This document shows, one piece after another, positions 1 through 64,000 of a stretch of 64,000 nucleotides of DNA. The stretch is from Bacteroidia bacterium (lineage in GTDB: Bacteria > Bacteroidota > Bacteroidia > B-17B0 > Aurantibacillaceae). Each line of letters opens with the position of its first letter. Within the stretch, counting starts at the first letter, position 1. The position numbers and the translations under genes are program-made. The DNA lies in NCBI GenBank assembly GCA_038206945.1, contig JBBRAG010000015.1, positions 8,617 to 72,616 of the forward strand, given 5' to 3'. The notes beneath the pieces were generated by a model that saw only the letters and a program-made list of their open reading frames with translations, was not told the origin of the DNA and made no database searches.

Positions 1-1091
1 CACGTATGTAGGCAAGCGGACAAACAATAATTTTTTCTTTCTCAACCATTTCTTCAATTTGTTTGTACTCTTTATCTTTTTCGCCAAACAAGCTTTTAAT
101 AAATTTTAAATTATCCCACAATGGTTCCATGTAGGGGTTAAGTTTAGATTTTATATCGCCCGGTAAATAACCAATATCTTTATTGCTTAACGGAACAATT
201 GGACGTGCAATATATATTTGATGGAAATTACGACGTTGCTCTAAAGCCCCTGCAATAGATAAAAGCGTTTTACCTGTACCGGCCACGCCTTGTATAGAAA
301 CTAATTTTATGTTAGGATTTAAAATAGCATCAATAGCAAAAGCTTGTTCTGCATTTTTTGGAACAACATTAAACGCCACCGTTTTATTTACACGACGCAG
401 TGTTTTAGTTTCTTGCTCGTAAGCGGCAAGCACCGATTTTTGTCCGTTTTTTAAAACGAAAAAATGATTTGCTTCAGGCGAATCTCTTTTGTGCGTAGAA
501 GAAACATCTACTTCGTTTTTTTGATAAAGCGTATCAATGGCGTGCATCGGTGCTTTTTCAATAGTGGTAATGCCTGTATAAAGCTCATCAACATGCTTGA
601 TTTTTCCGGTTTCATAATCTTCGGCAGCCATATTTAAAGCTTTGGCTTTTAAGCGAAGGTTAATGTCTTTACTAATTAAAACAACTTTTTTATCCGGGTA
701 TTCTTCGGCAACTTTAAGAGCACAGTTAAGTATTTTATGATCGGCTTTGCGTTCTCCAAAAACAAAATCGGCATCTAACGCTTTTGCTTTTTGTGCAAAT
801 TCTATTTTAAAATTGCCATGTCCTTTTCCGTTTATGGGCGTCCAGTTTTGTAAAGAGTGGTTACCCGAAAGCTTATCTAAATATCTTGAAAACTCGCGCG
901 CAGCAAAGTTTTTTGTGTCGTTCCCTTTTTTAAACTGATCAAGTTCTTCCAACACCGTAATTGGTATAACCACATCATGCTCATGAAAATGTTTAATAGC
1001 TGTGTGATCATATATAATTACCGAAGTATCTAAAACAAAAATTTTTTTCGTTTTAATTTGTTTGCTACCACTAACCACTTTCTTAGCCATA
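1..1091 (-). CDS. PhoH family protein (PIN + PhoH ATPase), truncated at window start; not in ORF track
   Basis: Manual translation from ATG at 1091: MAKKVVSGSKQIKTKKIFVLDTSVIIYDH (PIN start), IPITVLEELD, Walker A GVAGTGKT near 280-290; frame runs off the window. Confidence 0.9.
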
Positions 1092-1243
1092 CATTAATTT
1101 TTTTTAAAGCTATTATTTTAAAAACGAATGCTTCTATGAAAGCTTTTAATATTTTCAACAATTATATGTTAAAGCGATAATTGACGGGTATAAAGTCAGT
1201 TAAAAAAAAAGATTATTTTTACAGCATACCATAACTTAATTAT

Positions 1244-2683
1244 ATGTCTTTATTTAGAAAAAAATCTATTGAACAATTGTTGGGAAACTCTGCCAACGAA
1301 AAAGGACTTAAAAAAACCTTAGGCGCAGGCTCCTTAATTGCATTAGGAATTGGAGCTATTATAGGCGCCGGTTTATTTGTACGAACAGCCGCCGCATCTG
1401 CCGAAGCTGCCGGACCCGCTGTAACCTTATCCTTTGTTGTAGCAGCTATAGGTTGTTTATTTGCGGGTTTATGCTACGCAGAATTTGCCGCCATGATACC
1501 TATTGCAGGTAGCGCCTATACATATGCATACGCAACTATGGGCGAACTTGTTGCCTGGGTTATTGGTTGGGCTTTAATTATGGAATACGCCTTAGGAGCC
1601 GCAACGGTATCTATTGCGTGGAGCGAATACTTAAACAATTTGGTGGGCGGTGCTATACCTTATCAATGGTGCCACTCGCCATTTGAAACATCTGCAACAG
1701 GAATAAGCGGAATGATAAATCTACCGGCATTATTTATTTTATTGGCACTTACTTTATTACTTATAAAAGGCACGCAAGAATCTGCTTTTGTAAATGCCAT
1801 TATAGTTTTTATTAAAGTAGCTATTGTACTAGTATTTATAGCAGTAGGCTGGGGCTTTATGAATCCGGCTAACCACTCACCTTATTTAATTCCGGAAGGA
1901 GTTGCCGGCCACGAAGGGATTTTTAAATACGGCTGGGGTGGTGTACTTGGCGGTGCCGCCATTGTGTTTTTTGCTTTTATTGGTTTTGATGCGGTATCTA
2001 CAGCTGCACAGGAAGCTAAAAACCCTAAACGCGATATGCCTATCGGAATTTTAGGTTCTTTGGCGGTTTGTACCATTTTATATGTTTTATTCTCTTACGT
2101 ATTAACAGGTGTTGCTAATTGGAGTGAGTTTGAACATGCAGGTAAAGAAGCATCTGTAGCGTATGCTATTAAAGAGCACATGCCTGGTTATGCGTGGTTA
2201 GGCACAGCAGTTACAGTTGCTATTTTGGCAGGGTTTTCATCGGTTATTTTAGTGATGTTAATGGGACAATCTCGTGTGTTTTATTCAATGTCTAAAGATG
2301 GATTATTACCTGCTGTTTTCTCTGATTTACATCCTAAATTCAGCACCCCACATAAATCAAACTGGATTTTATTTGTCTTTGTTGGCTTGTTTGCAGCCTT
2401 TGTGCCGGGCAGCATTGCCGGAGATTTAACCTCGTTTGGAACCTTATTTGCTTTTGTATTAGTAAGTGCCGGTATTTGGATCTTACGCCGTGCGCAACCA
2501 AATTTAGAGCGTCCGTTTAAAACCCCGCTTGTGCCATTAGTGCCAATTTTAGGTATTTTAGTTTGCGCAGGCATGATTATCGCTTTAGATGTTAATACCC
2601 TTGCTGCTGCAGGATTATGGATGGTTTTAGGGCTTGTAGTGTATTTTTTATATGGAAAAAATAATAGTAAGCTTAACAAATAA
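1244..2683 (+). CDS. APC-family amino acid permease
   Basis: GIGAIIGAGLF, FFAFIGFDAVST and EEAKNP-like motifs; about 12 hydrophobic segments. Confidence 0.92.
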   Translation: MSLFRKKSIEQLLGNSANEKGLKKTLGAGSLIALGIGAIIGAGLFVRTAAASAEAAGPAVTLSFVVAAIGCLFAGLCYAEFAAMIPIAGSAYTYAYATMGELVAWVIGWALIMEYALGAATVSIAWSEYLNNLVGGAIPYQWCHSPFETSATGISGMINLPALFILLALTLLLIKGTQESAFVNAIIVFIKVAIVLVFIAVGWGFMNPANHSPYLIPEGVAGHEGIFKYGWGGVLGGAAIVFFAFIGFDAVSTAAQEAKNPKRDMPIGILGSLAVCTILYVLFSYVLTGVANWSEFEHAGKEASVAYAIKEHMPGYAWLGTAVTVAILAGFSSVILVMLMGQSRVFYSMSKDGLLPAVFSDLHPKFSTPHKSNWILFVFVGLFAAFVPGSIAGDLTSFGTLFAFVLVSAGIWILRRAQPNLERPFKTPLVPLVPILGILVCAGMIIALDVNTLAAAGLWMVLGLVVYFLYGKNNSKLNK

Positions 2684-2826
2684 GACCATTTGGCAGATTA
2701 ATAAAATTGGAAAGAAAATTGATAACTCATATCAAACAAATCAGTAACTTTAAATAAAAATTAGATACGAGCAAAGCGAATACATGAGTGCAAATTAAAA
2801 AAACAATAACTTAAAACGAATAAATC

Positions 2827-3144
2827 ATGGCAGTAGAAATCACAGACTCAAACTTCGAATCATTAGTAAAAAACTCTGATAAATTAGTATTAGTAGATTT
2901 TTGGGCAGAATGGTGTGGTCCGTGCCGTATGGTAGGCCCAATTGTAGAAGAATTAGCAAAAGAATACGAAGGTAAAGCAGTTATTGGTAAAATAAATGTA
3001 GATAACAATCCTAATGTATCAATGGAATTTGGTGTGCGCAACATACCAACTATTTTATTCTTTAAAAACGGTAAAGTAGTTGATAAACAAGTTGGCGCAG
3101 TGCCAAAAGCACAGTTAGCGGCTAAATTAGAAGCGCAACTTTAA
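2827..3144 (+). CDS. trxA: thioredoxin
   Basis: WCGPC active site, 105 aa. Confidence 0.97.
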   Translation: MAVEITDSNFESLVKNSDKLVLVDFWAEWCGPCRMVGPIVEELAKEYEGKAVIGKINVDNNPNVSMEFGVRNIPTILFFKNGKVVDKQVGAVPKAQLAAKLEAQL

Positions 3145-3234
3145 TCAGTTTTTCAGTTAGCAATTATCAGTAAGCAGGTGTAAAACTAATTATTGGTAGT
3201 TGCTTTTTGTTTACTGCTAACTGTTTACTGATAA
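3145..3234. repeat. heptamer-periodic imperfect inverted repeat filling the trxA-DUF58 spacer
   Basis: Left arm CAGTTAG/CAATTAT/CAGTAAG/CAG; right arm CTGCTAA/CTGTTTA/CTGATAA is its reverse complement in kind. Confidence 0.75.
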
Positions 3235-4167
3235 ATGATAACCCATCCTCAATACATTCAAAAGTACACAGCTTTAGAATTGCTTGCCAAACAAGTAGTT
3301 GAGGGTTTTATAACAGGCTTGCATAAAAGTCCGTTTCACGGTTTTTCGGTAGAGTTTGCCGAACACAGAATTTATAATCCGGGCGAAAGCACCAAACATA
3401 TTGATTGGAAACTTTACGGACGAAGCGATAAACTTTTTATCAAGCGTTACGAAGAAGAAACTAATCTTCGTTGTCAGTTAGTGATAGATGCTTCTTCATC
3501 TATGTATTATCCGGTAGATGCAAAATTGGATGCGCAAAATCAAAACAATAAAATAAATTTCGCCATACAAAGTGCCGCCGTTCTTTCCGAATTATTATTG
3601 CGACAAAGAGATGCGGTTGGTTTAAGTATCTTTTCGGATAAAATAAATTTTCATTCTAATGCACGCGCCAGCAACACGCAAAAAAAAATGTTGTTTACCG
3701 AATTAGAAAATTTGCAACAACATTATAAGTCTGAAGGTAAGTCGGAAACCCTTGCCGGTAGCCTTTTAGACCAAATTGCAGAGATTGTACACAAGCGTTC
3801 GCTCATTATTATTTTTAGTGATATGTTTGAAGGTTCTGACAACGAAGAAGCCTTGTTTTCTGCACTTCAACATTTAAAACATCGTAAACACGAAGTGCTG
3901 TTGTTTCACGTGCACGATAAAAAAAGTGAATTGGATTTTGATTTTGAAAATCGTCCGTACCATTTTATAGATATGGAAACCGGCGAAGAAATAAAATTAA
4001 ATCCTGCACAAGCCAAAGAAAATTATTTAGCACGCATGACAAGTTACATCAGCAATTTAAAAACTAAATGCGGCCAATACAAAGTAGATTTTATTGATGC
4101 CGATATTTCTGAAGGCTTTGATAAAGTGTTGCACGCATATCTTATAAAAAGAGGCACTATACTTTAG
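3235..4167 (+). CDS. DUF58 domain protein (vWA-like)
   Basis: G.HKSPFHGFSVEFAEHR.Y.PG, IDWK, EEETN, DASSSM motifs. Confidence 0.92.
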   Translation: MITHPQYIQKYTALELLAKQVVEGFITGLHKSPFHGFSVEFAEHRIYNPGESTKHIDWKLYGRSDKLFIKRYEEETNLRCQLVIDASSSMYYPVDAKLDAQNQNNKINFAIQSAAVLSELLLRQRDAVGLSIFSDKINFHSNARASNTQKKMLFTELENLQQHYKSEGKSETLAGSLLDQIAEIVHKRSLIIIFSDMFEGSDNEEALFSALQHLKHRKHEVLLFHVHDKKSELDFDFENRPYHFIDMETGEEIKLNPAQAKENYLARMTSYISNLKTKCGQYKVDFIDADISEGFDKVLHAYLIKRGTIL

Positions 4168-4171
4168 TTGA

Positions 4172-4834
4172 ATGACTAAGCAAGAACGATACGATCACAT
4201 CTTAAATTACTTTCAGCAAAACGATTCTCCGGCTGAAACGGAATTGCATTATGAAGATCCGTTTCAGTTATTAGTATCTGTTATTCTCTCGGCACAGTGC
4301 ACAGATAAGCGCGTTAACATGGTTACGCCAAAATTATTTAAAGATTACCCAACGGCGGAAGATTTAGCCGTAAGCACCCCCGAAATTATTTTTAATTACA
4401 TACGCAGCATTAGTTACCCAAACAATAAAGCAAAACATTTAGTTGGCATGGCGCAAATGCTGGTAAATAATTTTAAGAGTAAAATACCCAAAGAAGTTTA
4501 TGAGCTTGTAAAACTGCCGGGCGTGGGCAGAAAAACAGCCAATGTAATTGCATCCGTTGTGTATGATAAACCTACCATGGCGGTAGATACACATGTGTTT
4601 AGAGTTTCGGCACGATTGGGTTTAACAACCAATGCAAAAAATGTGTTGCAGGCCGAAAAACAATTGATTAAATTTATACCTGAAGAGCTGGTTCCAAAAG
4701 CGCATCATTGGTTAATTTTGCACGGAAGATATATTTGTTTGGCAAGAAAACCCTTATGTGAAAAATGTCCGCTAACGCAATGGTGCAAATATTTTCAAAT
4801 TAAAATATTAAAGAAAAATGATCCAGCGATATAA
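4172..4834 (+). CDS. nth: endonuclease III
   Basis: LSAQCTDKRVN, HhH LPGVGRKTA, VDTHV, C-x6-C-x2-C-x5-C 4Fe-4S motif. Confidence 0.96.
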   Translation: MTKQERYDHILNYFQQNDSPAETELHYEDPFQLLVSVILSAQCTDKRVNMVTPKLFKDYPTAEDLAVSTPEIIFNYIRSISYPNNKAKHLVGMAQMLVNNFKSKIPKEVYELVKLPGVGRKTANVIASVVYDKPTMAVDTHVFRVSARLGLTTNAKNVLQAEKQLIKFIPEELVPKAHHWLILHGRYICLARKPLCEKCPLTQWCKYFQIKILKKNDPAI

Positions 4835-4901
4835 AATACTTTTGCTATTATTATTTGCAAGCTTTATAGATAATGGTTGTGCGGTAGAGAAAGCTTATTG
4901 T

Positions 4902-4909
4902 TACATTTG
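4902..4909 (+). promoter_or_regulatory. Bacteroidota sigma70 -7 box TACATTTG
   Basis: Matches TAnnTTTG, 12 nt before ATG 4922. Confidence 0.6.
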
Positions 4910-4921
4910 TACCAGAAAATA

Positions 4922-5044
4922 ATGCGTAAACGATATAAACTTATACTTGTATTACTAACTACATCTTTACTGATGAACAGCTGTTTTATCTTTCGCCCCA
5001 AGAACAAGTGCGATACTTGCCCGCATTTTGGTAAGAAGCATTAA
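4922..5044 (+). CDS. small 40-aa putative lipoprotein (not in ORF track)
   Basis: MRKRYKLILVLLTTSLLMNS-CFIFRPKNKCDTCPHFGKKH*: basic N-region, hydrophobic core, lipobox Cys, upstream -7 box. Confidence 0.7.
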   Translation: MRKRYKLILVLLTTSLLMNSCFIFRPKNKCDTCPHFGKKH

Positions 5045-5057
5045 TTTATACAGGCGT

Positions 5058-6920
5058 ATGTTTCTAAAATTAAAAAACATAAAGCCGCAGCATTTTTTTC
5101 TTTTTGTTGCTATAAGTTTCTTTCTTCTATTAAATATAGTAACACCTCCACTACAAGCTCCTGATGAATTCAATCATTTTTATAAAGCGTATCAAATAGC
5201 CGGCGGACAATTTTTACCCAACAAAGTTGATAACCGCCTGGGTGGCGAAATTCCCAACAGTATTAATAAGTTTGTTTTTTCTTTTGATAATGCCGCTACC
5301 GAAAAACGCCTGACTTTATCAAAACAAGATGTTTTTAACGGCTTTCATATTACCTACACACAAGATACTGCAAGGTTTAAAGATTTTCCTAATACATCTT
5401 ACTACTCTCCCATCTCTTACCTACCGCAAGCAATCTCAATTTTTATTACAAAACAATTTACCTGCTCGGTTGCTACCATGTATTATGCAGCCCGGTTATT
5501 TGCTTTTTTACTTTGGCTTATTTGCATGTTTTTTGTTATTAAAACAGTACCCGTATATAAATGGTTGGTTACGTTTATATGCTTACTACCCATGAATATT
5601 TATATTACAAATTCTTTCAGCGCTGATACAGTAAGTAATATTTTATCCTTTTTATTTATCGCTTTAATCTTAAAGCATACTTTTTCTGAAACTCCATTTC
5701 GGGTAAAAGATCTAATTCCATTGCTTATAATAATCTCCTTGCTTGCGCTGGCAAAAGTTGTGTATGCAGCGTTAGTATTATCTTTTTTGATCATTCCTTT
5801 TACAAAGTTTAAAAGCAAATCTTTTTATTTTTCCTCTATCGGAATTTTATTTTTTGTTGCCTTTATTGTTTCCTATTACTGGTCATCGGTAGTTATGAGC
5901 CATTATACACCTTACGTAGATTATAACCCAGAACACCGAGATTGGATATGCTTAACACACAATTCCAACTACTACGAACAAAAGGCATATATTTTAAGTA
6001 ATGGTACATATTTTTTAAAAGTAATTTATCATTCTCTTTTTAATCATCCAAACACCTACTTAGATGGTTACATTGGTGTGTTTGGTAACAGTGATATACC
6101 CTTGCCTAATTTATTATTATGGACGAGTTATGCCGTACTTATTTTTATCGCACTCTTTGAAAAAAATAATTTTTCTTTCACACTTCAACAGAAACTTATT
6201 TTAGTAGTCGCCTCGTTTGCGGCCTTTGTTTTGCTACTACTTTCTCAACATTTAACCTGGGATGCCGTGGGCGAAGGCGTTGTTGATGTAGTGCAGGGCC
6301 GTTATCTTATTCCTTTGTTTCCATTTGTCTTTTTTGCTATGGGTGGTTTTAAATTAAAAGCTACTATTAATTATGTATACATAATTTTTTTACTGCTATT
6401 TGTTCTATATGGTTTTAGTTTAGATAGAATTAGACACAGGTATTTTGTTGGAGATTGCATAAAAGAAACCACTTTTACCTGCGATGCAGAAACAACTAAT
6501 CCGGAAGGCCAATTTATAACATCAAACGCAAACATTTTTTTGCCCGGTGGAAACATGAGAACCGATTCTATTTCGCATAGCGGAAATTTTTCTCTTTTAC
6601 TATCTGAACAAGCACCCTATGGATTTACCTATAAATTTAATGATTTACATGCAGGTGATCTATTAGAGATTTCTTTATGGCAAAAAGGACCAGCAGCCGT
6701 ATTGGTTATAGCAAGTGATGGCAATGCTTGCGAAAAAATTTACTTTTCCGCCAATACCGTTTTTTATTATGATGCTAAAGGATGGGGCAGGTTATACAAT
6801 AAATTTTTAATGACTCAGAAATGTAAAAATGTCAAGCTTGCGTTTTATGCCTGGAACCCCGGTAAAGAAAAAATATACGTGGATGATTTAAAGTTTAGTA
6901 TTAAAAGATTTAAACAATAA
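5058..6920 (+). CDS. DUF2142-type polytopic membrane protein (GT-C-like) with C-terminal soluble CBM-like domain
   Basis: PPLQAPDE..H motif, multiple TM helices, QGRY..P motif. Start moved from 5028 to ATG 5058 because 5028 overlaps the small lipoprotein ORF. Confidence 0.75.
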   Translation: MFLKLKNIKPQHFFLFVAISFFLLLNIVTPPLQAPDEFNHFYKAYQIAGGQFLPNKVDNRLGGEIPNSINKFVFSFDNAATEKRLTLSKQDVFNGFHITYTQDTARFKDFPNTSYYSPISYLPQAISIFITKQFTCSVATMYYAARLFAFLLWLICMFFVIKTVPVYKWLVTFICLLPMNIYITNSFSADTVSNILSFLFIALILKHTFSETPFRVKDLIPLLIIISLLALAKVVYAALVLSFLIIPFTKFKSKSFYFSSIGILFFVAFIVSYYWSSVVMSHYTPYVDYNPEHRDWICLTHNSNYYEQKAYILSNGTYFLKVIYHSLFNHPNTYLDGYIGVFGNSDIPLPNLLLWTSYAVLIFIALFEKNNFSFTLQQKLILVVASFAAFVLLLLSQHLTWDAVGEGVVDVVQGRYLIPLFPFVFFAMGGFKLKATINYVYIIFLLLFVLYGFSLDRIRHRYFVGDCIKETTFTCDAETTNPEGQFITSNANIFLPGGNMRTDSISHSGNFSLLLSEQAPYGFTYKFNDLHAGDLLEISLWQKGPAAVLVIASDGNACEKIYFSANTVFYYDAKGWGRLYNKFLMTQKCKNVKLAFYAWNPGKEKIYVDDLKFSIKRFKQ

Positions 6921-7038
6921 TATCCATGTTAATTATATTAAAAACATTACCGTTGTATCGTAATTTTTTGTACTGGTTTCTTTACCAACAGTTGTGCTAA
7001 TAAAATAAATACCTGCTGTTAAGTTTTACAAAGCTATT

Positions 7039-7392
7039 TTAATTATAATAAGCAAACATTTTGTTTACTTTACCTTGCTCATTAAAAAACATGACTTCTA
7101 TTGCCATCTTATTCATAACTGATTTGTAATATAAGGCTACAGAATTTACACCCTCTGTTACTTCTATTAATTCAAAATGAAGGTCGGGTATTTTGTGAAG
7201 TGCTTTTGCCCAATAATCAGAGACAGATTGTTTTCCTTTTAAGGTACCGCTATCAATACCCATAACCACTTTTATCATAGGTGTGGTAATTTCAATATCT
7301 TCAGCATAATGGTTAAGTATTTGGATAAGATCATGAGAGTTCCAGGATGATACCCACACTCGCGCAAATTTTTGTGCATCCATTTTATACAA
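7039..7392 (-). CDS. SnoaL-like / NTF2-fold protein
   Basis: W..SWNSHDL..IL.HYAED, G.L.GK..V..YW pattern. Confidence 0.85.
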   Translation of the reverse strand: MYKMDAQKFARVWVSSWNSHDLIQILNHYAEDIEITTPMIKVVMGIDSGTLKGKQSVSDYWAKALHKIPDLHFELIEVTEGVNSVALYYKSVMNKMAIEVMFFNEQGKVNKMFAYYN

Positions 7393-7401
7393 TCTTATTA
7401 A

Positions 7402-8034
7402 TTATACTTCTTTCTTATTCCCTTTTAAAACGCCCAGTATAACCGGTACAACAGAGATGAAAATAATGCCAAGGCAAACTAAATCTATATGCTTTCTGAT
7501 AAATTCTACGTTGCCTAATAAAAAACCTGCCATGGTTAAAGAGAAAATCCACAATGCGCCACCTAACACATCAAAGCTGAAGAATTTTTTATAATTCATT
7601 TGTGCAATGCCCGCTGCAAAAGGTGCAAAGGTTCTTACAAAAGGTACAAAGCGCGCCATAATGATGGCTTTGGTACCATATTTTTCATAGAACAAATGGG
7701 TTTTAGCTAAATATTCTTCTTTTACAATAGGTTTACCTTTTAATTTTAATTGAAAAACTTTCAAGCCAACTGTCCTTCCAATCCAGTAGTTAACATTATC
7801 ACCTAAAATAGCGGCAATAAACAGCAGACTTAAAATATAAGATAGATCTAAATGTCCGGTGCGGGCAAATAAACCTGCTGTAAATAACAACGAATCGCCG
7901 GGAAGAAATGGCATAGCCACTAAACCGGTTTCAATAAAAATTACTAAAAATAAAATAACGTAAATAGATGTGCCATAGTTGGCAAACAACCAATCAAAAT
8001 CTAAATGAAATACATGTGTAAATAATTCTACCAT
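7402..8034 (-). CDS. DedA (VTT domain) family membrane protein
   Basis: IFIETGL..PFLPGDSLLF.AG, GDNVNYWIGR, ARFVPFVRTF. Confidence 0.93.
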   Translation of the reverse strand: MVELFTHVFHLDFDWLFANYGTSIYVILFLVIFIETGLVAMPFLPGDSLLFTAGLFARTGHLDLSYILSLLFIAAILGDNVNYWIGRTVGLKVFQLKLKGKPIVKEEYLAKTHLFYEKYGTKAIIMARFVPFVRTFAPFAAGIAQMNYKKFFSFDVLGGALWIFSLTMAGFLLGNVEFIRKHIDLVCLGIIFISVVPVILGVLKGNKKEV

Positions 8035-8050
8035 AAAATTTTTATAAGAT

Positions 8051-8368
8051 TTAGTATTTAGATAAAAATGGATCTATTTCCTCTATCCAAGCAATAATGC
8101 CACCTTTTAAATTGTATAGATTTTTATAGCCGTGCGCCTGCTCTAACATTTGCACAATAGAAGCCGACCTTTTACCACTGCGGCAATGCACAATCACTTT
8201 TTTATCCTTGCTAATTTTATCAACGTTATCAGCTACTTCGCCCATAGGTATGAGCTCTCCCCCAATATCGCAAATATCTTTTTCGTATTCTTCTCTTACA
8301 TCAATCAACTGGAAATCTTCTTTGTTATCCACCATTGATTTTAACTCTTGTACACTAATTTCTTGCAT
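8051..8368 (-). CDS. rhodanese-like domain protein
   Basis: LIDVRE..E, HCRSGKRS, NLKGGI.AW. Confidence 0.92.
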   Translation of the reverse strand: MQEISVQELKSMVDNKEDFQLIDVREEYEKDICDIGGELIPMGEVADNVDKISKDKKVIVHCRSGKRSASIVQMLEQAHGYKNLYNLKGGIIAWIEEIDPFLSKY

Positions 8369-8380
8369 AAATTTATTTTA

Positions 8381-9175
8381 TTATTCTGCTTTTTGCATAT
8401 TTTTTTCTCTGATATCATCTGGCAAATAAGAAAAGAAAGTATCTCCTCTAAGCCCGATACGCAAGGTTTCTAAAGGAATAATATCATCTGGACCAATGTT
8501 GCCTAAGTTTACATTAGCGCCCATTAATTTTATAAAATATACCTGTTGCGATTTTTGCGGTGTTTCCCAAATGATTGATTCTGCGGGTATTTTTGATGTG
8601 ATCCGATTAATCAGCATAACGTGTGCGCTTCCGCTTTTGTGAAAAATACCTACCGTGCCACTTTCTCTGGCTTCGGCAATTACTTTCCATGAACCGGCTT
8701 CCAACTCCGCTTTCATCATCTTAACCCATTTTGAAGGGTGAATAATAATACCTTCTTCTTTAGAACCTACTTCAGATAAAACGGTAACATGTTTGGCGAG
8801 TTGCTGAATGTATTCGCACTTTTTATCGTGCGCCAATTCGATAGAACCATCAGATACTTCGGCCATTTCTAACTTTAAAGACTCGATATGACGAATGTAA
8901 TCTTCAAATTTATTTCTAACGATGAAAGCTTCTAAAAGTGTGCCGCCTAAATAAGTTTTAATACCTGCTTGTTTGTATAAGGCAATTTTTTCTTTTACAT
9001 TTTTTGAAACGACTGATGTACCAAAGCCAAGTTTAACAACATCAACGTATTCGCCGCCGGCTTCTATAAAATCTTCTGCTTGTCGTAACGATAAGCCTTT
9101 ATCCATCACCATAGTAAAGCCGCTGTTACGAGGCTTTTCGGTGCGTTGAGGCATGTGTGGTAAATTAATATTCAT
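8381..9175 (-). CDS. comA: phosphosulfolactate synthase (ComA family)
   Basis: TMVMDKGL, VKLGFGTS, EVSDGSI, LSEVGSK, VIAEARESG, NVNLGNI. Confidence 0.9.
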   Translation of the reverse strand: MNINLPHMPQRTEKPRNSGFTMVMDKGLSLRQAEDFIEAGGEYVDVVKLGFGTSVVSKNVKEKIALYKQAGIKTYLGGTLLEAFIVRNKFEDYIRHIESLKLEMAEVSDGSIELAHDKKCEYIQQLAKHVTVLSEVGSKEEGIIIHPSKWVKMMKAELEAGSWKVIAEARESGTVGIFHKSGSAHVMLINRITSKIPAESIIWETPQKSQQVYFIKLMGANVNLGNIGPDDIIPLETLRIGLRGDTFFSYLPDDIREKNMQKAE

Positions 9176-9181
9176 AAATAA

Positions 9182-10597
9182 TTAATGCTTTTTAAAAGTG
9201 TCTATTGCATTTATAATTGTTTGATTTTCTTTTAGCGCCGGAGCATATTCAAACAACTCATTGTGTTTATCGTAATCTAATGTAAGTGCGCTTTGTAACT
9301 CGGTTAACGCTTCTTGTTTTTTACCGCCGGCAATTAACATAGCACTTAAACGATAATGAAGTTCTGCCACATCGGGGAAATTTTTTAAGCCTTCCTGCAA
9401 CATCGCAATTCCTTGTTCAGCATAATCAGCTTCCAATAATAGGTCGGCGTAATCTAACCAAATATCCCACTCATTGTATTGTAATTCAATTACCTTAGCG
9501 TACGCTTCGGCTGCTTCTTCAAAAAAACCTAGTTTACGTTGCGTATCTCCAAAAATATACCATGTTTCGGCATCTTTAGGATTAAGCTCAATGGCTTTTT
9601 TTATGTAATGAATTCCTTCGGTTATTCTGTTTTGATAATCTAAAATAATACCAATAGCCAACCACGAATCGGCAAAGCCCGGATTTTTTTTAATACATTT
9701 ATTATAATATAAAAGTGCCGAATCGTAATCGTTTAATTGTTCATAACACTCGCCAATATAATAATAGGCAATTGGATCCGGCTCTTCGTGATCAAAAGTT
9801 TCTTTGTAAACATCAATGGCTTCGTTAAACCTATTCAATCCAGCCAAGGCATTTGCTTTATTAAAGTACGCCGATGCAAATTTTTCATTGATAGCTAAGG
9901 CATAATCATAAGCCTCTAAAGCAATATCATGCTTGTTAAGTTTGCTGTAACACAAACCAACATTAAACCACGCAAAATGGTTGTAAGGATTTTTGTCAAT
10001 TAAAGTTTTATAAAACGTGGCGCCATCTTCTAAAAGTTCGGCAGCATCATACGCAATAAATAATTCGCTTAGGGCATAGTCGTTTTTAGGATTATGCAGC
10101 ACCGCTTTCTTTAAATAATAAATGGCGTCTAAAAATTTATCCTGACTTAAAAATTCAACTCCCAAAGCAATCATTACTTCATCAGGTTGTTCGGTGTAAT
10201 TAAGTGCGGTTTTGTAATTTTCAATCGCTTGTTCACTTAAACCCATCTGACTATAAATATAACCACGCGTGGTATAAATATCTGGATTTGAAGGTTCCAT
10301 CAATTCCACATCATTTAAAAGTTTCAACGCTTCTTGTGTGTTTTGATTGTAAGCTAGAAATTGAGCACGTGCAATTTTAAAATCTGCCACAAAAGGGTAT
10401 TTATCCAAAGCAAAATCAATAGCTTTTTTAAGATTGCCGGGGTTGCCCGAATTAAAATAATATTCTATAATGTCTTCCAACTGATCCGATTCAAAATAAT
10501 AGGCATCGTTATGTTCTAGCATTTCTTCAAAACGCTTTACTAGATCTACTATGTTGTTTTCATCCGAAGAGCCTTCCAGAAAATCGTCTTTGTTCAT
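9182..10597 (-). CDS. tetratricopeptide repeat protein
   Basis: Many TPR-like 34-aa repeats (A...G..Y.......A...Y..AL...P). Confidence 0.9.
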   Translation of the reverse strand: MNKDDFLEGSSDENNIVDLVKRFEEMLEHNDAYYFESDQLEDIIEYYFNSGNPGNLKKAIDFALDKYPFVADFKIARAQFLAYNQNTQEALKLLNDVELMEPSNPDIYTTRGYIYSQMGLSEQAIENYKTALNYTEQPDEVMIALGVEFLSQDKFLDAIYYLKKAVLHNPKNDYALSELFIAYDAAELLEDGATFYKTLIDKNPYNHFAWFNVGLCYSKLNKHDIALEAYDYALAINEKFASAYFNKANALAGLNRFNEAIDVYKETFDHEEPDPIAYYYIGECYEQLNDYDSALLYYNKCIKKNPGFADSWLAIGIILDYQNRITEGIHYIKKAIELNPKDAETWYIFGDTQRKLGFFEEAAEAYAKVIELQYNEWDIWLDYADLLLEADYAEQGIAMLQEGLKNFPDVAELHYRLSAMLIAGGKKQEALTELQSALTLDYDKHNELFEYAPALKENQTIINAIDTFKKH

Positions 10598-10749
10598 TAA
10601 GTACCTGTCTGTTTAACAAATAAAATAAAGATAATGTTTTTTTGATGTGATACAAAAGTATTTGTTTTTGATTTGGTACGCTTGTTTTTTTTAAACATAA
10701 ATTAATATATGTGTTAAGAAATAATAAATATTATCTCTTTAAGTATGCT

Positions 10750-10757
10750 TAATTTTG
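10750..10757 (+). promoter_or_regulatory. -7 box TAATTTTG for glmM
   Basis: TAnnTTTG match overlapping the TTG that the ORF track used as start, so the true start is likely ATG 10776. Confidence 0.6.
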
Positions 10758-10775
10758 CGAAAACAATTTACGTTA

Positions 10776-12179
10776 ATGACGCTAATAAAATCTATTTCAG
10801 GCATACGCGGAACTATTGGAGGCATAGCGGGAGAAGGACTTACACCTCCTGATGTGGTTAAATATGTATCTGCTTACGGCACTTGGATAAAACAACAAAA
10901 TAAAGAAACTGTTTCTGTAATTATTGGCAGAGATGCACGTATATCAGGAGAAATTGTTAATCAGTTAACTGTTTCAACTTTATCGGCCTTAGGTATTAAT
11001 TGCATCGATATTGGTTTATCTACCACGCCAACCGTTGAAATTGCTGTAACTGAACTGAAAGCGCAAGGTGGTATTATTATTACCGCAAGTCATAACCCAA
11101 AACAATGGAACGCCCTAAAACTATTAAATGCCAAAGGCGAATTTGTTAGCGAAGCAGATGGCGCTAAAATATTGGCCATTGCCGAAGAAGCAAATTTTAG
11201 TTATGCTGAAGTAAATCATTTAGGAAAGATTACTAAACGCGATGATTTATTAAAACTCCACATAGATAAGATTTTGAAACTGCCTTATGTAGATGTAAAA
11301 GCTATTAAAGCGAAGAATTTTACCATTGCTTTAGATGCAATTAATTCGAGTGGTGGTTTTGCGGTACCAATGTTGTTAGAAGCATTAGGCGTTACCGAAA
11401 TTGTAAAGATACATTGCGAGCCCGACGGACAGTTTGCGCACAACCCGGAGCCATTACCCGAAAATTTACGTGATTTATCTAAAGCGGTTACTAAAAGTAA
11501 AGCGCATTTAGGTATTTCGGTTGACCCTGATGTTGATCGTTTAGCATTAGTTTGCGAAGATGGAGAAATGTTTGGCGAAGAATACACCTTGGTTGCTTGT
11601 GCCGATTATGTGTTGCAATATCATAAAAAAGGAAACACAGTTTCTAACCTATCATCAACACGCGCTTTGCGTGATGTAACCGAAAAAGCGGGCGGTAAAT
11701 ACGCTGCATCTGCTGTGGGCGAAGTAAACGTAGTTACCTTAATGAAAGAAAGTAAAGCCATTATTGGTGGCGAAGGTAACGGTGGAATTATTTTGCCCGA
11801 ACTTCATTACGGCCGTGATGCCTTAGCGGGAATAGCGTTGTTTTTAAGTCATTTGGCTAAGTTTGGCAAAACAACTTCGGTGTTGCGCAGCACCTATCCC
11901 GATTACCATATCTCTAAAAATAAAATAGAACTTACGCCCGAAATTGATGTTGATTTTATTCTTGAAAAGATAAAAACCAAATACAAAAAACAACCGGTTA
12001 ATACGGTTGATGGTGTAAAAATTGAGTTTGATAAAGAATGGGTTCACCTTCGTAAATCAAATACCGAGCCTATTATTCGTATTTATTCTGAAAGTGCCAG
12101 CATGTCTACTGCCAATAATTTAGCCAAAAAAATTATTCAGGATATTAAAGAAGTAATTAAAGAAAGTCAGGTAGCTTAA
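10776..12179 (+). CDS. glmM: phosphoglucosamine mutase
   Basis: SISGIRG, ITASHNP, DPDVDR, GGEGNGG, LRKSNTEP..RIYSE. Confidence 0.9.
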   Translation: MTLIKSISGIRGTIGGIAGEGLTPPDVVKYVSAYGTWIKQQNKETVSVIIGRDARISGEIVNQLTVSTLSALGINCIDIGLSTTPTVEIAVTELKAQGGIIITASHNPKQWNALKLLNAKGEFVSEADGAKILAIAEEANFSYAEVNHLGKITKRDDLLKLHIDKILKLPYVDVKAIKAKNFTIALDAINSSGGFAVPMLLEALGVTEIVKIHCEPDGQFAHNPEPLPENLRDLSKAVTKSKAHLGISVDPDVDRLALVCEDGEMFGEEYTLVACADYVLQYHKKGNTVSNLSSTRALRDVTEKAGGKYAASAVGEVNVVTLMKESKAIIGGEGNGGIILPELHYGRDALAGIALFLSHLAKFGKTTSVLRSTYPDYHISKNKIELTPEIDVDFILEKIKTKYKKQPVNTVDGVKIEFDKEWVHLRKSNTEPIIRIYSESASMSTANNLAKKIIQDIKEVIKESQVA

Positions 12180-12182
12180 TTC

Positions 12183-12725
12183 TTACTTCATTATTTTAAA
12201 CCGGGTTTTATAAAACTCCCATAAAACAACGCCCGTGCTAACCGCAATATTTAAAGAATGTTTTGTGCCGCCTTGCGCAATTTCAATCACAGCATCGCAC
12301 TCATCAATTACTTGTTGTTGCACCCCTTCTACTTCATTCCCAAAAATAAGCGCGTATTTTTTATCAGCTTCCATTGTAAGGTGATGAAGCTGTATGGCTT
12401 GTTGGGTCTGCTCTATGGCGTAAATAGTATAGCCTCTTTGCTTTAAGTCTTGTAGCAATATTATAATATCCGCTTCGTGCTTCCAGCTTACCGTTTCAGT
12501 AGCGCCAAGGGCGGTTTTATTAATCTCTTTATTAGGTGGTGTGCCTGTAAAGCCGCACAGGTAAAGTGTTTCCACTAAAAAAGCATCGGCACTTCTAAAT
12601 ACAGAACCCACATTATGCAAACTTCTTACATTATCTAACAGTACAACTACTTTACTCTTTTCAACGGCTTTAAACTCTTTAGCGCTTAGCCTGCGCAACT
12701 CTTCATTCTTTAATTTAATGTCCAT
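12183..12725 (-). CDS. SpoU/TrmH family RNA methyltransferase
   Basis: LDNVRS..NVGS.FR..DAF, IFGNEVEG, SLN.AVS.G. Confidence 0.92.
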   Translation of the reverse strand: MDIKLKNEELRRLSAKEFKAVEKSKVVVLLDNVRSLHNVGSVFRSADAFLVETLYLCGFTGTPPNKEINKTALGATETVSWKHEADIIILLQDLKQRGYTIYAIEQTQQAIQLHHLTMEADKKYALIFGNEVEGVQQQVIDECDAVIEIAQGGTKHSLNIAVSTGVVLWEFYKTRFKIMK

Positions 12726-12800
12726 AACAAAGTTTAATTTTTTTATTTTAGAAAGTATGTTTATTATTGTGACTTGAAAATTTTATTAAAATCATAAAAC

Positions 12801-14534
12801 ATGCAAAATAATACAATTAAATTATTATCAGTTGTTGCGGGGTCGGCTATTTTACTTTCGGCTTGTAACGGATTGGGAAAAATGATTAAAAAGCAAGATC
12901 TCATTACAGTTGAGGTTACTCCAAAACCACTAGAGGAAAAAGCTGATAGCGTGGCTTTTACTATAACAGGTAAATATCCAGCTAAGCTGTTTTATAAAAA
13001 AGCTATTGTTACTATTACGCCGGTTATTAAATATAACGGCGGCGAAAAAACACTTGAGCCAGTTACTTTATTAGGCGAAAGTGCTGTGGGTAATGGTCAA
13101 AAAATACCTTACGAAAAAGGAGGTAGTTATTCTAAAACATTCAGCACAGTTTACGAGCCGGGCATGAAAGTAGCTACTTTAGAGCTACGTGCTAAAGGTA
13201 AAAAAGGCGAAAAAGGCAAAGAAAAAGATTTTAAAGATGTAAAAATTGCTGACGGAACTATCATTACACCTTTATTGGTTCGTAATGATGAAAAAGGCGT
13301 TTTTGGAAAAGACGCTTTTGTAAAAACTGAGCCGGCTAATCAAGTTGCGCATATTTTTTATGCGATCAACCAATCAACCGTTCGTCCGGGAGAAATGAAA
13401 AGCGCAGAAATGAAAAACGTCGATAAATTTGTAGAAACAAACTTAAACAGTTCTTGGTACGAATTTAAAGGTGTAGAAGTTTCCGCATACGCGTCTCCGG
13501 ATGGCGAAACCGATAAAAATACGCATTTAGCTGAAGATCGTGCAAAAACAGCTACTTCTGCTACAGAAGCTATGTTTAAAAGAGATAAAAAAGCTATCTT
13601 TGGTAAAGATAAATCTCAATACAAAACAGGTGTAACGCGCGAAGATTGGGAAGGTTTTAAAGCCGCTATGGAAAAATCTACCATGAAAGATAAAGATTTA
13701 GTTTTACGTGTGTTAACTATGTATTCTGATCCAGAACAACGCCGTAAAGAAATTAAAAACTTAGCTTCTACCTACAAAGAATTAGCTGAAGAAATTTTAC
13801 CAAAATTACGTCGTGCAGAAATATCAATTATGGTTGATAAAAAATCACGTACCGATGAAATGATCACTCGTTTAACTACCACGCACCCTGATTCTTTAAG
13901 TATTGAAGAATTATTGTACGGCGCTAATATGACTAATGATGTAAATACTAAATTAGCTATTTATCAGGCTGCCGAAAAACAATATGGTACTGATTGGAGA
14001 TCAAGCAACAACTTAGGTGTAGCGTATTTAATGAACAACAAAACAGATGATGCAAGAGCAGCTTTTGAGCGTGCCGATAAGGCTTCTGCAAACAACGAAA
14101 CTATAATGAATAACATGGGTATTCTATATTCAAAAGCAGGCGACCGTAAAAAAGCGATGGAATATTATAACAAAGCAGGTAACTCGCCTGAAGTAAATTA
14201 TAACAAAGGTATCTTAAACATACGCGATGGTAAATACAGCGATGCAGTTTCAAACTTTGGCAGCTACAAAGGCTTTAACCTTGCTTTGGCTCAATTATTA
14301 AACGGTAACCCAGAAAGCGTTAACGGTACCTTAGATGCAAGCAACGAAAAAGATATGGCCATGAGCTACTATTTAAAAGCAGTTGCTGCTTCACGCAAAG
14401 GAGATGCAACAGGCGGATTAGCTTTCTTAAAAACAGCTATTGAAAAAGATGCCTCCTTAAAAGCTATGGCTAAAGATGATTGCGAATTTTTAAAATGGAG
14501 AGATAACGCAGATTTTAAATCAACAACTAATTAA
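12801..14534 (+). CDS. lipoprotein with OmpA-like core and C-terminal TPRs
   Basis: Lipobox LLSA-C, SAYASPDG...N..LAEDRA, TPR repeats. Confidence 0.8.
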   Translation: MQNNTIKLLSVVAGSAILLSACNGLGKMIKKQDLITVEVTPKPLEEKADSVAFTITGKYPAKLFYKKAIVTITPVIKYNGGEKTLEPVTLLGESAVGNGQKIPYEKGGSYSKTFSTVYEPGMKVATLELRAKGKKGEKGKEKDFKDVKIADGTIITPLLVRNDEKGVFGKDAFVKTEPANQVAHIFYAINQSTVRPGEMKSAEMKNVDKFVETNLNSSWYEFKGVEVSAYASPDGETDKNTHLAEDRAKTATSATEAMFKRDKKAIFGKDKSQYKTGVTREDWEGFKAAMEKSTMKDKDLVLRVLTMYSDPEQRRKEIKNLASTYKELAEEILPKLRRAEISIMVDKKSRTDEMITRLTTTHPDSLSIEELLYGANMTNDVNTKLAIYQAAEKQYGTDWRSSNNLGVAYLMNNKTDDARAAFERADKASANNETIMNNMGILYSKAGDRKKAMEYYNKAGNSPEVNYNKGILNIRDGKYSDAVSNFGSYKGFNLALAQLLNGNPESVNGTLDASNEKDMAMSYYLKAVAASRKGDATGGLAFLKTAIEKDASLKAMAKDDCEFLKWRDNADFKSTTN

Positions 14535-14557
14535 TATCTAATTTCTCAAAAAAAATT

Positions 14558-14585
14558 AAAGCCTCACAAAAGTGGGGCTTTTTTT
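14558..14585 (+). terminator. intrinsic terminator
   Basis: AAAGCCTCAC-AAAA-GTGGGGCTTT followed by a T run. Confidence 0.85.
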
Positions 14586-14599
14586 ATTACGTGTTTTTT

Positions 14600-14737
14600 G
14601 GGCGTTCCGGCTATTTATTCATTCATCTTTATTCTTAAAATGAAATTCATGAATTTGGAAAATCATTTCAGCCGGCGGGCTTTTTGCAGTAAAGCTTTTT
14701 GGTTACAAAAAGGCTTTCTTGCTGCAATCCCTAACGC
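14600..14737 (+). ncRNA. structured repeat copy 1 (three-way junction; possibly Flavo-1-like)
   Basis: GGGCGTTCCGGCT..AGCCGGCGGGCT..GCAGTAAAGCTTTTTG-GTTA-CAAAAAGGCTTTCTTGC..TCCCTAACGC; homologous to 27529-27684 and 50900-50989. Confidence 0.65.
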
Positions 14738-14775
14738 TTGGCCCCAACTATAAATAATATCTTTTTAAATAAGGT

Positions 14776-15324
14776 TTAGGCTTTCTCGCTTTGCTCTTTT
14801 AATTTGATCAAAGCAAATACTGCATAGTTTATCATATCCATGTAGTTAGCGTCAATCCCTTCTGATATAAGAGTTTTACCGCCCATATCTTCAATTTGCT
14901 TTACACGTAAAATTTTCATCAAGATAAGGTCGGTTAACGAGCTTACACGCATATCGCGCCAAGCTTCACCGTAATCATGATTTTTATTTTCCATTAAGCT
15001 TTTAGTTTCGTTGATATGTTTTTCAAATAAAGCTGTAACCTCGTTGGCAGGTAATTCCATGCGCGTATCATTGGTTAAATGAAACTGAATAAGCGATATC
15101 ACACAATAATTAATAATCCCTATATATTCTGATGAAATATTTTCTTCTACTTTTTGAGTGCCTTTTTGCTCTATGCTGCGTATGCGTTGGGCCTTAATAA
15201 AAATCTGGTCGGTAAGCGAAGAGGTTCGTAAAATGCGCCAGGCGGTGCCATAATCGTGCATCTTCTTTAAAAAAATATCTTTGCATTGTTTTACAACCAG
15301 ATCGTATTGCTGAGAAGTATTCAT
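14776..15324 (-). CDS. DUF1599 domain protein
   Basis: Tandem K.HDYG.AWR domains. Confidence 0.9.
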   Translation of the reverse strand: MNTSQQYDLVVKQCKDIFLKKMHDYGTAWRILRTSSLTDQIFIKAQRIRSIEQKGTQKVEENISSEYIGIINYCVISLIQFHLTNDTRMELPANEVTALFEKHINETKSLMENKNHDYGEAWRDMRVSSLTDLILMKILRVKQIEDMGGKTLISEGIDANYMDMINYAVFALIKLKEQSEKA

Positions 15325-15357
15325 TTATAAGTAAAAATTTAAAATGTACAATTTAAA

Positions 15358-16221
15358 ATGACCGGTGCGCAAGGTACAAATTTTGAATCAGAATTTAATT
15401 TAAAGGCGAACGGAAAAACGCTTAGTCTGAAAACGCCTGTATTAATGGGCATTTTAAACCTTACACCCGATTCTTTTTATGATGGGGGAACATTGCTTAC
15501 AGAAAAAAACCTTTTAGCCCAAGCCGAAAAACACATAAACAATGGCGCGGGCATTATAGATATTGGCGCAGTTTCTACTAAACCCAATGCAAATGAAGTT
15601 TCTGAAGAAGAAGAATTAGCAAGATTGCTTACTGCTTTGAAACTTATACGAAAAACATTTTTAAACATTTTTATTTCGGTAGATACATTTAGAAGCACGG
15701 TTGCACACGCCGCAGCAGATGCAGGCGCTGATATGATAAACGATATTTCGGGCGGAAGGTTTGATAAAAATATGTTTGCTGTTGTTGGCAAATTAAAATT
15801 GCCATACGTACTGATGCACATACAGGGTACGCCTCAAACCATGCAACAAAATCCAAGCTATAAAAATGTTGTAACAGAGGTTTATGATTTTTTAACAGAT
15901 AAAATAAGTAAGGCCAAGCAAAGTGGAATTGAGCAATTAATTTTAGATGTAGGTTTTGGATTTGGCAAAACAACCAAGCATAATTATGAATTATTATCAA
16001 GTTTAAAAAAATTTGAAGCACTGCAATTTCCTTTACTGGCAGGTGTTTCCAGAAAGGGAATGATAAACAAAGTTATTGATACAAAACCCGAAAACGCTTT
16101 GAACGGAACGACTGTAGTTAATACCATTGCCTTGCTTAACGGAGCCCATATTTTACGTGTGCACGATGTAAAAGAAGCGATGCAAGCTATCCGGTTAGTA
16201 AATTGTTATCATTCGGTTTAG
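15358..16221 (+). CDS. folP: dihydropteroate synthase
   Basis: MGILNLTPDSF.DGG, DIGAVST.P, SVDTF, D.GFGFGK, GVSRK, LRVHDV. Confidence 0.96.
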   Translation: MTGAQGTNFESEFNLKANGKTLSLKTPVLMGILNLTPDSFYDGGTLLTEKNLLAQAEKHINNGAGIIDIGAVSTKPNANEVSEEEELARLLTALKLIRKTFLNIFISVDTFRSTVAHAAADAGADMINDISGGRFDKNMFAVVGKLKLPYVLMHIQGTPQTMQQNPSYKNVVTEVYDFLTDKISKAKQSGIEQLILDVGFGFGKTTKHNYELLSSLKKFEALQFPLLAGVSRKGMINKVIDTKPENALNGTTVVNTIALLNGAHILRVHDVKEAMQAIRLVNCYHSV

Positions 16222-16255
16222 CTACTTATTTGCCTTTGCTTTATTTTTGAATTTG

Positions 16256-16588
16256 ATGCAGGAAGAAACTCCCGAAAAATTATTTTATACCATTACCGAA
16301 GTTGCCAAACTATTTAAGGTAAATGCTTCGCTTATTCGTTTCTGGGAAAAAGAGTTTGACTTTTTAAAACCTCGAAAAACCGCCAAAGGCAATCGTTCTT
16401 ACACCAAAAAAGATATGGAGAACATTCGGTTAGTTTATCATCTTGTAAAAGAAAAAGGCTTTACTTTGCAGGGCGCCAAAGAAAAATTAAAGCAAAAATC
16501 GCCGCAGGAATTAAATAAAAACCTAGAAGTTATTGAAAATCTTACCAAACTTAAATATTTTTTAACAACGCTTAAAAACCAACTTTAA
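16256..16588 (+). CDS. MerR family transcriptional regulator
   Basis: YTITEVAK.F.VNASLIRFWEKEF..LKP.K...GNR.Y; ATG 16256 preferred as start. Confidence 0.9.
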   Translation: MQEETPEKLFYTITEVAKLFKVNASLIRFWEKEFDFLKPRKTAKGNRSYTKKDMENIRLVYHLVKEKGFTLQGAKEKLKQKSPQELNKNLEVIENLTKLKYFLTTLKNQL

Positions 16589-16649
16589 TTTACCAAAAAA
16601 CAACCATTTTCTTCAAAGCAAAGGCACTTGCAAGTATGGCTAAATACTG

Positions 16650-16657
16650 TATATTTG
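16650..16657 (+). promoter_or_regulatory. -7 box TATATTTG
   Basis: TAnnTTTG upstream of ATG 16686. Confidence 0.55.
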
Positions 16658-16685
16658 TCCGTCTTACAAAAAAAGTAAATTTAGC

Positions 16686-18023
16686 ATGGCACAGCATGAA
16701 TTGGTAATGCCTAAAATGGGTGAAAGTGTTGCAGAAGCAACTATTATTAAATGGGTAAAGAACGAAGGCGATAAAATTAAGATTGATGAAACAGTTTTAG
16801 AAATTGCCACCGATAAAGTAGATAGCGAAATTCCATCATCGTTTGAAGGTGTTTTGGTAAAAAAACTTTTTAAAGAAGGCGATGTGGTACAAGTTGGTAC
16901 GGTTATCGCCCACATATCTTCTGGTGCCAATGCCGATGCAACACCGCCTCCAGCACAAGCTCCGGCTGCGCAGGTAACATCTAACACATCTGCTGCTTTA
17001 AGTCCCGCAAAAGATACAACCCATGTGGCTACTAATCAAGATTTTTCTCCATCAAATAAATTCTTTTCTCCTTTAGTAAAAAACATCGCTAAAGAAGAAG
17101 GCATATCTGTTCAAGAGCTTGAAAAAATTTCGGGCAGCGGTAAAGACGGCCGTGTTACCAAGACAGATATTTTATCTTATATACCAAACCGAGGCGCACA
17201 ACAACAAGCCGCTGTGGTTGAAGAACGTATTGAGAAACCTGCTGAAAAACCAAGTAGTAATGGCAACGGGCAACAAACAGTAACTTTCAACAAACCGGCT
17301 GTTTCAATGATGGCTGGCGATGAAATTATAGAGATGGACAGAATGCGTAAACTTATTGCCGATCACATGGTAATGAGCAAACACGTATCGCCACACGTTA
17401 CTTCTTTTGTAGAGGCTGATGTAACCAACATGGTTTTATGGAGAGAAAAAATTAAAGGAGCGTATGAAAAACGCGAAGGCGAAAAAATGACCTTTACTCC
17501 ATTATTTGTGGAAGCTGTTGCCAAAGCTATTAAAGATTTTCCAATGATAAATATTTGCGTAGATGGCACAAATATTATTAAACGAAAAAGTATAAATATT
17601 GGAATGGCGGCGGCTTTACCAAGCGGAAACCTAATAGTTCCTGTTATTAGAAACGCGGATGAAAAGAACTTGGTAGGTTTAACCAAAGCAGTAAACGACC
17701 TTGCCAAACGATCTCGCGCCAATAAACTTACACCAGATGATATACAGGGCGGAACTTTTACGCTTACCAATGTGGGCGGTTTTGGCAATGTAATGGGCAC
17801 ACCAATTATTAATCAACCGCAGGTAGCTATTTTAGCCACCGGCACCATTAAAAAGAAACCGGCTGTTATTGAAACCCCACAAGGCGATATGATCGCTATC
17901 CGCCACATGATGTTTTTATCGTTATCGTATGATCATCGTGTTGTAGACGGTTCTTTGGGCGGAACTTTCTTAAGAAAAGTGGCTGATTATATGGAAAACT
18001 TTGATATTAATCGTCCTTTTTAA
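16686..18023 (+). CDS. 2-oxoacid dehydrogenase E2 (dihydrolipoamide acyltransferase)
   Basis: Lipoyl TDKV motif, GSG.DGRVTK.D subunit-binding domain, SYDHRVVDG catalytic motif. Substrate class not resolved. Confidence 0.92.
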   Translation: MAQHELVMPKMGESVAEATIIKWVKNEGDKIKIDETVLEIATDKVDSEIPSSFEGVLVKKLFKEGDVVQVGTVIAHISSGANADATPPPAQAPAAQVTSNTSAALSPAKDTTHVATNQDFSPSNKFFSPLVKNIAKEEGISVQELEKISGSGKDGRVTKTDILSYIPNRGAQQQAAVVEERIEKPAEKPSSNGNGQQTVTFNKPAVSMMAGDEIIEMDRMRKLIADHMVMSKHVSPHVTSFVEADVTNMVLWREKIKGAYEKREGEKMTFTPLFVEAVAKAIKDFPMINICVDGTNIIKRKSINIGMAAALPSGNLIVPVIRNADEKNLVGLTKAVNDLAKRSRANKLTPDDIQGGTFTLTNVGGFGNVMGTPIINQPQVAILATGTIKKKPAVIETPQGDMIAIRHMMFLSLSYDHRVVDGSLGGTFLRKVADYMENFDINRPF

Positions 18024-18053
18024 AGTATTTATCTATTAAAAAGCTGAATTTTG

Positions 18054-18061
18054 TACATTTG
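18054..18061 (+). promoter_or_regulatory. -7 box TACATTTG
   Basis: TAnnTTTG; implies true start at ATG 18084. Confidence 0.55.
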
Positions 18062-18083
18062 CACATTAAAAAATAGTAATCCA

Positions 18084-20732
18084 ATGAAGAAAATTGTTAT
18101 TTCGTTTATATTTCTAACTTTATTAAGCTTATCCGGCAAGGCGCAAACACCTGCCGTTACACAAGATAAAGGCTCTTACAAAAAGAATTTTTTAGAAGGA
18201 AACCTTAACCTAGGGGACAACGAGTTTAAAGAAGCTTTAAAATATTTTTTATACGCGTATAAATATGATTCTACCAACGCTAACATAAATTTTAAAATAG
18301 GCTTTTGTTATCTACAGAATAACAAAAATAAACATTTGGCCGAAAAATATCTTGAAAAAGCGGTTCAAAACGTAACCAAACATTATTTTGATGATGATGC
18401 AAACTTTAAAAAAGCGCCCGTGTTAGCTTATTTTAGCTTAGGTCAATCATACCATTTAGATGGCAAGTTAGATGAGGCCTCAAAGATGTATGACACCTAC
18501 GAATCATTCATAAAAACAAATGATAAAGTAGAACACAAATTAATTCAACACTTTAAATTACAGGTTTTAAACGCTAAACGTATTTTAGGCGCGCCGCTTA
18601 ATGTTACTATTACCAATTTAGGAGATAGTATTAATAGTGAATATCCTGATTACTCGCCGGTAATAACAGCTGATGAGCAGGTTTTGTATTACACTACCCG
18701 CCGACCAAGTACAACGGGCGGAGAAAAATCTGAAGAAGACGGCAAATACTTTGAAGACATTGTTGTTTCTTATAAAGATCTAAATGGTAAATGGAGCAAG
18801 CCAACTCCTATTAGTCCGTTTATCAACACGGGTTCTAACGAAGCAACTGTAAGCTTAACTCCTGATGGGCAAACGCTTATTATTTTTAAAGGGGATGTTG
18901 GGGGTGGAGATCTTTTTTATTCTTCTTATGATGGCAAGGACTGGACCATTCCAACCAAATATGGCTCTAATATTAATACAGCATATTGGGAGCGCCACGC
19001 TTGTTTATCTCGAGACGGGCAAACATTATATTTTGTAAGCGACAGGCCTGGCGGAATGGGTGGATTTGATATTTACCGTTGTGTAAAACTACCAAATGGC
19101 CAGTGGAGTTTGGCCACAAATGTTGGCGCGCCCATTAATACCCCATATGATGAAGATGGGCCGTTTTTAGGAGCTGATGGTGTTACGTTTTACTTTGCTT
19201 CTTCGGGAGATAAATCTATGGGTGGCTTTGACATTATGTTTTCTACCATTGATGAAATGGGCAAATTTTCTGAACCAACCTCTATGGGATCTCCCATAAA
19301 CACCACAGATAATGATGTGTTTTATGTGGCTACACCCGATAATAAACGTTTCTATTTTTCATCGGCACATGAATATACAACCAAAGGCGATCAGCATGGA
19401 AAAAGTTTTGGCGACCAAGACATTTACATGGGTAATGTTGATCTGATAAAAGAAAATCCATTAGCCTTATTTCGCGGAAGATTTACCCCAGGGCCTTGTG
19501 ATAGCTTACCCGATGATCTTTTAGTTATTGTTACTTCGGCTACAAGTGGCGAAGTTATTGGTACTTACCGCCCTCAACGCCGCACGGGTACGTTTAGCGT
19601 AATTATTCCTCCCGGAAGTAAATATAACTTCTCTTACCAGCAAAACGGACAAGAACTCTCTAACGAAGAAGTATATGTACCAGCTGATATTTCTTACGAA
19701 GAGATACAAAAAGCTATCAACTTAAAACCGCTTAAAATTTGTCCGGGCAGTATAACCAGAGATACAAATTATACAAGCAAAATTGCTTTAAATATTTTAG
19801 TGCTTAATAATAAACGCGATAAAAAACCTGTTACAGGTGCAGATATTAAAGTGCTAAGCAAAGGCATAGCAGATTATACGACAAAATCTGATGAGGACGG
19901 CCATCGTAACGGCATAGCGCTTCAGGCAGAAAAAAGCTATGAAATTACCGCAACTTCTAATGGCAAAACAGCTAAACCACTTGTGTTTAATACCATTGGC
20001 ATTAAAAGTAAAACCTACGATAAAACCATCTATATTGAAAAGAATGCAGAAGATGAAATTAATTTTGATTTAGTTATCTCTGTAATGAACAGTAGCAAAC
20101 AACGCAAGCCTATTGCAGGGGCAAATATAAAAGTAACCGGTACAGATGGAACTACATTTAACGGCGTTACTGATGATAGAGGTATTGTAAACGGCATAAC
20201 CCTTAGTGCATCTACCAACTACCAAATATTAGTTGTAAAAGATGGTGTAACCAAAAAAGCGGTAGTATCTACACAAGGCTTGCGTAAAACTAAAACCATA
20301 CAAAAAACAGTTTATATTCAAGGCGCATCTGAAGTGCCTGATAATAGCGAGTTTTCAGGAGACTGCTTTAGTTTCTACTTTAAATATAATATGAATTCGG
20401 TGGATGAAACCGCGCCCGAGTACAAACAGTTTATGGATAAAATTGTTGCTATGAAGGCTGGTGGCGCAAAAATTTCTTTCCATGTAAGCGCTAGTGCATC
20501 TACCGTTCCAACGCATAAATTTAGAAACAACACAGAGCTTGCTAAAATACGAGCCAATCAAACTATAGATAAAATGAAAGGCAGTTTAAAACAACTTGGC
20601 ATTAATGAAGCTGATATAACTATTGTATCTAACAAAGCTAATGTAGGAGGTCCAGCATATAAAGGAGATAAAGATGCTAACGCTTCTACATACGAAAAAT
20701 ATCAGTTTGTAAAAGTTTGTTTATCTAAATAA
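18084..20732 (+). CDS. exported TPR + PD40 propeller + beta-sandwich repeats + atypical OmpA-like protein (PorE-like architecture)
   Basis: Signal peptide, TPRs, repeated N.G..IN....D..P....DG..LYF.S.R.GG.G..DIY, duplicated beta-sandwich, C-terminal N..LA..RA. Confidence 0.8.
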   Translation: MKKIVISFIFLTLLSLSGKAQTPAVTQDKGSYKKNFLEGNLNLGDNEFKEALKYFLYAYKYDSTNANINFKIGFCYLQNNKNKHLAEKYLEKAVQNVTKHYFDDDANFKKAPVLAYFSLGQSYHLDGKLDEASKMYDTYESFIKTNDKVEHKLIQHFKLQVLNAKRILGAPLNVTITNLGDSINSEYPDYSPVITADEQVLYYTTRRPSTTGGEKSEEDGKYFEDIVVSYKDLNGKWSKPTPISPFINTGSNEATVSLTPDGQTLIIFKGDVGGGDLFYSSYDGKDWTIPTKYGSNINTAYWERHACLSRDGQTLYFVSDRPGGMGGFDIYRCVKLPNGQWSLATNVGAPINTPYDEDGPFLGADGVTFYFASSGDKSMGGFDIMFSTIDEMGKFSEPTSMGSPINTTDNDVFYVATPDNKRFYFSSAHEYTTKGDQHGKSFGDQDIYMGNVDLIKENPLALFRGRFTPGPCDSLPDDLLVIVTSATSGEVIGTYRPQRRTGTFSVIIPPGSKYNFSYQQNGQELSNEEVYVPADISYEEIQKAINLKPLKICPGSITRDTNYTSKIALNILVLNNKRDKKPVTGADIKVLSKGIADYTTKSDEDGHRNGIALQAEKSYEITATSNGKTAKPLVFNTIGIKSKTYDKTIYIEKNAEDEINFDLVISVMNSSKQRKPIAGANIKVTGTDGTTFNGVTDDRGIVNGITLSASTNYQILVVKDGVTKKAVVSTQGLRKTKTIQKTVYIQGASEVPDNSEFSGDCFSFYFKYNMNSVDETAPEYKQFMDKIVAMKAGGAKISFHVSASASTVPTHKFRNNTELAKIRANQTIDKMKGSLKQLGINEADITIVSNKANVGGPAYKGDKDANASTYEKYQFVKVCLSK

Positions 20733-20753
20733 AACTAATTTATACCTTCCTTT

Positions 20754-20781
20754 AAAGCTCTCTTAATCGGGGAGCTTTTTT
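20754..20781 (+). terminator. intrinsic terminator between convergent genes
   Basis: AAAGCTCTC-loop-GGGAGCTTT plus T run. Confidence 0.8.
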
Positions 20782-20805
20782 ATTTTATATAACTATAAGA
20801 GAAGA

Positions 20806-22941
20806 TTACTTTTTAAAGATGCCTGTTATTTTGCCTTTTATTTTTTCGATATTTTCAGTAGCGGGTGTATTAGCTATATCGTTGAATTCACTATTGTAAG
20901 AGGCTTCCAGTACTTCGGGATATACTACTACAAAGCTTTGAAACTCTAAATTTTTGATTAGATTTTTTTGTAAATTATCTACTACAAAATTATGAGATAC
21001 CGTTTGCTTGCGCGCACTAATAATTAAAATCAAATCATCCGGATTTATTTCTTTTAAAATCAAATCTTCAATTGTTTCAAAATTTGATATCGGTATATAT
21101 TTATAATATGCACTATTTTTATCGTTGGCTACTTTTTTAAATTGCTCGGTGGTTTTATCATCTGCAAACACCATCGACCTATTACCTATTTGTTTTAAAA
21201 CACATAATATTTTTTGTGTGCTCTGCTTAAAACTTGGCTCTAATGTAGCATTTGGTGTATATACAACTATCAACCTTTTAAAGGAATGTAATGGCTGCAT
21301 TATTTTAGTAAGAAAGACAGCTTGTCGAGTTTTTTCTAATAGATTGTTATAAACCGTTCCGAATAAAAAATTAGAAGATGTATTTGTTGCCCTGTTACTT
21401 ACTACAATATGGCTAGCGCCGTATGCCTTGGCAGTACGCACAATGCCATCAACAATATTTAGGTCTACTTTTTTTAATATTTCAACTTTTGTATCAGAAG
21501 AAATAATTTGTTCTGCAATAGCATCAATGGCTTTTTTAATGGAATTTATCTTTTCGTTAGCATCATCTGCATCCTCAACAACAGTAAGCGGATAAATAGG
21601 TTCTTGTGATCTCTCATCTTTTATTAGTAAAGAAAACTCTATTAAACGCTGTAAGTTTTCGGGGTTTGCAATAGGTATTAAAATGCGTTCAACTTTCTTT
21701 TTAAGTTTTACATCAGAATCTTTTTCGGTAATAGCTATTTGACGCGCAGCGCGTTCGGTTACAAAAGAACTTACTAAACATGTAATTAAAATTAAAATTA
21801 TAGTGCCGTTAACCGCATGCTGATCTAATAAACCGATATCATACCCTACTTTAATAACAGCTAAGGTAGCTGCGGCGTGTGAGGCGCTTAAACCATAAAT
21901 AATTTTGCGTTCATATTTAGTGTATTTATAAATGAAGCCGGTAATTTGTGCGGCAAAATATTTTGTAACAAGTGCAACCCCACTTAAAACTCCTGCAAAA
22001 ATTAGTTCTTTGCTCCCTGCAAAAAACAAACGAAGATCAACCAACATACCCGCGCTTAATAAAAAGAAAGGAATGAAAAGTGTATTACCAATAAATATTA
22101 AACGATTCATTAATACAGAACTTTGTGGAATAATTCTATTAAAAGCTAAGCCCGCTAAAAATGCACCAACAATAGCTTTTACACCGGCTAGATCAGCCAC
22201 GAAAGCCGCCAGAAACATCATGGATAAAACAAATAAATACTGTGAACTACCCTGGCCTTCTAAATGCCGAAAGAACCACTTACCTAATTTTGGTAATAGA
22301 TAAAGTGTGCCTACTACCAAAACAACAATCATTAAAATTAATGTAAGCCAATAATTGCCCGAAAAATTACCTTGAGAAAGATTGGTTATTATACCCAATA
22401 AAATAAGCACGGCAGAATCAGTAATGATTGTGCCCCCAAAAGTAATTTGCACGGCACGGTTTTTTATAATGCCCATATTGCTTACAATAGGATAGGATAA
22501 AAGTGTGTGCGTAGAAAACATACTTGCCAATAATAGTGCTGCCCAAAAAGAATATTGCAACACATATATACAAACAAAAAAACCAATGGTTATTGGAATA
22601 AAAAAAGTTAAAGCGCCAAATACAATGCTCTTACTGCGATTGTGTTTAAACTCTTCCATATCCATTTCTATACCTGCCAAAAACATGATGTAGAGTAAGC
22701 CTGTATTGCTAAACAAGTCAAAGCTGGTTGATTTATCTATAAGGTGTAATGTGTTGGGACCAATAATAACGCCCGCTAATATTAAACCAATAATGCCTGG
22801 AATACGAAGACGGCGAAAAATTAAGGGCGCGAATAAAATAATTAAAAGCACCAATGAAAGAATTAAAACAGGATTGGTAAACGGAATATAGCTACCACAG
22901 AATTTTTTAAACTCGAATATAAATTGCGTAAAAAAATCCAT
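20806..22941 (-). CDS. cation:proton antiporter (CPA2) with C-terminal USP-like domain
   Basis: IPGIIGLILAG..IGP, GLLYIMFLAG.E, TIITD, GAFLAGL; C-terminal RILIPIANP. Confidence 0.9.
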   Translation of the reverse strand: MDFFTQFIFEFKKFCGSYIPFTNPVLILSLVLLIILFAPLIFRRLRIPGIIGLILAGVIIGPNTLHLIDKSTSFDLFSNTGLLYIMFLAGIEMDMEEFKHNRSKSIVFGALTFFIPITIGFFVCIYVLQYSFWAALLLASMFSTHTLLSYPIVSNMGIIKNRAVQITFGGTIITDSAVLILLGIITNLSQGNFSGNYWLTLILMIVVLVVGTLYLLPKLGKWFFRHLEGQGSSQYLFVLSMMFLAAFVADLAGVKAIVGAFLAGLAFNRIIPQSSVLMNRLIFIGNTLFIPFFLLSAGMLVDLRLFFAGSKELIFAGVLSGVALVTKYFAAQITGFIYKYTKYERKIIYGLSASHAAATLAVIKVGYDIGLLDQHAVNGTIILILITCLVSSFVTERAARQIAITEKDSDVKLKKKVERILIPIANPENLQRLIEFSLLIKDERSQEPIYPLTVVEDADDANEKINSIKKAIDAIAEQIISSDTKVEILKKVDLNIVDGIVRTAKAYGASHIVVSNRATNTSSNFLFGTVYNNLLEKTRQAVFLTKIMQPLHSFKRLIVVYTPNATLEPSFKQSTQKILCVLKQIGNRSMVFADDKTTEQFKKVANDKNSAYYKYIPISNFETIEDLILKEINPDDLILIISARKQTVSHNFVVDNLQKNLIKNLEFQSFVVVYPEVLEASYNSEFNDIANTPATENIEKIKGKITGIFKK

Positions 22942-22953
22942 AGCTGATTATGG

Positions 22954-22961
22954 CAAAGATA
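22954..22961 (-). promoter_or_regulatory. -7 box TATCTTTG
   Basis: Reverse strand, 12 nt before ATG 22941. Confidence 0.55.
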
Positions 22962-22998
22962 ATGAAAGTTGCATGTAATTTTAGGCCTGTTGTTGAAA

Positions 22999-23733
22999 TT
23001 AGCTTTTTAGTTCGCCAAAATTATATTGCTGCGTTTTTATCAGCGTACCTTGGTCGTTGTAAGATTTCCATTCGCCTTCGCGCAGATAATCGTTCTTATC
23101 TTTATAGAACCTAAGCGTACCTTCTTCTTTTAATTTGCCGTTTTCGAAAAACTCTTTATGCAGGTAAGCTTTTTTCTTTTTATCGATCAGTTCAAAAATT
23201 GTTTCAGCATACCCATTCTCAAAAAAAGAATTCCTTTTAATAAGGTAATCATTATCGCCAAAGTTTTCTTCAACCATATCAACGTTTCCGTTATGGTAAT
23301 AATCAATTTCTTTCTGTGGCGTTTTGCTATAATAATGTATCTGCGATTTTAATTTTCCATCAGGATAATAAACAATAACCTCGCTATGCCTATAATCTAT
23401 CATGCGGAAAGCGCGTTCTATTTGATCATTCTCATAAAAATTTTTGAAGGCACGTAATTCGCCATCTACATAAAAACCCTTGTGCAAAAGTTTACCGCTA
23501 GTATAATAATCTTCTTGCCAGCCTTGCGCACTATATCCCTTTTTATCATAGCGAACAGAATCTCCACCAAGGGAAGGTGCCATTTTATCAAACAAGGTAA
23601 TTCCATAAGCAGAATCTACTACATCGGCAGATCTATATTTTCTTAATTGAGGAATTTGGTCGGCATAAGTTTGCGCCCATAAAGTAGTGCCTAATAAAAA
23701 AAAGGACGCTGCAAAAAGTACTCGTGAAATCAT
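22999..23733 (-). CDS. exported MORN-variant (YwqK-like) repeat protein
   Basis: Signal peptide MISRVLFAASFFLLGTTLWA; repeated ..YY.NG.L...G.Y units. Confidence 0.75.
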   Translation of the reverse strand: MISRVLFAASFFLLGTTLWAQTYADQIPQLRKYRSADVVDSAYGITLFDKMAPSLGGDSVRYDKKGYSAQGWQEDYYTSGKLLHKGFYVDGELRAFKNFYENDQIERAFRMIDYRHSEVIVYYPDGKLKSQIHYYSKTPQKEIDYYHNGNVDMVEENFGDNDYLIKRNSFFENGYAETIFELIDKKKKAYLHKEFFENGKLKEEGTLRFYKDKNDYLREGEWKSYNDQGTLIKTQQYNFGELKS

Positions 23734-23752
23734 TTTATAAATATATAATTTT

Positions 23753-24697
23753 TTAATGAATGCCCATTTCAGATAAATAACGTTCTGCATCTAAAGCGCC
23801 CATACAGCCACTACCGGCAGCCGTAACAGCTTGGCGATAAATTTTATCCTGCGCATCGCCCACGGCAAACACACCTTTAACTTTTGTTTTGCTTGTACCC
23901 GGCGTAGTTATAAGATACCCGCTTTCATCCATATCAAGCCAGCCTTTAAAAATATCGGTATTTGGTTTATGACCAATGGCCACAAAAAAGCCGGTTACAT
24001 CTAATTTACGCTCTTGTTTTGTTTTAGTGTTATAGATAAAAGCACCATCCACCGTTTTTTCTCCCAGTATCTCTTTGGTTTCGCTATTAAACAAAACCTC
24101 AATATTAGGCGTATCAAGCACCCGTTGCTGCATGGCTTTACTGGCACGCATTTCGCTTCTGCGCACAATCATATAAACCTTTTTACAAAGTTTTGCTAAG
24201 TAAGTAGCCTCCTCGGCAGCGGTATCCCCTGCGCCAACAATAGCAACATCTTGTCCTTTAAAAAAGAAACCATCGCAAACCGCACAGGCCGAAACCCCAA
24301 AACCGTTCAATCTTTCTTCGCTTGGCATACCCAGCCATTTAGCCGAAGCGCCTGTGGCTATTATTATGGTATCGGCATGTATTTCGGTTGTTTCATCAAT
24401 CCATACTTTATGCACAGGGCCACTAAAATCAACTTTACTGGCATATCCAAAACGCACATCGGTACCAAAACGTTCTGCCTGGGTCTTAAAATCTTCCATC
24501 ATTTGCGGACCATCAACTCCTTTAGGATAGCCGGGGTAATTTTCTACTTCGGTAGTAATGGTAAGTTGCCCACCGGGTTGCATACCCGTATACATAACGG
24601 GTTTAAGTGCGGCGCGTGCGGCATAAATGGCCGCAGTATATCCGGCAGGGCCAGAACCAATAATTAAACAATCAACTTTTTCTAAAGGGTTACTCAT
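23753..24697 (-). CDS. trxB: thioredoxin reductase
   Basis: GSGPAG, CAVCDG, GAGDTA.EEA, GVFAVGD. Confidence 0.97.
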   Translation of the reverse strand: MSNPLEKVDCLIIGSGPAGYTAAIYAARAALKPVMYTGMQPGGQLTITTEVENYPGYPKGVDGPQMMEDFKTQAERFGTDVRFGYASKVDFSGPVHKVWIDETTEIHADTIIIATGASAKWLGMPSEERLNGFGVSACAVCDGFFFKGQDVAIVGAGDTAAEEATYLAKLCKKVYMIVRRSEMRASKAMQQRVLDTPNIEVLFNSETKEILGEKTVDGAFIYNTKTKQERKLDVTGFFVAIGHKPNTDIFKGWLDMDESGYLITTPGTSKTKVKGVFAVGDAQDKIYRQAVTAAGSGCMGALDAERYLSEMGIH

Positions 24698-24725
24698 ACT
24701 ATTTTCTCTTTAAATTTTGAGAGTA

Positions 24726-24773
24726 CAAATTTACTTAAAAAGGCTCGTATTTAAGTAATGTAGCTTAATTTTG
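24726..24773. promoter_or_regulatory. divergent -7 boxes for trxB (minus, 24726-24733) and uvrC (plus, 24766-24773)
   Basis: TAAATTTG on minus strand; TAATTTTG on plus strand. Confidence 0.55.
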
Positions 24774-24784
24774 AAGATATTATT

Positions 24785-26593
24785 TTGAACCTTTCCCCAC
24801 AAATAGACGCTATTTTAAAAACCCTGCCCGAAAAGCCAGGGGTATATCAATATTTTGATGTGGAGGAAAATATTTTATACGTTGGCAAGGCTAAAAATTT
24901 AAAGAAAAGGGTAACGACTTATTTTACCAAAGAACATGATAATGCACGATTGCGTATTCTTGTCCGAAAAATTGCCAACATAAAGATCATTGTAGTAAAT
25001 ACCGAATATGACGCTTTATTGCTGGAAAATAATTTAATTAAGCAATACCAGCCGCGTTATAATATTGCCTTAAAGGATGATAAAACGTATCCTTGGCTTT
25101 GTATAAAAAAAGAGCCTTACCCGAGGTTTTTTTCAACGCGTACAAAAATTAATGACGGATCCGAATATTTTGGCCCCTATGGCTCTATCTATGCCATGAA
25201 AGCAATTTTAGCTTTTATTCGGGAAACGTTTCCGTTGCGAACCTGTACGTTGGAACTGAGTAAAAAGAACATTGAGCAAAAAAAATTTCGTGCCTGTTTA
25301 GATTATCATATCGGAACGTGTAAAGGCCCTTGCATTGGCGAGCAAAACGAAACCGAATATGATGCAAACATCAAACAAATAAAAAATATTTTAAAAGGAA
25401 ATATCTCTTCGGTTATACGAGATTTTAAACAGCAAATGCACGCATACGCCGAAAGCTTTGAATTTGAAAAAGCGCAGCTGCTAAAAGAAAAGATTGCTAC
25501 GTTTGAAAAATTTCAGGCAAAATCTATGGTTGTCAGTAATACCATCCAAAACCTTGATGTGGCAGCCTTTGTGAAAGAGAATGATGTTTATTTCATTAAT
25601 TATTTTCATGTAGTGAACGGGGCCATCATCGCTTCTAAAATGCTTGAAATAAAAAGAAAGTTAGATGAAACCGACGATGAAATTTTGCTTTATGCTATCT
25701 ATGAAATAAGAACTTTATTGCAAAGTACAGCCAAAGAAATTGTAGTGCCTTTTTACCCGGATAGTGAACTGCCCGATGTTAATTTTTTTGTGCCCAAGAT
25801 GGCAGATAAAAAATTATTGCTCGACCTTTGTCAGCGTAATGCAGAACAATACCGTACAGATAAAAACAAACAACTTGCACTAACCAACCCAGAAGAGCAT
25901 ACCATACGTATTATGCAGCAAATGCAAAAAGACCTGCGTATGAAAGAAGAACCACGCCGGATAGAATGTTTTGATAACTCTAATATACAAGGTCATTTTG
26001 CGGTTAGCGCTATGACGGTTTTTATTGATGCCAAACCCGCTAAAAAAGAGTATAGACATTATAATGTAAAAACAGTAGAAGGCCCGGATGATTTTGCTAC
26101 CATGGTAGAAGTTATTTATCGACGGTATAAACGTGTATTGGAAGAAAATTTAGCTATGCCGCAGCTTATTGTAATAGATGGTGGAAAAGGGCAGTTAAGC
26201 GCAGCCATGAATAGCCTTAATAAATTAGACCTAATGGGTAAGGTTGCTATTATTGGTATTGCCAAACGTTTGGAAGAAATTTATTACCCCGGAGATCCAA
26301 TACCCATGTACCTTGATAAACGATCTGAAACATTGCGCATTATACAACAAATACGAGATGAAGCACATAGGTTTGGCATAACGCATCACCGTAAAAAACG
26401 CAGCAAAGCAACTATTACTACTGAGTTAAATAACATTAAAGGCATTAGTGATAAAACGGCGCAAAAACTTTTATCAGAATTAAAATCGGTAAAGCAAATT
26501 AAAGAAGCCTCTTTGGAAACCCTTGAAAGTAGCATTGGAAAAGCAAAAGCTAAACTGGTGTTTGATTATTTTAAGAGCGATTTAATACCCTAA
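24785..26593 (+). CDS. uvrC: excinuclease ABC subunit C
   Basis: GIY-YIG-like PGVY..YVGKAKNLKKR, IECFDNS, DGGKGQ, RDEAHRF, HhH. Confidence 0.97.
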   Translation: MNLSPQIDAILKTLPEKPGVYQYFDVEENILYVGKAKNLKKRVTTYFTKEHDNARLRILVRKIANIKIIVVNTEYDALLLENNLIKQYQPRYNIALKDDKTYPWLCIKKEPYPRFFSTRTKINDGSEYFGPYGSIYAMKAILAFIRETFPLRTCTLELSKKNIEQKKFRACLDYHIGTCKGPCIGEQNETEYDANIKQIKNILKGNISSVIRDFKQQMHAYAESFEFEKAQLLKEKIATFEKFQAKSMVVSNTIQNLDVAAFVKENDVYFINYFHVVNGAIIASKMLEIKRKLDETDDEILLYAIYEIRTLLQSTAKEIVVPFYPDSELPDVNFFVPKMADKKLLLDLCQRNAEQYRTDKNKQLALTNPEEHTIRIMQQMQKDLRMKEEPRRIECFDNSNIQGHFAVSAMTVFIDAKPAKKEYRHYNVKTVEGPDDFATMVEVIYRRYKRVLEENLAMPQLIVIDGGKGQLSAAMNSLNKLDLMGKVAIIGIAKRLEEIYYPGDPIPMYLDKRSETLRIIQQIRDEAHRFGITHHRKKRSKATITTELNNIKGISDKTAQKLLSELKSVKQIKEASLETLESSIGKAKAKLVFDYFKSDLIP

Positions 26594-26896
26594 AGGCTCT
26601 CTGCTAGTGTGGCGTATTCTTATAATACGAATTTCTTTATTTAAAGATTTTACTTGGTACGTAATTCTATAGCTATAAATTATAAATGCTCTAAACTCTT
26701 TGTAAGGATTTTCTTTTAATTTATCTATTTCAAAAATAAGTGCATTTGTTTTTATAGCACCTATTCTTACTAAAACACCTTCTTTTACAATTTTTGGAGC
26801 TTATGTATTTTGTTTGGAAAGAAAATTTAGAATTTCTTTAAAATCATCGAGCGCATTTATGCCCCAAATAATTTTAAATGAAACTTTCTTTACCAT
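26582..26896 (-). pseudogene. RelE/ParE-family toxin with in-frame TAA at codon 32 (26801-26803)
   Basis: Manual translation MVKKVSFKIIWGINALDDFKEILNFLSKQNT*APKIVKE...YSYRITY...IRIIRIRHTSREPLGY*, 104 codons; start overlaps the antitoxin stop. Confidence 0.85.
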
Positions 26897-27120
26897 TTAG
26901 CCAATTCTTTCACTACATCTTGGTGTGTTACAAAATTTCCTTTTTCAATACGGGCAACAGCTTCATTAATTTCTTTATTGTATGGTTTTTTAGAAATTCT
27001 TTTTGTTTCATTATAAATGTTTAAAAGACTTTTTGCCATTTCTAAAAGCAAGGTTTGTTGCTTAGTAGATAGTAAAGGTAAATAATCATCAAATTGTTTT
27101 TTTATTGCAGTAGCTGTCAT
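26890..27120 (-). CDS. putative antitoxin of the RelE/ParE pair
   Basis: 76 aa, C-terminal A.A.IEKG.FVTHQDV pattern, directly upstream of and overlapping the toxin. Confidence 0.7.
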   Translation of the reverse strand: MTATAIKKQFDDYLPLLSTKQQTLLLEMAKSLLNIYNETKRISKKPYNKEINEAVARIEKGNFVTHQDVVKELAKW

Positions 27121-27165
27121 GGCAAAAAATTTAATATTTAAAGGTACTAAAAAACGCTATAAAGC

Positions 27166-27483
27166 TTAGCGTTTATGTATATCTAAAATCTCTATGGACT
27201 TACCAGTCATACAGGTTGACATAGGTTGTTTTTTTGCAAGCCAATATTTTAACCAGATTTTTTGTTTATCCTTTTTAAATTCATCGGTTAATTTGCCCGC
27301 CAGTTTTGTTTTGTCTTTATCACAAAGTACTATTAAATAGCCACAATTTTCTATGGTAGAATGAATTACCTCAGCTTTTACATACCCTTCTTTAGTGTAA
27401 CATCTTTTCTTTGGTTTTTCTTGCGCGCTTATTTTAAAGGTTAAAAGAAAAGCGAGTAATAATAAGCTAATGGTGCGAAACAT
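27166..27483 (-). CDS. exported hypothetical protein
   Basis: Signal peptide ending ISA-QE; four Cys. Confidence 0.75.
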   Translation of the reverse strand: MFRTISLLLLAFLLTFKISAQEKPKKRCYTKEGYVKAEVIHSTIENCGYLIVLCDKDKTKLAGKLTDEFKKDKQKIWLKYWLAKKQPMSTCMTGKSIEILDIHKR

Positions 27484-27528
27484 ACTTTGTTTTTTAGTTG
27501 GAGTAAATTTACAAATTTTGAACGATAT

Positions 27529-27684
27529 GCGTTAGGGATGCGGCAAGAAAGCCTTTTGTATAAAGTTTTTTAGCATTTTGCAAAGCAGTAATAAAACCTA
27601 ATATTACAAAAGCTTTACTGCGGGCAGCCCGGCGGCTTATAATATTGCTTCACTTAGTGTAAATAACGAAAAGCCGTAACGCCC
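27529..27684 (-). ncRNA. structured repeat copy 2
   Basis: Plus strand GCGTTAGGGATGCGGCAAGAAAGCCTTTT..AAAAGCTTTACTGCGGGCAGCCCGGCGGCTT..AAGCCGTAACGCCC. Confidence 0.65.
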
Positions 27685-27687
27685 AAA

Positions 27688-27924
27688 TTATTTTTTAATA
27701 AAATCTTTAATAGCCAGGTAAATTCCGGCAGCAATACCTGTAAAACCAAACAATAAGGTAAAAATTGGGAGTTTGTTTTGTAAATAAGTATCTAATTTCA
27801 TTCCGGCAAAAAAACCAATTACAATGGGTACAAGCATTTGTATAGCTATCCCAGTATATTGTAACCCGCTTTTTTGAGGTTTATTAGTTTGAGGCGACGG
27901 CTTTTTTTCTAGAAGCTTGCTCAT
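27688..27924 (-). CDS. AtpZ/AtpI family membrane protein
   Basis: Y.GIA.QM..PI..G.F.G..LD......P.FTL.F...G. Confidence 0.8.
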   Translation of the reverse strand: MSKLLEKKPSPQTNKPQKSGLQYTGIAIQMLVPIVIGFFAGMKLDTYLQNKLPIFTLLFGFTGIAAGIYLAIKDFIKK

Positions 27925-28309
27925 CTGCCGTTTGCTTTATATTTTTAACTACACCACCCATGCTGCAATTACCTGTAAATTGCGCATCTGGCTCAATAGA
28001 AATTTTTCCGGTAAAAATGTCTCCATTAATTTTGCCGGTTGCACGAAGCGCTAACAATTCGTTTACATTAATTTTACCGTTCACTTCGCCCGAAACATCT
28101 GCATTTTGGCATTCAATTTCGCCTTTTATTAAGCCATTAGAACCTACAACCAATTTGCCTTTTACGTTTAAAGTGCCGTGCAAGGTGCCGTCGATCCTAA
28201 AATCTCCTTCTGTTTTAACCTCTCCGGTAATGGTAGTGCCCGCTGCAATTAAGTTAACCGATGTGCTATCGGCCGATTTGCTATTATTATTTTTAGAAAA
28301 CATATTCAT
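27884..28309 (-). CDS. bactofilin (polymer-forming cytoskeletal protein)
   Basis: I..GT.ITG....GD.RIDG...G.....GK.VVG..G.I.G.I repeats; start uncertain (28303/28309/28324). Confidence 0.9.
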   Translation of the reverse strand: MNMFSKNNNSKSADSTSVNLIAAGTTITGEVKTEGDFRIDGTLHGTLNVKGKLVVGSNGLIKGEIECQNADVSGEVNGKINVNELLALRATGKINGDIFTGKISIEPDAQFTGNCSMGGVVKNIKQTADEQASRKKAVASN

Positions 28310-28385
28310 CTTAAATTTAAACATGCAAGATACTAAATTTTGAATTTACCGCCAAATTATTGTTTTTTATCTTATTTTTGAACAG

Positions 28386-29438
28386 ATGATTAAGAACGAT
28401 TTGTTATTGCGTGCTGCCAAAGGTGAAGATGTTGAACGTGCGCCGGTGTGGCTTATGCGCCAAGCAGGTAGAGTTTTACCCGAATACAGAGCTGTTAGAG
28501 CGCAAACCAAAAACTTTATAGAATTTGTAAAAAACCCGGCGTTAGCTGCCGAAGTTACCGTGCAACCAATTGATATTTTAGGAGTTGATGCAGCTATTAT
28601 TTTTTCGGATATATTAGTAATACCTGAAGCCATGGGCTTGCCATATCAAATGATTGAAGCTAAAGGTCCTTGGTTTGAAAAAACCATTGTTACTAAAACA
28701 GACGTCGATAATTTAATCGTTACCGACGGAAGCAATTTACAATATGTATATGATGCTATTCGTTTAGCCAAAAAGGAATTAGATAATCGCGTGCCTTTAA
28801 TTGGTTTTTGCGGCGCCCCCTGGACTTTATTAGCTTACATGGTTGAAGGCAGCGGAAGCAAAACATTTAGCAAAGCCAAAAAGTTTTTATACACACAACC
28901 AAAACTGGCGCATCAAACGTTGGAGAAAATTGCACAAAGCAGCATAAACTATTTATTGGCGCAGGCTGAAGCCGGAGCTGATTTGATACAAATTTTTGAT
29001 TCGTGGGCGGGTGTTTTATCTCCCGAAATGCACAAAGAATTTTCGTTGAAATATATGGAAATGATTTGTGATGAAGTTAGCAAAAAAGTGCCGGTTACCA
29101 TTTTTGCAAAAGACGCGCATTTTGCTTTACCTGAAATTAAAAACACATCGTGCAGCGTAATAGGGCTTGATTGGAGCGTTAACCCACAGGAAGTCAGAAA
29201 AATTATTAGCAACAAAACCTTACAAGGCAATGCCGACCCATGTTTACTTTATGCAGATTACGATGAAATAGAAAAACAAACCAAACAAATGCTTAACGCT
29301 TTTGGAAAAGATAGATACATTGCCAATTTAGGCCATGGTTTATACCCTGATACCGAAAAAGAAAAAGTAAAGTTTTTTGTAGATTGCATAAAAAAACACC
29401 AATACACTAAAACCCCTGCCGATAAGGTACATGCGTAA
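28386..29438 (+). CDS. hemE: uroporphyrinogen decarboxylase
   Basis: [38 protein letters not shown]. Confidence 0.97.
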
Positions 29439-32400
29439 ACTTTGGCTACATATTATTTTATTAGTTTTAGCCACAGCGGGGTTTTCTCAAACCTATGATT
29501 TTAAAAATTACAATGTTGAGGATGGCTTAGCGCAATCGCAGGTTAATTGCATCTTTCAGGATACTAAGGGTTATATGTGGTTTGGCACTAATGATGGCGG
29601 GGTTTCTAGGTATGACGGTAGAACATTTAAAAATTTTTCTACCGGAAATGGTTTTATCAGCAACACGATTTTTTCTATTGATGAAGATAAAAACCAAACG
29701 CTTTATTTTGCTACTTACAATGGTTTACAAATAAAAGGCAGGTTTACAAATGTTTTTATTGATACTTCAAAAGGCCTGCCCACCAATACTGTTTACAATG
29801 TTTTAATAGATAACGCGCAAACGGTTTGGCTTGGTTCTCAAAAAGGAGTTTATTTTTTATCCACTGATAATAAAGCAGTAAAATTAACAGGCAATAAACT
29901 TTTAGAGAGCTCGGCGGTATTTAAAATTTATCAGGATAATGAAGGTAATTTTTGGTTTGGCACCATACAAAATGGCGCTTGCTGTTATAATCCAACATCC
30001 AAAAATTATACCTGGTATAATCAATCAAAAGGATTGAAAGAAAATTTTATTCGTTCTTTTAACGAAGACAGTAAGGGCAATATTTATATAGGTACCATTG
30101 CAGGTTTATTTAGGGTTAATGAAGATAAAAAAATAAGCCTTGTACCCATACCCGAACTTGCAATAGAAAATATGGCAATTACCGGCATAAGCAAGGATAA
30201 AAAAAATATTTTGTGGCTGGCTTCTAACGAAGGTGTAGTAAAATTTGATGGGCGTAACGTACAAAAATTTATTGTGAATAATGGTTTATGCGGCAACCTC
30301 ATTCTTTCATCCTACATAGATAAAGAGGGTAACTTATGGTTGGGATCCGATGGTTTTGGTGTAAGTAAATTAAGCTCAGAAGCACTTATTAACTACAGCG
30401 AAAAAGATGGCTTACCAGGCGATTATATTAATAGTGTTTACCAAACCCGCGATAATAAATATTGGATTGGTATGCGCAACAATGGTTTGTTATGTATGCA
30501 CGGCAAAGAAAGAACGCAGTATATCATCAACATAAAAAACCCAAAAGTAAGCTTGATAGATAATACTGTTAATTGTATGGCGCAGGATAAAGAGGGTAAA
30601 CTTTGGGTAGGCACCATGGCGGGCTTAAGTATCTTTACCGATAATAAATTTACTAATTACTGGGCCGATAGCGAGTTTGAAACCATTTATTCTATCTATC
30701 ATAGTGAAAAGGGTACGCATTTTATGGGTACTGTAAATGGTTTAGTTGTTTTTAGCGAAGACGGAAAAAAAGAACCTGTTGAGATGGTTAATAAAATTAA
30801 GGCCGCCGCAGATCTTGCTATTTATAATATAGCAGAAGATAACGCGCATAATTTATGGTTAGCAACCGCCAGTTATGGAGCAATTAAGTACGACGGTAAA
30901 TCGGTAGAGATATTTAACGCAAAAAATAAATTCACTAATAAATCGGTTTATAATGTTACAAAAGATAAAAACGGTAACTTATGGTTTGGTACCGAAGAAG
31001 GTGTTTTTTATTTTAACCACAAAACTTTTGTAAACATAAGTGAGAAAGATGGCCTGATATCTAACCAAGCTTATTTTTTAGTTTTCGACGACCAAAATCG
31101 TTTATGGATAGGCACCAACAAAGGTATAGATGCTTTGCAGGTAAATGAATTTATCTCAAGCGGAAAAATAGAAATTAAACACTACGGCAAAGATGAAGGC
31201 TTAAAAGGATTGGAGTGTAATATGAATTCTGCTATAAAAGATCATGAAGGTAAAATGTGGTTTGGTGGTGTAAAAGGCGTTACAGTTTTTAATCCTCGCT
31301 TCGAAAAAATAAATTATCAAGAACCTTCTTGTTTAATTACCGACATTAAAATATTTTTTGATAAAGCCGATCTTTCCCAATATGCCTCTGGTGTTGATTC
31401 TTTATCTGGGCTGCCTCTAAATTTAAAATTACCGTACAGCAAAAATCACGTAACAATAGATTATATCGGCATCTCGCAAACCAATCCTGATAAAGTAAAA
31501 TATCAATTTAAACTAGACGGCGTGGATGTTGATTGGGTGCCGCTAACATCAAAAACAGAGGTTACTTACTCATCACTTCAGCCGGGCAATTATACTTTTC
31601 ATTTAAAAGCCATGAATAACGATGCGTTTTGGAACAAAATACCTTTAGAATATAAATTTACTGTATTGCCGCCTTGGTATCGTACTTGGTGGTTTTACAC
31701 ATTTTGTGGCCTTGTTGTAATTGCTTCGGTATATGGGTACAACTCTTACAAAACAAAAAAATTATATGCCGATAAAGTTAAGCTTGAAAAACAAGTAGCA
31801 TCTCGAACAAGAGAGCTTCGCGAAGAAAAACAAAAGGTAGAACTCATCAACAAAGAAGTTATCGAACAAAAAGCAACCATCGAGCATAAAAATTTAGAAA
31901 TGACGGATAGTATTAAGTATGCCAAAAACATACAAGAAGCCTTGTTACCCGATATTACTAATTTACAAAAAGATTTTCCCGAATCGTTTGTATTATATAT
32001 GCCGAAAGATATTGTGAGCGGAGATTTTTATTGGTTTGCTAACCGAGATGGAAAGAACCTTTTTGCCGCAGCAGATTGTACCGGGCATGGTGTGCCGGGC
32101 GCTTTTATGAGTATTATCGGTAATTCATTGTTGAATGAGATCATTGGCGAGCAACACATTTATCAGCCTGCTGAAATTTTAAATCATTTACATGTTGGGG
32201 TTAAAACGGCGCTTAACCAAAATAAAGGCGAGTTTGAAAGACGCGACGGAATGGACATTGCCCTTTGTTCTTTTAATAAAGAAAACTTAACGCTTGATTA
32301 TGCTGGCGCCAATCGCGCCTTATGGATCTATAGAAAAGATACTACTGATAAGGCAGAAATAATTAAGCCGGATAAATTCCCTATTGGGGGTTTGGAGTTT

Positions 32401-32667
32401 GAATTTGAAGATAAACGCCGCTTTACCAATCATACGGTTCAATTGCAAAAAGGCGATTGCGTATATATTTTTTCTGATGGATACGCCGATCAATTTGGTG
32501 GCGAAAAAGGAAAGAAATTTATGGTAGCTAACCTGCAACGTACCTTTGCAGAAATAACTCATTTACCTATGCAGGAACAATATAGGCATTTACATAAAGT
32601 ATTTGCCAAATGGCGCGGCAATTACGAGCAAATTGATGATGTTTTGGTTATTGGCGTTAGGGTTTAA
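29431..32667 (+). CDS. membrane sensor: two-component propeller + Y_Y_Y + SpoIIE/PP2C phosphatase
   Basis: DGL..N.V..I..D..G..W repeats, L.PGNYTF, one [39 protein letters not shown]. Confidence 0.9.
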
Positions 32668-32741
32668 TTATAATTAGTCTAATCTGGTCTTAAAAAAGAA
32701 ATAAATTGTCTAATAAGTTAGCATTTAACCAAATGAGATGC

Positions 32742-32749
32742 TAAATTTG
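32742..32749 (+). promoter_or_regulatory. -7 box TAAATTTG for nuo operon
   Basis: TAnnTTTG 25 nt before the nuoA ATG. Confidence 0.6.
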
Positions 32750-32774
32750 CGTGCGTATTTTAAACTTGTAAATA

Positions 32775-33143
32775 ATGAATAGCACCCCTCTTGATTATCT
32801 ACCCATTGTTTTAATGTTTATTGTGGCCGCAGGTTTTGTGGTTTTTACCATGGTTTTAACCCATTCTATAGGGCCAAAACGCAAAACAAAAATTAAGCTA
32901 GATACCTTTGAGTGCGGCATAGAATCTAAAGAAAACGCACGTATGCCCTTTTCTATTAAATATTTTTTAGTAGCCATTTTATTTGTTTTGTTTGATGTTG
33001 AGGTAATATTTATGTACCCATGGGCGGTTAATTTTAAAGAATTAGGTATTGTAGGCATTATAGAAATGTTTTCGTTTGTAATATTGTTATTGGTTGGCTT
33101 TTATTACATGATTGCCAAAAAGGCACTTACTTGGGAAGATTAA
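32775..33143 (+). CDS. nuoA: NADH-quinone oxidoreductase subunit A
   Basis: FECG, YFLVAILFVLFDVEVIFMYPWA. Confidence 0.96.
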   Translation: MNSTPLDYLPIVLMFIVAAGFVVFTMVLTHSIGPKRKTKIKLDTFECGIESKENARMPFSIKYFLVAILFVLFDVEVIFMYPWAVNFKELGIVGIIEMFSFVILLLVGFYYMIAKKALTWED

Positions 33144-33144
33144 T

Positions 33145-33212
33145 ATAGCGAATAGTTAATAGCGAGTAGGGAACAGCCCAATAACTATTAACTAATACCT
33201 ATTAACTGATTA
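33145..33212. repeat. heptamer-periodic inverted repeat in nuoA-nuoB spacer
   Basis: ATAGCGA ATAGTTA ATAGCGA GTAGGGA ... CCAATAA CTATTAA CTAATAC CTATTAA CTGATTA. Confidence 0.75.
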
Positions 33213-33215
33213 AAA

Positions 33216-33779
33216 ATGAGTAAAGAAATTATAAAAAGAACAAAATTAGAAATAGCCAAAAGCCCTGAAGGACTTGAAGGACCGGGTTTCTTCGCTACAA
33301 AATTAGAAGATGTAATTGGTCTTGCGCGCGCTAACTCACTTTGGCCGCTACCTTTTGCAACATCTTGTTGCGGTATAGAATTTATGGCTACCATGGCATC
33401 TCATTACGATTTAGCCCGTTTTGGTATGGAACGTTTAAGTTTCTCTCCTCGTCAGGCAGATTTGTTAATGGTTATGGGCACTATTGCTAAAAAAATGGGT
33501 CCAACTTTGCGCCAGGTTTACGAGCAAATGGCCGAACCACGTTGGGTTCTTTCAATGGGTGCTTGCGCCAGCAGCGGTGGTATTTTTGATACATACAGCG
33601 TTTTACAAGGTATCGATCGTATTATTCCGGTTGATGTTTACATTCCCGGTTGCCCTCCTCGCCCGGAACAAGTTATTGATGGCATTTTAAAAATTCAGGA
33701 ATTAGCTAAAAACGAATCATTACGTCGCAGAAATTCTCCCGAATATCAGCACTTAATGACCAGTTACGGAATGGAATAA
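33216..33779 (+). CDS. nuoB: NADH-quinone oxidoreductase subunit B
   Basis: TSCCGIE, SPRQAD, MGACA, PGCPPRPE. Confidence 0.97.
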   Translation: MSKEIIKRTKLEIAKSPEGLEGPGFFATKLEDVIGLARANSLWPLPFATSCCGIEFMATMASHYDLARFGMERLSFSPRQADLLMVMGTIAKKMGPTLRQVYEQMAEPRWVLSMGACASSGGIFDTYSVLQGIDRIIPVDVYIPGCPPRPEQVIDGILKIQELAKNESLRRRNSPEYQHLMTSYGME

Positions 33780-33823
33780 ATATAAAAATTCTAAAAAAAG
33801 AATTCTAAATCCTAAACAGAAAA

Positions 33824-34324
33824 ATGAACGAAGAACTATTAAATAAAGTAAACGCAAAACTACACGATCATTTTAATGGAAGCATTGAAAGTGCCGAATT
33901 GTTGTATGATTATCCTGTTTTTACCATCAACAAAGAAAAAATTCACGAAGTTTTAAAATTCTTAAAAGAAGATACTGATTTAAATTTCCATTTCTTGACA
34001 GATTTAACCGGCATGCAAACTGCTGATGAAAAACATTTAGGTGCCATTTATCATTTACACAACCTGCAAAAAAATTACCGCATACGTGTAAAATCATTCT
34101 TCCCAATGAGCAACCCCGAAATACCTACCGCTACTGATTTGTGGCCTTCTGCCAATTGGATGGAACGCGAAACATTCGATTTTTATGGCATTAAATTTAT
34201 GGGGCACCCTAACTTAAAACGTATTTTAAATGTAGACGAAATGGATATTTTTCCGTTGAGAAAAGAGTATCCGTTAGAAGATCAAACAAGACAAGATAAG
34301 AGTGATAAAATGTTTGGACGTTAA
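33824..34324 (+). CDS. nuoC: NADH-quinone oxidoreductase subunit C
   Basis: W.ERETFDFYGI.F.GHPNL.RI, FPLRKEYPL. Confidence 0.96.
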   Translation: MNEELLNKVNAKLHDHFNGSIESAELLYDYPVFTINKEKIHEVLKFLKEDTDLNFHFLTDLTGMQTADEKHLGAIYHLHNLQKNYRIRVKSFFPMSNPEIPTATDLWPSANWMERETFDFYGIKFMGHPNLKRILNVDEMDIFPLRKEYPLEDQTRQDKSDKMFGR

Positions 34325-34335
34325 TTGTATTTGTA

Positions 34336-35553
34336 ATGAGCAAAAAAGAAAATAAAGTTCCAGCTACGCCTCCGGCAGATACGATTGAGAAAGAATATTC
34401 TACGCTTAACCTTGGGCCTACACACCCTGCTACCCACGGAATTTTTCAGAACGTATTAAAAATGGACGGCGAAATTATTCATGATGCCGTTTCAACTATT
34501 GGCTACATACACCGTGCTTTCGAAAAATTGGCAGAACGTCGCCCGTATGCACAAATTACTACCCTTACAGATAGAATGAATTACTGCTCATCGCCCATTA
34601 ACAACATGGGTTGGCACATGACAGTAGAAAAATTAATTAAAGCAGAATTGCCAAAGCGTGCAGAATATATGCGCGTTATCATTATGGAACTTTCTCGTAT
34701 TTCAGATCATATTATTTGCAATACCATCATTGGGCAAGATACCGGCGCTACAACGGGTTTCTTGTATTTGTTTCAATGGAGAGAAAAAATTTACGACATA
34801 TTTGAAGACATTTGCGGTGCTCGTTTAACGACGAATATTGGTCGTATTGGCGGTTTTGATAGAGATTTCCCGGCAAAAACTTGGGATAAAATTCGTACCT
34901 TTATTAAAGATTATCCAAAGGCATTAACCGAGTTTTCTAACCTCTTAGAACGCAATAAAATTTTTATGGATCGAACTATTAAGTGCGGACCAATTTCTGC
35001 CGAAAGGGCTTTAGAATACAGCTTTACAGGCCCTAACTTACGTGCCGCCGGTGTTGATTACGATGTGCGCGTTATGAATCCATATTCATCGTATCAAGAT
35101 TTTGATTTTATTGTTCCGGTTGGAACGCAAGGAGATACGTATGATCGTTTTATGGTTCGCCAGGAAGAAATGTGGCAATCCTTAAAAATTATTGATCAAG
35201 CATTGAAAAATATGCCCCATGGTGCTACACACGCTAACATTCCAGATTTTTTCCTTCCTCCAAAAGAAGAAGTATATAACAACATGGAAGCATTAATCTA
35301 TCACTTTAAAATTGTGATGGGCGAAACTGATGTTCCTAAAGGAGAAATTTATCATTGCGTGGAAGGTGGCAATGGCGAGTTAGGTTTTTATTTAATTAGC
35401 GATGGTGGAAGAACACCGTTCCGCTTGCATTTCCGCAGGCCATGTTTTATTTATTACCAAGCATATCCCGAAATGATAAAAGGCGGCATGTTAAGCGACG
35501 CAATTTTAACAATGAGTAGTATGAACGTTATTGCAGGAGAATTGGATGCGTAA
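34336..35553 (+). CDS. nuoD: NADH-quinone oxidoreductase subunit D
   Basis: LNLGPTHPATHG, GYIHRAFEK, GELG, GELDA C-terminus. Confidence 0.97.
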   Translation: MSKKENKVPATPPADTIEKEYSTLNLGPTHPATHGIFQNVLKMDGEIIHDAVSTIGYIHRAFEKLAERRPYAQITTLTDRMNYCSSPINNMGWHMTVEKLIKAELPKRAEYMRVIIMELSRISDHIICNTIIGQDTGATTGFLYLFQWREKIYDIFEDICGARLTTNIGRIGGFDRDFPAKTWDKIRTFIKDYPKALTEFSNLLERNKIFMDRTIKCGPISAERALEYSFTGPNLRAAGVDYDVRVMNPYSSYQDFDFIVPVGTQGDTYDRFMVRQEEMWQSLKIIDQALKNMPHGATHANIPDFFLPPKEEVYNNMEALIYHFKIVMGETDVPKGEIYHCVEGGNGELGFYLISDGGRTPFRLHFRRPCFIYYQAYPEMIKGGMLSDAILTMSSMNVIAGELDA

Positions 35554-35556
35554 AAA

Positions 35557-35862
35557 ATGAGCGAAAAAGAAAGCAACATATTAAAAAACATTAAACAAAA
35601 ATTAACCTCATTTGATAACACGGCAACGGTTATGCTGTTTGGTTCTCGCGCAAAAGGAAATTATAAAGACGAATCTGATTGGGATATTTTAATTTTAGTA
35701 AACAAAAAAGAAGTTATAAATAGTATAAAAGAGGAAATATTAAACATTGAAATTGAGTTTGAAATTTGTGTTCACGCATTAATTTTTGAAGTAAAAGATT
35801 GGGAAGAAAAAGCAATAATGCCGTTGTATAAAAGCGTTAAAACAGACGGAGTTTTAATATAA
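35557..35862 (+). CDS. minimal nucleotidyltransferase (MNT antitoxin)
   Basis: LFGSRAKG....SDWDI (GS-x10-DxD). Confidence 0.9.
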   Translation: MSEKESNILKNIKQKLTSFDNTATVMLFGSRAKGNYKDESDWDILILVNKKEVINSIKEEILNIEIEFEICVHALIFEVKDWEEKAIMPLYKSVKTDGVLI

Positions 35863-36251
35863 TGTACACCAAACAAGATTTGATAAACTATAGAATTGAA
35901 AAAGCCATAGATGCCCATAAAGATGCAGAAATATTATTCAACCATAAAAGTTATCAATCATGCGCCAATAGGTTATATTACGCGTTGTACTACATTATAT
36001 CAGCTCATTTAATAAAATTAAATTTTGAACCAAAATTGCACGCAGGAATAAAAATTTTATTTCATAAAGAATTAATAAAAACATAAATAATAGAAAAAAA
36101 TGTAGCCGTAGTTTTTGAAAAATTATTTAATTTGAGGAATGATGCAGATTATATAGATTTTATAGTTGTAGAAGAAAAAGATGCTATTGATTTAGTACCT
36201 AAAACAAAAGAAATAATTGAGGTAATGAAAAATAAATTTTTAACCGAGTAG
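35862..36251 (+). pseudogene. HEPN domain protein (UPF0332-like) with in-frame TAA at 36084-36086
   Basis: NRLYYA.Y N-terminal motif; frame continues after TAA as IIEKNVAVVFEKLFNLRNDADYIDF...FLTE*, containing the R..ADY motif. Confidence 0.85.
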
Positions 36252-36274
36252 AATTTAGATATTTTTAAAAATAA

Positions 36275-36856
36275 ATGGGAGCACAAGTACACGGAACACA
36301 ACATTTTGACCAAGCTAAACGCGACGCACTAAAATTTAGTGATGCGGCTATGGCTACTGTGCAGGAAATGATGACACGCTATCCTGCGGGCAAACAAAAA
36401 TCGGCATTATTGCCTGTTTTGCACGTTGCACAAGCCGAATTTGGCGGCTGGCTTAGTCCGGAAGTGATGGATTATGTATCTTCTATCTTACACATTAAAC
36501 CTATCGAAGTTTACGAGGTTGCCTCTTTTTACAGCATGTACAACTTAAAACCAGTTGGTAAATGCACGTTCGAGGTTTGTCAAACAAGTTCTTGCTGGTT
36601 AAATGGTGCCGAAGATATTGTTCGTCATATCGAAAATAAATTAAATATTAAAGTTGGCGAAACTACTAAAGATGGTATGTTTACCTTAAAGGTTGCAGAA
36701 TGTTTAGGTTCTTGCGGAACAGCGCCCATGCTGCAATGCGGAGCTTCGTTTCACGAAAATTTGACACTTGAAAAGGTAGATACATTGATTGAGAATTATA
36801 AAAACGAAAATCGTTTAAGAAGTTATACGGATTTAGATTACCAAAACACAATATAA
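36275..36856 (+). CDS. nuoE: NADH-quinone oxidoreductase subunit E
   Basis: C-x4-C ... CLGSC 2Fe-2S motif, VASFYSMY. Confidence 0.96.
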   Translation: MGAQVHGTQHFDQAKRDALKFSDAAMATVQEMMTRYPAGKQKSALLPVLHVAQAEFGGWLSPEVMDYVSSILHIKPIEVYEVASFYSMYNLKPVGKCTFEVCQTSSCWLNGAEDIVRHIENKLNIKVGETTKDGMFTLKVAECLGSCGTAPMLQCGASFHENLTLEKVDTLIENYKNENRLRSYTDLDYQNTI

Positions 36857-36862
36857 TTTGTA

Positions 36863-38206
36863 ATGGGAAAGAAACTTTTAATACATAACGATCACGTTCC
36901 AAACATTCATACCTATGAAGTGTATCGTGCACACGGCGGTTATGCTTCGGTTGAGAAAGCTTTAAAAACAATGAAACCAGATCAGGTTACCGATGAGGTA
37001 AAAAAATCTGGCCTGCGTGGCCGTGGTGGCGCAGGTTTCCCAACGGGATTAAAGTGGAGCTTTTTAGCAAAGCCCGAAGGTGTTGCACGTTACTTAGTTT
37101 GCAATGCCGATGAATCTGAACCGGGTACGTTTAAAGATCGCTACCTAATGGAGCGCCATCCGCATGCGTTGATAGAAGGAATGATTACTTCTTCTTACGC
37201 ATTGGGTGCAAAAACTTGTTATATCTACATTCGCGGAGAATATTTTTATGTAGCCCGTATTTTGGAAGCTGCTATTAAAGAAGTTTATGCGGCAGGTATG
37301 CTGGGCAAAAATATTTTAGGTACCGATTACGAATTAGATATGTATGTGCAGGTTGGTGCCGGTGCTTACATTTGCGGAGAAGAAACTGCTTTACTAGAAT
37401 CGTTAGAGGGTAAGCGTGGTAACCCGCGTATTAAGCCACCATTCCCGGCTGTGGCGGGTTTATATGGTTGCCCTACTGTTGTAAATAACGTGGAAACTAT
37501 TGCTGCTGTTGTGCCTATTATAAACATGGGTGGCGAAGAATACGCAAAAATTGGTATTGGAAAATCTACCGGAACAAAATTAATTTCTGCATCTGGTCAC
37601 ATTAATAAACCGGGTGTGTATGAAATTGAATTAGGTATTACGGTTGAAGATTTTATCTATAGTGAAGAATATTGCGGTGGCATTCGCAACGGTAAAAAAA
37701 TGAAAGCAGTTGTGGCAGGAGGTTCTTCGGTTCCTATTCTTCCAACTGATTTAATTTTAAAAACGGCTAAAGGCGAGCCTCGCTTAATGACTTACGAAAG
37801 TCTTGGTGATGGTGGCTTTCAAACAGGTACCATGTTAGGTTCGGGTGGTTTTATTGTAATGGATGAAGATACCAGCATTGTAAAAAACCTATACACATTT
37901 ACTCGTTTTTATCATCACGAATCTTGCGGACAATGTTCTCCTTGCCGTGAAGGAACGGGTTGGATGGAAAAAATATTACAGAAAATTTTAAGTGGAAAAG
38001 GATCAATAACTGATGTTGATTTGCTTTGGGATATACAAAGTAAAATTGAAGGAAAAACTATTTGTCCGTTAGGAGAAGCCGCTGCATGGCCTGTTGCTGC
38101 AGCTATTCGCCATTTCCGCGCCGAGTTTGAAGAATATGTAAAAAATCCAAACTCCATCAAAGACGTAAAACATTATTATCGTTTAAATAATTTAGTAGAA
38201 GCGTAA
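36863..38206 (+). CDS. nuoF: NADH-quinone oxidoreductase subunit F
   Basis: [41 protein letters not shown]. Confidence 0.97.
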
Positions 38207-38514
38207 TGCTGTCGCCTATCATATCAACCAATATAAATCAAATAGCCAGTGTGTGCAAACAGCATCATGTAAAAGAGTTGTATGTTTTTGGCTCTGCGGC
38301 ACGTAATGAAATGAACGCTGAAAGTGATGTGGATTTTTTATATACCATGTATGAATTTCCAGTAGAAGAGTCTGCCGATAATTTTTTTGATCTGGCCGAA
38401 AAATTAGAAACATTATTAGGCCGAAAAGTTGACTTAGTTCCAGAAAAACATTTAATAAATAAATATTTCATTCGTGAGTTGAACGAAACACGTACTAAAA
38501 TATTTAATGGATAG
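38206..38514 (+). CDS. minimal nucleotidyltransferase (MntA-like antitoxin)
   Basis: VFGSAAR......SDVDF, LE.LLGRKVDLV. Confidence 0.9.
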   Translation: MLSPIISTNINQIASVCKQHHVKELYVFGSAARNEMNAESDVDFLYTMYEFPVEESADNFFDLAEKLETLLGRKVDLVPEKHLINKYFIRELNETRTKIFNG

Positions 38515-38857
38515 AAGTATCTTAAAATATTTAGAAGATATGCGATTTTCGATCACAGAAATTGACAGCTATTTTACTACTTATGAGAAGAAGTTTGAGG
38601 TATATGAGAACAACGCTATTTTAAGAAGCGCAATTGAAAAAAAATTAGAAATTTTTGGGGAAGCAGCTAATTGCATTTTAAAACAGGAGAAAGATATTGC
38701 CATTACAAATGTTAAAAGAATTGTTAGATTAAGAAATCGCATTATTCATAGCTATGATAGCGTTTCTAATTCGGAAATTTGGGCAATAATAATTAGAGAT
38801 TTACCTGTTCTTAAACAAGAGATTTTAGTAATTTTAGAAAAATATCCAGATGCCTAA
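38507..38857 (+). CDS. DUF86 / HepT-like HEPN ribonuclease toxin
   Basis: A.E..LEI.GEA, intact RNRIIH (R-x4-H), IW.II..DLP.L. Confidence 0.9.
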   Translation: MDRSILKYLEDMRFSITEIDSYFTTYEKKFEVYENNAILRSAIEKKLEIFGEAANCILKQEKDIAITNVKRIVRLRNRIIHSYDSVSNSEIWAIIIRDLPVLKQEILVILEKYPDA

Positions 38858-39836
38858 AGTAACAATAGACGGAATAGAAATTGACGTACAAAAAGGTACA
38901 ACCATTTTGCAGGCAGCGCGCTTAATTGGTGCTAACGTGGCGCCACCTGCTATGTGCTTTTATACCAAACTTAAAACAAGTGGTGGTTATTGCCGCACGT
39001 GTATTGTTAAGGTAACTAAAGGCAGCGCTGCAAACCCAACGCCCATGCCTAAACCGGTGGCTTCTTGTAGAACAGAAGTTATGGATGGAATGGAAGTGTT
39101 GAACTTTTCATCTCCCGAAATTATTGAAGCACGAAAAGGTGTTGTTGAATTTTTATTAATTAATCACCCGCTAGATTGCCCTATTTGCGATCAAGCCGGC
39201 GAATGCCATTTACAAGATTTAGGTTATAACAACGGTGCTCAAAAAACTCGTTACGAATTTAAACGTCGTGAGTTTGATATGATTGATATTGGCCAACATA
39301 TAAAATTACACATGACGCGTTGCATTATGTGTTTCCGTTGTGTAAAAGTTGCTGAACAAATTACAGATGGACGCGTACACGGTGTTATTAATCGTGGTGA
39401 TGCGGCTGAAATTTCTACTTACATAGAACAAGCTATTGATAATGATTTTTCGGGCAACGTAATTGATGTTTGTCCGGTGGGTGCTTTAACCGATAAAACG
39501 TTCCGCTTTAAACAACGTGTGTGGTTTACCAAGCCTGTTGAAGCGCGTCGCGATTGCCCCAAATGCAGTGGCAAAGTACGTTTGTGGTTTAAAGGCGAAG
39601 ATGTTTTACGAGTAACTTCACGTAAAGATCAGTGGGGCGAAGCAGAAGAATTTATTTGCAACTCGTGCCGTTTCGATCACAAGAAAAAAACAGACTGGAT
39701 CATTGAAGGCCCTTCGCCAATTAGCCATCAATCGGTTATTTCGCAAAATAAATACGAGCATTTAAATGAAAAAGAAGTGCAAGTTTTAAAACAGCAAAAG
39801 GCATTAGGTTTTATGAATATTGATAAACGACCATAA
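38850..39836 (+). CDS. nuoG: NADH-quinone oxidoreductase subunit G (short form)
   Basis: GGYCRTC, HPLDCPICDQAGEC.LQD, CIMCFRC, CPVGAL. Confidence 0.95.
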   Translation: MPKVTIDGIEIDVQKGTTILQAARLIGANVAPPAMCFYTKLKTSGGYCRTCIVKVTKGSAANPTPMPKPVASCRTEVMDGMEVLNFSSPEIIEARKGVVEFLLINHPLDCPICDQAGECHLQDLGYNNGAQKTRYEFKRREFDMIDIGQHIKLHMTRCIMCFRCVKVAEQITDGRVHGVINRGDAAEISTYIEQAIDNDFSGNVIDVCPVGALTDKTFRFKQRVWFTKPVEARRDCPKCSGKVRLWFKGEDVLRVTSRKDQWGEAEEFICNSCRFDHKKKTDWIIEGPSPISHQSVISQNKYEHLNEKEVQVLKQQKALGFMNIDKRP

Positions 39837-39842
39837 TAATAA

Positions 39843-39964
39843 AGCCCCTCTAAATCTCCCCAAAGAGGAGAAGGTAGGGATTGATAAACATGAATAAAAA
39901 GTTAAATAATAATTTAAAAAAATCCAACTCCCCTTTCTTTTGGAGAGGGGTTGGGGGTGAGGCT
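39843..39964. repeat. REP-like doublet (two GC-rich palindromes in inverted orientation) in nuoG-nuoH spacer
   Basis: AGCCCCTCTAAATCTCCCCAAAGAGGAGA (39843-39871) and CTCCCCTTTCTTTTGGAGAGGGGTTGGGGGTGAGGCT (39928-39964). Confidence 0.75.
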
Positions 39965-39966
39965 GT

Positions 39967-41022
39967 ATGTTAACATTTATAGTATATAAATCTATTTTAT
40001 GTGTCGTAATTTTCGCCATTTCATTGGGCGTTGCGGCATATTCAACTTGGTGGGAACGTAAGTTTGCCGCTTTCTTGCAAGATAGAAAAGGCCCAAGCCG
40101 TGCGGGTCCGTTTGGTTTATTGCAACCATTAGCCGATGGCGGAAAAATGTTTTTTAAAGAAGAAATCATTCCTAATGTTTCTAATAAATTTCTTTTCATT
40201 TTAGGGCCGAGTTTATTTTTATTAACCTCTATGATGACGGGCGTTGTTATTCCTTGGGGAAAAGATGTTGTAATTGGTGCAAACACATTTGCATTACAAA
40301 TAACCGATATTAATATTGGACTACTTTATATTTTAGGCGTTACCTCAATCGGTGTTTATGGCATTATGATTGGCGGTTGGGCATCAAATAATAAATACTC
40401 GTTACTGGGTGCTATTCGTGCATCATCGCAAATGATTAGTTACGAAATAGCAATGGGAATTTCTATCATTGCTTTGGTTATTACCGCTGGCGGAACACTT
40501 AGCTTACGCGAAATTATTCAACAACAAGATGCAGGCGTATGTAACTTAGTATGGCAACCACTTGGTTTTTTAATATTTTTAATTTGTGCTTTTGCCGAAA
40601 CCAATCGCGCACCATTTGATCTTTCAGAATGTGAAACCGAATTAATTGGTGGTTATAATACCGAGTATTCTGCATTTAAATTAGGCGCATTTTTATTTGC
40701 CGAATACATCAACATGTTTATTTCATCTGCATTAATGGCAGGCTTATATTTTGGCGGATACAATTTTCCTTTCGCACACGAGTTTTATAATGCACTTGGT
40801 TTGCAAGAAGGTTCTGTATTAATTTCGTTAATTGGCTTCATTGTTTACTTTACAAAAACTTGTATTTTCATTTCGGTATTTATGTGGATTCGCTGGACAT
40901 TACCTCGTTTCCGTTACGATCAATTAATGAATTTAGGTTGGAGGATTTTAATTCCTTTATCTATATTAAATTTAGTGTTGACGGTAGTAGTAGAATATTT
41001 TAGAGGAAACATTATTTTATAA
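39967..41022 (+). CDS. nuoH: NADH-quinone oxidoreductase subunit H
   Basis: GP.GLLQPLADGGK..KE, AETNRAPFD, LPRFRYDQLM. Confidence 0.97.
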   Translation: MLTFIVYKSILCVVIFAISLGVAAYSTWWERKFAAFLQDRKGPSRAGPFGLLQPLADGGKMFFKEEIIPNVSNKFLFILGPSLFLLTSMMTGVVIPWGKDVVIGANTFALQITDINIGLLYILGVTSIGVYGIMIGGWASNNKYSLLGAIRASSQMISYEIAMGISIIALVITAGGTLSLREIIQQQDAGVCNLVWQPLGFLIFLICAFAETNRAPFDLSECETELIGGYNTEYSAFKLGAFLFAEYINMFISSALMAGLYFGGYNFPFAHEFYNALGLQEGSVLISLIGFIVYFTKTCIFISVFMWIRWTLPRFRYDQLMNLGWRILIPLSILNLVLTVVVEYFRGNIIL

Positions 41023-41030
41023 TCATAAAA

Positions 41031-41663
41031 ATGGCTTTACAACTTACAAATAGAAGCAAGGTAGTATCAAATAAAGAGCAAAGTTTTGCTGAGAAAATGT
41101 ATTTGCCTGCTATCGTAAAAGGAATGGCTATTACATTTAGTCATCTCTTTAAAAAATCTCCAACTATACGTTACCCGGATGAAACACGCCCAATGGCGCC
41201 TGTTTACCGCGGACAACACGTTTTAAAGCTTGATGAAAATGGTGCAGAGCGTTGCACGTCTTGTGGTATGTGTGCGGTGGCTTGTCCGGCAGAAGCTATT
41301 ACTATGGAAAGTGGTGAGCGCAAAAAAGGAGAAGAAGTTTTATATCGCGAAGAAAAATATGCAACTAAGTATGAAATAAATATGTTGCGTTGTATTTTCT
41401 GTGGTTTGTGCGAAGATGCTTGTCCGAAAGAAGCAATTTTTTTAACCGATAGAAAAGTTGAATCTGATTTTGAGCGTGGCGATTTTGTTTACGGAAAAGA
41501 TAAGTTAGTTGAAAAAATAAACGAGCGAGTAGATGTAACTAAACGTCAAACACCCGAAGTTTTAGCCTTCAAACAAAACATGAATTTGAAACACAACATG
41601 CTTTACGATAAAACTCAACCAAATAAATTACACAATAATAAAGATAATCATTCATTAAAATAA
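41031..41663 (+). CDS. nuoI: NADH-quinone oxidoreductase subunit I
   Basis: Two CxxCxxCxxxCP motifs. Confidence 0.96.
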   Translation: MALQLTNRSKVVSNKEQSFAEKMYLPAIVKGMAITFSHLFKKSPTIRYPDETRPMAPVYRGQHVLKLDENGAERCTSCGMCAVACPAEAITMESGERKKGEEVLYREEKYATKYEINMLRCIFCGLCEDACPKEAIFLTDRKVESDFERGDFVYGKDKLVEKINERVDVTKRQTPEVLAFKQNMNLKHNMLYDKTQPNKLHNNKDNHSLK

Positions 41664-41670
41664 TTAATTC

Positions 41671-41720
41671 GTCATTCCGAACTTGTTTGGCTTCGCCACC
41701 TTTTCAGTTCAGTGCCTCAA
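41671..41720. repeat. degenerate GTCATTCCG-type REP fragment(s)
   Basis: GTCATTCCGAACTTGTTT, same family as 47137-47227 and 50861-50887. Confidence 0.6.
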
Positions 41721-41748
41721 CAGAAACAAAACATTTTTAAACAGATAA

Positions 41749-42351
41749 TTACATAGTAGGTTTTTTAATTTCAATATTATCTTTGTAACAGACGGTATCT
41801 GATGAAACAGTAACTTCATTTTTTTTTGTATTAATCCAAACACCTTGTTTCTTGCCCTCCTTATCGGTAACATTAATGGTATCTCCTTTTTGATTTATTT
41901 CAAAACTTTGAAATTTGGGTGTACTGTTTCTACAATTAGTAAACCCAAGTATTAATACAGATATAATAAATATGTTTTTCACAGATTTAGTAACATTGTC
42001 CTCAATGTCTAACAACCATAAAGATATTGCATTTATAGGAACAATAATTTCAGTTTTTAAACCCAACATTAAATCAATAAAATGACTTTGTTTAGGTCCA
42101 TAAAATAATGAGGCTGTTTGAGGGTTATTATTGTATGAATTAATAATGTGGTAAGCTACTGATTTTATTTCAAGTTGCACTTGAAGCGGTGCTGATGGAA
42201 AATAAATTGGGGCAATAAACTCATCGATCACTTGTACTAAATCATCAACTGTAGAAGTATTATTTATACGCTTAACGATGGAATCCATCCCATGATGAAA
42301 TTGCTCCCCGATTATTGGATAAGGATTAAAAGTTCCTGTAGTCATAGTCAA
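41749..42351 (-). CDS. hypothetical, apparently chimeric ORF antisense within the nuo operon
   Basis: 200 aa; from GTG 41982 an internal lipoprotein signal (VKNIFIISVLILGFTN-C) followed by GDTIN.TD..GKKQG.W. Confidence 0.55.
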   Translation of the reverse strand: MTMTTGTFNPYPIIGEQFHHGMDSIVKRINNTSTVDDLVQVIDEFIAPIYFPSAPLQVQLEIKSVAYHIINSYNNNPQTASLFYGPKQSHFIDLMLGLKTEIIVPINAISLWLLDIEDNVTKSVKNIFIISVLILGFTNCRNSTPKFQSFEINQKGDTINVTDKEGKKQGVWINTKKNEVTVSSDTVCYKDNIEIKKPTM

Positions 42352-42364
42352 TTATATTTGATTA

Positions 42365-42466
42365 CAAATTTAAATATTTTTATAACAAAACAAAACATTT
42401 TGATTTAGAATGAGAAATCTTTTAAACAAAAAACATTAATCTCTTATTAATATAAAATTAGGTTTG
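42365..42466. promoter_or_regulatory. divergent -7 boxes: minus 42365-42372 (chimeric ORF), plus 42459-42466 (nuoJ-N)
   Basis: TAAATTTG on minus strand; TAGGTTTG on plus strand. Confidence 0.5.
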
Positions 42467-42518
42467 TACTTTTCAAAAAAAATAGTTCCTTAGCAACCGA
42501 AAAACATGTAAAAAAAGT

Positions 42519-43028
42519 ATGGGATATTCAATCACTCAATGGCTTTTCGGAATACTATCGTTCCTTGCCATTATGTTTGCGTTAATGGTTGTGTTTACAC
42601 GCAGTCCGATAAATAGCGTGCTTTATTTAGTAATGACTTTCTTCTGCATTGCAGGGCATTATTTATTATTAAACGCACAATTTTTAGCCGTGGTACATAT
42701 TGTAGTTTATGCAGGCGCAATTATGGTGTTGTTCTTATTCGTTATCATGTTGATGAACTTAAACGAAGAAACCGAACAGCAAAAAACTTTAGTTACAAAA
42801 ATGATTGCCGGTATAATTGGTGGTGTTTTATTAGCCGTTATGGTTGGCACATTAAAAGGTGCTGAGCAAATGCAAATAACGCAACATGGTGCATCGCAAA
42901 TTGGTATGGTAAAAACTTTAGGCGTTGTATTGTTTAAAGATTTTTTATTCCCGTTTGAAATTGCATCGGTGTTATTATTAGGCGCTATGGTTGGCGCAAT
43001 TATGTTAGGTAAAAAAGAAATTAAATAA
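42519..43028 (+). CDS. nuoJ: NADH-quinone oxidoreductase subunit J
   Basis: [26 protein letters not shown]. Confidence 0.95.
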
Positions 43029-43030
43029 AC

Positions 43031-43342
43031 ATGTTAAATCAAATCCCCATAAACTATTACATATTTTTAAGTGCCATCCTTTTTATTATTGGCGCAGTTG
43101 GTGTAATGGCTCGCAGAAATGCCATCATTATTTTTATGTGTATTGAGCTTATGCTTAATGCGGTTAATCTTTTGTTGGTGTCGTTTTCTACCTTGCATAA
43201 CGATCCAAGCGGACAAGTATTTGTCTTCTTTATTATGGCGGTTGCCGCAGCCGAAGTGGCTGTTGGTTTAGCTATTTTAAGCACCGTATATCGTAACATA
43301 AAAAGTATTGATATTGATTTATTAAGCAAACTGAAAAACTAA
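43031..43342 (+). CDS. nuoK: NADH-quinone oxidoreductase subunit K
   Basis: [21 protein letters not shown]. Confidence 0.96.
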
Positions 43343-43343
43343 G

Positions 43344-43754
43344 ATGAACAAACTGATACCCTATCTTTCTTTAAACGGAACTGCTGAAGAAGCTATTAAT
43401 TTCTATAAAGAAATTTTTAGTGGAGAGATTTTACATTTAGGGCGTTTTGGCGAAACGCAACCCGATGTTAAAGAAGAACACAAAAACAAAATAATGCACG
43501 CCATCTTAAAGTTTGCTGAAAACGAAATTATGTTTTCAGATACGATTGAAGGGAACATTACGTATGCAGGCACAAACGTTTCTCTTTCGTTGGATTTTTC
43601 GGATGAAGGAAAAATGGATAAAGCTTTTGAAAAATTAGCTGTGGGTGGAAAAATAACCATGCCATTGCAAGATACTTTTTGGGGCGCAAAATTTGGTATA
43701 CTCACTGATAAATTTAGTATCAACTGGATGTTTAATCACGATAAGAAAAAATAA
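43344..43754 (+). CDS. VOC family (PhnB-like) protein
   Basis: PYLS.NG..EEAI.FY, IMHA.L, P.QDTFWGAKFG...DKF.INWM. Confidence 0.9.
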   Translation: MNKLIPYLSLNGTAEEAINFYKEIFSGEILHLGRFGETQPDVKEEHKNKIMHAILKFAENEIMFSDTIEGNITYAGTNVSLSLDFSDEGKMDKAFEKLAVGGKITMPLQDTFWGAKFGILTDKFSINWMFNHDKKK

Positions 43755-43772
43755 ATTATTCGTTAAAGAATT

Positions 43773-45659
43773 ATGATAAAATTAATTGGTTTAGTTCCTC
43801 TGTTTCCTTTGATTGGTTTTCTAATCAACAGTTTCTTCGGAAAAAAAATGAGCAAGGGTTTATCGGGTACAATTGCCTGTGCAAGCGTGTTGGCTTCGTT
43901 TATTGTTTCGGTATTGATTTTTATGGAAGTAAATGCTTCTCAACAAAAATCAACCGTGATAGAAATTTTTTCTTGGATAAATTCTGACACCTTAAAAATT
44001 CCATTCTCGTTTTTAGTCGATCCACTTTCTTGTTTATTCTTAATGAACATTACCGGTATTGGTTTTTTAATTCATGTGTATTCAACCAGCTACATGAAAG
44101 ATGACGAAGGCTTCTCACGCTTCTTTACGTACTTAAACTTATTTGTGTTCTTTATGTTGTTGTTAGTATTAGGTAGCAATTACCTAATTATGTTTGTCGG
44201 TTGGGAAGGCGTTGGTTTGTGTTCGTATTTACTAATTGGTTTTTGGTTTAAAAATGATGCGTATAATCGTGCGGCTAACAAAGCTTTCATTATGAATCGT
44301 ATTGGAGATTTGGGTTTTCTATTAGGAATCATCATGATTTTTATCAATTTTGGCAGCATTTCTTTTGGCGAAGTATTCAATAAAGCATCTTCAGTTCCAA
44401 CATCAACAATCACAACCATCGCATTATTATTACTTGTAGGTGCTATGGGTAAAAGCGCGCAGTTGCCTTTATACACTTGGTTACCCGATGCAATGGCGGG
44501 TCCAACACCGGTATCAGCATTAATACACGCAGCAACCATGGTTACGGCAGGTATATATATGATTGTTCGTTCAAATATTTTTTATTCGATTTCAGATGCC
44601 GCCAGCGAATGTGTTGCAGTGGTTGGAGCCGTAACAGCTTTGTTTGCAGCGCTTATTGGTTTATTACAAACCGACATTAAAAAAATATTGGCTTACTCAA
44701 CCGTATCTCAATTGGGTTTAATGTTTTTAGCATTGGGTGTAGGCGCATACAGCAGCGCGGTGTTTCACGTAACTACACACGCGTTCTTTAAAGCATTATT
44801 ATTCTTAGGTGCGGGTTCTGTAATACATGCCATGGGTGGCGAACAAGATATTCGTAAAATGGGCGGCTTGAAAAAAGCTTTGCCAATTACTTTTATAACG
44901 ATGCTATTAGGAACACTTGCTATAAGCGGAGTTCCACCATTTGCAGGTTTCTTTTCTAAAGACGAAATTTTAGCACACACCTACGAGCACAGTCAATTGC
45001 TTTGGGTGGTTGGAAGCATCGCATCATTATGCACAGCATTTTATATGTTCCGTTTAATGTTCCTTACGTTTTGGGGTTCATTCCGCGGCACACACGAGCA
45101 ACAACACCACTTGCACGAATCTCCAAAAGCAATGACAATCCCTTTAATTGTTTTAGCAGCGCTTTCTGTCTTTGGTGGCTTGTTAGGTTTACCCGAATTT
45201 TGGGGTGCTAAAAATTGGATGAGCGAAAATTTAGATTCGGTTATCATTCGTAAAAATCCAACTATTTTATCACATGAAACAGAATGGACTTTGATGGCAA
45301 TTGCTGTTCTTGTAGCGCTTTCAACTATTTACTTTGCATACCAAATGTTTATTAAATATAAAGTGTTGCCAGCCGATAAAGTAGCTGATATGAAACCATT
45401 TCAACGTGTTATCTATAACAAATTTTATGTAGATGAAATTTACGATGCTATTATTCGCAAACCATTAGATGCTGTATCGGAAGTGCTTTCTAAATTAGTT
45501 GATAAGCAAATGATTGATGCCGCTGTAAACGGAGTGGGAGATCTTACGCTTTGGAAAGCAAGTATTTTTCGCAAATTACAAACGGGTCATATTGGTTTTT
45601 ACATCATGACAATGGTGGTTGGAGTTATTGCAATAATGTTTTTTAGTTTAATGAAATAG
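43773..45659 (+). CDS. nuoL: NADH-quinone oxidoreductase subunit L
   Basis: GWEGVG.CSYLLIGFW, WLPDAMAGPTPVSALIHAATMV. Confidence 0.97.
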   Translation: MIKLIGLVPLFPLIGFLINSFFGKKMSKGLSGTIACASVLASFIVSVLIFMEVNASQQKSTVIEIFSWINSDTLKIPFSFLVDPLSCLFLMNITGIGFLIHVYSTSYMKDDEGFSRFFTYLNLFVFFMLLLVLGSNYLIMFVGWEGVGLCSYLLIGFWFKNDAYNRAANKAFIMNRIGDLGFLLGIIMIFINFGSISFGEVFNKASSVPTSTITTIALLLLVGAMGKSAQLPLYTWLPDAMAGPTPVSALIHAATMVTAGIYMIVRSNIFYSISDAASECVAVVGAVTALFAALIGLLQTDIKKILAYSTVSQLGLMFLALGVGAYSSAVFHVTTHAFFKALLFLGAGSVIHAMGGEQDIRKMGGLKKALPITFITMLLGTLAISGVPPFAGFFSKDEILAHTYEHSQLLWVVGSIASLCTAFYMFRLMFLTFWGSFRGTHEQQHHLHESPKAMTIPLIVLAALSVFGGLLGLPEFWGAKNWMSENLDSVIIRKNPTILSHETEWTLMAIAVLVALSTIYFAYQMFIKYKVLPADKVADMKPFQRVIYNKFYVDEIYDAIIRKPLDAVSEVLSKLVDKQMIDAAVNGVGDLTLWKASIFRKLQTGHIGFYIMTMVVGVIAIMFFSLMK

Positions 45660-45665
45660 AAAAAT

Positions 45666-47129
45666 ATGCTAACAGGTTTCTTAATAATATTACCTTTAAT
45701 TGCTGCGCTACTTTTATTTTTTATAAAAGGCGAGGGTGCAAAAAAAGTAGCGCTCATTTTTGCATTGGCAGAATGTGGAATCAGCTTACTGGCTTATGTT
45801 TGGTATAGATCAAATCCTAACATGGAGGCATTAAGCCTTAACTGCAATTGGGTAGAATCCCTCGGGATAAAATTTGCAGTTGGATTAGACGGCATTAGTT
45901 TACTAATGGTTTTACTGACAACTTTTTTAGTTCCGTTAATTATTCTTTCATCCTTTAAAACAACCTACGATAAACCAAATGCTTTTTACGGATTAATTCT
46001 TTTAATGCAAAGCGCTTTGGTTGGTGTGTTTGTAGCTAACGATGGTTTTTTATTTTATGTGTTTTGGGAGTTAGCACTTATTCCAATTTATTTTATTTGT
46101 CTTTTATGGGGTGGAGAAAATCGTGCAAGAATTACATTCAAGTTTTTTGTGTATACTTTATTCGGCTCGTTGTTTATGTTGATTGGTTTAATCTTTTTAT
46201 ACAACCATACAGGTTTAGATACAGGCATCAAATCCTGGGCAATAAATGATCTTTACGCTGCCGGAAGAAGCTTAACTGAAGCCCAACAAACATTTGTTTT
46301 CTGGACCATCCTAATCGCCTTCGCTATTAAAATGCCTATATTTCCTTTACATACATGGCAACCAGATACGTATGTAACAGCTCCAACACCAGGCACCATG
46401 TTACTTGCAGGTATTATGCTAAAAATGGGGACTTTCGGTTTAATAAAATGGTTATTACCTATGACTCCTTTAGCGCTTGAAAAATGGGGCGGCGTTGCTA
46501 TGGGCTTTGCTGTGGTTGGTATCATTTACGCATCGTGTATCGCCATCGTTCAAAAAGATTACAAACGTTTAATAGCTTATTCATCCATCGCTCACGTTGG
46601 TTTAATTGCGGCAGGTATTTTATCGGCTAATCAACAAGGTGTGCAAGGTGCGGTTATTCAAATGATGAGTCACGGTATAAATGTGGTTGGTCTATTTTTA
46701 ATCGCCGATATTTTAATGCGCCATACAGGTACAAGAGACATTACTAAATTGGGCGGTATTCGCAGTATGAACGGACAGTTTGGTGTGTTATTCTTAATCA
46801 TTATGCTTGGCGCAGTTGCACTTCCATTAACCAATGGTTTTGTAGGTGAGTTCTTATTAATAAACGGCGTGTTTAAATTTAATGCTTGGATGGGCGCTTT
46901 TGCAGCCTTAACAATTATACTTAGTGCAGTATATATGTTGCGTAGTTACCAAGCCATTATGTTGGGAGAAAAAAAATTGAACGAAGTTGTTTTTGGTTCT
47001 TTAGCCGATAGCGATAAAGCTGTGCTAATTATTATATGTATTGCGGTTATTGCAATTGGAGTATATCCAAAACCACTAAACGATTTAGCAGAACCCGCAG
47101 TAAAAGCATTATTAATGAATTTGAAATAA
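45666..47129 (+). CDS. nuoM: NADH-quinone oxidoreductase subunit M
   Basis: FWELALIP, KMPIFPLHTW, AYSSIAHVG, NGFVGEF. Confidence 0.97.
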   Translation: MLTGFLIILPLIAALLLFFIKGEGAKKVALIFALAECGISLLAYVWYRSNPNMEALSLNCNWVESLGIKFAVGLDGISLLMVLLTTFLVPLIILSSFKTTYDKPNAFYGLILLMQSALVGVFVANDGFLFYVFWELALIPIYFICLLWGGENRARITFKFFVYTLFGSLFMLIGLIFLYNHTGLDTGIKSWAINDLYAAGRSLTEAQQTFVFWTILIAFAIKMPIFPLHTWQPDTYVTAPTPGTMLLAGIMLKMGTFGLIKWLLPMTPLALEKWGGVAMGFAVVGIIYASCIAIVQKDYKRLIAYSSIAHVGLIAAGILSANQQGVQGAVIQMMSHGINVVGLFLIADILMRHTGTRDITKLGGIRSMNGQFGVLFLIIMLGAVALPLTNGFVGEFLLINGVFKFNAWMGAFAALTIILSAVYMLRSYQAIMLGEKKLNEVVFGSLADSDKAVLIIICIAVIAIGVYPKPLNDLAEPAVKALLMNLK

Positions 47130-47136
47130 AATAATC

Positions 47137-47227
47137 GTCATTCCGAGCTTGTGTTCGTCATACTGAACTTGTTTCAGCATCTCTTTAGATTCCGAAATAA
47201 ATTCGGAATGACATATGCTCAGGATGA
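47137..47227. repeat. nested REP-like palindromes in nuoM-nuoN spacer
   Basis: GTCATTCCGAGCTTG [GTCATACTGAACTTGTTTCAGCATCT..AGATTCCGAAATAAATTCGGAATGAC] GCTCAGGATGA. Confidence 0.75.
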
Positions 47228-47245
47228 AAAATAGAAAATAAAAAT

Positions 47246-48622
47246 ATGAAAGGACTTTTTATTATAAGCGGATTAGGAGTTTTAGCCATGCTGGCTGAGA
47301 TTTTTAAATTCAAGCGTGCGCTTTATCCAATAGTGTTGATTGGAATTTTAGCTGCATTAGTAGCAAACTTTACAGAATTCAACAACAACATGTCTATTGA
47401 TCAATTCAATAACATGATTCGTTTTGATAACGTAGCGCTTGCTTTTAGCGGAGTAATTTTACTCACAGCTTTCTTTTGGTTTATTTTAGCAAACGAATAT
47501 TTTAATAATGAAACATCTTTAGCCGATCATTTTTCGTTGGTGTTGTTTGCCATCACAGGCGGATTAATGCTTACAGCTTACAGCAATATGACGACTTTAT
47601 TTTTAGGTATAGAAATTTTATCTATTCCATTATATGTGTTAGCAGGCAGCAGAAAAAATGATGTAAGATCTAACGAAGCAGGTTTTAAGTATTTAATTAT
47701 GGGTTCGTTTGCATCTGCATTTCTATTATTTGGTATTGCTTTAATTTACGGCGCAACAGGCACGTTTGATATTATGCTTATTCGTGCAAAAATAAATACA
47801 GGTACCATGCCTATGTTTATGTACGCAGGTGTTGTTATGATGTTGGTGGCAATGTGTTTTAAAGTAAGCGCCGCACCATTTCATTTTTGGGCACCCGATG
47901 TTTACGAAGGTTCTCCAACTGTAATTACCGCATTGATGAGCACCATTGTAAAAACCGCTGCCTTTGCTGCTTTTATGCGCTTGTTCTTAATTGGTTTTGG
48001 AAGCATTTCAGATACCTGGGGAATGGCTTTAGCAGGCATTATTGCCTTATCATTAATCATTTCAAATGTTACAGCTGCGGCACAGACAAGCGTAAAACGT
48101 ATGTTGGCGTATTCAAGTATTAGTCACGCTGCATTTATGTTAATGGGTATTTTAGCGCTTAATGCGCAGTTTTCTATGCGTGCCATTTTATATTACACCT
48201 TAGCGTATTCTATCGGATCTATTGCAAGTTTTACCGGATTATATATTGTAAGTAAAAAAGGCGATGAAACTTATGAAGCGTTTAACGGTCTGGTAAAACG
48301 TAACCCAATGATTGCTTTAGGAATGTTAATCTCTATGTTGTCCCTTGCAGGAATACCGGTAACAGCAGGCTTCTTTGCCAAATATTTTATTTTTACAACA
48401 CTTATAGCTAGTCCGTATAAATGGTTGTTGATAATTGCTGTGCTCACATCTTGTGTTGGCGCATACTATTATTTTAAAATAATTATTGCTATGTACTTTA
48501 AAAAATCAGATAAGCACGAGCCGGTTGAATTTGAAATGTCGCACGCATTATTATTGGGTATCTTAACCGTTATTACAATTATTTTAGGCCTGATGCCTGA
48601 TATGATTTTAAATATGTTTTAG
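47246..48622 (+). CDS. nuoN: NADH-quinone oxidoreductase subunit N
   Basis: EAGFKY, FKVSAAPFHFWAPDVYEG, KRMLAYSSI.H. Confidence 0.96.
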   Translation: MKGLFIISGLGVLAMLAEIFKFKRALYPIVLIGILAALVANFTEFNNNMSIDQFNNMIRFDNVALAFSGVILLTAFFWFILANEYFNNETSLADHFSLVLFAITGGLMLTAYSNMTTLFLGIEILSIPLYVLAGSRKNDVRSNEAGFKYLIMGSFASAFLLFGIALIYGATGTFDIMLIRAKINTGTMPMFMYAGVVMMLVAMCFKVSAAPFHFWAPDVYEGSPTVITALMSTIVKTAAFAAFMRLFLIGFGSISDTWGMALAGIIALSLIISNVTAAAQTSVKRMLAYSSISHAAFMLMGILALNAQFSMRAILYYTLAYSIGSIASFTGLYIVSKKGDETYEAFNGLVKRNPMIALGMLISMLSLAGIPVTAGFFAKYFIFTTLIASPYKWLLIIAVLTSCVGAYYYFKIIIAMYFKKSDKHEPVEFEMSHALLLGILTVITIILGLMPDMILNMF

Positions 48623-48624
48623 AT

Positions 48625-49047
48625 ATGAGTACAGATAAAAGCATAGAATCATCAAAAGCACCGGAACCGGTTGGTTTATATCCACACGCAAAACGTGTTG
48701 GTAATTTATTGTTTTTAAGTGGTGTTGGTCCGCGCGAACGTGGCACAAAAAAAATACCCGGTGTAGAGTTAGACTCAACAGGAAAAATTATTTCCTACGA
48801 TATTGAAGCGCAATGCCACAGCGTGTTTCGAAACATAAAATATATTTTAGAAGACTCGGGAAGCAGCTGGAATAAAATTGTGGATGTAACTGTTTTCTTA
48901 ACTAACATGAAAGATGATTTTCCTACATACAATAAAATGTGGGCAGAATACTTTAAAGAAAACCCTCCGTGCCGCACTACGATAGAAATTAATTGCCTGC
49001 CAACGCCTATTGCTATTGAATTAAAAGTGATGGCTACTATTGATTAA
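48625..49047 (+). CDS. RidA family protein (possible 2-aminomuconate deaminase-like)
   Basis: APEPVG.YPHA, IVDVTVFL.NM..DF..YN, PCRTT, IELK..A. Confidence 0.88.
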   Translation: MSTDKSIESSKAPEPVGLYPHAKRVGNLLFLSGVGPRERGTKKIPGVELDSTGKIISYDIEAQCHSVFRNIKYILEDSGSSWNKIVDVTVFLTNMKDDFPTYNKMWAEYFKENPPCRTTIEINCLPTPIAIELKVMATID

Positions 49048-49058
49048 TAAAAAGTAAA

Positions 49059-49118
49059 AGCCACAGATTTCACGGATATTAAAAATAACATCTGTGTATA
49101 TCTGCGTAATCTGTGGCT
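49059..49118. repeat. 9-nt periodic palindrome between convergent genes
   Basis: AGCCACAGATTTCACGGAT..ATCTGTGTATATCTGCGTAATCTGTGGCT. Confidence 0.75.
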
Positions 49119-49132
49119 AAAAATAATTGAAC

Positions 49133-50764
49133 CTAATCTGCTTGCAAAAAGGGATAACGAAAATCTACCGCAGGTACAAAGGTTTCTTTAATAGTGCGAG
49201 CCATTGTCCAGCGCAATAAATTAATTTTTGCTCCGGCTTTATCATTTGTTCCACTGCCACGTGCACCACCAAATGGTTGCTGCCCCACTACGGCTCCTGT
49301 ACATTTATCGTTTATATAAAAATTACCTGCGCTGTTTACTAATTTTTTTGTGGCAAGTTCAATAGCATAACGATCTTGAGAGAAGATAGCGCCTGTTAAG
49401 GCGTATATAGAAGTTGAATCAACTATGTCGCAAATCTCTTCAAATTTATTTTCGTCGTACACATAAATAGTAAGCACCGGCCCGAATAACTCTTCGCACA
49501 TGGTTACATATTTTGGGTCTTTTACCAAAATGATTGTCGGCTCAATAAAATAACCTTTGCTCTTATCATAATTTCCACCGGCAACAATCTCTACATTTTT
49601 ATCTGCTTTAGCAGCATCAATATACTTCGCTAGCTTATCAAAACTTTTTTCATCGATAACAGCATTAACAAAGTTTGTAAAATCTTCTGTCGGTCCCATT
49701 TTCATGGCTTTCAAATCAGCCGTAACAAAACCTTTCACTTCATTCCATAAATTAGAAGGAACGTATGCGCGAGAAGCGGCAGAACATTTTTGACCTTGGT
49801 ACTCAAACGCACCTCTGCTAATAGCGGTTGATAAGGCCTTAACATCAGCAGATTTATGACCTAAAATAAAATCTTTACCGCCTGTTTCGCCCACAATGCG
49901 CGGGTAAGAACGGTATTTATGAATGTTGTTACCAATGGTTTGCCAAATGTTTTGAAATACTTCGGTACTTCCGGTAAAATGTATGCCTGCAAAATCTTTG
50001 TGATTAAAAATAATATCGGCAGCATCCGGCCCACTTGGGTAAATTAAATTAATTACACCTGCCGGAACTCCCGCTTCCATAAAAATTTCCATTAATACAT
50101 TGGCCGAATAAACTTGTGTGTTGCTTGGTTTCCAAACAACTACATTGCCCATCATAGCGCAAGAAGTTGGTAAATTACCTGCAATAGCTGTAAAATTGAA
50201 TGGTGTTAACGCATAAACAAAACCTTCTAAAGGGCGCCATTCTAAACGATTCCAAACACCAGGCGATGATTGTGGTTGATCGGCATATATCTCTGTCATG
50301 TATTGTACATTAAAACGCAAAAAATCTATGATCTCACAGGCGCTGTCAATCTCTGCCTGAAACGCATTTTTACTTTGCCCTAACATAGTTGCCGCGTTTA
50401 GCTTTGCACGGTACGGACCTGCAATTAATTCGGCAGCTTTTAAAAAGATGCTTGCACGATGCTCCCAACTTAAATTTGCCCATTGGTCTTTTGCCGCTAA
50501 AGCTGCATTTATGGCTTGGGTTACATGCTCTTTATCGCTTTTATGAAAGTGGCCCAAAGTATGTTTATGATCGTGCGGAGGGGCTATTCTTACTTTGTTA
50601 TTGCCACGAATTTCTTTTCCGCCAATATACATAGGTATATCAAGTTCTTTGCTGCGCAAGTGTTTAAGCATGGCTTGTAACTCAATGCGTTCTGCACTTT
50701 TAGGCGCGTAGTTTTTAATGGGTTCGTTATGTGGGGTGGGTACTTTATAAATTCCTTTAGGCAT
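49133..50764 (-). CDS. pruA: L-glutamate gamma-semialdehyde (P5C) dehydrogenase
   Basis: PFNFTAI, FTGST, GETGGK, EYQGQKCSA, EELFGP, PFGGAR.SGT. Confidence 0.95.
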   Translation of the reverse strand: MPKGIYKVPTPHNEPIKNYAPKSAERIELQAMLKHLRSKELDIPMYIGGKEIRGNNKVRIAPPHDHKHTLGHFHKSDKEHVTQAINAALAAKDQWANLSWEHRASIFLKAAELIAGPYRAKLNAATMLGQSKNAFQAEIDSACEIIDFLRFNVQYMTEIYADQPQSSPGVWNRLEWRPLEGFVYALTPFNFTAIAGNLPTSCAMMGNVVVWKPSNTQVYSANVLMEIFMEAGVPAGVINLIYPSGPDAADIIFNHKDFAGIHFTGSTEVFQNIWQTIGNNIHKYRSYPRIVGETGGKDFILGHKSADVKALSTAISRGAFEYQGQKCSAASRAYVPSNLWNEVKGFVTADLKAMKMGPTEDFTNFVNAVIDEKSFDKLAKYIDAAKADKNVEIVAGGNYDKSKGYFIEPTIILVKDPKYVTMCEELFGPVLTIYVYDENKFEEICDIVDSTSIYALTGAIFSQDRYAIELATKKLVNSAGNFYINDKCTGAVVGQQPFGGARGSGTNDKAGAKINLLRWTMARTIKETFVPAVDFRYPFLQAD

Positions 50765-50781
50765 ACTGATTTTATTTTTTA

Positions 50782-50789
50782 CAAAAGTA
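50782..50789 (-). promoter_or_regulatory. -7 box TACTTTTG for pruA
   Basis: Reverse-strand TAnnTTTG, 17 nt before the ATG. Confidence 0.55.
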
Positions 50790-50860
50790 CGTTTTTACTT
50801 GGTATAGCATTTATGAAACTATGTTTTTGTTTATCACCTTTAATATGTTTTTAATAGATT

Positions 50861-50887
50861 GAGATGCTGAAACAAGTTTAGCATGAC
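50861..50887. repeat. solo right arm of GTCATGCTG-type REP
   Basis: GAGATGCTGAAACAAGTTTAGCATGAC, near reverse complement of 47157-47183. Confidence 0.7.
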
Positions 50888-50899
50888 GATAGTGTATTT

Positions 50900-50989
50900 G
50901 CGTTAGGGATGCGGCAAGAAAGCCTTTTTAAGTACTCTTAAAAAGCTTTACTGCGGGCAGCCCGCCGGCAGTAACCTGCCGGAACGCCC
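50900..50989 (-). ncRNA. structured repeat copy 3 (shortest)
   Basis: Plus strand GCGTTAGGGATGCGGCAAGAAAGCCTTTTT..AAAAAGCTTTACTGCGGGCAGCCCGCCGGCAG-TAAC-CTGCCGGAACGCCC. Confidence 0.65.
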
Positions 50990-51001
50990 ATATACAAATA
51001 A

Positions 51002-54000
51002 TTAAAACGCCCTGCTGATGCCTATTACACAACGGAAGCCAAAGTAATTACTTTCTACATAAGGCAGGCGGTTTATAAGCAGCGGAAAATCTGCACGGAT
51101 GGCTAATGGTTTTAGTTTTTGCAACTTTCCCCATTTTTGTATGGTAAGTGTGGTGCCTACGCCGGCATCTGCTATGATGCCTGATAGTTTAAATGCCTGG
51201 TAATTAAAGTTGGTATTTATTACGCCGGCATCGCCAAACAAGTAAGCCCCAAAGGCAAGTGTTTGTTTGGTTGCTTTAGCTATGAAAGAAAAATATTTAC
51301 TAAAATCTAACTCGCCGTTAATTGCGCCGCCGCTGGTGCCTTTGTAATTAAAATGATAAAGTCCGTTGGCATCAACCGTTGGCAATAAATAACCCATATA
51401 GCCGCGCAGGTTTAAGCCGCCGCCCGCCGCAAAGTTTGCGTTGGTGGTGTTGTTGCCAAAACTAAAGGGTTGAAAGATGCCCATAGCGCGCGTAAATTTA
51501 CTATCCATCAAATCTTCTGGGTTAGCACCTGCCGCGTATAGCATAGATTCTGAAGGAATATTATTACCTCTACCGTACTGTACAAACACACGGGTATGTA
51601 AACCTATTTTGCCAAAATAAGTTTTGTTTACGGCGGTAAATGTGGCGGCAGAGTAATCATAATCTCCTAAAAAAGGCGCGCGTACATTAAAGTTTATAAA
51701 CCCAATACCCCTTTTATAATTATAGTTATGATCTATGCCGAATGAAGCATAACTGTTTAATTGTTTTACGCTGCTCCATTGATTTTTATATATCAAATAG
51801 TTGAGTGAATTAGTATCATAACGCTCCATAGCTTTTAGCTGAACATAAAAACGTGTTTTTTCATTATTGCTTTTTCTATCGAAACCTACCATGGCAGAAG
51901 CCAGTCCGTCTAGCGATTTAATGGTTGTATAAATACTGGATTTTTTCATGAACTTATCCGTAGCTGTTTTATAAGTAAACAAAAACGAAATAGGATCATG
52001 GCTGTTTACAGATGCTCTCTTAGGAAGGAACGCCTGCCCTACCCCGGTATTTAACCAACAAGTAAAATCAAAAATATTTTTGTAGTTCATATAGTTGCCG
52101 TTAACATTAACGCCAACTTTAATACCATCATAACCATTATACCAAAGCGCTGGCCTAAGGAAAGCCTGGTATTTGTTTCTATTTGGCGGGTTGGCTATTT
52201 TAGAATCAAATGGCAAAGATATCTTACGATGTGCGGCATTATTCATCGGGTTAATATCAGGCATAACATGCGCAGTATCTATAAAAACATTTTTAATTTT
52301 ATTACCCGCGGGAATAGTAACCGTTGCTGTATAAGTTGGCTTTACTTTATCCCAACCTATCCAACGTGGTAGAATGGTAGCACTTGTCTTTTTTTCGTAC
52401 CAGGTATTTGGAATATAAAAATTTAATCTTTCGTTGGTAGAAGTTTCCACCGTAAAATCTATCGGCATTTGCATACGGCCTTTTCGTTTAAAAGTTATAG
52501 CGTATTGATTGGAGTCGCCTTTTACTTTTTTTACTTTGCCAACTGCATAATCAATGGTCTTTGAGGTTTCTAACCATTCATCAAAAAACCAATTAAGATC
52601 ATTATGTGTAAAATTTATAATAGATGCTCTGAAATCTTCGGGGTACGGATGACAGAATTTCCATTGATCGAAATAGTGTTGCATAGCCGCTTTAAACATA
52701 TCATTACCCAATACGTAACGTAAATTGTAAAGCATAACCACGGTTTTGGTATAAACTTGGCCGTAGCCACCACCGTGTAAGATAGCGCCATTAAAATAAT
52801 CGCTATGTGTATTTAAGGTTGTTTCGCTGCCATGTAAAGCTTCGTTAAAATAACTAAGGTATGCGTTGGTTTCTCTGTAATAAACCGAATCAGTATGATT
52901 ACGCACATAGGCACTTTTTACTTTTGGATAGATGTTGTATTTGCCCTGTATATTCTCCCAACCATCGCAGGTATAAAAATGTGTAAAGCCTTCATCTAAA
53001 AAAGCACGATATGTTTCATTACTGCCTACCATACCGAAGAACCAGTTATGCGAAATTTCATGAATGAACAATCCTCGGTAACCTGGGTCAGAGCCACCAT
53101 CAAGAGTTATCATCGGGTATTCCATTCCATCATCGGCATCAGCGGCAATCATTTTAGGATAACCGTACTCGCCAATATTTTTAGAATTATTTTCTATGAT
53201 CTTAGCCACATAAGCAGCGGCGTTTTGCCAGGCACCTGCATGTTGCTCTTGCGCCAAGGCAATGCAATGCACATCTTTATACATAACTTCTGCAATGCGA
53301 TAGGTAGGATCAAATGTGTACGCGACATCATGTACATTGATAGCATTGAATACCCATGTTTTATAGGTGCCATTCGGCGTTATCATTTCAGCAGGAGCCG
53401 AGTTAAAAGGTTTTTTAGCGAAGTTGGAAATATCTAGTTTCTGACGAAGATCTCCGGGAAACATTTCTTTTTCATTTTGCAAAACACCTGTTCCATCACA
53501 AATGTATTGATTAGGCAAAGAAAGTTCTATGTGATACGATCCAAAATCACCATAAAATTCATGATCCATGTGTTGATCCGTATTCCAACCTTGTTTTTTA
53601 TCATAGACAGAAATACGCGGGTACCAATGCGCCAAATTAAAATGTTTGTACCCAAACGAACCATATAATTTCATGCGGTTACGTATAGCTTCGTCATCAA
53701 AATAAGTTTTAAATTTTATGTTTAATGTTGTTGATTCGCCTGGTTTTAAAGGTGTTTGCAGCCAAACCTTCATTACACTGTTATCTACTTCGGTTTTTAA
53801 ATCTTGTCCGTTTATGGTAATGCTTTCTACGTTAGTACCCAAGCCTGCGGCGCGATATTTACCATAATGAAGATCTATATCATTGTTCTTATAAAGATCG
53901 CTTAAATACGAGTTTTTAGTTTGCGCGTTGCTATATAAATGAAAAAAGACAAACGGCAATTCATCTGGAGAGTTATTAAAATAAGTGAGTGTTTCATCTC

Positions 54001-54199
54001 CGGAAACAATATTTAGGCTATCGGTTAATTTTGCTTTGATGTTATAGTCTACATCCTGCTGCCAGTAACCCTCGTAAGGCTTGCGGTTTTTCCAGTAATA
54101 TTTATTGGAAGCAGAACGATATTCTTCTGTTTGCGCATAGCTCATCCCAGCCTTCCCAAGAGGAAGGAGTAATAGCAGTAAAAAATATTTTTTAATCAT
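51002..54199 (-). CDS. M1 family aminopeptidase fused to Omp85-like C-terminal beta-barrel
   Basis: GMEYP, HEISH-x18-E; C-terminal GGGLNLRGY, FGDAG, DAGVG, IRADFP, terminal F. Start ATG 54199 follows -7 box 54206-54213. Confidence 0.85.
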   Translation of the reverse strand: MIKKYFLLLLLLPLGKAGMSYAQTEEYRSASNKYYWKNRKPYEGYWQQDVDYNIKAKLTDSLNIVSGDETLTYFNNSPDELPFVFFHLYSNAQTKNSYLSDLYKNNDIDLHYGKYRAAGLGTNVESITINGQDLKTEVDNSVMKVWLQTPLKPGESTTLNIKFKTYFDDEAIRNRMKLYGSFGYKHFNLAHWYPRISVYDKKQGWNTDQHMDHEFYGDFGSYHIELSLPNQYICDGTGVLQNEKEMFPGDLRQKLDISNFAKKPFNSAPAEMITPNGTYKTWVFNAINVHDVAYTFDPTYRIAEVMYKDVHCIALAQEQHAGAWQNAAAYVAKIIENNSKNIGEYGYPKMIAADADDGMEYPMITLDGGSDPGYRGLFIHEISHNWFFGMVGSNETYRAFLDEGFTHFYTCDGWENIQGKYNIYPKVKSAYVRNHTDSVYYRETNAYLSYFNEALHGSETTLNTHSDYFNGAILHGGGYGQVYTKTVVMLYNLRYVLGNDMFKAAMQHYFDQWKFCHPYPEDFRASIINFTHNDLNWFFDEWLETSKTIDYAVGKVKKVKGDSNQYAITFKRKGRMQMPIDFTVETSTNERLNFYIPNTWYEKKTSATILPRWIGWDKVKPTYTATVTIPAGNKIKNVFIDTAHVMPDINPMNNAAHRKISLPFDSKIANPPNRNKYQAFLRPALWYNGYDGIKVGVNVNGNYMNYKNIFDFTCWLNTGVGQAFLPKRASVNSHDPISFLFTYKTATDKFMKKSSIYTTIKSLDGLASAMVGFDRKSNNEKTRFYVQLKAMERYDTNSLNYLIYKNQWSSVKQLNSYASFGIDHNYNYKRGIGFINFNVRAPFLGDYDYSAATFTAVNKTYFGKIGLHTRVFVQYGRGNNIPSESMLYAAGANPEDLMDSKFTRAMGIFQPFSFGNNTTNANFAAGGGLNLRGYMGYLLPTVDANGLYHFNYKGTSGGAINGELDFSKYFSFIAKATKQTLAFGAYLFGDAGVINTNFNYQAFKLSGIIADAGVGTTLTIQKWGKLQKLKPLAIRADFPLLINRLPYVESNYFGFRCVIGISRAF

Positions 54200-54205
54200 G
54201 ATGTT

Positions 54206-54213
54206 CAAAGATA
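54206..54213 (-). promoter_or_regulatory. -7 box TATCTTTG
   Basis: Overlaps the track's TTG start at 54208. Confidence 0.55.
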
Positions 54214-54286
54214 AAATATTTTACTGATTGAGAATATGTGCTATAAAAAACAAGTTAGCCTCTAAAATATAACCTACCAAAAGAAA

Positions 54287-55060
54287 TTAAATGCCTTTTA
54301 CAATGCCTTCTTTTTCGTTACGAATAAAATTAAGTATCTGTGTGCGCTCAGCAGAATCAGGGCATTCGGCTTCCACTGCATCTATCGCTTTAGATAAGCT
54401 ATAGCCGCGCACAAAAATAATTCGGTAAATATCTTCGATATTTTTAATACTTTCTTTAGATAATCCTCTTCGGGTTAAGCCAACAATGTTTACCCCGATA
54501 TATTGTAATGGTTCGCGTGCGCATCTAATAAATGGGGGAACACTTTTGCGTATTAAAGAACCGCCAGCTATAAAGCAATGTGCGCCTATAGTTATAAATT
54601 GCTGAGTGCCGCTAAGGCCTTCTATAATGGCATAATCCTCTACAGTTACGTGGCCCGTAATGCCGGTATAATTTGCAATGATAACATGGTTGCCCACCAA
54701 ACTATCATGTGCCAAGTGCGCGTATGCCATAACGAGGCAGTTATCGCCCACACGAGTTTCCATTTTATCTACAGTACCTTTGTTTATAGTAACATATTCT
54801 CTTATAATAGTGTGGTTACCAATAATGGTTAAACTAGGTTCTCCTTTATATTTAAGATCTTGAGGGGTACCACTAATAACAGCTCCCGGAAATATCTTGC
54901 AGTCGGTGCCAATTCGTGCACCATCCATAATAACGGCATTAGGACCTACCCAGGTATTATCGCCAATAATAACATCGGCGGAAATGCTTGTAAAAGGTTC
55001 TATGGTAACATTTTTGCCAAGTTGTGCATTGGGGTGGATGTGTGCAAGTTTTGAGATCAT
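54287..55060 (-). CDS. lpxA: UDP-N-acetylglucosamine acyltransferase
   Basis: Hexapeptide repeats, PQDLKY.GE, AYAHLAHD. Confidence 0.95.
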   Translation of the reverse strand: MISKLAHIHPNAQLGKNVTIEPFTSISADVIIGDNTWVGPNAVIMDGARIGTDCKIFPGAVISGTPQDLKYKGEPSLTIIGNHTIIREYVTINKGTVDKMETRVGDNCLVMAYAHLAHDSLVGNHVIIANYTGITGHVTVEDYAIIEGLSGTQQFITIGAHCFIAGGSLIRKSVPPFIRCAREPLQYIGVNIVGLTRRGLSKESIKNIEDIYRIIFVRGYSLSKAIDAVEAECPDSAERTQILNFIRNEKEGIVKGI

Positions 55061-55066
55061 ATACAA

Positions 55067-56497
55067 TTAAGCGTTTTGTGCTTTAGAAACTTTTTTTTCT
55101 AGCCCGCGTACTTTAACTATTTGCGCCATAAGATCTGCTTCAGCTACCATTTTATTGCCTACATACGCAGCGCCTTTCATGTGGCATAAACCTCGGCGAA
55201 TAGGCTCTGCTAGCTCCATTCGAAAAACAACGGTATCACCCGGGACAACCTTTTGTTTGAACTTAGCACTTTCTATTTTTACAAAATACGTTTGGTAATT
55301 TTCAGGATCCGGAACCGTTTTCAGGCAAAGAATACCTCCTGTTTGCGCTAAGGCTTCAATGATAAGAACACCCGGCATTACGGGCTCGTCAGGAAAATGC
55401 CCCTGACACCAAAACTCATTTATGGTAACATTTTTTACGCCTATTACGTACTCGTTTGTAAGTTCCATGATCTTATCTACCAATAAGAACGGGTAACGAT
55501 GTGGCAACACTTTCATCAAATCGGTAGAAGTATATACAGGCGTTGCTGACAGATCTAAACGCGGCAGGTTACCCTCGCGTCTTTCTTTTTTAATAAGTTC
55601 TTTTATTTTTTTAGCGAACTCTACGTTGCCAGCATGCCCGGGACGTGCCGCTAAGACGTGTATCTTTAAAGGACGACCAACCAAGGCAAGATCGCCAACA
55701 ATATCTAATAATTTATGCCTCGCGGGTTCATTATAAAAATGCAACTTGGTATTGTTTAGAACTCCACGCCCTTTAACTTCCATGTTTTCTTTATGAAATA
55801 CTTTACGCAGGTAATCAAGTTTATCTTCCGGCACTTCTTTATCAACCAATACAATGGCGTTATCTAGATCTCCGCCTTTAATTAAATTGTGCTGCAACAA
55901 CATTTCAAGTTCATGCAAAAAAACAAAAGTGCGGCAACGTGATATTTCGTTTTTAAATTCCTGCAAGTTATACATACCTGCGTGTTGTGTGCCCAACACT
56001 TCGCTGTTATAATCAACCATTACAGTCGCGCGAAAAGTCTCCTGCGGCACAGCCAGCATCTCTACCTTTTTGATCGGGTCTTCGAAAGAAAGATTTTCTT
56101 TAAGGATAAAATATTCTCTCTCTGCGTTCTGCTCAACAATTTCTGCGGCTTCTAATGCTTCTATAAATTTTATAGAACTACCATCCATTATGGGCATTTC
56201 AGGCGCATCCACTTGTATCAGGCAATTATCAATTTCTAATCCGCGCAGGGCAGCTAACACATGCTCGGTGGTGTAAACACGCGCGCCGTTTTGCTCTAAA
56301 GTTGTACCACGAGATGTATCAACTACCAGATCAGCATCCGCATCAATAGTTGGTTTGCCATCTAAATCAGTTCGTTGAAATTTATACCAATGATTTTCGG
56401 GTGCTGGATTAAAGGTAATGGTAACTTTTTTGCCGGTATGTAAGCCTACGCCCGTAAGCGAAACAGCTTTTTTTATAGTACATTGTTTATCGCTCAT
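55067..56497 (-). CDS. lpxC/fabZ: bifunctional LpxC/FabZ
   Basis: TTEHVLAA, HKLLD.VGDL; C-terminal LPHRYPFLLVD, GHFP..PVMPGVL. Confidence 0.96.
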   Translation of the reverse strand: MSDKQCTIKKAVSLTGVGLHTGKKVTITFNPAPENHWYKFQRTDLDGKPTIDADADLVVDTSRGTTLEQNGARVYTTEHVLAALRGLEIDNCLIQVDAPEMPIMDGSSIKFIEALEAAEIVEQNAEREYFILKENLSFEDPIKKVEMLAVPQETFRATVMVDYNSEVLGTQHAGMYNLQEFKNEISRCRTFVFLHELEMLLQHNLIKGGDLDNAIVLVDKEVPEDKLDYLRKVFHKENMEVKGRGVLNNTKLHFYNEPARHKLLDIVGDLALVGRPLKIHVLAARPGHAGNVEFAKKIKELIKKERREGNLPRLDLSATPVYTSTDLMKVLPHRYPFLLVDKIMELTNEYVIGVKNVTINEFWCQGHFPDEPVMPGVLIIEALAQTGGILCLKTVPDPENYQTYFVKIESAKFKQKVVPGDTVVFRMELAEPIRRGLCHMKGAAYVGNKMVAEADLMAQIVKVRGLEKKVSKAQNA

Positions 56498-56503
56498 GTC
56501 AGC

Positions 56504-57541
56504 TTATTTGTTTATGCTTAATTGTTTTTCTAATTCACTTATTTTTTGTGCGAGCTTTGGCAGTTTTCTAAAGATAACGAAGCTTCTTTGAAAATCAAGG
56601 TACGGCATAGCCGGAGATCCCTGCCAAGCTTCACCTTCGTTTTTAATACTATTGCCTATGCCTGTTTGGCCGGCAATTTTTACACCGTCGGCAATTTTTA
56701 AATGACCAATAATGCCTGCTTGTCCGCCTATCATACAATTTTTTCCAATTTTTGTAGAGCCCGCTATAGAAGCACTCGCCGCTATAACCGTATTTTCTCC
56801 TATTTCAACGTTATGTGCTATTTGTATTAAATTATCAAGCTTAACGCCTTTACGAATAATGGTTGAACCGAGCGTAGCGCGATCTATTGTAGTGTTAGAG
56901 CCTATTTCAACATGGTCTTCGATAATTACATTGCCTATTTGCGGAATTTTTTTGTAGTTATTTTCGCTGTTCGGCGCAAACCCAAAACCATCTGCTCCAA
57001 TAACAACGCCCGCGTGTAGGGTACAATGCGCGCCAATAAAACAATCACTATAAATTTTAGCGCCAGCGTAAATGGTGGTATTATCGGCAATTTTACAATT
57101 ATCGCCTACAAAAGCATGCGGGTAAATTTTTACATGGTTGCCTAATACCACATTCTCGCCAATGTACGCAAAGGCTGCTACATAACAATCGTTTCCAAGT
57201 TTGGCGGTTTGTGCAATGTAAGAAGGTTGTTCAATGCCTTTTTTATTATTCTTAACCTGATTATACATTTCAAGCAGTTGCGCAAAACACGCATAAGCAT
57301 CATCTACCCGAATTAATGTACAGCTTGATTTTACAGGCTTTTCAAGTTGCATGTTTTTATTTAAAATAACAATAGAAGCATCGGTAGTGTATATGTATTG
57401 AGCATATTGCGGGTTTCCTAAAAAAGAAAGTGTTTCGGCTTTTCCGTCTTCTATCTTAGAAAGATTGCTGACAAATACGTTCGCGTCTCCTTCAATAGTT
57501 CCGTTTAAAAGTGCAGCAATTTGTGAGGCAGAAAATTTCAT
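56504..57541 (-). CDS. lpxD: UDP-3-O-acylglucosamine N-acyltransferase
   Basis: Start MKFSASQIA at 57541; [24 protein letters not shown]. Confidence 0.95.
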
Positions 57542-57574
57542 TATAAACTTTTTACGAGATAACGATTTAACCCC

Positions 57575-57582
57575 CAAATTTA
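57575..57582 (-). promoter_or_regulatory. -7 box TAAATTTG for lpxD operon
   Basis: Reverse-strand TAnnTTTG upstream of 57541. Confidence 0.5.
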
Positions 57583-57644
57583 AAAAAAATACGCTTGTTT
57601 GCGCTAAAAAAGCGACTTTTACACTAAAATTAAATAACAATGCT

Positions 57645-57956
57645 ATGTTTGGAAAATTAGGTGATATGATGGGCAAGCTTGCTGAAGTGAAACAAAAAAT
57701 AGAAGAAATAAAAATAGGGCTTGAGGCCAAAACCATACATGTTAGTGGCGCAGGTGGAGATATTAAAATCACCATGAACGGAAACAAAAAGCTGCTAAGC
57801 CTTGAAATTGCTGATGCGTTGCAACACGGCGCTAAAGAAGAGTTACAAAAGCAACTACTGCTTACCTTTAATAACGCGGTTACCGAAGCCGATAAAGTTA
57901 GCGCCGATGAAATGAAAAAGGTAGCCGGCGGAATGATTCCTCCGGGGTTGATTTAG
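57645..57956 (+). CDS. YbaB/EbfC family nucleoid-associated protein
   Basis: [10 protein letters not shown]...Q..., G.GG.I.IT.NG.K....EI; start ATG 57645. Confidence 0.88.
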
Positions 57957-59242
57957 GAACATCGTTTATCCAAAAACTTAATTGGCTTACGGCTCGTTTC
58001 TGGTAAAATAAGTTTTTGTAGTTTTTCTATTTCAGTAAAAATTAGGTTAGGTGCAACACGCAATTTAGCCCTGAAAAAATCTTTAATTTCTTTTTCTAAT
58101 TTCTCCGAAGGGTTTGCACAGCCAATGTGTACAAGCAATTCGTCTGTGCCAATTTCATTGGTAAACACCTCTACTTGATAATTTTTTACTTCTTCCAGCA
58201 CATCTAAAATTTCATACAAAGCATGTGGATAAATAGTAGTGCCTTTGTATTTTATCATTTGTTTTTTTCTGCCCAAAATCGGACTTAAACGTACGCTCGT
58301 TCTTCCGCATTTACATTTCTCATAATGTATTTTGCAAATATCGCCTGTCTTGAAACGCAACAACGGCATAGCTTCTACGCCTAATGTAGTTATCACTAAT
58401 TCTCCGGCTTCGTTATTTTTAATTTCGTTTCCGACCTCATCAATTAATTCAATAAATAATAAATCGGGTTGATGATGCGCACCAACACCGTGCTCACATT
58501 CTGTAAAAGCAGCGGCCATTTCGCTGGAAGCATACGTTGAGAACAATTTTAAATTCCAATTCTCTGTAATTTTTTTGCCCAATTTATTTAGAGAAAAATT
58601 TTCGTTTCTAATGGGTTCTCCAATGCAAATAGCTTTTTGTATGCTTGAGTTTTTATAATCTATATTATGTTGTTTAGCATACTCAACTAATTTTAAAATA
58701 AAAGATGGCACACAAATTATAACGTTTGGTTTTACACGATTGATGGTATCCCACTGCAATTGCGGTATGCCGTTACCCACACGAATAATGCCTGCACCCA
58801 GTTTACGCGCGCCTAAAAAATACGCAAGTCCGGCCATAAAACGCTTATCAATAGTTGTCATTAATTGATACACATCTTTAGCGGAGCCGCCTGTAATTTT
58901 AAACGAATTACATTCGTTACCCGCTAATCTTTCTAAATCGTTTTCTGTAAGAGCAATGGTAACAGGCTCTCCAAGTGTACCGGATGTAGTAACGTAATCA
59001 ATTATTTTTTCTCGATCGACACAAAAAAAGTCAACATTGTACTTTTGTATATCTTCTTTTGTGGTAAACGGTATTTGTTTAAAATTTGCAATAGATTTTA
59101 TTTTTTCATAATGAATATTGTTTTCAAAAAACAGTTTTTTATAAAAAGTAGAGTTTTTATTTACATACTCAACCATTTGAATAAGCTGATTTTTTTTATG
59201 TTTCAACACTTCTTCATTATCTGCAAAAATAAGTTCGGTCAT
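57953..59242 (-). CDS. phenylacetate-CoA ligase-like AMP-forming ligase
   Basis: TTSGTLGEP, STYASSE, RFKTGD, GR...IKYKG..YP. Confidence 0.88.
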   Translation of the reverse strand: MTELIFADNEEVLKHKKNQLIQMVEYVNKNSTFYKKLFFENNIHYEKIKSIANFKQIPFTTKEDIQKYNVDFFCVDREKIIDYVTTSGTLGEPVTIALTENDLERLAGNECNSFKITGGSAKDVYQLMTTIDKRFMAGLAYFLGARKLGAGIIRVGNGIPQLQWDTINRVKPNVIICVPSFILKLVEYAKQHNIDYKNSSIQKAICIGEPIRNENFSLNKLGKKITENWNLKLFSTYASSEMAAAFTECEHGVGAHHQPDLLFIELIDEVGNEIKNNEAGELVITTLGVEAMPLLRFKTGDICKIHYEKCKCGRTSVRLSPILGRKKQMIKYKGTTIYPHALYEILDVLEEVKNYQVEVFTNEIGTDELLVHIGCANPSEKLEKEIKDFFRAKLRVAPNLIFTEIEKLQKLILPETSRKPIKFLDKRCS

Positions 59243-59243
59243 A

Positions 59244-60935
59244 TTATAAAGTAAGTTTTGCGATTTGTTTTTTAATTTCTTTTAGCTCTTTATTAGTAGC
59301 AATTTCTTTTGTCAGAGCGGTTTGATAATACATTACAGCTAATTTTTTATCACCCTTTTTTTTGTAATAATCTGCCATAATTTGGTAGGTGTAATAACTG
59401 TTAGGATTGCTTGCTACTAAGGCTTTTATAACATCTTCATCAACTTTTAAATTACACTTTGCTTTGGTGCAAAAACGCACATAATTTTTAATTTTTTGAA
59501 ACAGTAAAAAGTTTTTGTACTCTTTTGTTTGAAGAAAAGTATCTGCTGAAATAGTCATCGGAGTTTCATTAATTACTTTATTTGTTTTAAGCGTTGGAGC
59601 TTCAGCAAAAACCTTATTTAAATCGTAACAAATAAATTGCCCTAATTGAAACGGTTGTGTAGAAACCCACACCAGCCTGTCTTGCGGAGAAAACACAACT
59701 GCATGATGCGCTATTAATTGATTGATTGCTTTTTCGTTTCCTAAACCAATATCTCTGTTATTAATGCCTTTTCTATCGCGTAAAATAGTTGCGGCATCTT
59801 TATAATTTACAGCTTTGTAATTGCTTAGTAATTGCTCCATTCTGTATTTTCTAAACATAGATGAACTCTCTACAATGTTTTTATTGTTGTTTACATCTTT
59901 GGCAAATGCTTCACTTTGGTAATGATTCGGACAAACGATTTGGTTTCTATCTTCTTGATACAAATTTGTTTTAGTGGGAGTTTTTTCAATGATGAAGCAT
60001 TTATTATCTTCGGAAGATGCAATTAAAATAGATTCTGAAACAAAAGTTTTTCGTTTCTCGGCAATAGCATAAGCCTCTTTTATGTTTTTAGTATATTGCA
60101 AAATTTCTTTCGCTAATAAAGAGATGGGTGTGGCTACACCTGTTGGTATATCGCTCTTTGCAGCATTTAAGGTAACGGTCAAGCCTTTATCGTTCATACC
60201 CGAAACAACGCCTGTAAAACCTGCCCAAGTTATGTACATGTATTTATAGCCGGTAGTGGGTTTTACAAAGGCAACAATTTTGTTTTTTGCAAAATCATCG
60301 CCCGAATAAAAATCAAAACTTCTGCCGACTAATAATTTTCCGGTTTCAGATCTGTCATTCCAAACACCAAAAGAGGTACAGCCAACGGCCATGTTTTTAT
60401 CTTGCAAAGCATGCCCAATATCGTGTGCAGCGTGGTAATTTAATATGCGATAATACTTGGGTGCCATTTTATCAAACTTATTGGAGGCAGAAAGCGACAC
60501 TCCATAAATTTCTTGTTGGTATTCGTCTGTAATGTTTTTAGTCAGATTTCTATTAAAGTAAGCGACAAAATATTTCAAAAAATTCAAGTAAAAATCAGAC
60601 GGAATAATTGTTTTTATTTGCTTAATAAATGCAATTTCTTGTTGCTCAGCTAACTCTTTTGTCAGCTTGCCATTTATAACACCTCGTTCAAAACCATCAC
60701 CTTCCAAATACAGCTCCCACAGCTCGCTTTGGCTCTTTTTAAGCCAATTATTTCCAATTTTATAGAAGTTTGTGTCAAGTGTTTGTCGTGTGAAATTTAA
60801 AGAAGTTTTATCTTTTATTTCAGGCGTAGCCACATAAATACTCGCCAAAAAATAAATCAAAAAAACAACTAGCAAAATACCTATGACAAGTATGGTTTTT
60901 TTTGTAAAACGAAATATGGTTTTCAGTGTTGACAA
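59244..60935 (-). CDS. C45 family autoproteolytic acyltransferase/hydrolase with C-terminal TPR
   Basis: N-terminal TM anchor, VG-CTSF nucleophile site, GR.FDF, W.GF.GV.SGMN..GL. Confidence 0.85.
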   Translation of the reverse strand: MSTLKTIFRFTKKTILVIGILLVVFLIYFLASIYVATPEIKDKTSLNFTRQTLDTNFYKIGNNWLKKSQSELWELYLEGDGFERGVINGKLTKELAEQQEIAFIKQIKTIIPSDFYLNFLKYFVAYFNRNLTKNITDEYQQEIYGVSLSASNKFDKMAPKYYRILNYHAAHDIGHALQDKNMAVGCTSFGVWNDRSETGKLLVGRSFDFYSGDDFAKNKIVAFVKPTTGYKYMYITWAGFTGVVSGMNDKGLTVTLNAAKSDIPTGVATPISLLAKEILQYTKNIKEAYAIAEKRKTFVSESILIASSEDNKCFIIEKTPTKTNLYQEDRNQIVCPNHYQSEAFAKDVNNNKNIVESSSMFRKYRMEQLLSNYKAVNYKDAATILRDRKGINNRDIGLGNEKAINQLIAHHAVVFSPQDRLVWVSTQPFQLGQFICYDLNKVFAEAPTLKTNKVINETPMTISADTFLQTKEYKNFLLFQKIKNYVRFCTKAKCNLKVDEDVIKALVASNPNSYYTYQIMADYYKKKGDKKLAVMYYQTALTKEIATNKELKEIKKQIAKLTL

Positions 60936-60955
60936 GTAAAAAATTAATTTACCTG

Positions 60956-60963
60956 CAAATTTA
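60956..60963 (-). promoter_or_regulatory. -7 box TAAATTTG for C45 / ligase operon
   Basis: Reverse-strand TAnnTTTG 20 nt before the TTG start. Confidence 0.5.
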
Positions 60964-61012
60964 CGATTTTACAAGCACATAAATTAAATACAGGTTTGTA
61001 TATTCGCAATCT

Positions 61013-62539
61013 ATGAGTACAATAAAAATTGGTGCCGAAAAACTTACACTTTCAATTTGCAAACAAATTTTAATTGATAATGCCGTTATTGAAATTGATT
61101 CTACTGCTTTACAAAGAGTTTATGAGAGCCATTATTTCTTAAAAGAGTTTATAAAAGATAAGCTTATTTATGGCGTAAATACCGGGTTTGGGCCTATGGC
61201 GCAATATAAAATCAGTCATGATGATCAGATACAATTACAGTACAATTTAATACGTAGCCACTGTAGCGGTAGCGGAAACCCTATTGCAGAAATTAATGTA
61301 CGCGCAACCATGTTGGCTCGTCTTAATATGTTGTTGTTGGGTTATTCGGGCATACATCCTAAGGCTGTTACGCTTTTGCAAGAAATGATTAATCGCAAAA
61401 TTTCGCCGGTTATATTTGAGCACGGCGGCTTGGGTGCCAGCGGAGATTTAGTGCAGTTGGCGCATCTTGCTTTAGCTATGATTGGCGAAGGAGATGTACA
61501 TTATAAAGGAGAAATTACTTCAGCCGAAAAAGCGTTTAAAACCGAAAAATTAACGCCGCTTAACATACACATTCGTGAAGGATTAGCGCTGATGAACGGT
61601 ACATCAGCCATGTGTGGCATAGGTATTATCAATTTACTAAATGCTAAAAACCTTTTAGAAAAAGCTACGCAGGCATCTGCCATGGTGATAGAAATGGTAG
61701 AGTCTTATGATGATCATTATTCGAACGAATTAAACAGTGTAAAACTTCATCGCGGACAAAACCAAATTGCTAAAAACATTAGAGAACATTTAGCGGATAG
61801 TAAGTTGGTAAAAAAACGCAGTCAGCATTTATACGACCAACCAACAACCGAAACTGTTGTAAAAGAAAAAGTGCAAGAATATTATTCTATACGCTGTGTG
61901 CCGCAAATACTGGGGCCTGTGTATGATACCATTGCTTTTGCAGAAGAAGTTATTATTGATGAAATAAATTCGGCAAACGATAACCCCATTGTTGATTACA
62001 AGAATAAAAATGTTTTTCATGGCGGAAATTTTCACGGAGATTACCCAGCTATTGAAATGGATAAATTAAAAATTGCTATTACCAAACTTTCTATGTTGGC
62101 AGAAAGGCAGTTGAATTTTTTAATGAATGATAAATTAAACGGAAAGCTTCCTCCGTTTGTAAACTTGGGTACGCTTGGTTTAAACCTAGGTATGCAAGGC
62201 ACGCAATTTACAGCAACATCTACCGTGGCCGAAAATCAAACCCTATCAAACCCCATGTACATACACAGCATCCCTTCTAATAACGATAACCAAGATATTG
62301 TGAGCATGGGTTCAAATGCTGCGCTAATGGCTCAAAAAGTTATTAATAATACCTACGAGGTTTTGGCAATTGAATTTATGAGTATCATTCAGGCTATAGA
62401 TTATTTAAAATGCGAAGACAAATTATCGGCCGTTTCTAAAAAATTATATAAAGAAATGCGCACACTTGTTCCTGTTTGGGAAAAAGACACCATTCAATAC
62501 ATTCGTCAGCAAAAAATTATAGGGTATCTTAAAAAGTAA
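61013..62539 (+). CDS. aromatic amino acid ammonia-lyase (HAL/PAL/TAL family; flexirubin-type TAL-like)
   Basis: YGVNTGFG, MIO motif GASGD, EGLA.MNGT, YS.RC.PQ, NQDIVSMG. Confidence 0.9.
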   Translation: MSTIKIGAEKLTLSICKQILIDNAVIEIDSTALQRVYESHYFLKEFIKDKLIYGVNTGFGPMAQYKISHDDQIQLQYNLIRSHCSGSGNPIAEINVRATMLARLNMLLLGYSGIHPKAVTLLQEMINRKISPVIFEHGGLGASGDLVQLAHLALAMIGEGDVHYKGEITSAEKAFKTEKLTPLNIHIREGLALMNGTSAMCGIGIINLLNAKNLLEKATQASAMVIEMVESYDDHYSNELNSVKLHRGQNQIAKNIREHLADSKLVKKRSQHLYDQPTTETVVKEKVQEYYSIRCVPQILGPVYDTIAFAEEVIIDEINSANDNPIVDYKNKNVFHGGNFHGDYPAIEMDKLKIAITKLSMLAERQLNFLMNDKLNGKLPPFVNLGTLGLNLGMQGTQFTATSTVAENQTLSNPMYIHSIPSNNDNQDIVSMGSNAALMAQKVINNTYEVLAIEFMSIIQAIDYLKCEDKLSAVSKKLYKEMRTLVPVWEKDTIQYIRQQKIIGYLKK

Positions 62540-62562
62540 TTATTTTGAGAGTGCTTTTATTA

Positions 62563-64000
62563 CTATCCTTTTATGCGTAGAGCCTGTAAGCTATAGGTTT
62601 TACCTTTTATAACCATAAAAGTCATTTGCTTGGTTTTAGGTATAATTGTGCCTGTGCCAGGTATGTAGCACCATTTATCTTTTTCGTTACGAAACATTGA
62701 TTGACGCGCAACATTCCCGTTAACGTCTATTTTTACGCATACAGCAACGCCGCCGGTAATATTTTTGATAGCTTTATATTTTTTACCATTTTCGTAGGCT
62801 TCTATCGGCTGTTCAACATTTTTAGGGTGTTCAACATAAAATAAATATAGGTTATTTCCGTTAACAGCGATATCTCCTTCCGACATGTCTTCTTTGCTTG
62901 AAGAGGCACTTCCGTATTTTGGGATAAGTTTACTGAAAACAATTTTCCCCGAAGCATCAAACTTTGTTACAACATACTCGCGCGCAATATATCTTACAGA
63001 GGTATAACTCATTGAAGACGATGAGCTGCTACTAGTGGTAACCACTATATAATGGCTACTTTCTATTAAAAATTGTCCCCCATCAGCAGTCTTGATAAGT
63101 CCCTCAGAAACAAAATCCCAATCATCAGGATTCTTAATAGTACCAATTTTATAATCTAATTGCTTGTAAATATTACTGGAATAGTAGCCGAAATTAGATG
63201 AGATAATAGATGCTTTATTCAAATCGATCGAAATAGAATATGCACCTATTAGATTATCACGTTTAGCCTCCTTTGGATAGGCATCTTTAAACGAACCGTA
63301 GTAAGTAATTTTGCCTTTGTCCGTTTGTACTTCGTCGTAATTTTCTAAGTATTTATATTCAATAGGAAGGGGGACAAATTTATCTGTATTGGCAGCCGTA
63401 TTATGTACTACAAGTATTTCGTAGCGGGGGTTTCTTTTTTCTTTTTTTTCTGAAATTTTTATGTTGGGAAGAATGAAGTAAAAAATATTACCTTCGTTGG
63501 TAACGCCATAGGCAGATGAGTTCATCAGTTTTCCATCTTTACTATTAATCAGGTTAATTGTTTTTGTGATAGATAAAGATGCCACATCATAAATTTCAGC
63601 CTTAACCACTTGAGGTTTTTCTGTCCATTGAAAGGCAGATATTATCATCATTTTTTTATGGTCAGGCGAAAAAGAAATATCAAACTTTCGTCCTTTTGTA
63701 CCAAAAGGATCACTTTCAAGTATACTAACGGTTTTTTTATCAACCAAAAGTTTACCTGTATTTTTATCTAACACATTTAGGTACAGGTTTTTGTTTCTTC
63801 CATCATAAAGAGAGGTAAAAAAAAGAACTTTATCTTTTGCCACATATGTGCCCTCTACGTCTTCTATTTTAATAAGTTGGAATACTTTAAGAAAGTGCAT
63901 AAGTAAAAACTTGTGCTCAAAAATAGTTGTCATATCGGGGTTGTATTTGGTAATAGTGTAGGTTCGGTGCTGTTCGTCTGCTTTTATACTTTCTTTGGTT
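62563..64000 (-). CDS. hypothetical protein, 5' end beyond window
   Basis: Frame of the 456-aa ORF stays open to position 64000; beta-rich, no recognised family. Confidence 0.75.
   Translation of the reverse strand, partial: TKESIKADEQHRTYTITKYNPDMTTIFEHKFLLMHFLKVFQLIKIEDVEGTYVAKDKVLFFTSLYDGRNKNLYLNVLDKNTGKLLVDKKTVSILESDPFGTKGRKFDISFSPDHKKMMIISAFQWTEKPQVVKAEIYDVASLSITKTINLINSKDGKLMNSSAYGVTNEGNIFYFILPNIKISEKKEKRNPRYEILVVHNTAANTDKFVPLPIEYKYLENYDEVQTDKGKITYYGSFKDAYPKEAKRDNLIGAYSISIDLNKASIISSNFGYYSSNIYKQLDYKIGTIKNPDDWDFVSEGLIKTADGGQFLIESSHYIVVTTSSSSSSSMSYTSVRYIAREYVVTKFDASGKIVFSKLIPKYGSASSSKEDMSEGDIAVNGNNLYLFYVEHPKNVEQPIEAYENGKKYKAIKNITGGVAVCVKIDVNGNVARQSMFRNEKDKWCYIPGTGTIIPKTKQMTFMVIKGKTYSLQALRIKG

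Follow-up and report, generated by a model that had tools for sequence, protein, structure and literature searches.

Three copies of a structured element in the window

The window, that is, the whole 64-kb stretch of DNA analysed here, contains three copies of a structured element, and the positions and strands that an earlier note had assigned to them are confirmed (Table 1). The genes flanking the three copies are ordinary. Copy 1 lies between the genes of a TPR protein and of a DUF1599 protein, with the stop codon of the convergent gene 38 nt away. Copy 2 is flanked by the gene of a 78-aa ATPase_gene1 protein, whose stop codon is 3 nt off, and by the gene of a 105-aa protein, 45 nt off. Copy 3 is flanked by the genes of an M1 peptidase and of an aldehyde dehydrogenase. 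The distances of 3, 12 and 65 nt to the upstream stop codons had been correctly read, with the qualification that a canonical terminator separates copy 1 from the gene upstream.

On the strand chosen in the earlier note, hereafter named the GGGCGTT strand, each copy reads in the order GGGCGTT, arm 1, C, arm 2 (GGGCT...ATCCC) and TAACGC. The segments GGGCGTT, CGGGCT, GCAGTAAAGCTTTT, AAAAGGCTTTCTTGC and TCCCTAACGC are common to all three copies, and the 15-mer AAAAGGCTTTCTTGC has exactly three exact occurrences in the 64-kb window, one per copy. The closing stem and the two hairpin arms are also common to the three copies, while the tips of the arms differ in length. A covariance model built on 22 family members, one of the checks proposed for the element, recovered the three window copies with scores of 105-112 bits as well as further copies in a sister MAG, and detected no fourth copy in the 64-kb window. 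The shared core and the kept closing stem GCGTT/AACGC are thus supported by the sequence, by the model scores and by the MFE folds. Overall, the three stretches are confirmed as real copies of a structured multi-copy element whose junction core is conserved and whose arms vary.

A role of the element as an intrinsic terminator was rejected, since no terminator-like site is found in or at the end of any window copy, nor is a T run of terminator type seen after the three copies, whichever strand is read. A reading as a Bacteroidota promoter (TAnnTTTG) was ruled out on sequence.

Table 1 Features of the element and of associated hairpins in the window
Feature	Position	Strand	Remarks
Copy 1, full unit including conserved 5' TTT	14597..14737	+	model score 111.6 bits
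Copy 1, unit without 5' TTT	14600-14737	+	sequence read
Copy 1, closing stem	GCGTT 14602-14606 paired with AACGC 14733-14737	+	MFE fold
Copy 1, arm 1	14607..14675	+	stem CCGGCT/AGCCGG, loop 57 nt
Copy 1, arm 2 (GGGCT...ATCCC)	14677..14731	+	minus strand is the region of the Rfam Flavo-1 match
Copy 2, full unit with 5' TTT	27529..27687	-	model score 110.5 bits
Copy 2, unit without 5' TTT	27529-27684	-	sequence read
Copy 2, parts	GGGCGTT 27684-27678; arm 1 27677-27632; arm 2 27630-27535; AACGC 27533-27529	-	
Copy 3, minimal form	50900..50989	-	model score 105.2 bits
Copy 3, parts	GGGCGTT 50989-50983; arm 1 50982-50965; arm 2 50963-50906; AACGC 50904-50900	-	
Copy 3, arm 1 sequence	50982-50965	-	CCGGCAG-GTTA-CTGCCGG
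Intrinsic terminator of the upstream TPR gene	hairpin 14558-14581 and T run, to 14587	+	between the TPR gene and copy 1; outside the element
Stand-alone CGTC-tagged REP-type hairpin	50861-50889	-	CGTC-ATGCTAAA-CTTG-TTTCAGCAT-CTC; 12 nt downstream of copy 3
Stand-alone CGTC-tagged REP-type hairpin	47155-47183	+	form CGTC-ATxCTGAA-CTTG-TTCAGCAT-CTC, as at 50861-50889

Copies in a sister genome and abundance in metagenomes

Scanning one genome per species with the 19-mer AAAAGGCTTTCTTGCYGCA returned 39 loci. Whole elements were found at 23 of them, all from one fragmented MAG (JBDTJJ01) labelled Bacteroidia. On the contigs of the same MAG, the covariance model identified five further, diverged copies, which brings the count in this MAG to at least 28. 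The MAG is closely related to the window organism, with proteins 80-97% identical and several syntenic contigs. Two of its contigs (L019 and L033) carry the same genes at about 97% identity, so that the bin mixes two strains. One MAG contig (L004) also contains a cobalamin riboswitch (3378-3581 (-), 92.4 bits), which is unrelated to the element.

We then used the sediment metagenome in which 98% of the window's words occur and which is taken as its source. The summed contig depth of the core, relative to that of the unique flanks, is about 70-120x at copies 2 and 3 and about 11x at copy 1; this depth pools all contigs, including those of other organisms, and is an indicator of abundance rather than a copy number. 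Contigs in this metagenome break or end within the element, and an exact-protein look-up of the flanking genes gave one contig, itself ending inside the element. Taken together, the contig depth and the number of copies in the MAG point to tens to hundreds of copies per genome, which lends indirect support to the earlier expectation of many copies genome-wide. An exact pattern of the 3' half had no matches in JGI metagenomes; the sub-family of the window is confined to the window's lineage.

A wider family with the same frame

When only the frame was retained (GGGCGTK, 8-38 nt, CGGGCT, 35-65 nt, ATCCCTMACGC), the pattern was found on at least 120 metagenome contigs, in at least 125 elements. 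The samples behind the contigs, among the matches listed, are gut, compost, soil, freshwater and marine. On the GGGCGTT strand, the conserved unit reads TTT-GGGCGT(T/G), arm 1, C, arm 2, T-(A/C)ACGC. Among the matches listed, the 5' flank is TTT in 74-83% of the elements and the 3' flank is conserved at position +1 only; no conserved promoter or terminator surrounds the unit in these matches, the TTT being present on one side only. Sub-family bursts within genomes are also observed among the listed matches (e.g. L047 and L052).

Two kinds of candidates were set aside. Four matches fell on viral contigs; three of these belong to a single sample series, and the one examined (L041) lacks the rest of the element, so that they look like chance matches. 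In Mucilaginibacter phyllosphaerae (L018 2189-2287 (-)), both family ends are present (GGGCGTT...CCCCTAACGC), but the interior differs, does not fold to the model and has no Rfam match. This stretch may be a decayed relative.

Fold and covariation

On either strand, the MFE folds of all three window copies contain the closing stem and two arms. For copy 3, the MFE is -39.5 kcal/mol (z = -3.3) on the GGGCGTT strand and -41.5 kcal/mol (z = -4.2) on the opposite strand. Within the lineage, variation is sufficient for a covariation test in arm 1 only. In the 22 lineage copies, three arm-1 pairs change on both sides (GC/UA/CG/AU; 16 cells), which 0 of 500 shuffles reach. With 30 copies, eight pairs change on both sides, in an alignment fitted to the model, which favours structure. 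The covariation of arm 1 noticed in the earlier note is hence confirmed.

In the wide family, the K/M pair of the closing stem is T-A in 88 and G-C in 37 of 125 elements among the matches listed, with 0 discordant cases; the search pattern had permitted all four K/M combinations. Arm 1 has 104 distinct sequences in 122 elements among these matches, and it forms a hairpin in 107 of the 122 listed as compared to 38% of shuffled sequences. In arm 2, positions were counted from the two fixed ends, without alignment. Among the matches listed, position 6 is TA in 52 elements, AT in 45, GC in 12 and CG in 5, and several pair types also occur at positions 11 and 17. Positions 4, 7, 9, 12 and 14 carry conserved mismatches, pyrimidine-pyrimidine on the GGGCGTT strand and purine-purine on the opposite strand, on which Rfam lists the Flavo-1 motif (hereafter the Rfam strand). 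Arm 1 is thus a short hairpin of free sequence and arm 2 a long one, built of Watson-Crick pairs and conserved mismatches in alternation. Overall, the three-way fold is backed by covariation in all three helices.

Relation to the Flavo-1 RNA motif

The element had been said, in the earlier note, to resemble the Flavo-1 RNA motif. Flavo-1 (RF01705) has been listed in Rfam since 2010 with the type label 'Gene; sRNA'; its original seed alignment is that of Weinberg et al. 2010 (PMC2864571, supplementary files), who rated it a likely RNA. The proposed Rfam scan of the window gave no match at the gathering threshold. At a permissive threshold, Flavo-1 matched copy 1 (26.5 bits, 14753..14669 (-)), and copy 3 had no Flavo-1 match at E up to 10; for these two copies, the best score of 26.5 bits is thus below the gathering cut-off of 42 bits. 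In the sister MAG, 11 of the 11 copies tested have sub-threshold RF01705 matches (29-38.5 bits). In copy 1 and in the 11 MAG copies, the match is always on the strand opposite to the GGGCGTT strand and always covers arm 2 only. Among 20 metagenome sister elements, taken from loci of a full-unit pattern search, eight pass the cut-off (44.5-57.4 bits), at the same place and on the same opposite strand.

Direct comparison with the 2010 seed alignment assigns the window copies to its 'GCGUUAGGGAU...AGCCCGAC' subclass, named type A here. Type-A seed rows (PMC2864571) start with GCGU(U/G)AGGGAU and end with AGCCCGAC; on the complementary strand, arm 2 of the window copies has exactly this sequence. 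The hairpin ends of these rows and their ladder of pairs and mismatches are present in window arm 2, and the ladder is also seen, without alignment, in 122 elements among the matches listed. In each of the five type-A rows examined with their flanks, a small hairpin follows, which is arm 1, and then (A/C)ACGCCC, which is the closing stem. In the Flavo-1 alignment file, 21 GCGUG and 27 GCGUU starts stand against 22 CACGCCC and 41 AACGCCC. The trait of Flavo-1 of occurring in Bacteroidota with many copies per genome is also found here, in a sister MAG labelled Bacteroidia with at least 28 copies.

Arm 2 is the Flavo-1 hairpin, with a common start GCGUUAGGGAUUGCAGC and a common end AAAGCCCGAC on the Rfam strand. 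Both have the same ladder of pairs and mismatches, a variable tip and the same phylum, and the seed flanks contain a second hairpin and the closing stem. On the other hand, the Rfam model has 76 positions, contains neither arm 1 nor the closing stem, describes the complement of the GGGCGTT strand and is mostly made of a second subclass (UAGCC...CCGAU...GCGGGA). The window copies also differ in scoring at most 26.5 bits against a cut-off of 42 and in having lineage-specific modules in their arm tips. Their low scores are explained by a model that represents one arm and is dominated by the second subclass (UAGCC...CCGAU). The link to Flavo-1 was therefore right as to relatedness, given the sub-threshold matches, the type-A homology and the eight of 20 sister elements above the cut-off, with two corrections: RF01705 covers arm 2 only and reads the opposite strand. 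The three-way junction is thus the true full unit of the type-A Flavo-1 subclass, the catalogued motif being one of its arms. The copies are members of a known family that is catalogued in part and on the other strand as Flavo-1.

Arm modules and nested small repeats

In the window lineage, the frame is nearly invariant and the arm tips occur in a few recurring forms; the arms, described earlier as freely variable, are in this lineage built from few recurring modules. Short tips of both arms end with the same G-RNTA-C loop. In many sister-MAG copies, long arm-1 tips carry a hairpin CGTC-AT...AT-CT. Long arm-2 tips carry a module of about 55 nt (TTTAGCTCAT...TTGCTTCGCAGAATGCTGAAAAAGCATTT, named module L), which is located in arm 1 instead of arm 2 in copy 1 and in the MAG element of L028 (5689-5843). 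CGTC-tagged REPs, a class without a known transposase, have an architecture described by Di Nocera et al. 2013 (PMC3733652). The arm-1 hairpins and the stand-alone hairpins of Table 1 share with them the CGTC tag, a stem starting with AT, a loop of 4-5 nt and a short tail. These REPs are passengers or neighbours of the element, whose own ends are GCGTT and not CGTC.

Comparison of the near-identical strain contigs L019 and L033 showed an element that differs only by a 53-nt arm-2 module. As the module stands in place of a 5-nt loop instead of being cleanly inserted, exchange between copies fits better than simple insertion.

Gene context and strand

In the window lineage, the element is sense in seven and antisense in three co-directional gene pairs, with 8-9 copies between convergent genes and one between divergent genes. 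Many copies start 5-16 nt from a stop codon, and 14 of the 26 copies of the window and the sister MAG start no more than 30 nt past a same-strand stop codon, a distance of 5 nt being frequent. In a few MAG copies (e.g. L010 3720-3851), the upstream stop codon is partly made of the first base of the element (TA|G). MAG copies between convergent genes fill the whole spacer, with 1-7 nt left to both stop codons.

In the 125 elements of the wide family, co-directional pairs are 13 sense and 18 antisense among the matches listed, with 10 further elements between convergent and 7 between divergent genes (ORFs were called crudely). Orientation relative to genes is random in the wide family. The earlier observation of a sense element just 3' of a gene thus stands for the three window copies and is not a family property. 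In addition, a MAG copy (L030) lies behind a normal terminator, as copy 1 does. Neighbours in the wide family are assorted housekeeping genes: a Pfam scan of 132 neighbouring proteins, among the matches listed, gave 137 families, none seen more than three times, and no enriched neighbour gene.

Evidence as to the strand points both ways, as wobble pairs in the window lineage favour the GGGCGTT strand 14 to 3, whereas the Rfam strand folds better in 105 of 122 wide-family elements among the matches listed and carries the purine-purine mismatches. In the transcriptome of F. psychrophilum, Flavo-1 matches are found sense, antisense and outside transcripts (PMC9723704).

Turnover and search for a partner gene

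The orthologue of copy 2 at MAG locus L001 keeps the core and the 3' flank and has different arms, and synteny in L001 stops at the 5' border of the element. A further MAG element lies behind the terminator of the orthologue of the window gene at 18051-20732; none is present at that place in the window. At locus L033 (4748-4997), the element is 28 nt upstream of the start of the homologue of the window gene at 4172-4831, which is inverted in the MAG, and thus at a rearrangement border. In the corresponding window region (4835-7401), the genes at 5028-6920 and 7039-7392, located between 4172-4831 and 7405-8034, are unmatched on the MAG contigs between the homologues of these two flanking genes.

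Beside copy 2, uvrC and the gene of the 105-aa protein are 8 nt apart in the MAG (L001 1138-1146), and the window has at this place (26594-27165) a stretch of about 570 nt with a RelE/ParE-like pair. The absence of this stretch from L001 makes the pair an insertion in, or a loss from, one lineage.

Reads and contigs of three metagenomes showed no whole-element skip or empty site at the three window loci; the only skips seen there are joints derived from other copies whose arm-2 tips are shorter. These three metagenomes yielded neither a precise empty site nor a target duplication at the window copies. A linked HUH/TnpA gene, proposed earlier as a check, was searched for with tblastn and in the Pfam families of the neighbours, and none was found. 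IS608 TnpA and E. coli RAYT probes (approximate sequences) had no Y1/HUH match in the window, in the 39 loci or in 726 kb of metagenome loci, about 1 Mb of DNA in total. Of the proposed mobile non-autonomous element, a dispersed non-autonomous repeat is retained as the best reading, and neither a linked transposase nor an empty site was found in these searches.

Discussion

A close parallel is provided by the REP/BIME/REPIN sequences of Proteobacteria, which are associated with RAYT (TnpA-REP) transposases. Like the element, they are short, high-copy, imperfectly palindromic, intergenic in the core genome and frequently close to the ends of genes; they also occur in mosaics with other motifs and at the borders of rearrangements. 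However, the element has no 5' GT[AG]G tag, its ends being TTT-GGGCGTK and MACGC, and the approximate probes found no RAYT gene near any copy. Furthermore, it forms a three-way junction, whereas a REP is a single hairpin or a hairpin dimer. The REPs of the Bacteroidetes-specific RAYT subclass 2.6 (PMC6006769) were also considered and have no resemblance to it.

Miniature elements derived from IS200/IS605 (PATEs) likewise have two sub-terminal hairpins, a conserved short sequence on the 5' side only (here TTT) and no usual terminal inverted repeats, and they lack a target duplication, of which none was recovered here either. In contrast to PATEs, no TnpA/TnpB relative was seen near the element, no excision or empty sites were observed, and there is pairing between its two ends, unlike those of IS200/IS605. 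A fixed frame with interchangeable inner modules, whose presence varies between strains, is likewise seen in BOX elements of Streptococcus pneumoniae. Their sequences and hosts are unrelated, and their modules are arranged in tandem rather than inside hairpin tips. Integron attC sites have R'' (RYYYAAC) on the 5' side and R' (GTTRRRY) on the 3' side, one site per cassette, in a single orientation. An attC site was rejected, as the element has its GTT end 5' and its AAC end 3' on both strands and a random orientation with respect to genes.

The element belongs to a Bacteroidota-wide family, the full-length form of Flavo-1, and we consider it probable, if by no means settled, that it is a REP/BIME-like dispersed repeat. 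The family identity and the three-way fold are established, many copies are present in a close MAG and many contigs of the source metagenome contain the core. The copies are intergenic in the core genome, without a linked gene, and whole arm modules are replaced between near-identical strains. A REP/BIME-like repeat fits best with the many copies, the intergenic core-genome sites, the absence of an orientation rule and of a linked gene, as well as with sub-family bursts, module exchange and the rearrangement borders at copies. Such a repeat would act as DNA, like REP/BIME, probably as a single-stranded hairpin. A putative trans-acting protein would recognise and spread it via the invariant junction core and the mismatch pattern. 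We infer the mode of spread; an enzyme acting on single-stranded DNA would fit the asymmetric TTT flank and the two sub-terminal hairpins. The core would be kept uniform, and the arms shuffled, by recombination or gene conversion among copies. In the window lineage, arm tips would be landing sites for, or be exchanged with, CGTC-tagged REP hairpins and the module of about 55 nt. Effects on neighbouring mRNAs, such as 3'-end protection, would probably be incidental.

Several points speak against a repeat. Conservation of the core and of the mismatch pattern across the phylum is unusual for a selfish repeat, and a host function, as RNA or as DNA, could be equally possible. No transposase or partner was found with the approximate probes in about 1 Mb, no empty site was seen, and copies of the lineage are preferentially located at the 3' ends of genes. 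Given how widely the phylum conserves the junction and the mismatch ladder, two kinds of host function stay under consideration, a DNA-binding site and an RNA. As DNA, the element could be a site maintained by the host for chromosome organisation instead of its own spread, with a nucleoid, topoisomerase or recombination protein binding to its cruciform or hairpin; BIMEs, for instance, are bound by IHF and gyrase. Such a site would agree with the phylum-wide core and mismatch pattern, with the random orientation and the lack of a linked mobility gene, and with the orthologous copy retained in two lineages while its arms diverged. We nevertheless regard it as unlikely: no partner protein is known, presence or absence differs between close relatives, module swaps resemble repeat turnover, and copy density together with sub-family bursts within genomes (e.g. 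L047 and L052) resembles amplification.

As RNA, the element might be a cis-acting 3'-UTR module, as the earlier note proposed, whose co-transcribed fold blocks 3'-to-5' exonucleases or sets a processing or termination site; REP hairpins protect or process the 3' ends of some E. coli mRNAs. The window lineage offers some support, with 14 of 26 copies at most 30 nt from a same-strand stop codon (often 5 nt), copies 2 and 3 between co-directional genes that have no other terminator, and the 14 to 3 ratio of wobble pairs. Nonetheless, random orientation in the wide family (13 sense, 18 antisense, 7 between divergent genes among the matches listed) argues against a 3'-UTR role, and the normal terminators that precede copy 1 and L030 make it improbable as a general function. 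Moreover, the element lacks a trailing terminator-like T run on both strands, folding is better on the Rfam strand in 105 of 122 elements among the matches listed, and Flavo-1 matches in F. psychrophilum are not tied to transcripts (PMC9723704). We rate the module as no likelier than a host DNA site; it may be the weakest of the general explanations, though it may occur as a side effect in the window lineage. Independently transcribed small RNAs from the Rfam strand, as implied by the Rfam label 'Gene; sRNA', are still less probable. They would account for the strong covariation, for conserved purine-purine mismatches, which are typical of folded RNA, and for the greater stability of the Rfam strand, and Weinberg et al. 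judged the motif a likely RNA (PMC2864571). However, genomes would contain tens to hundreds of copies, judging by contig depth and by the MAG, the unit has no conserved promoter or terminator but only TTT on one side, just 1-10 nt separate copies from the stop codons between which they lie, and many Flavo-1 matches lie outside transcribed regions (PMC9723704).

Returning to the REP/BIME-like repeat, a bolder extension can be put forward, tentatively and with more doubt than belief. The Flavo-1 arm within its larger junction would be the Bacteroidota's own REP-like system, in which a putative phylum-wide protein reads the junction and the purine-purine ladder on a single strand of DNA or RNA, and other small repeats land and nest in the two hairpin tips. 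The partner need not be a classical RAYT.

What is new here is that the catalogued Flavo-1 hairpin belongs to a larger unit, which also comprises a closing stem and another arm, and that the family behaves as a dispersed repeat and not as a gene, its tips hosting other repeats in the window lineage. Many family members escape the current Rfam model. A full-length model would improve the annotation of Bacteroidota, explain many breaks in metagenome assemblies and prevent the annotation of such loci as small RNAs or spurious ORFs. In a search for the putative protein that recognises the element, the junction core of either strand offers a defined bait. For the window, the three copies are to be read as repeats, not as regulators specific to their neighbouring genes.
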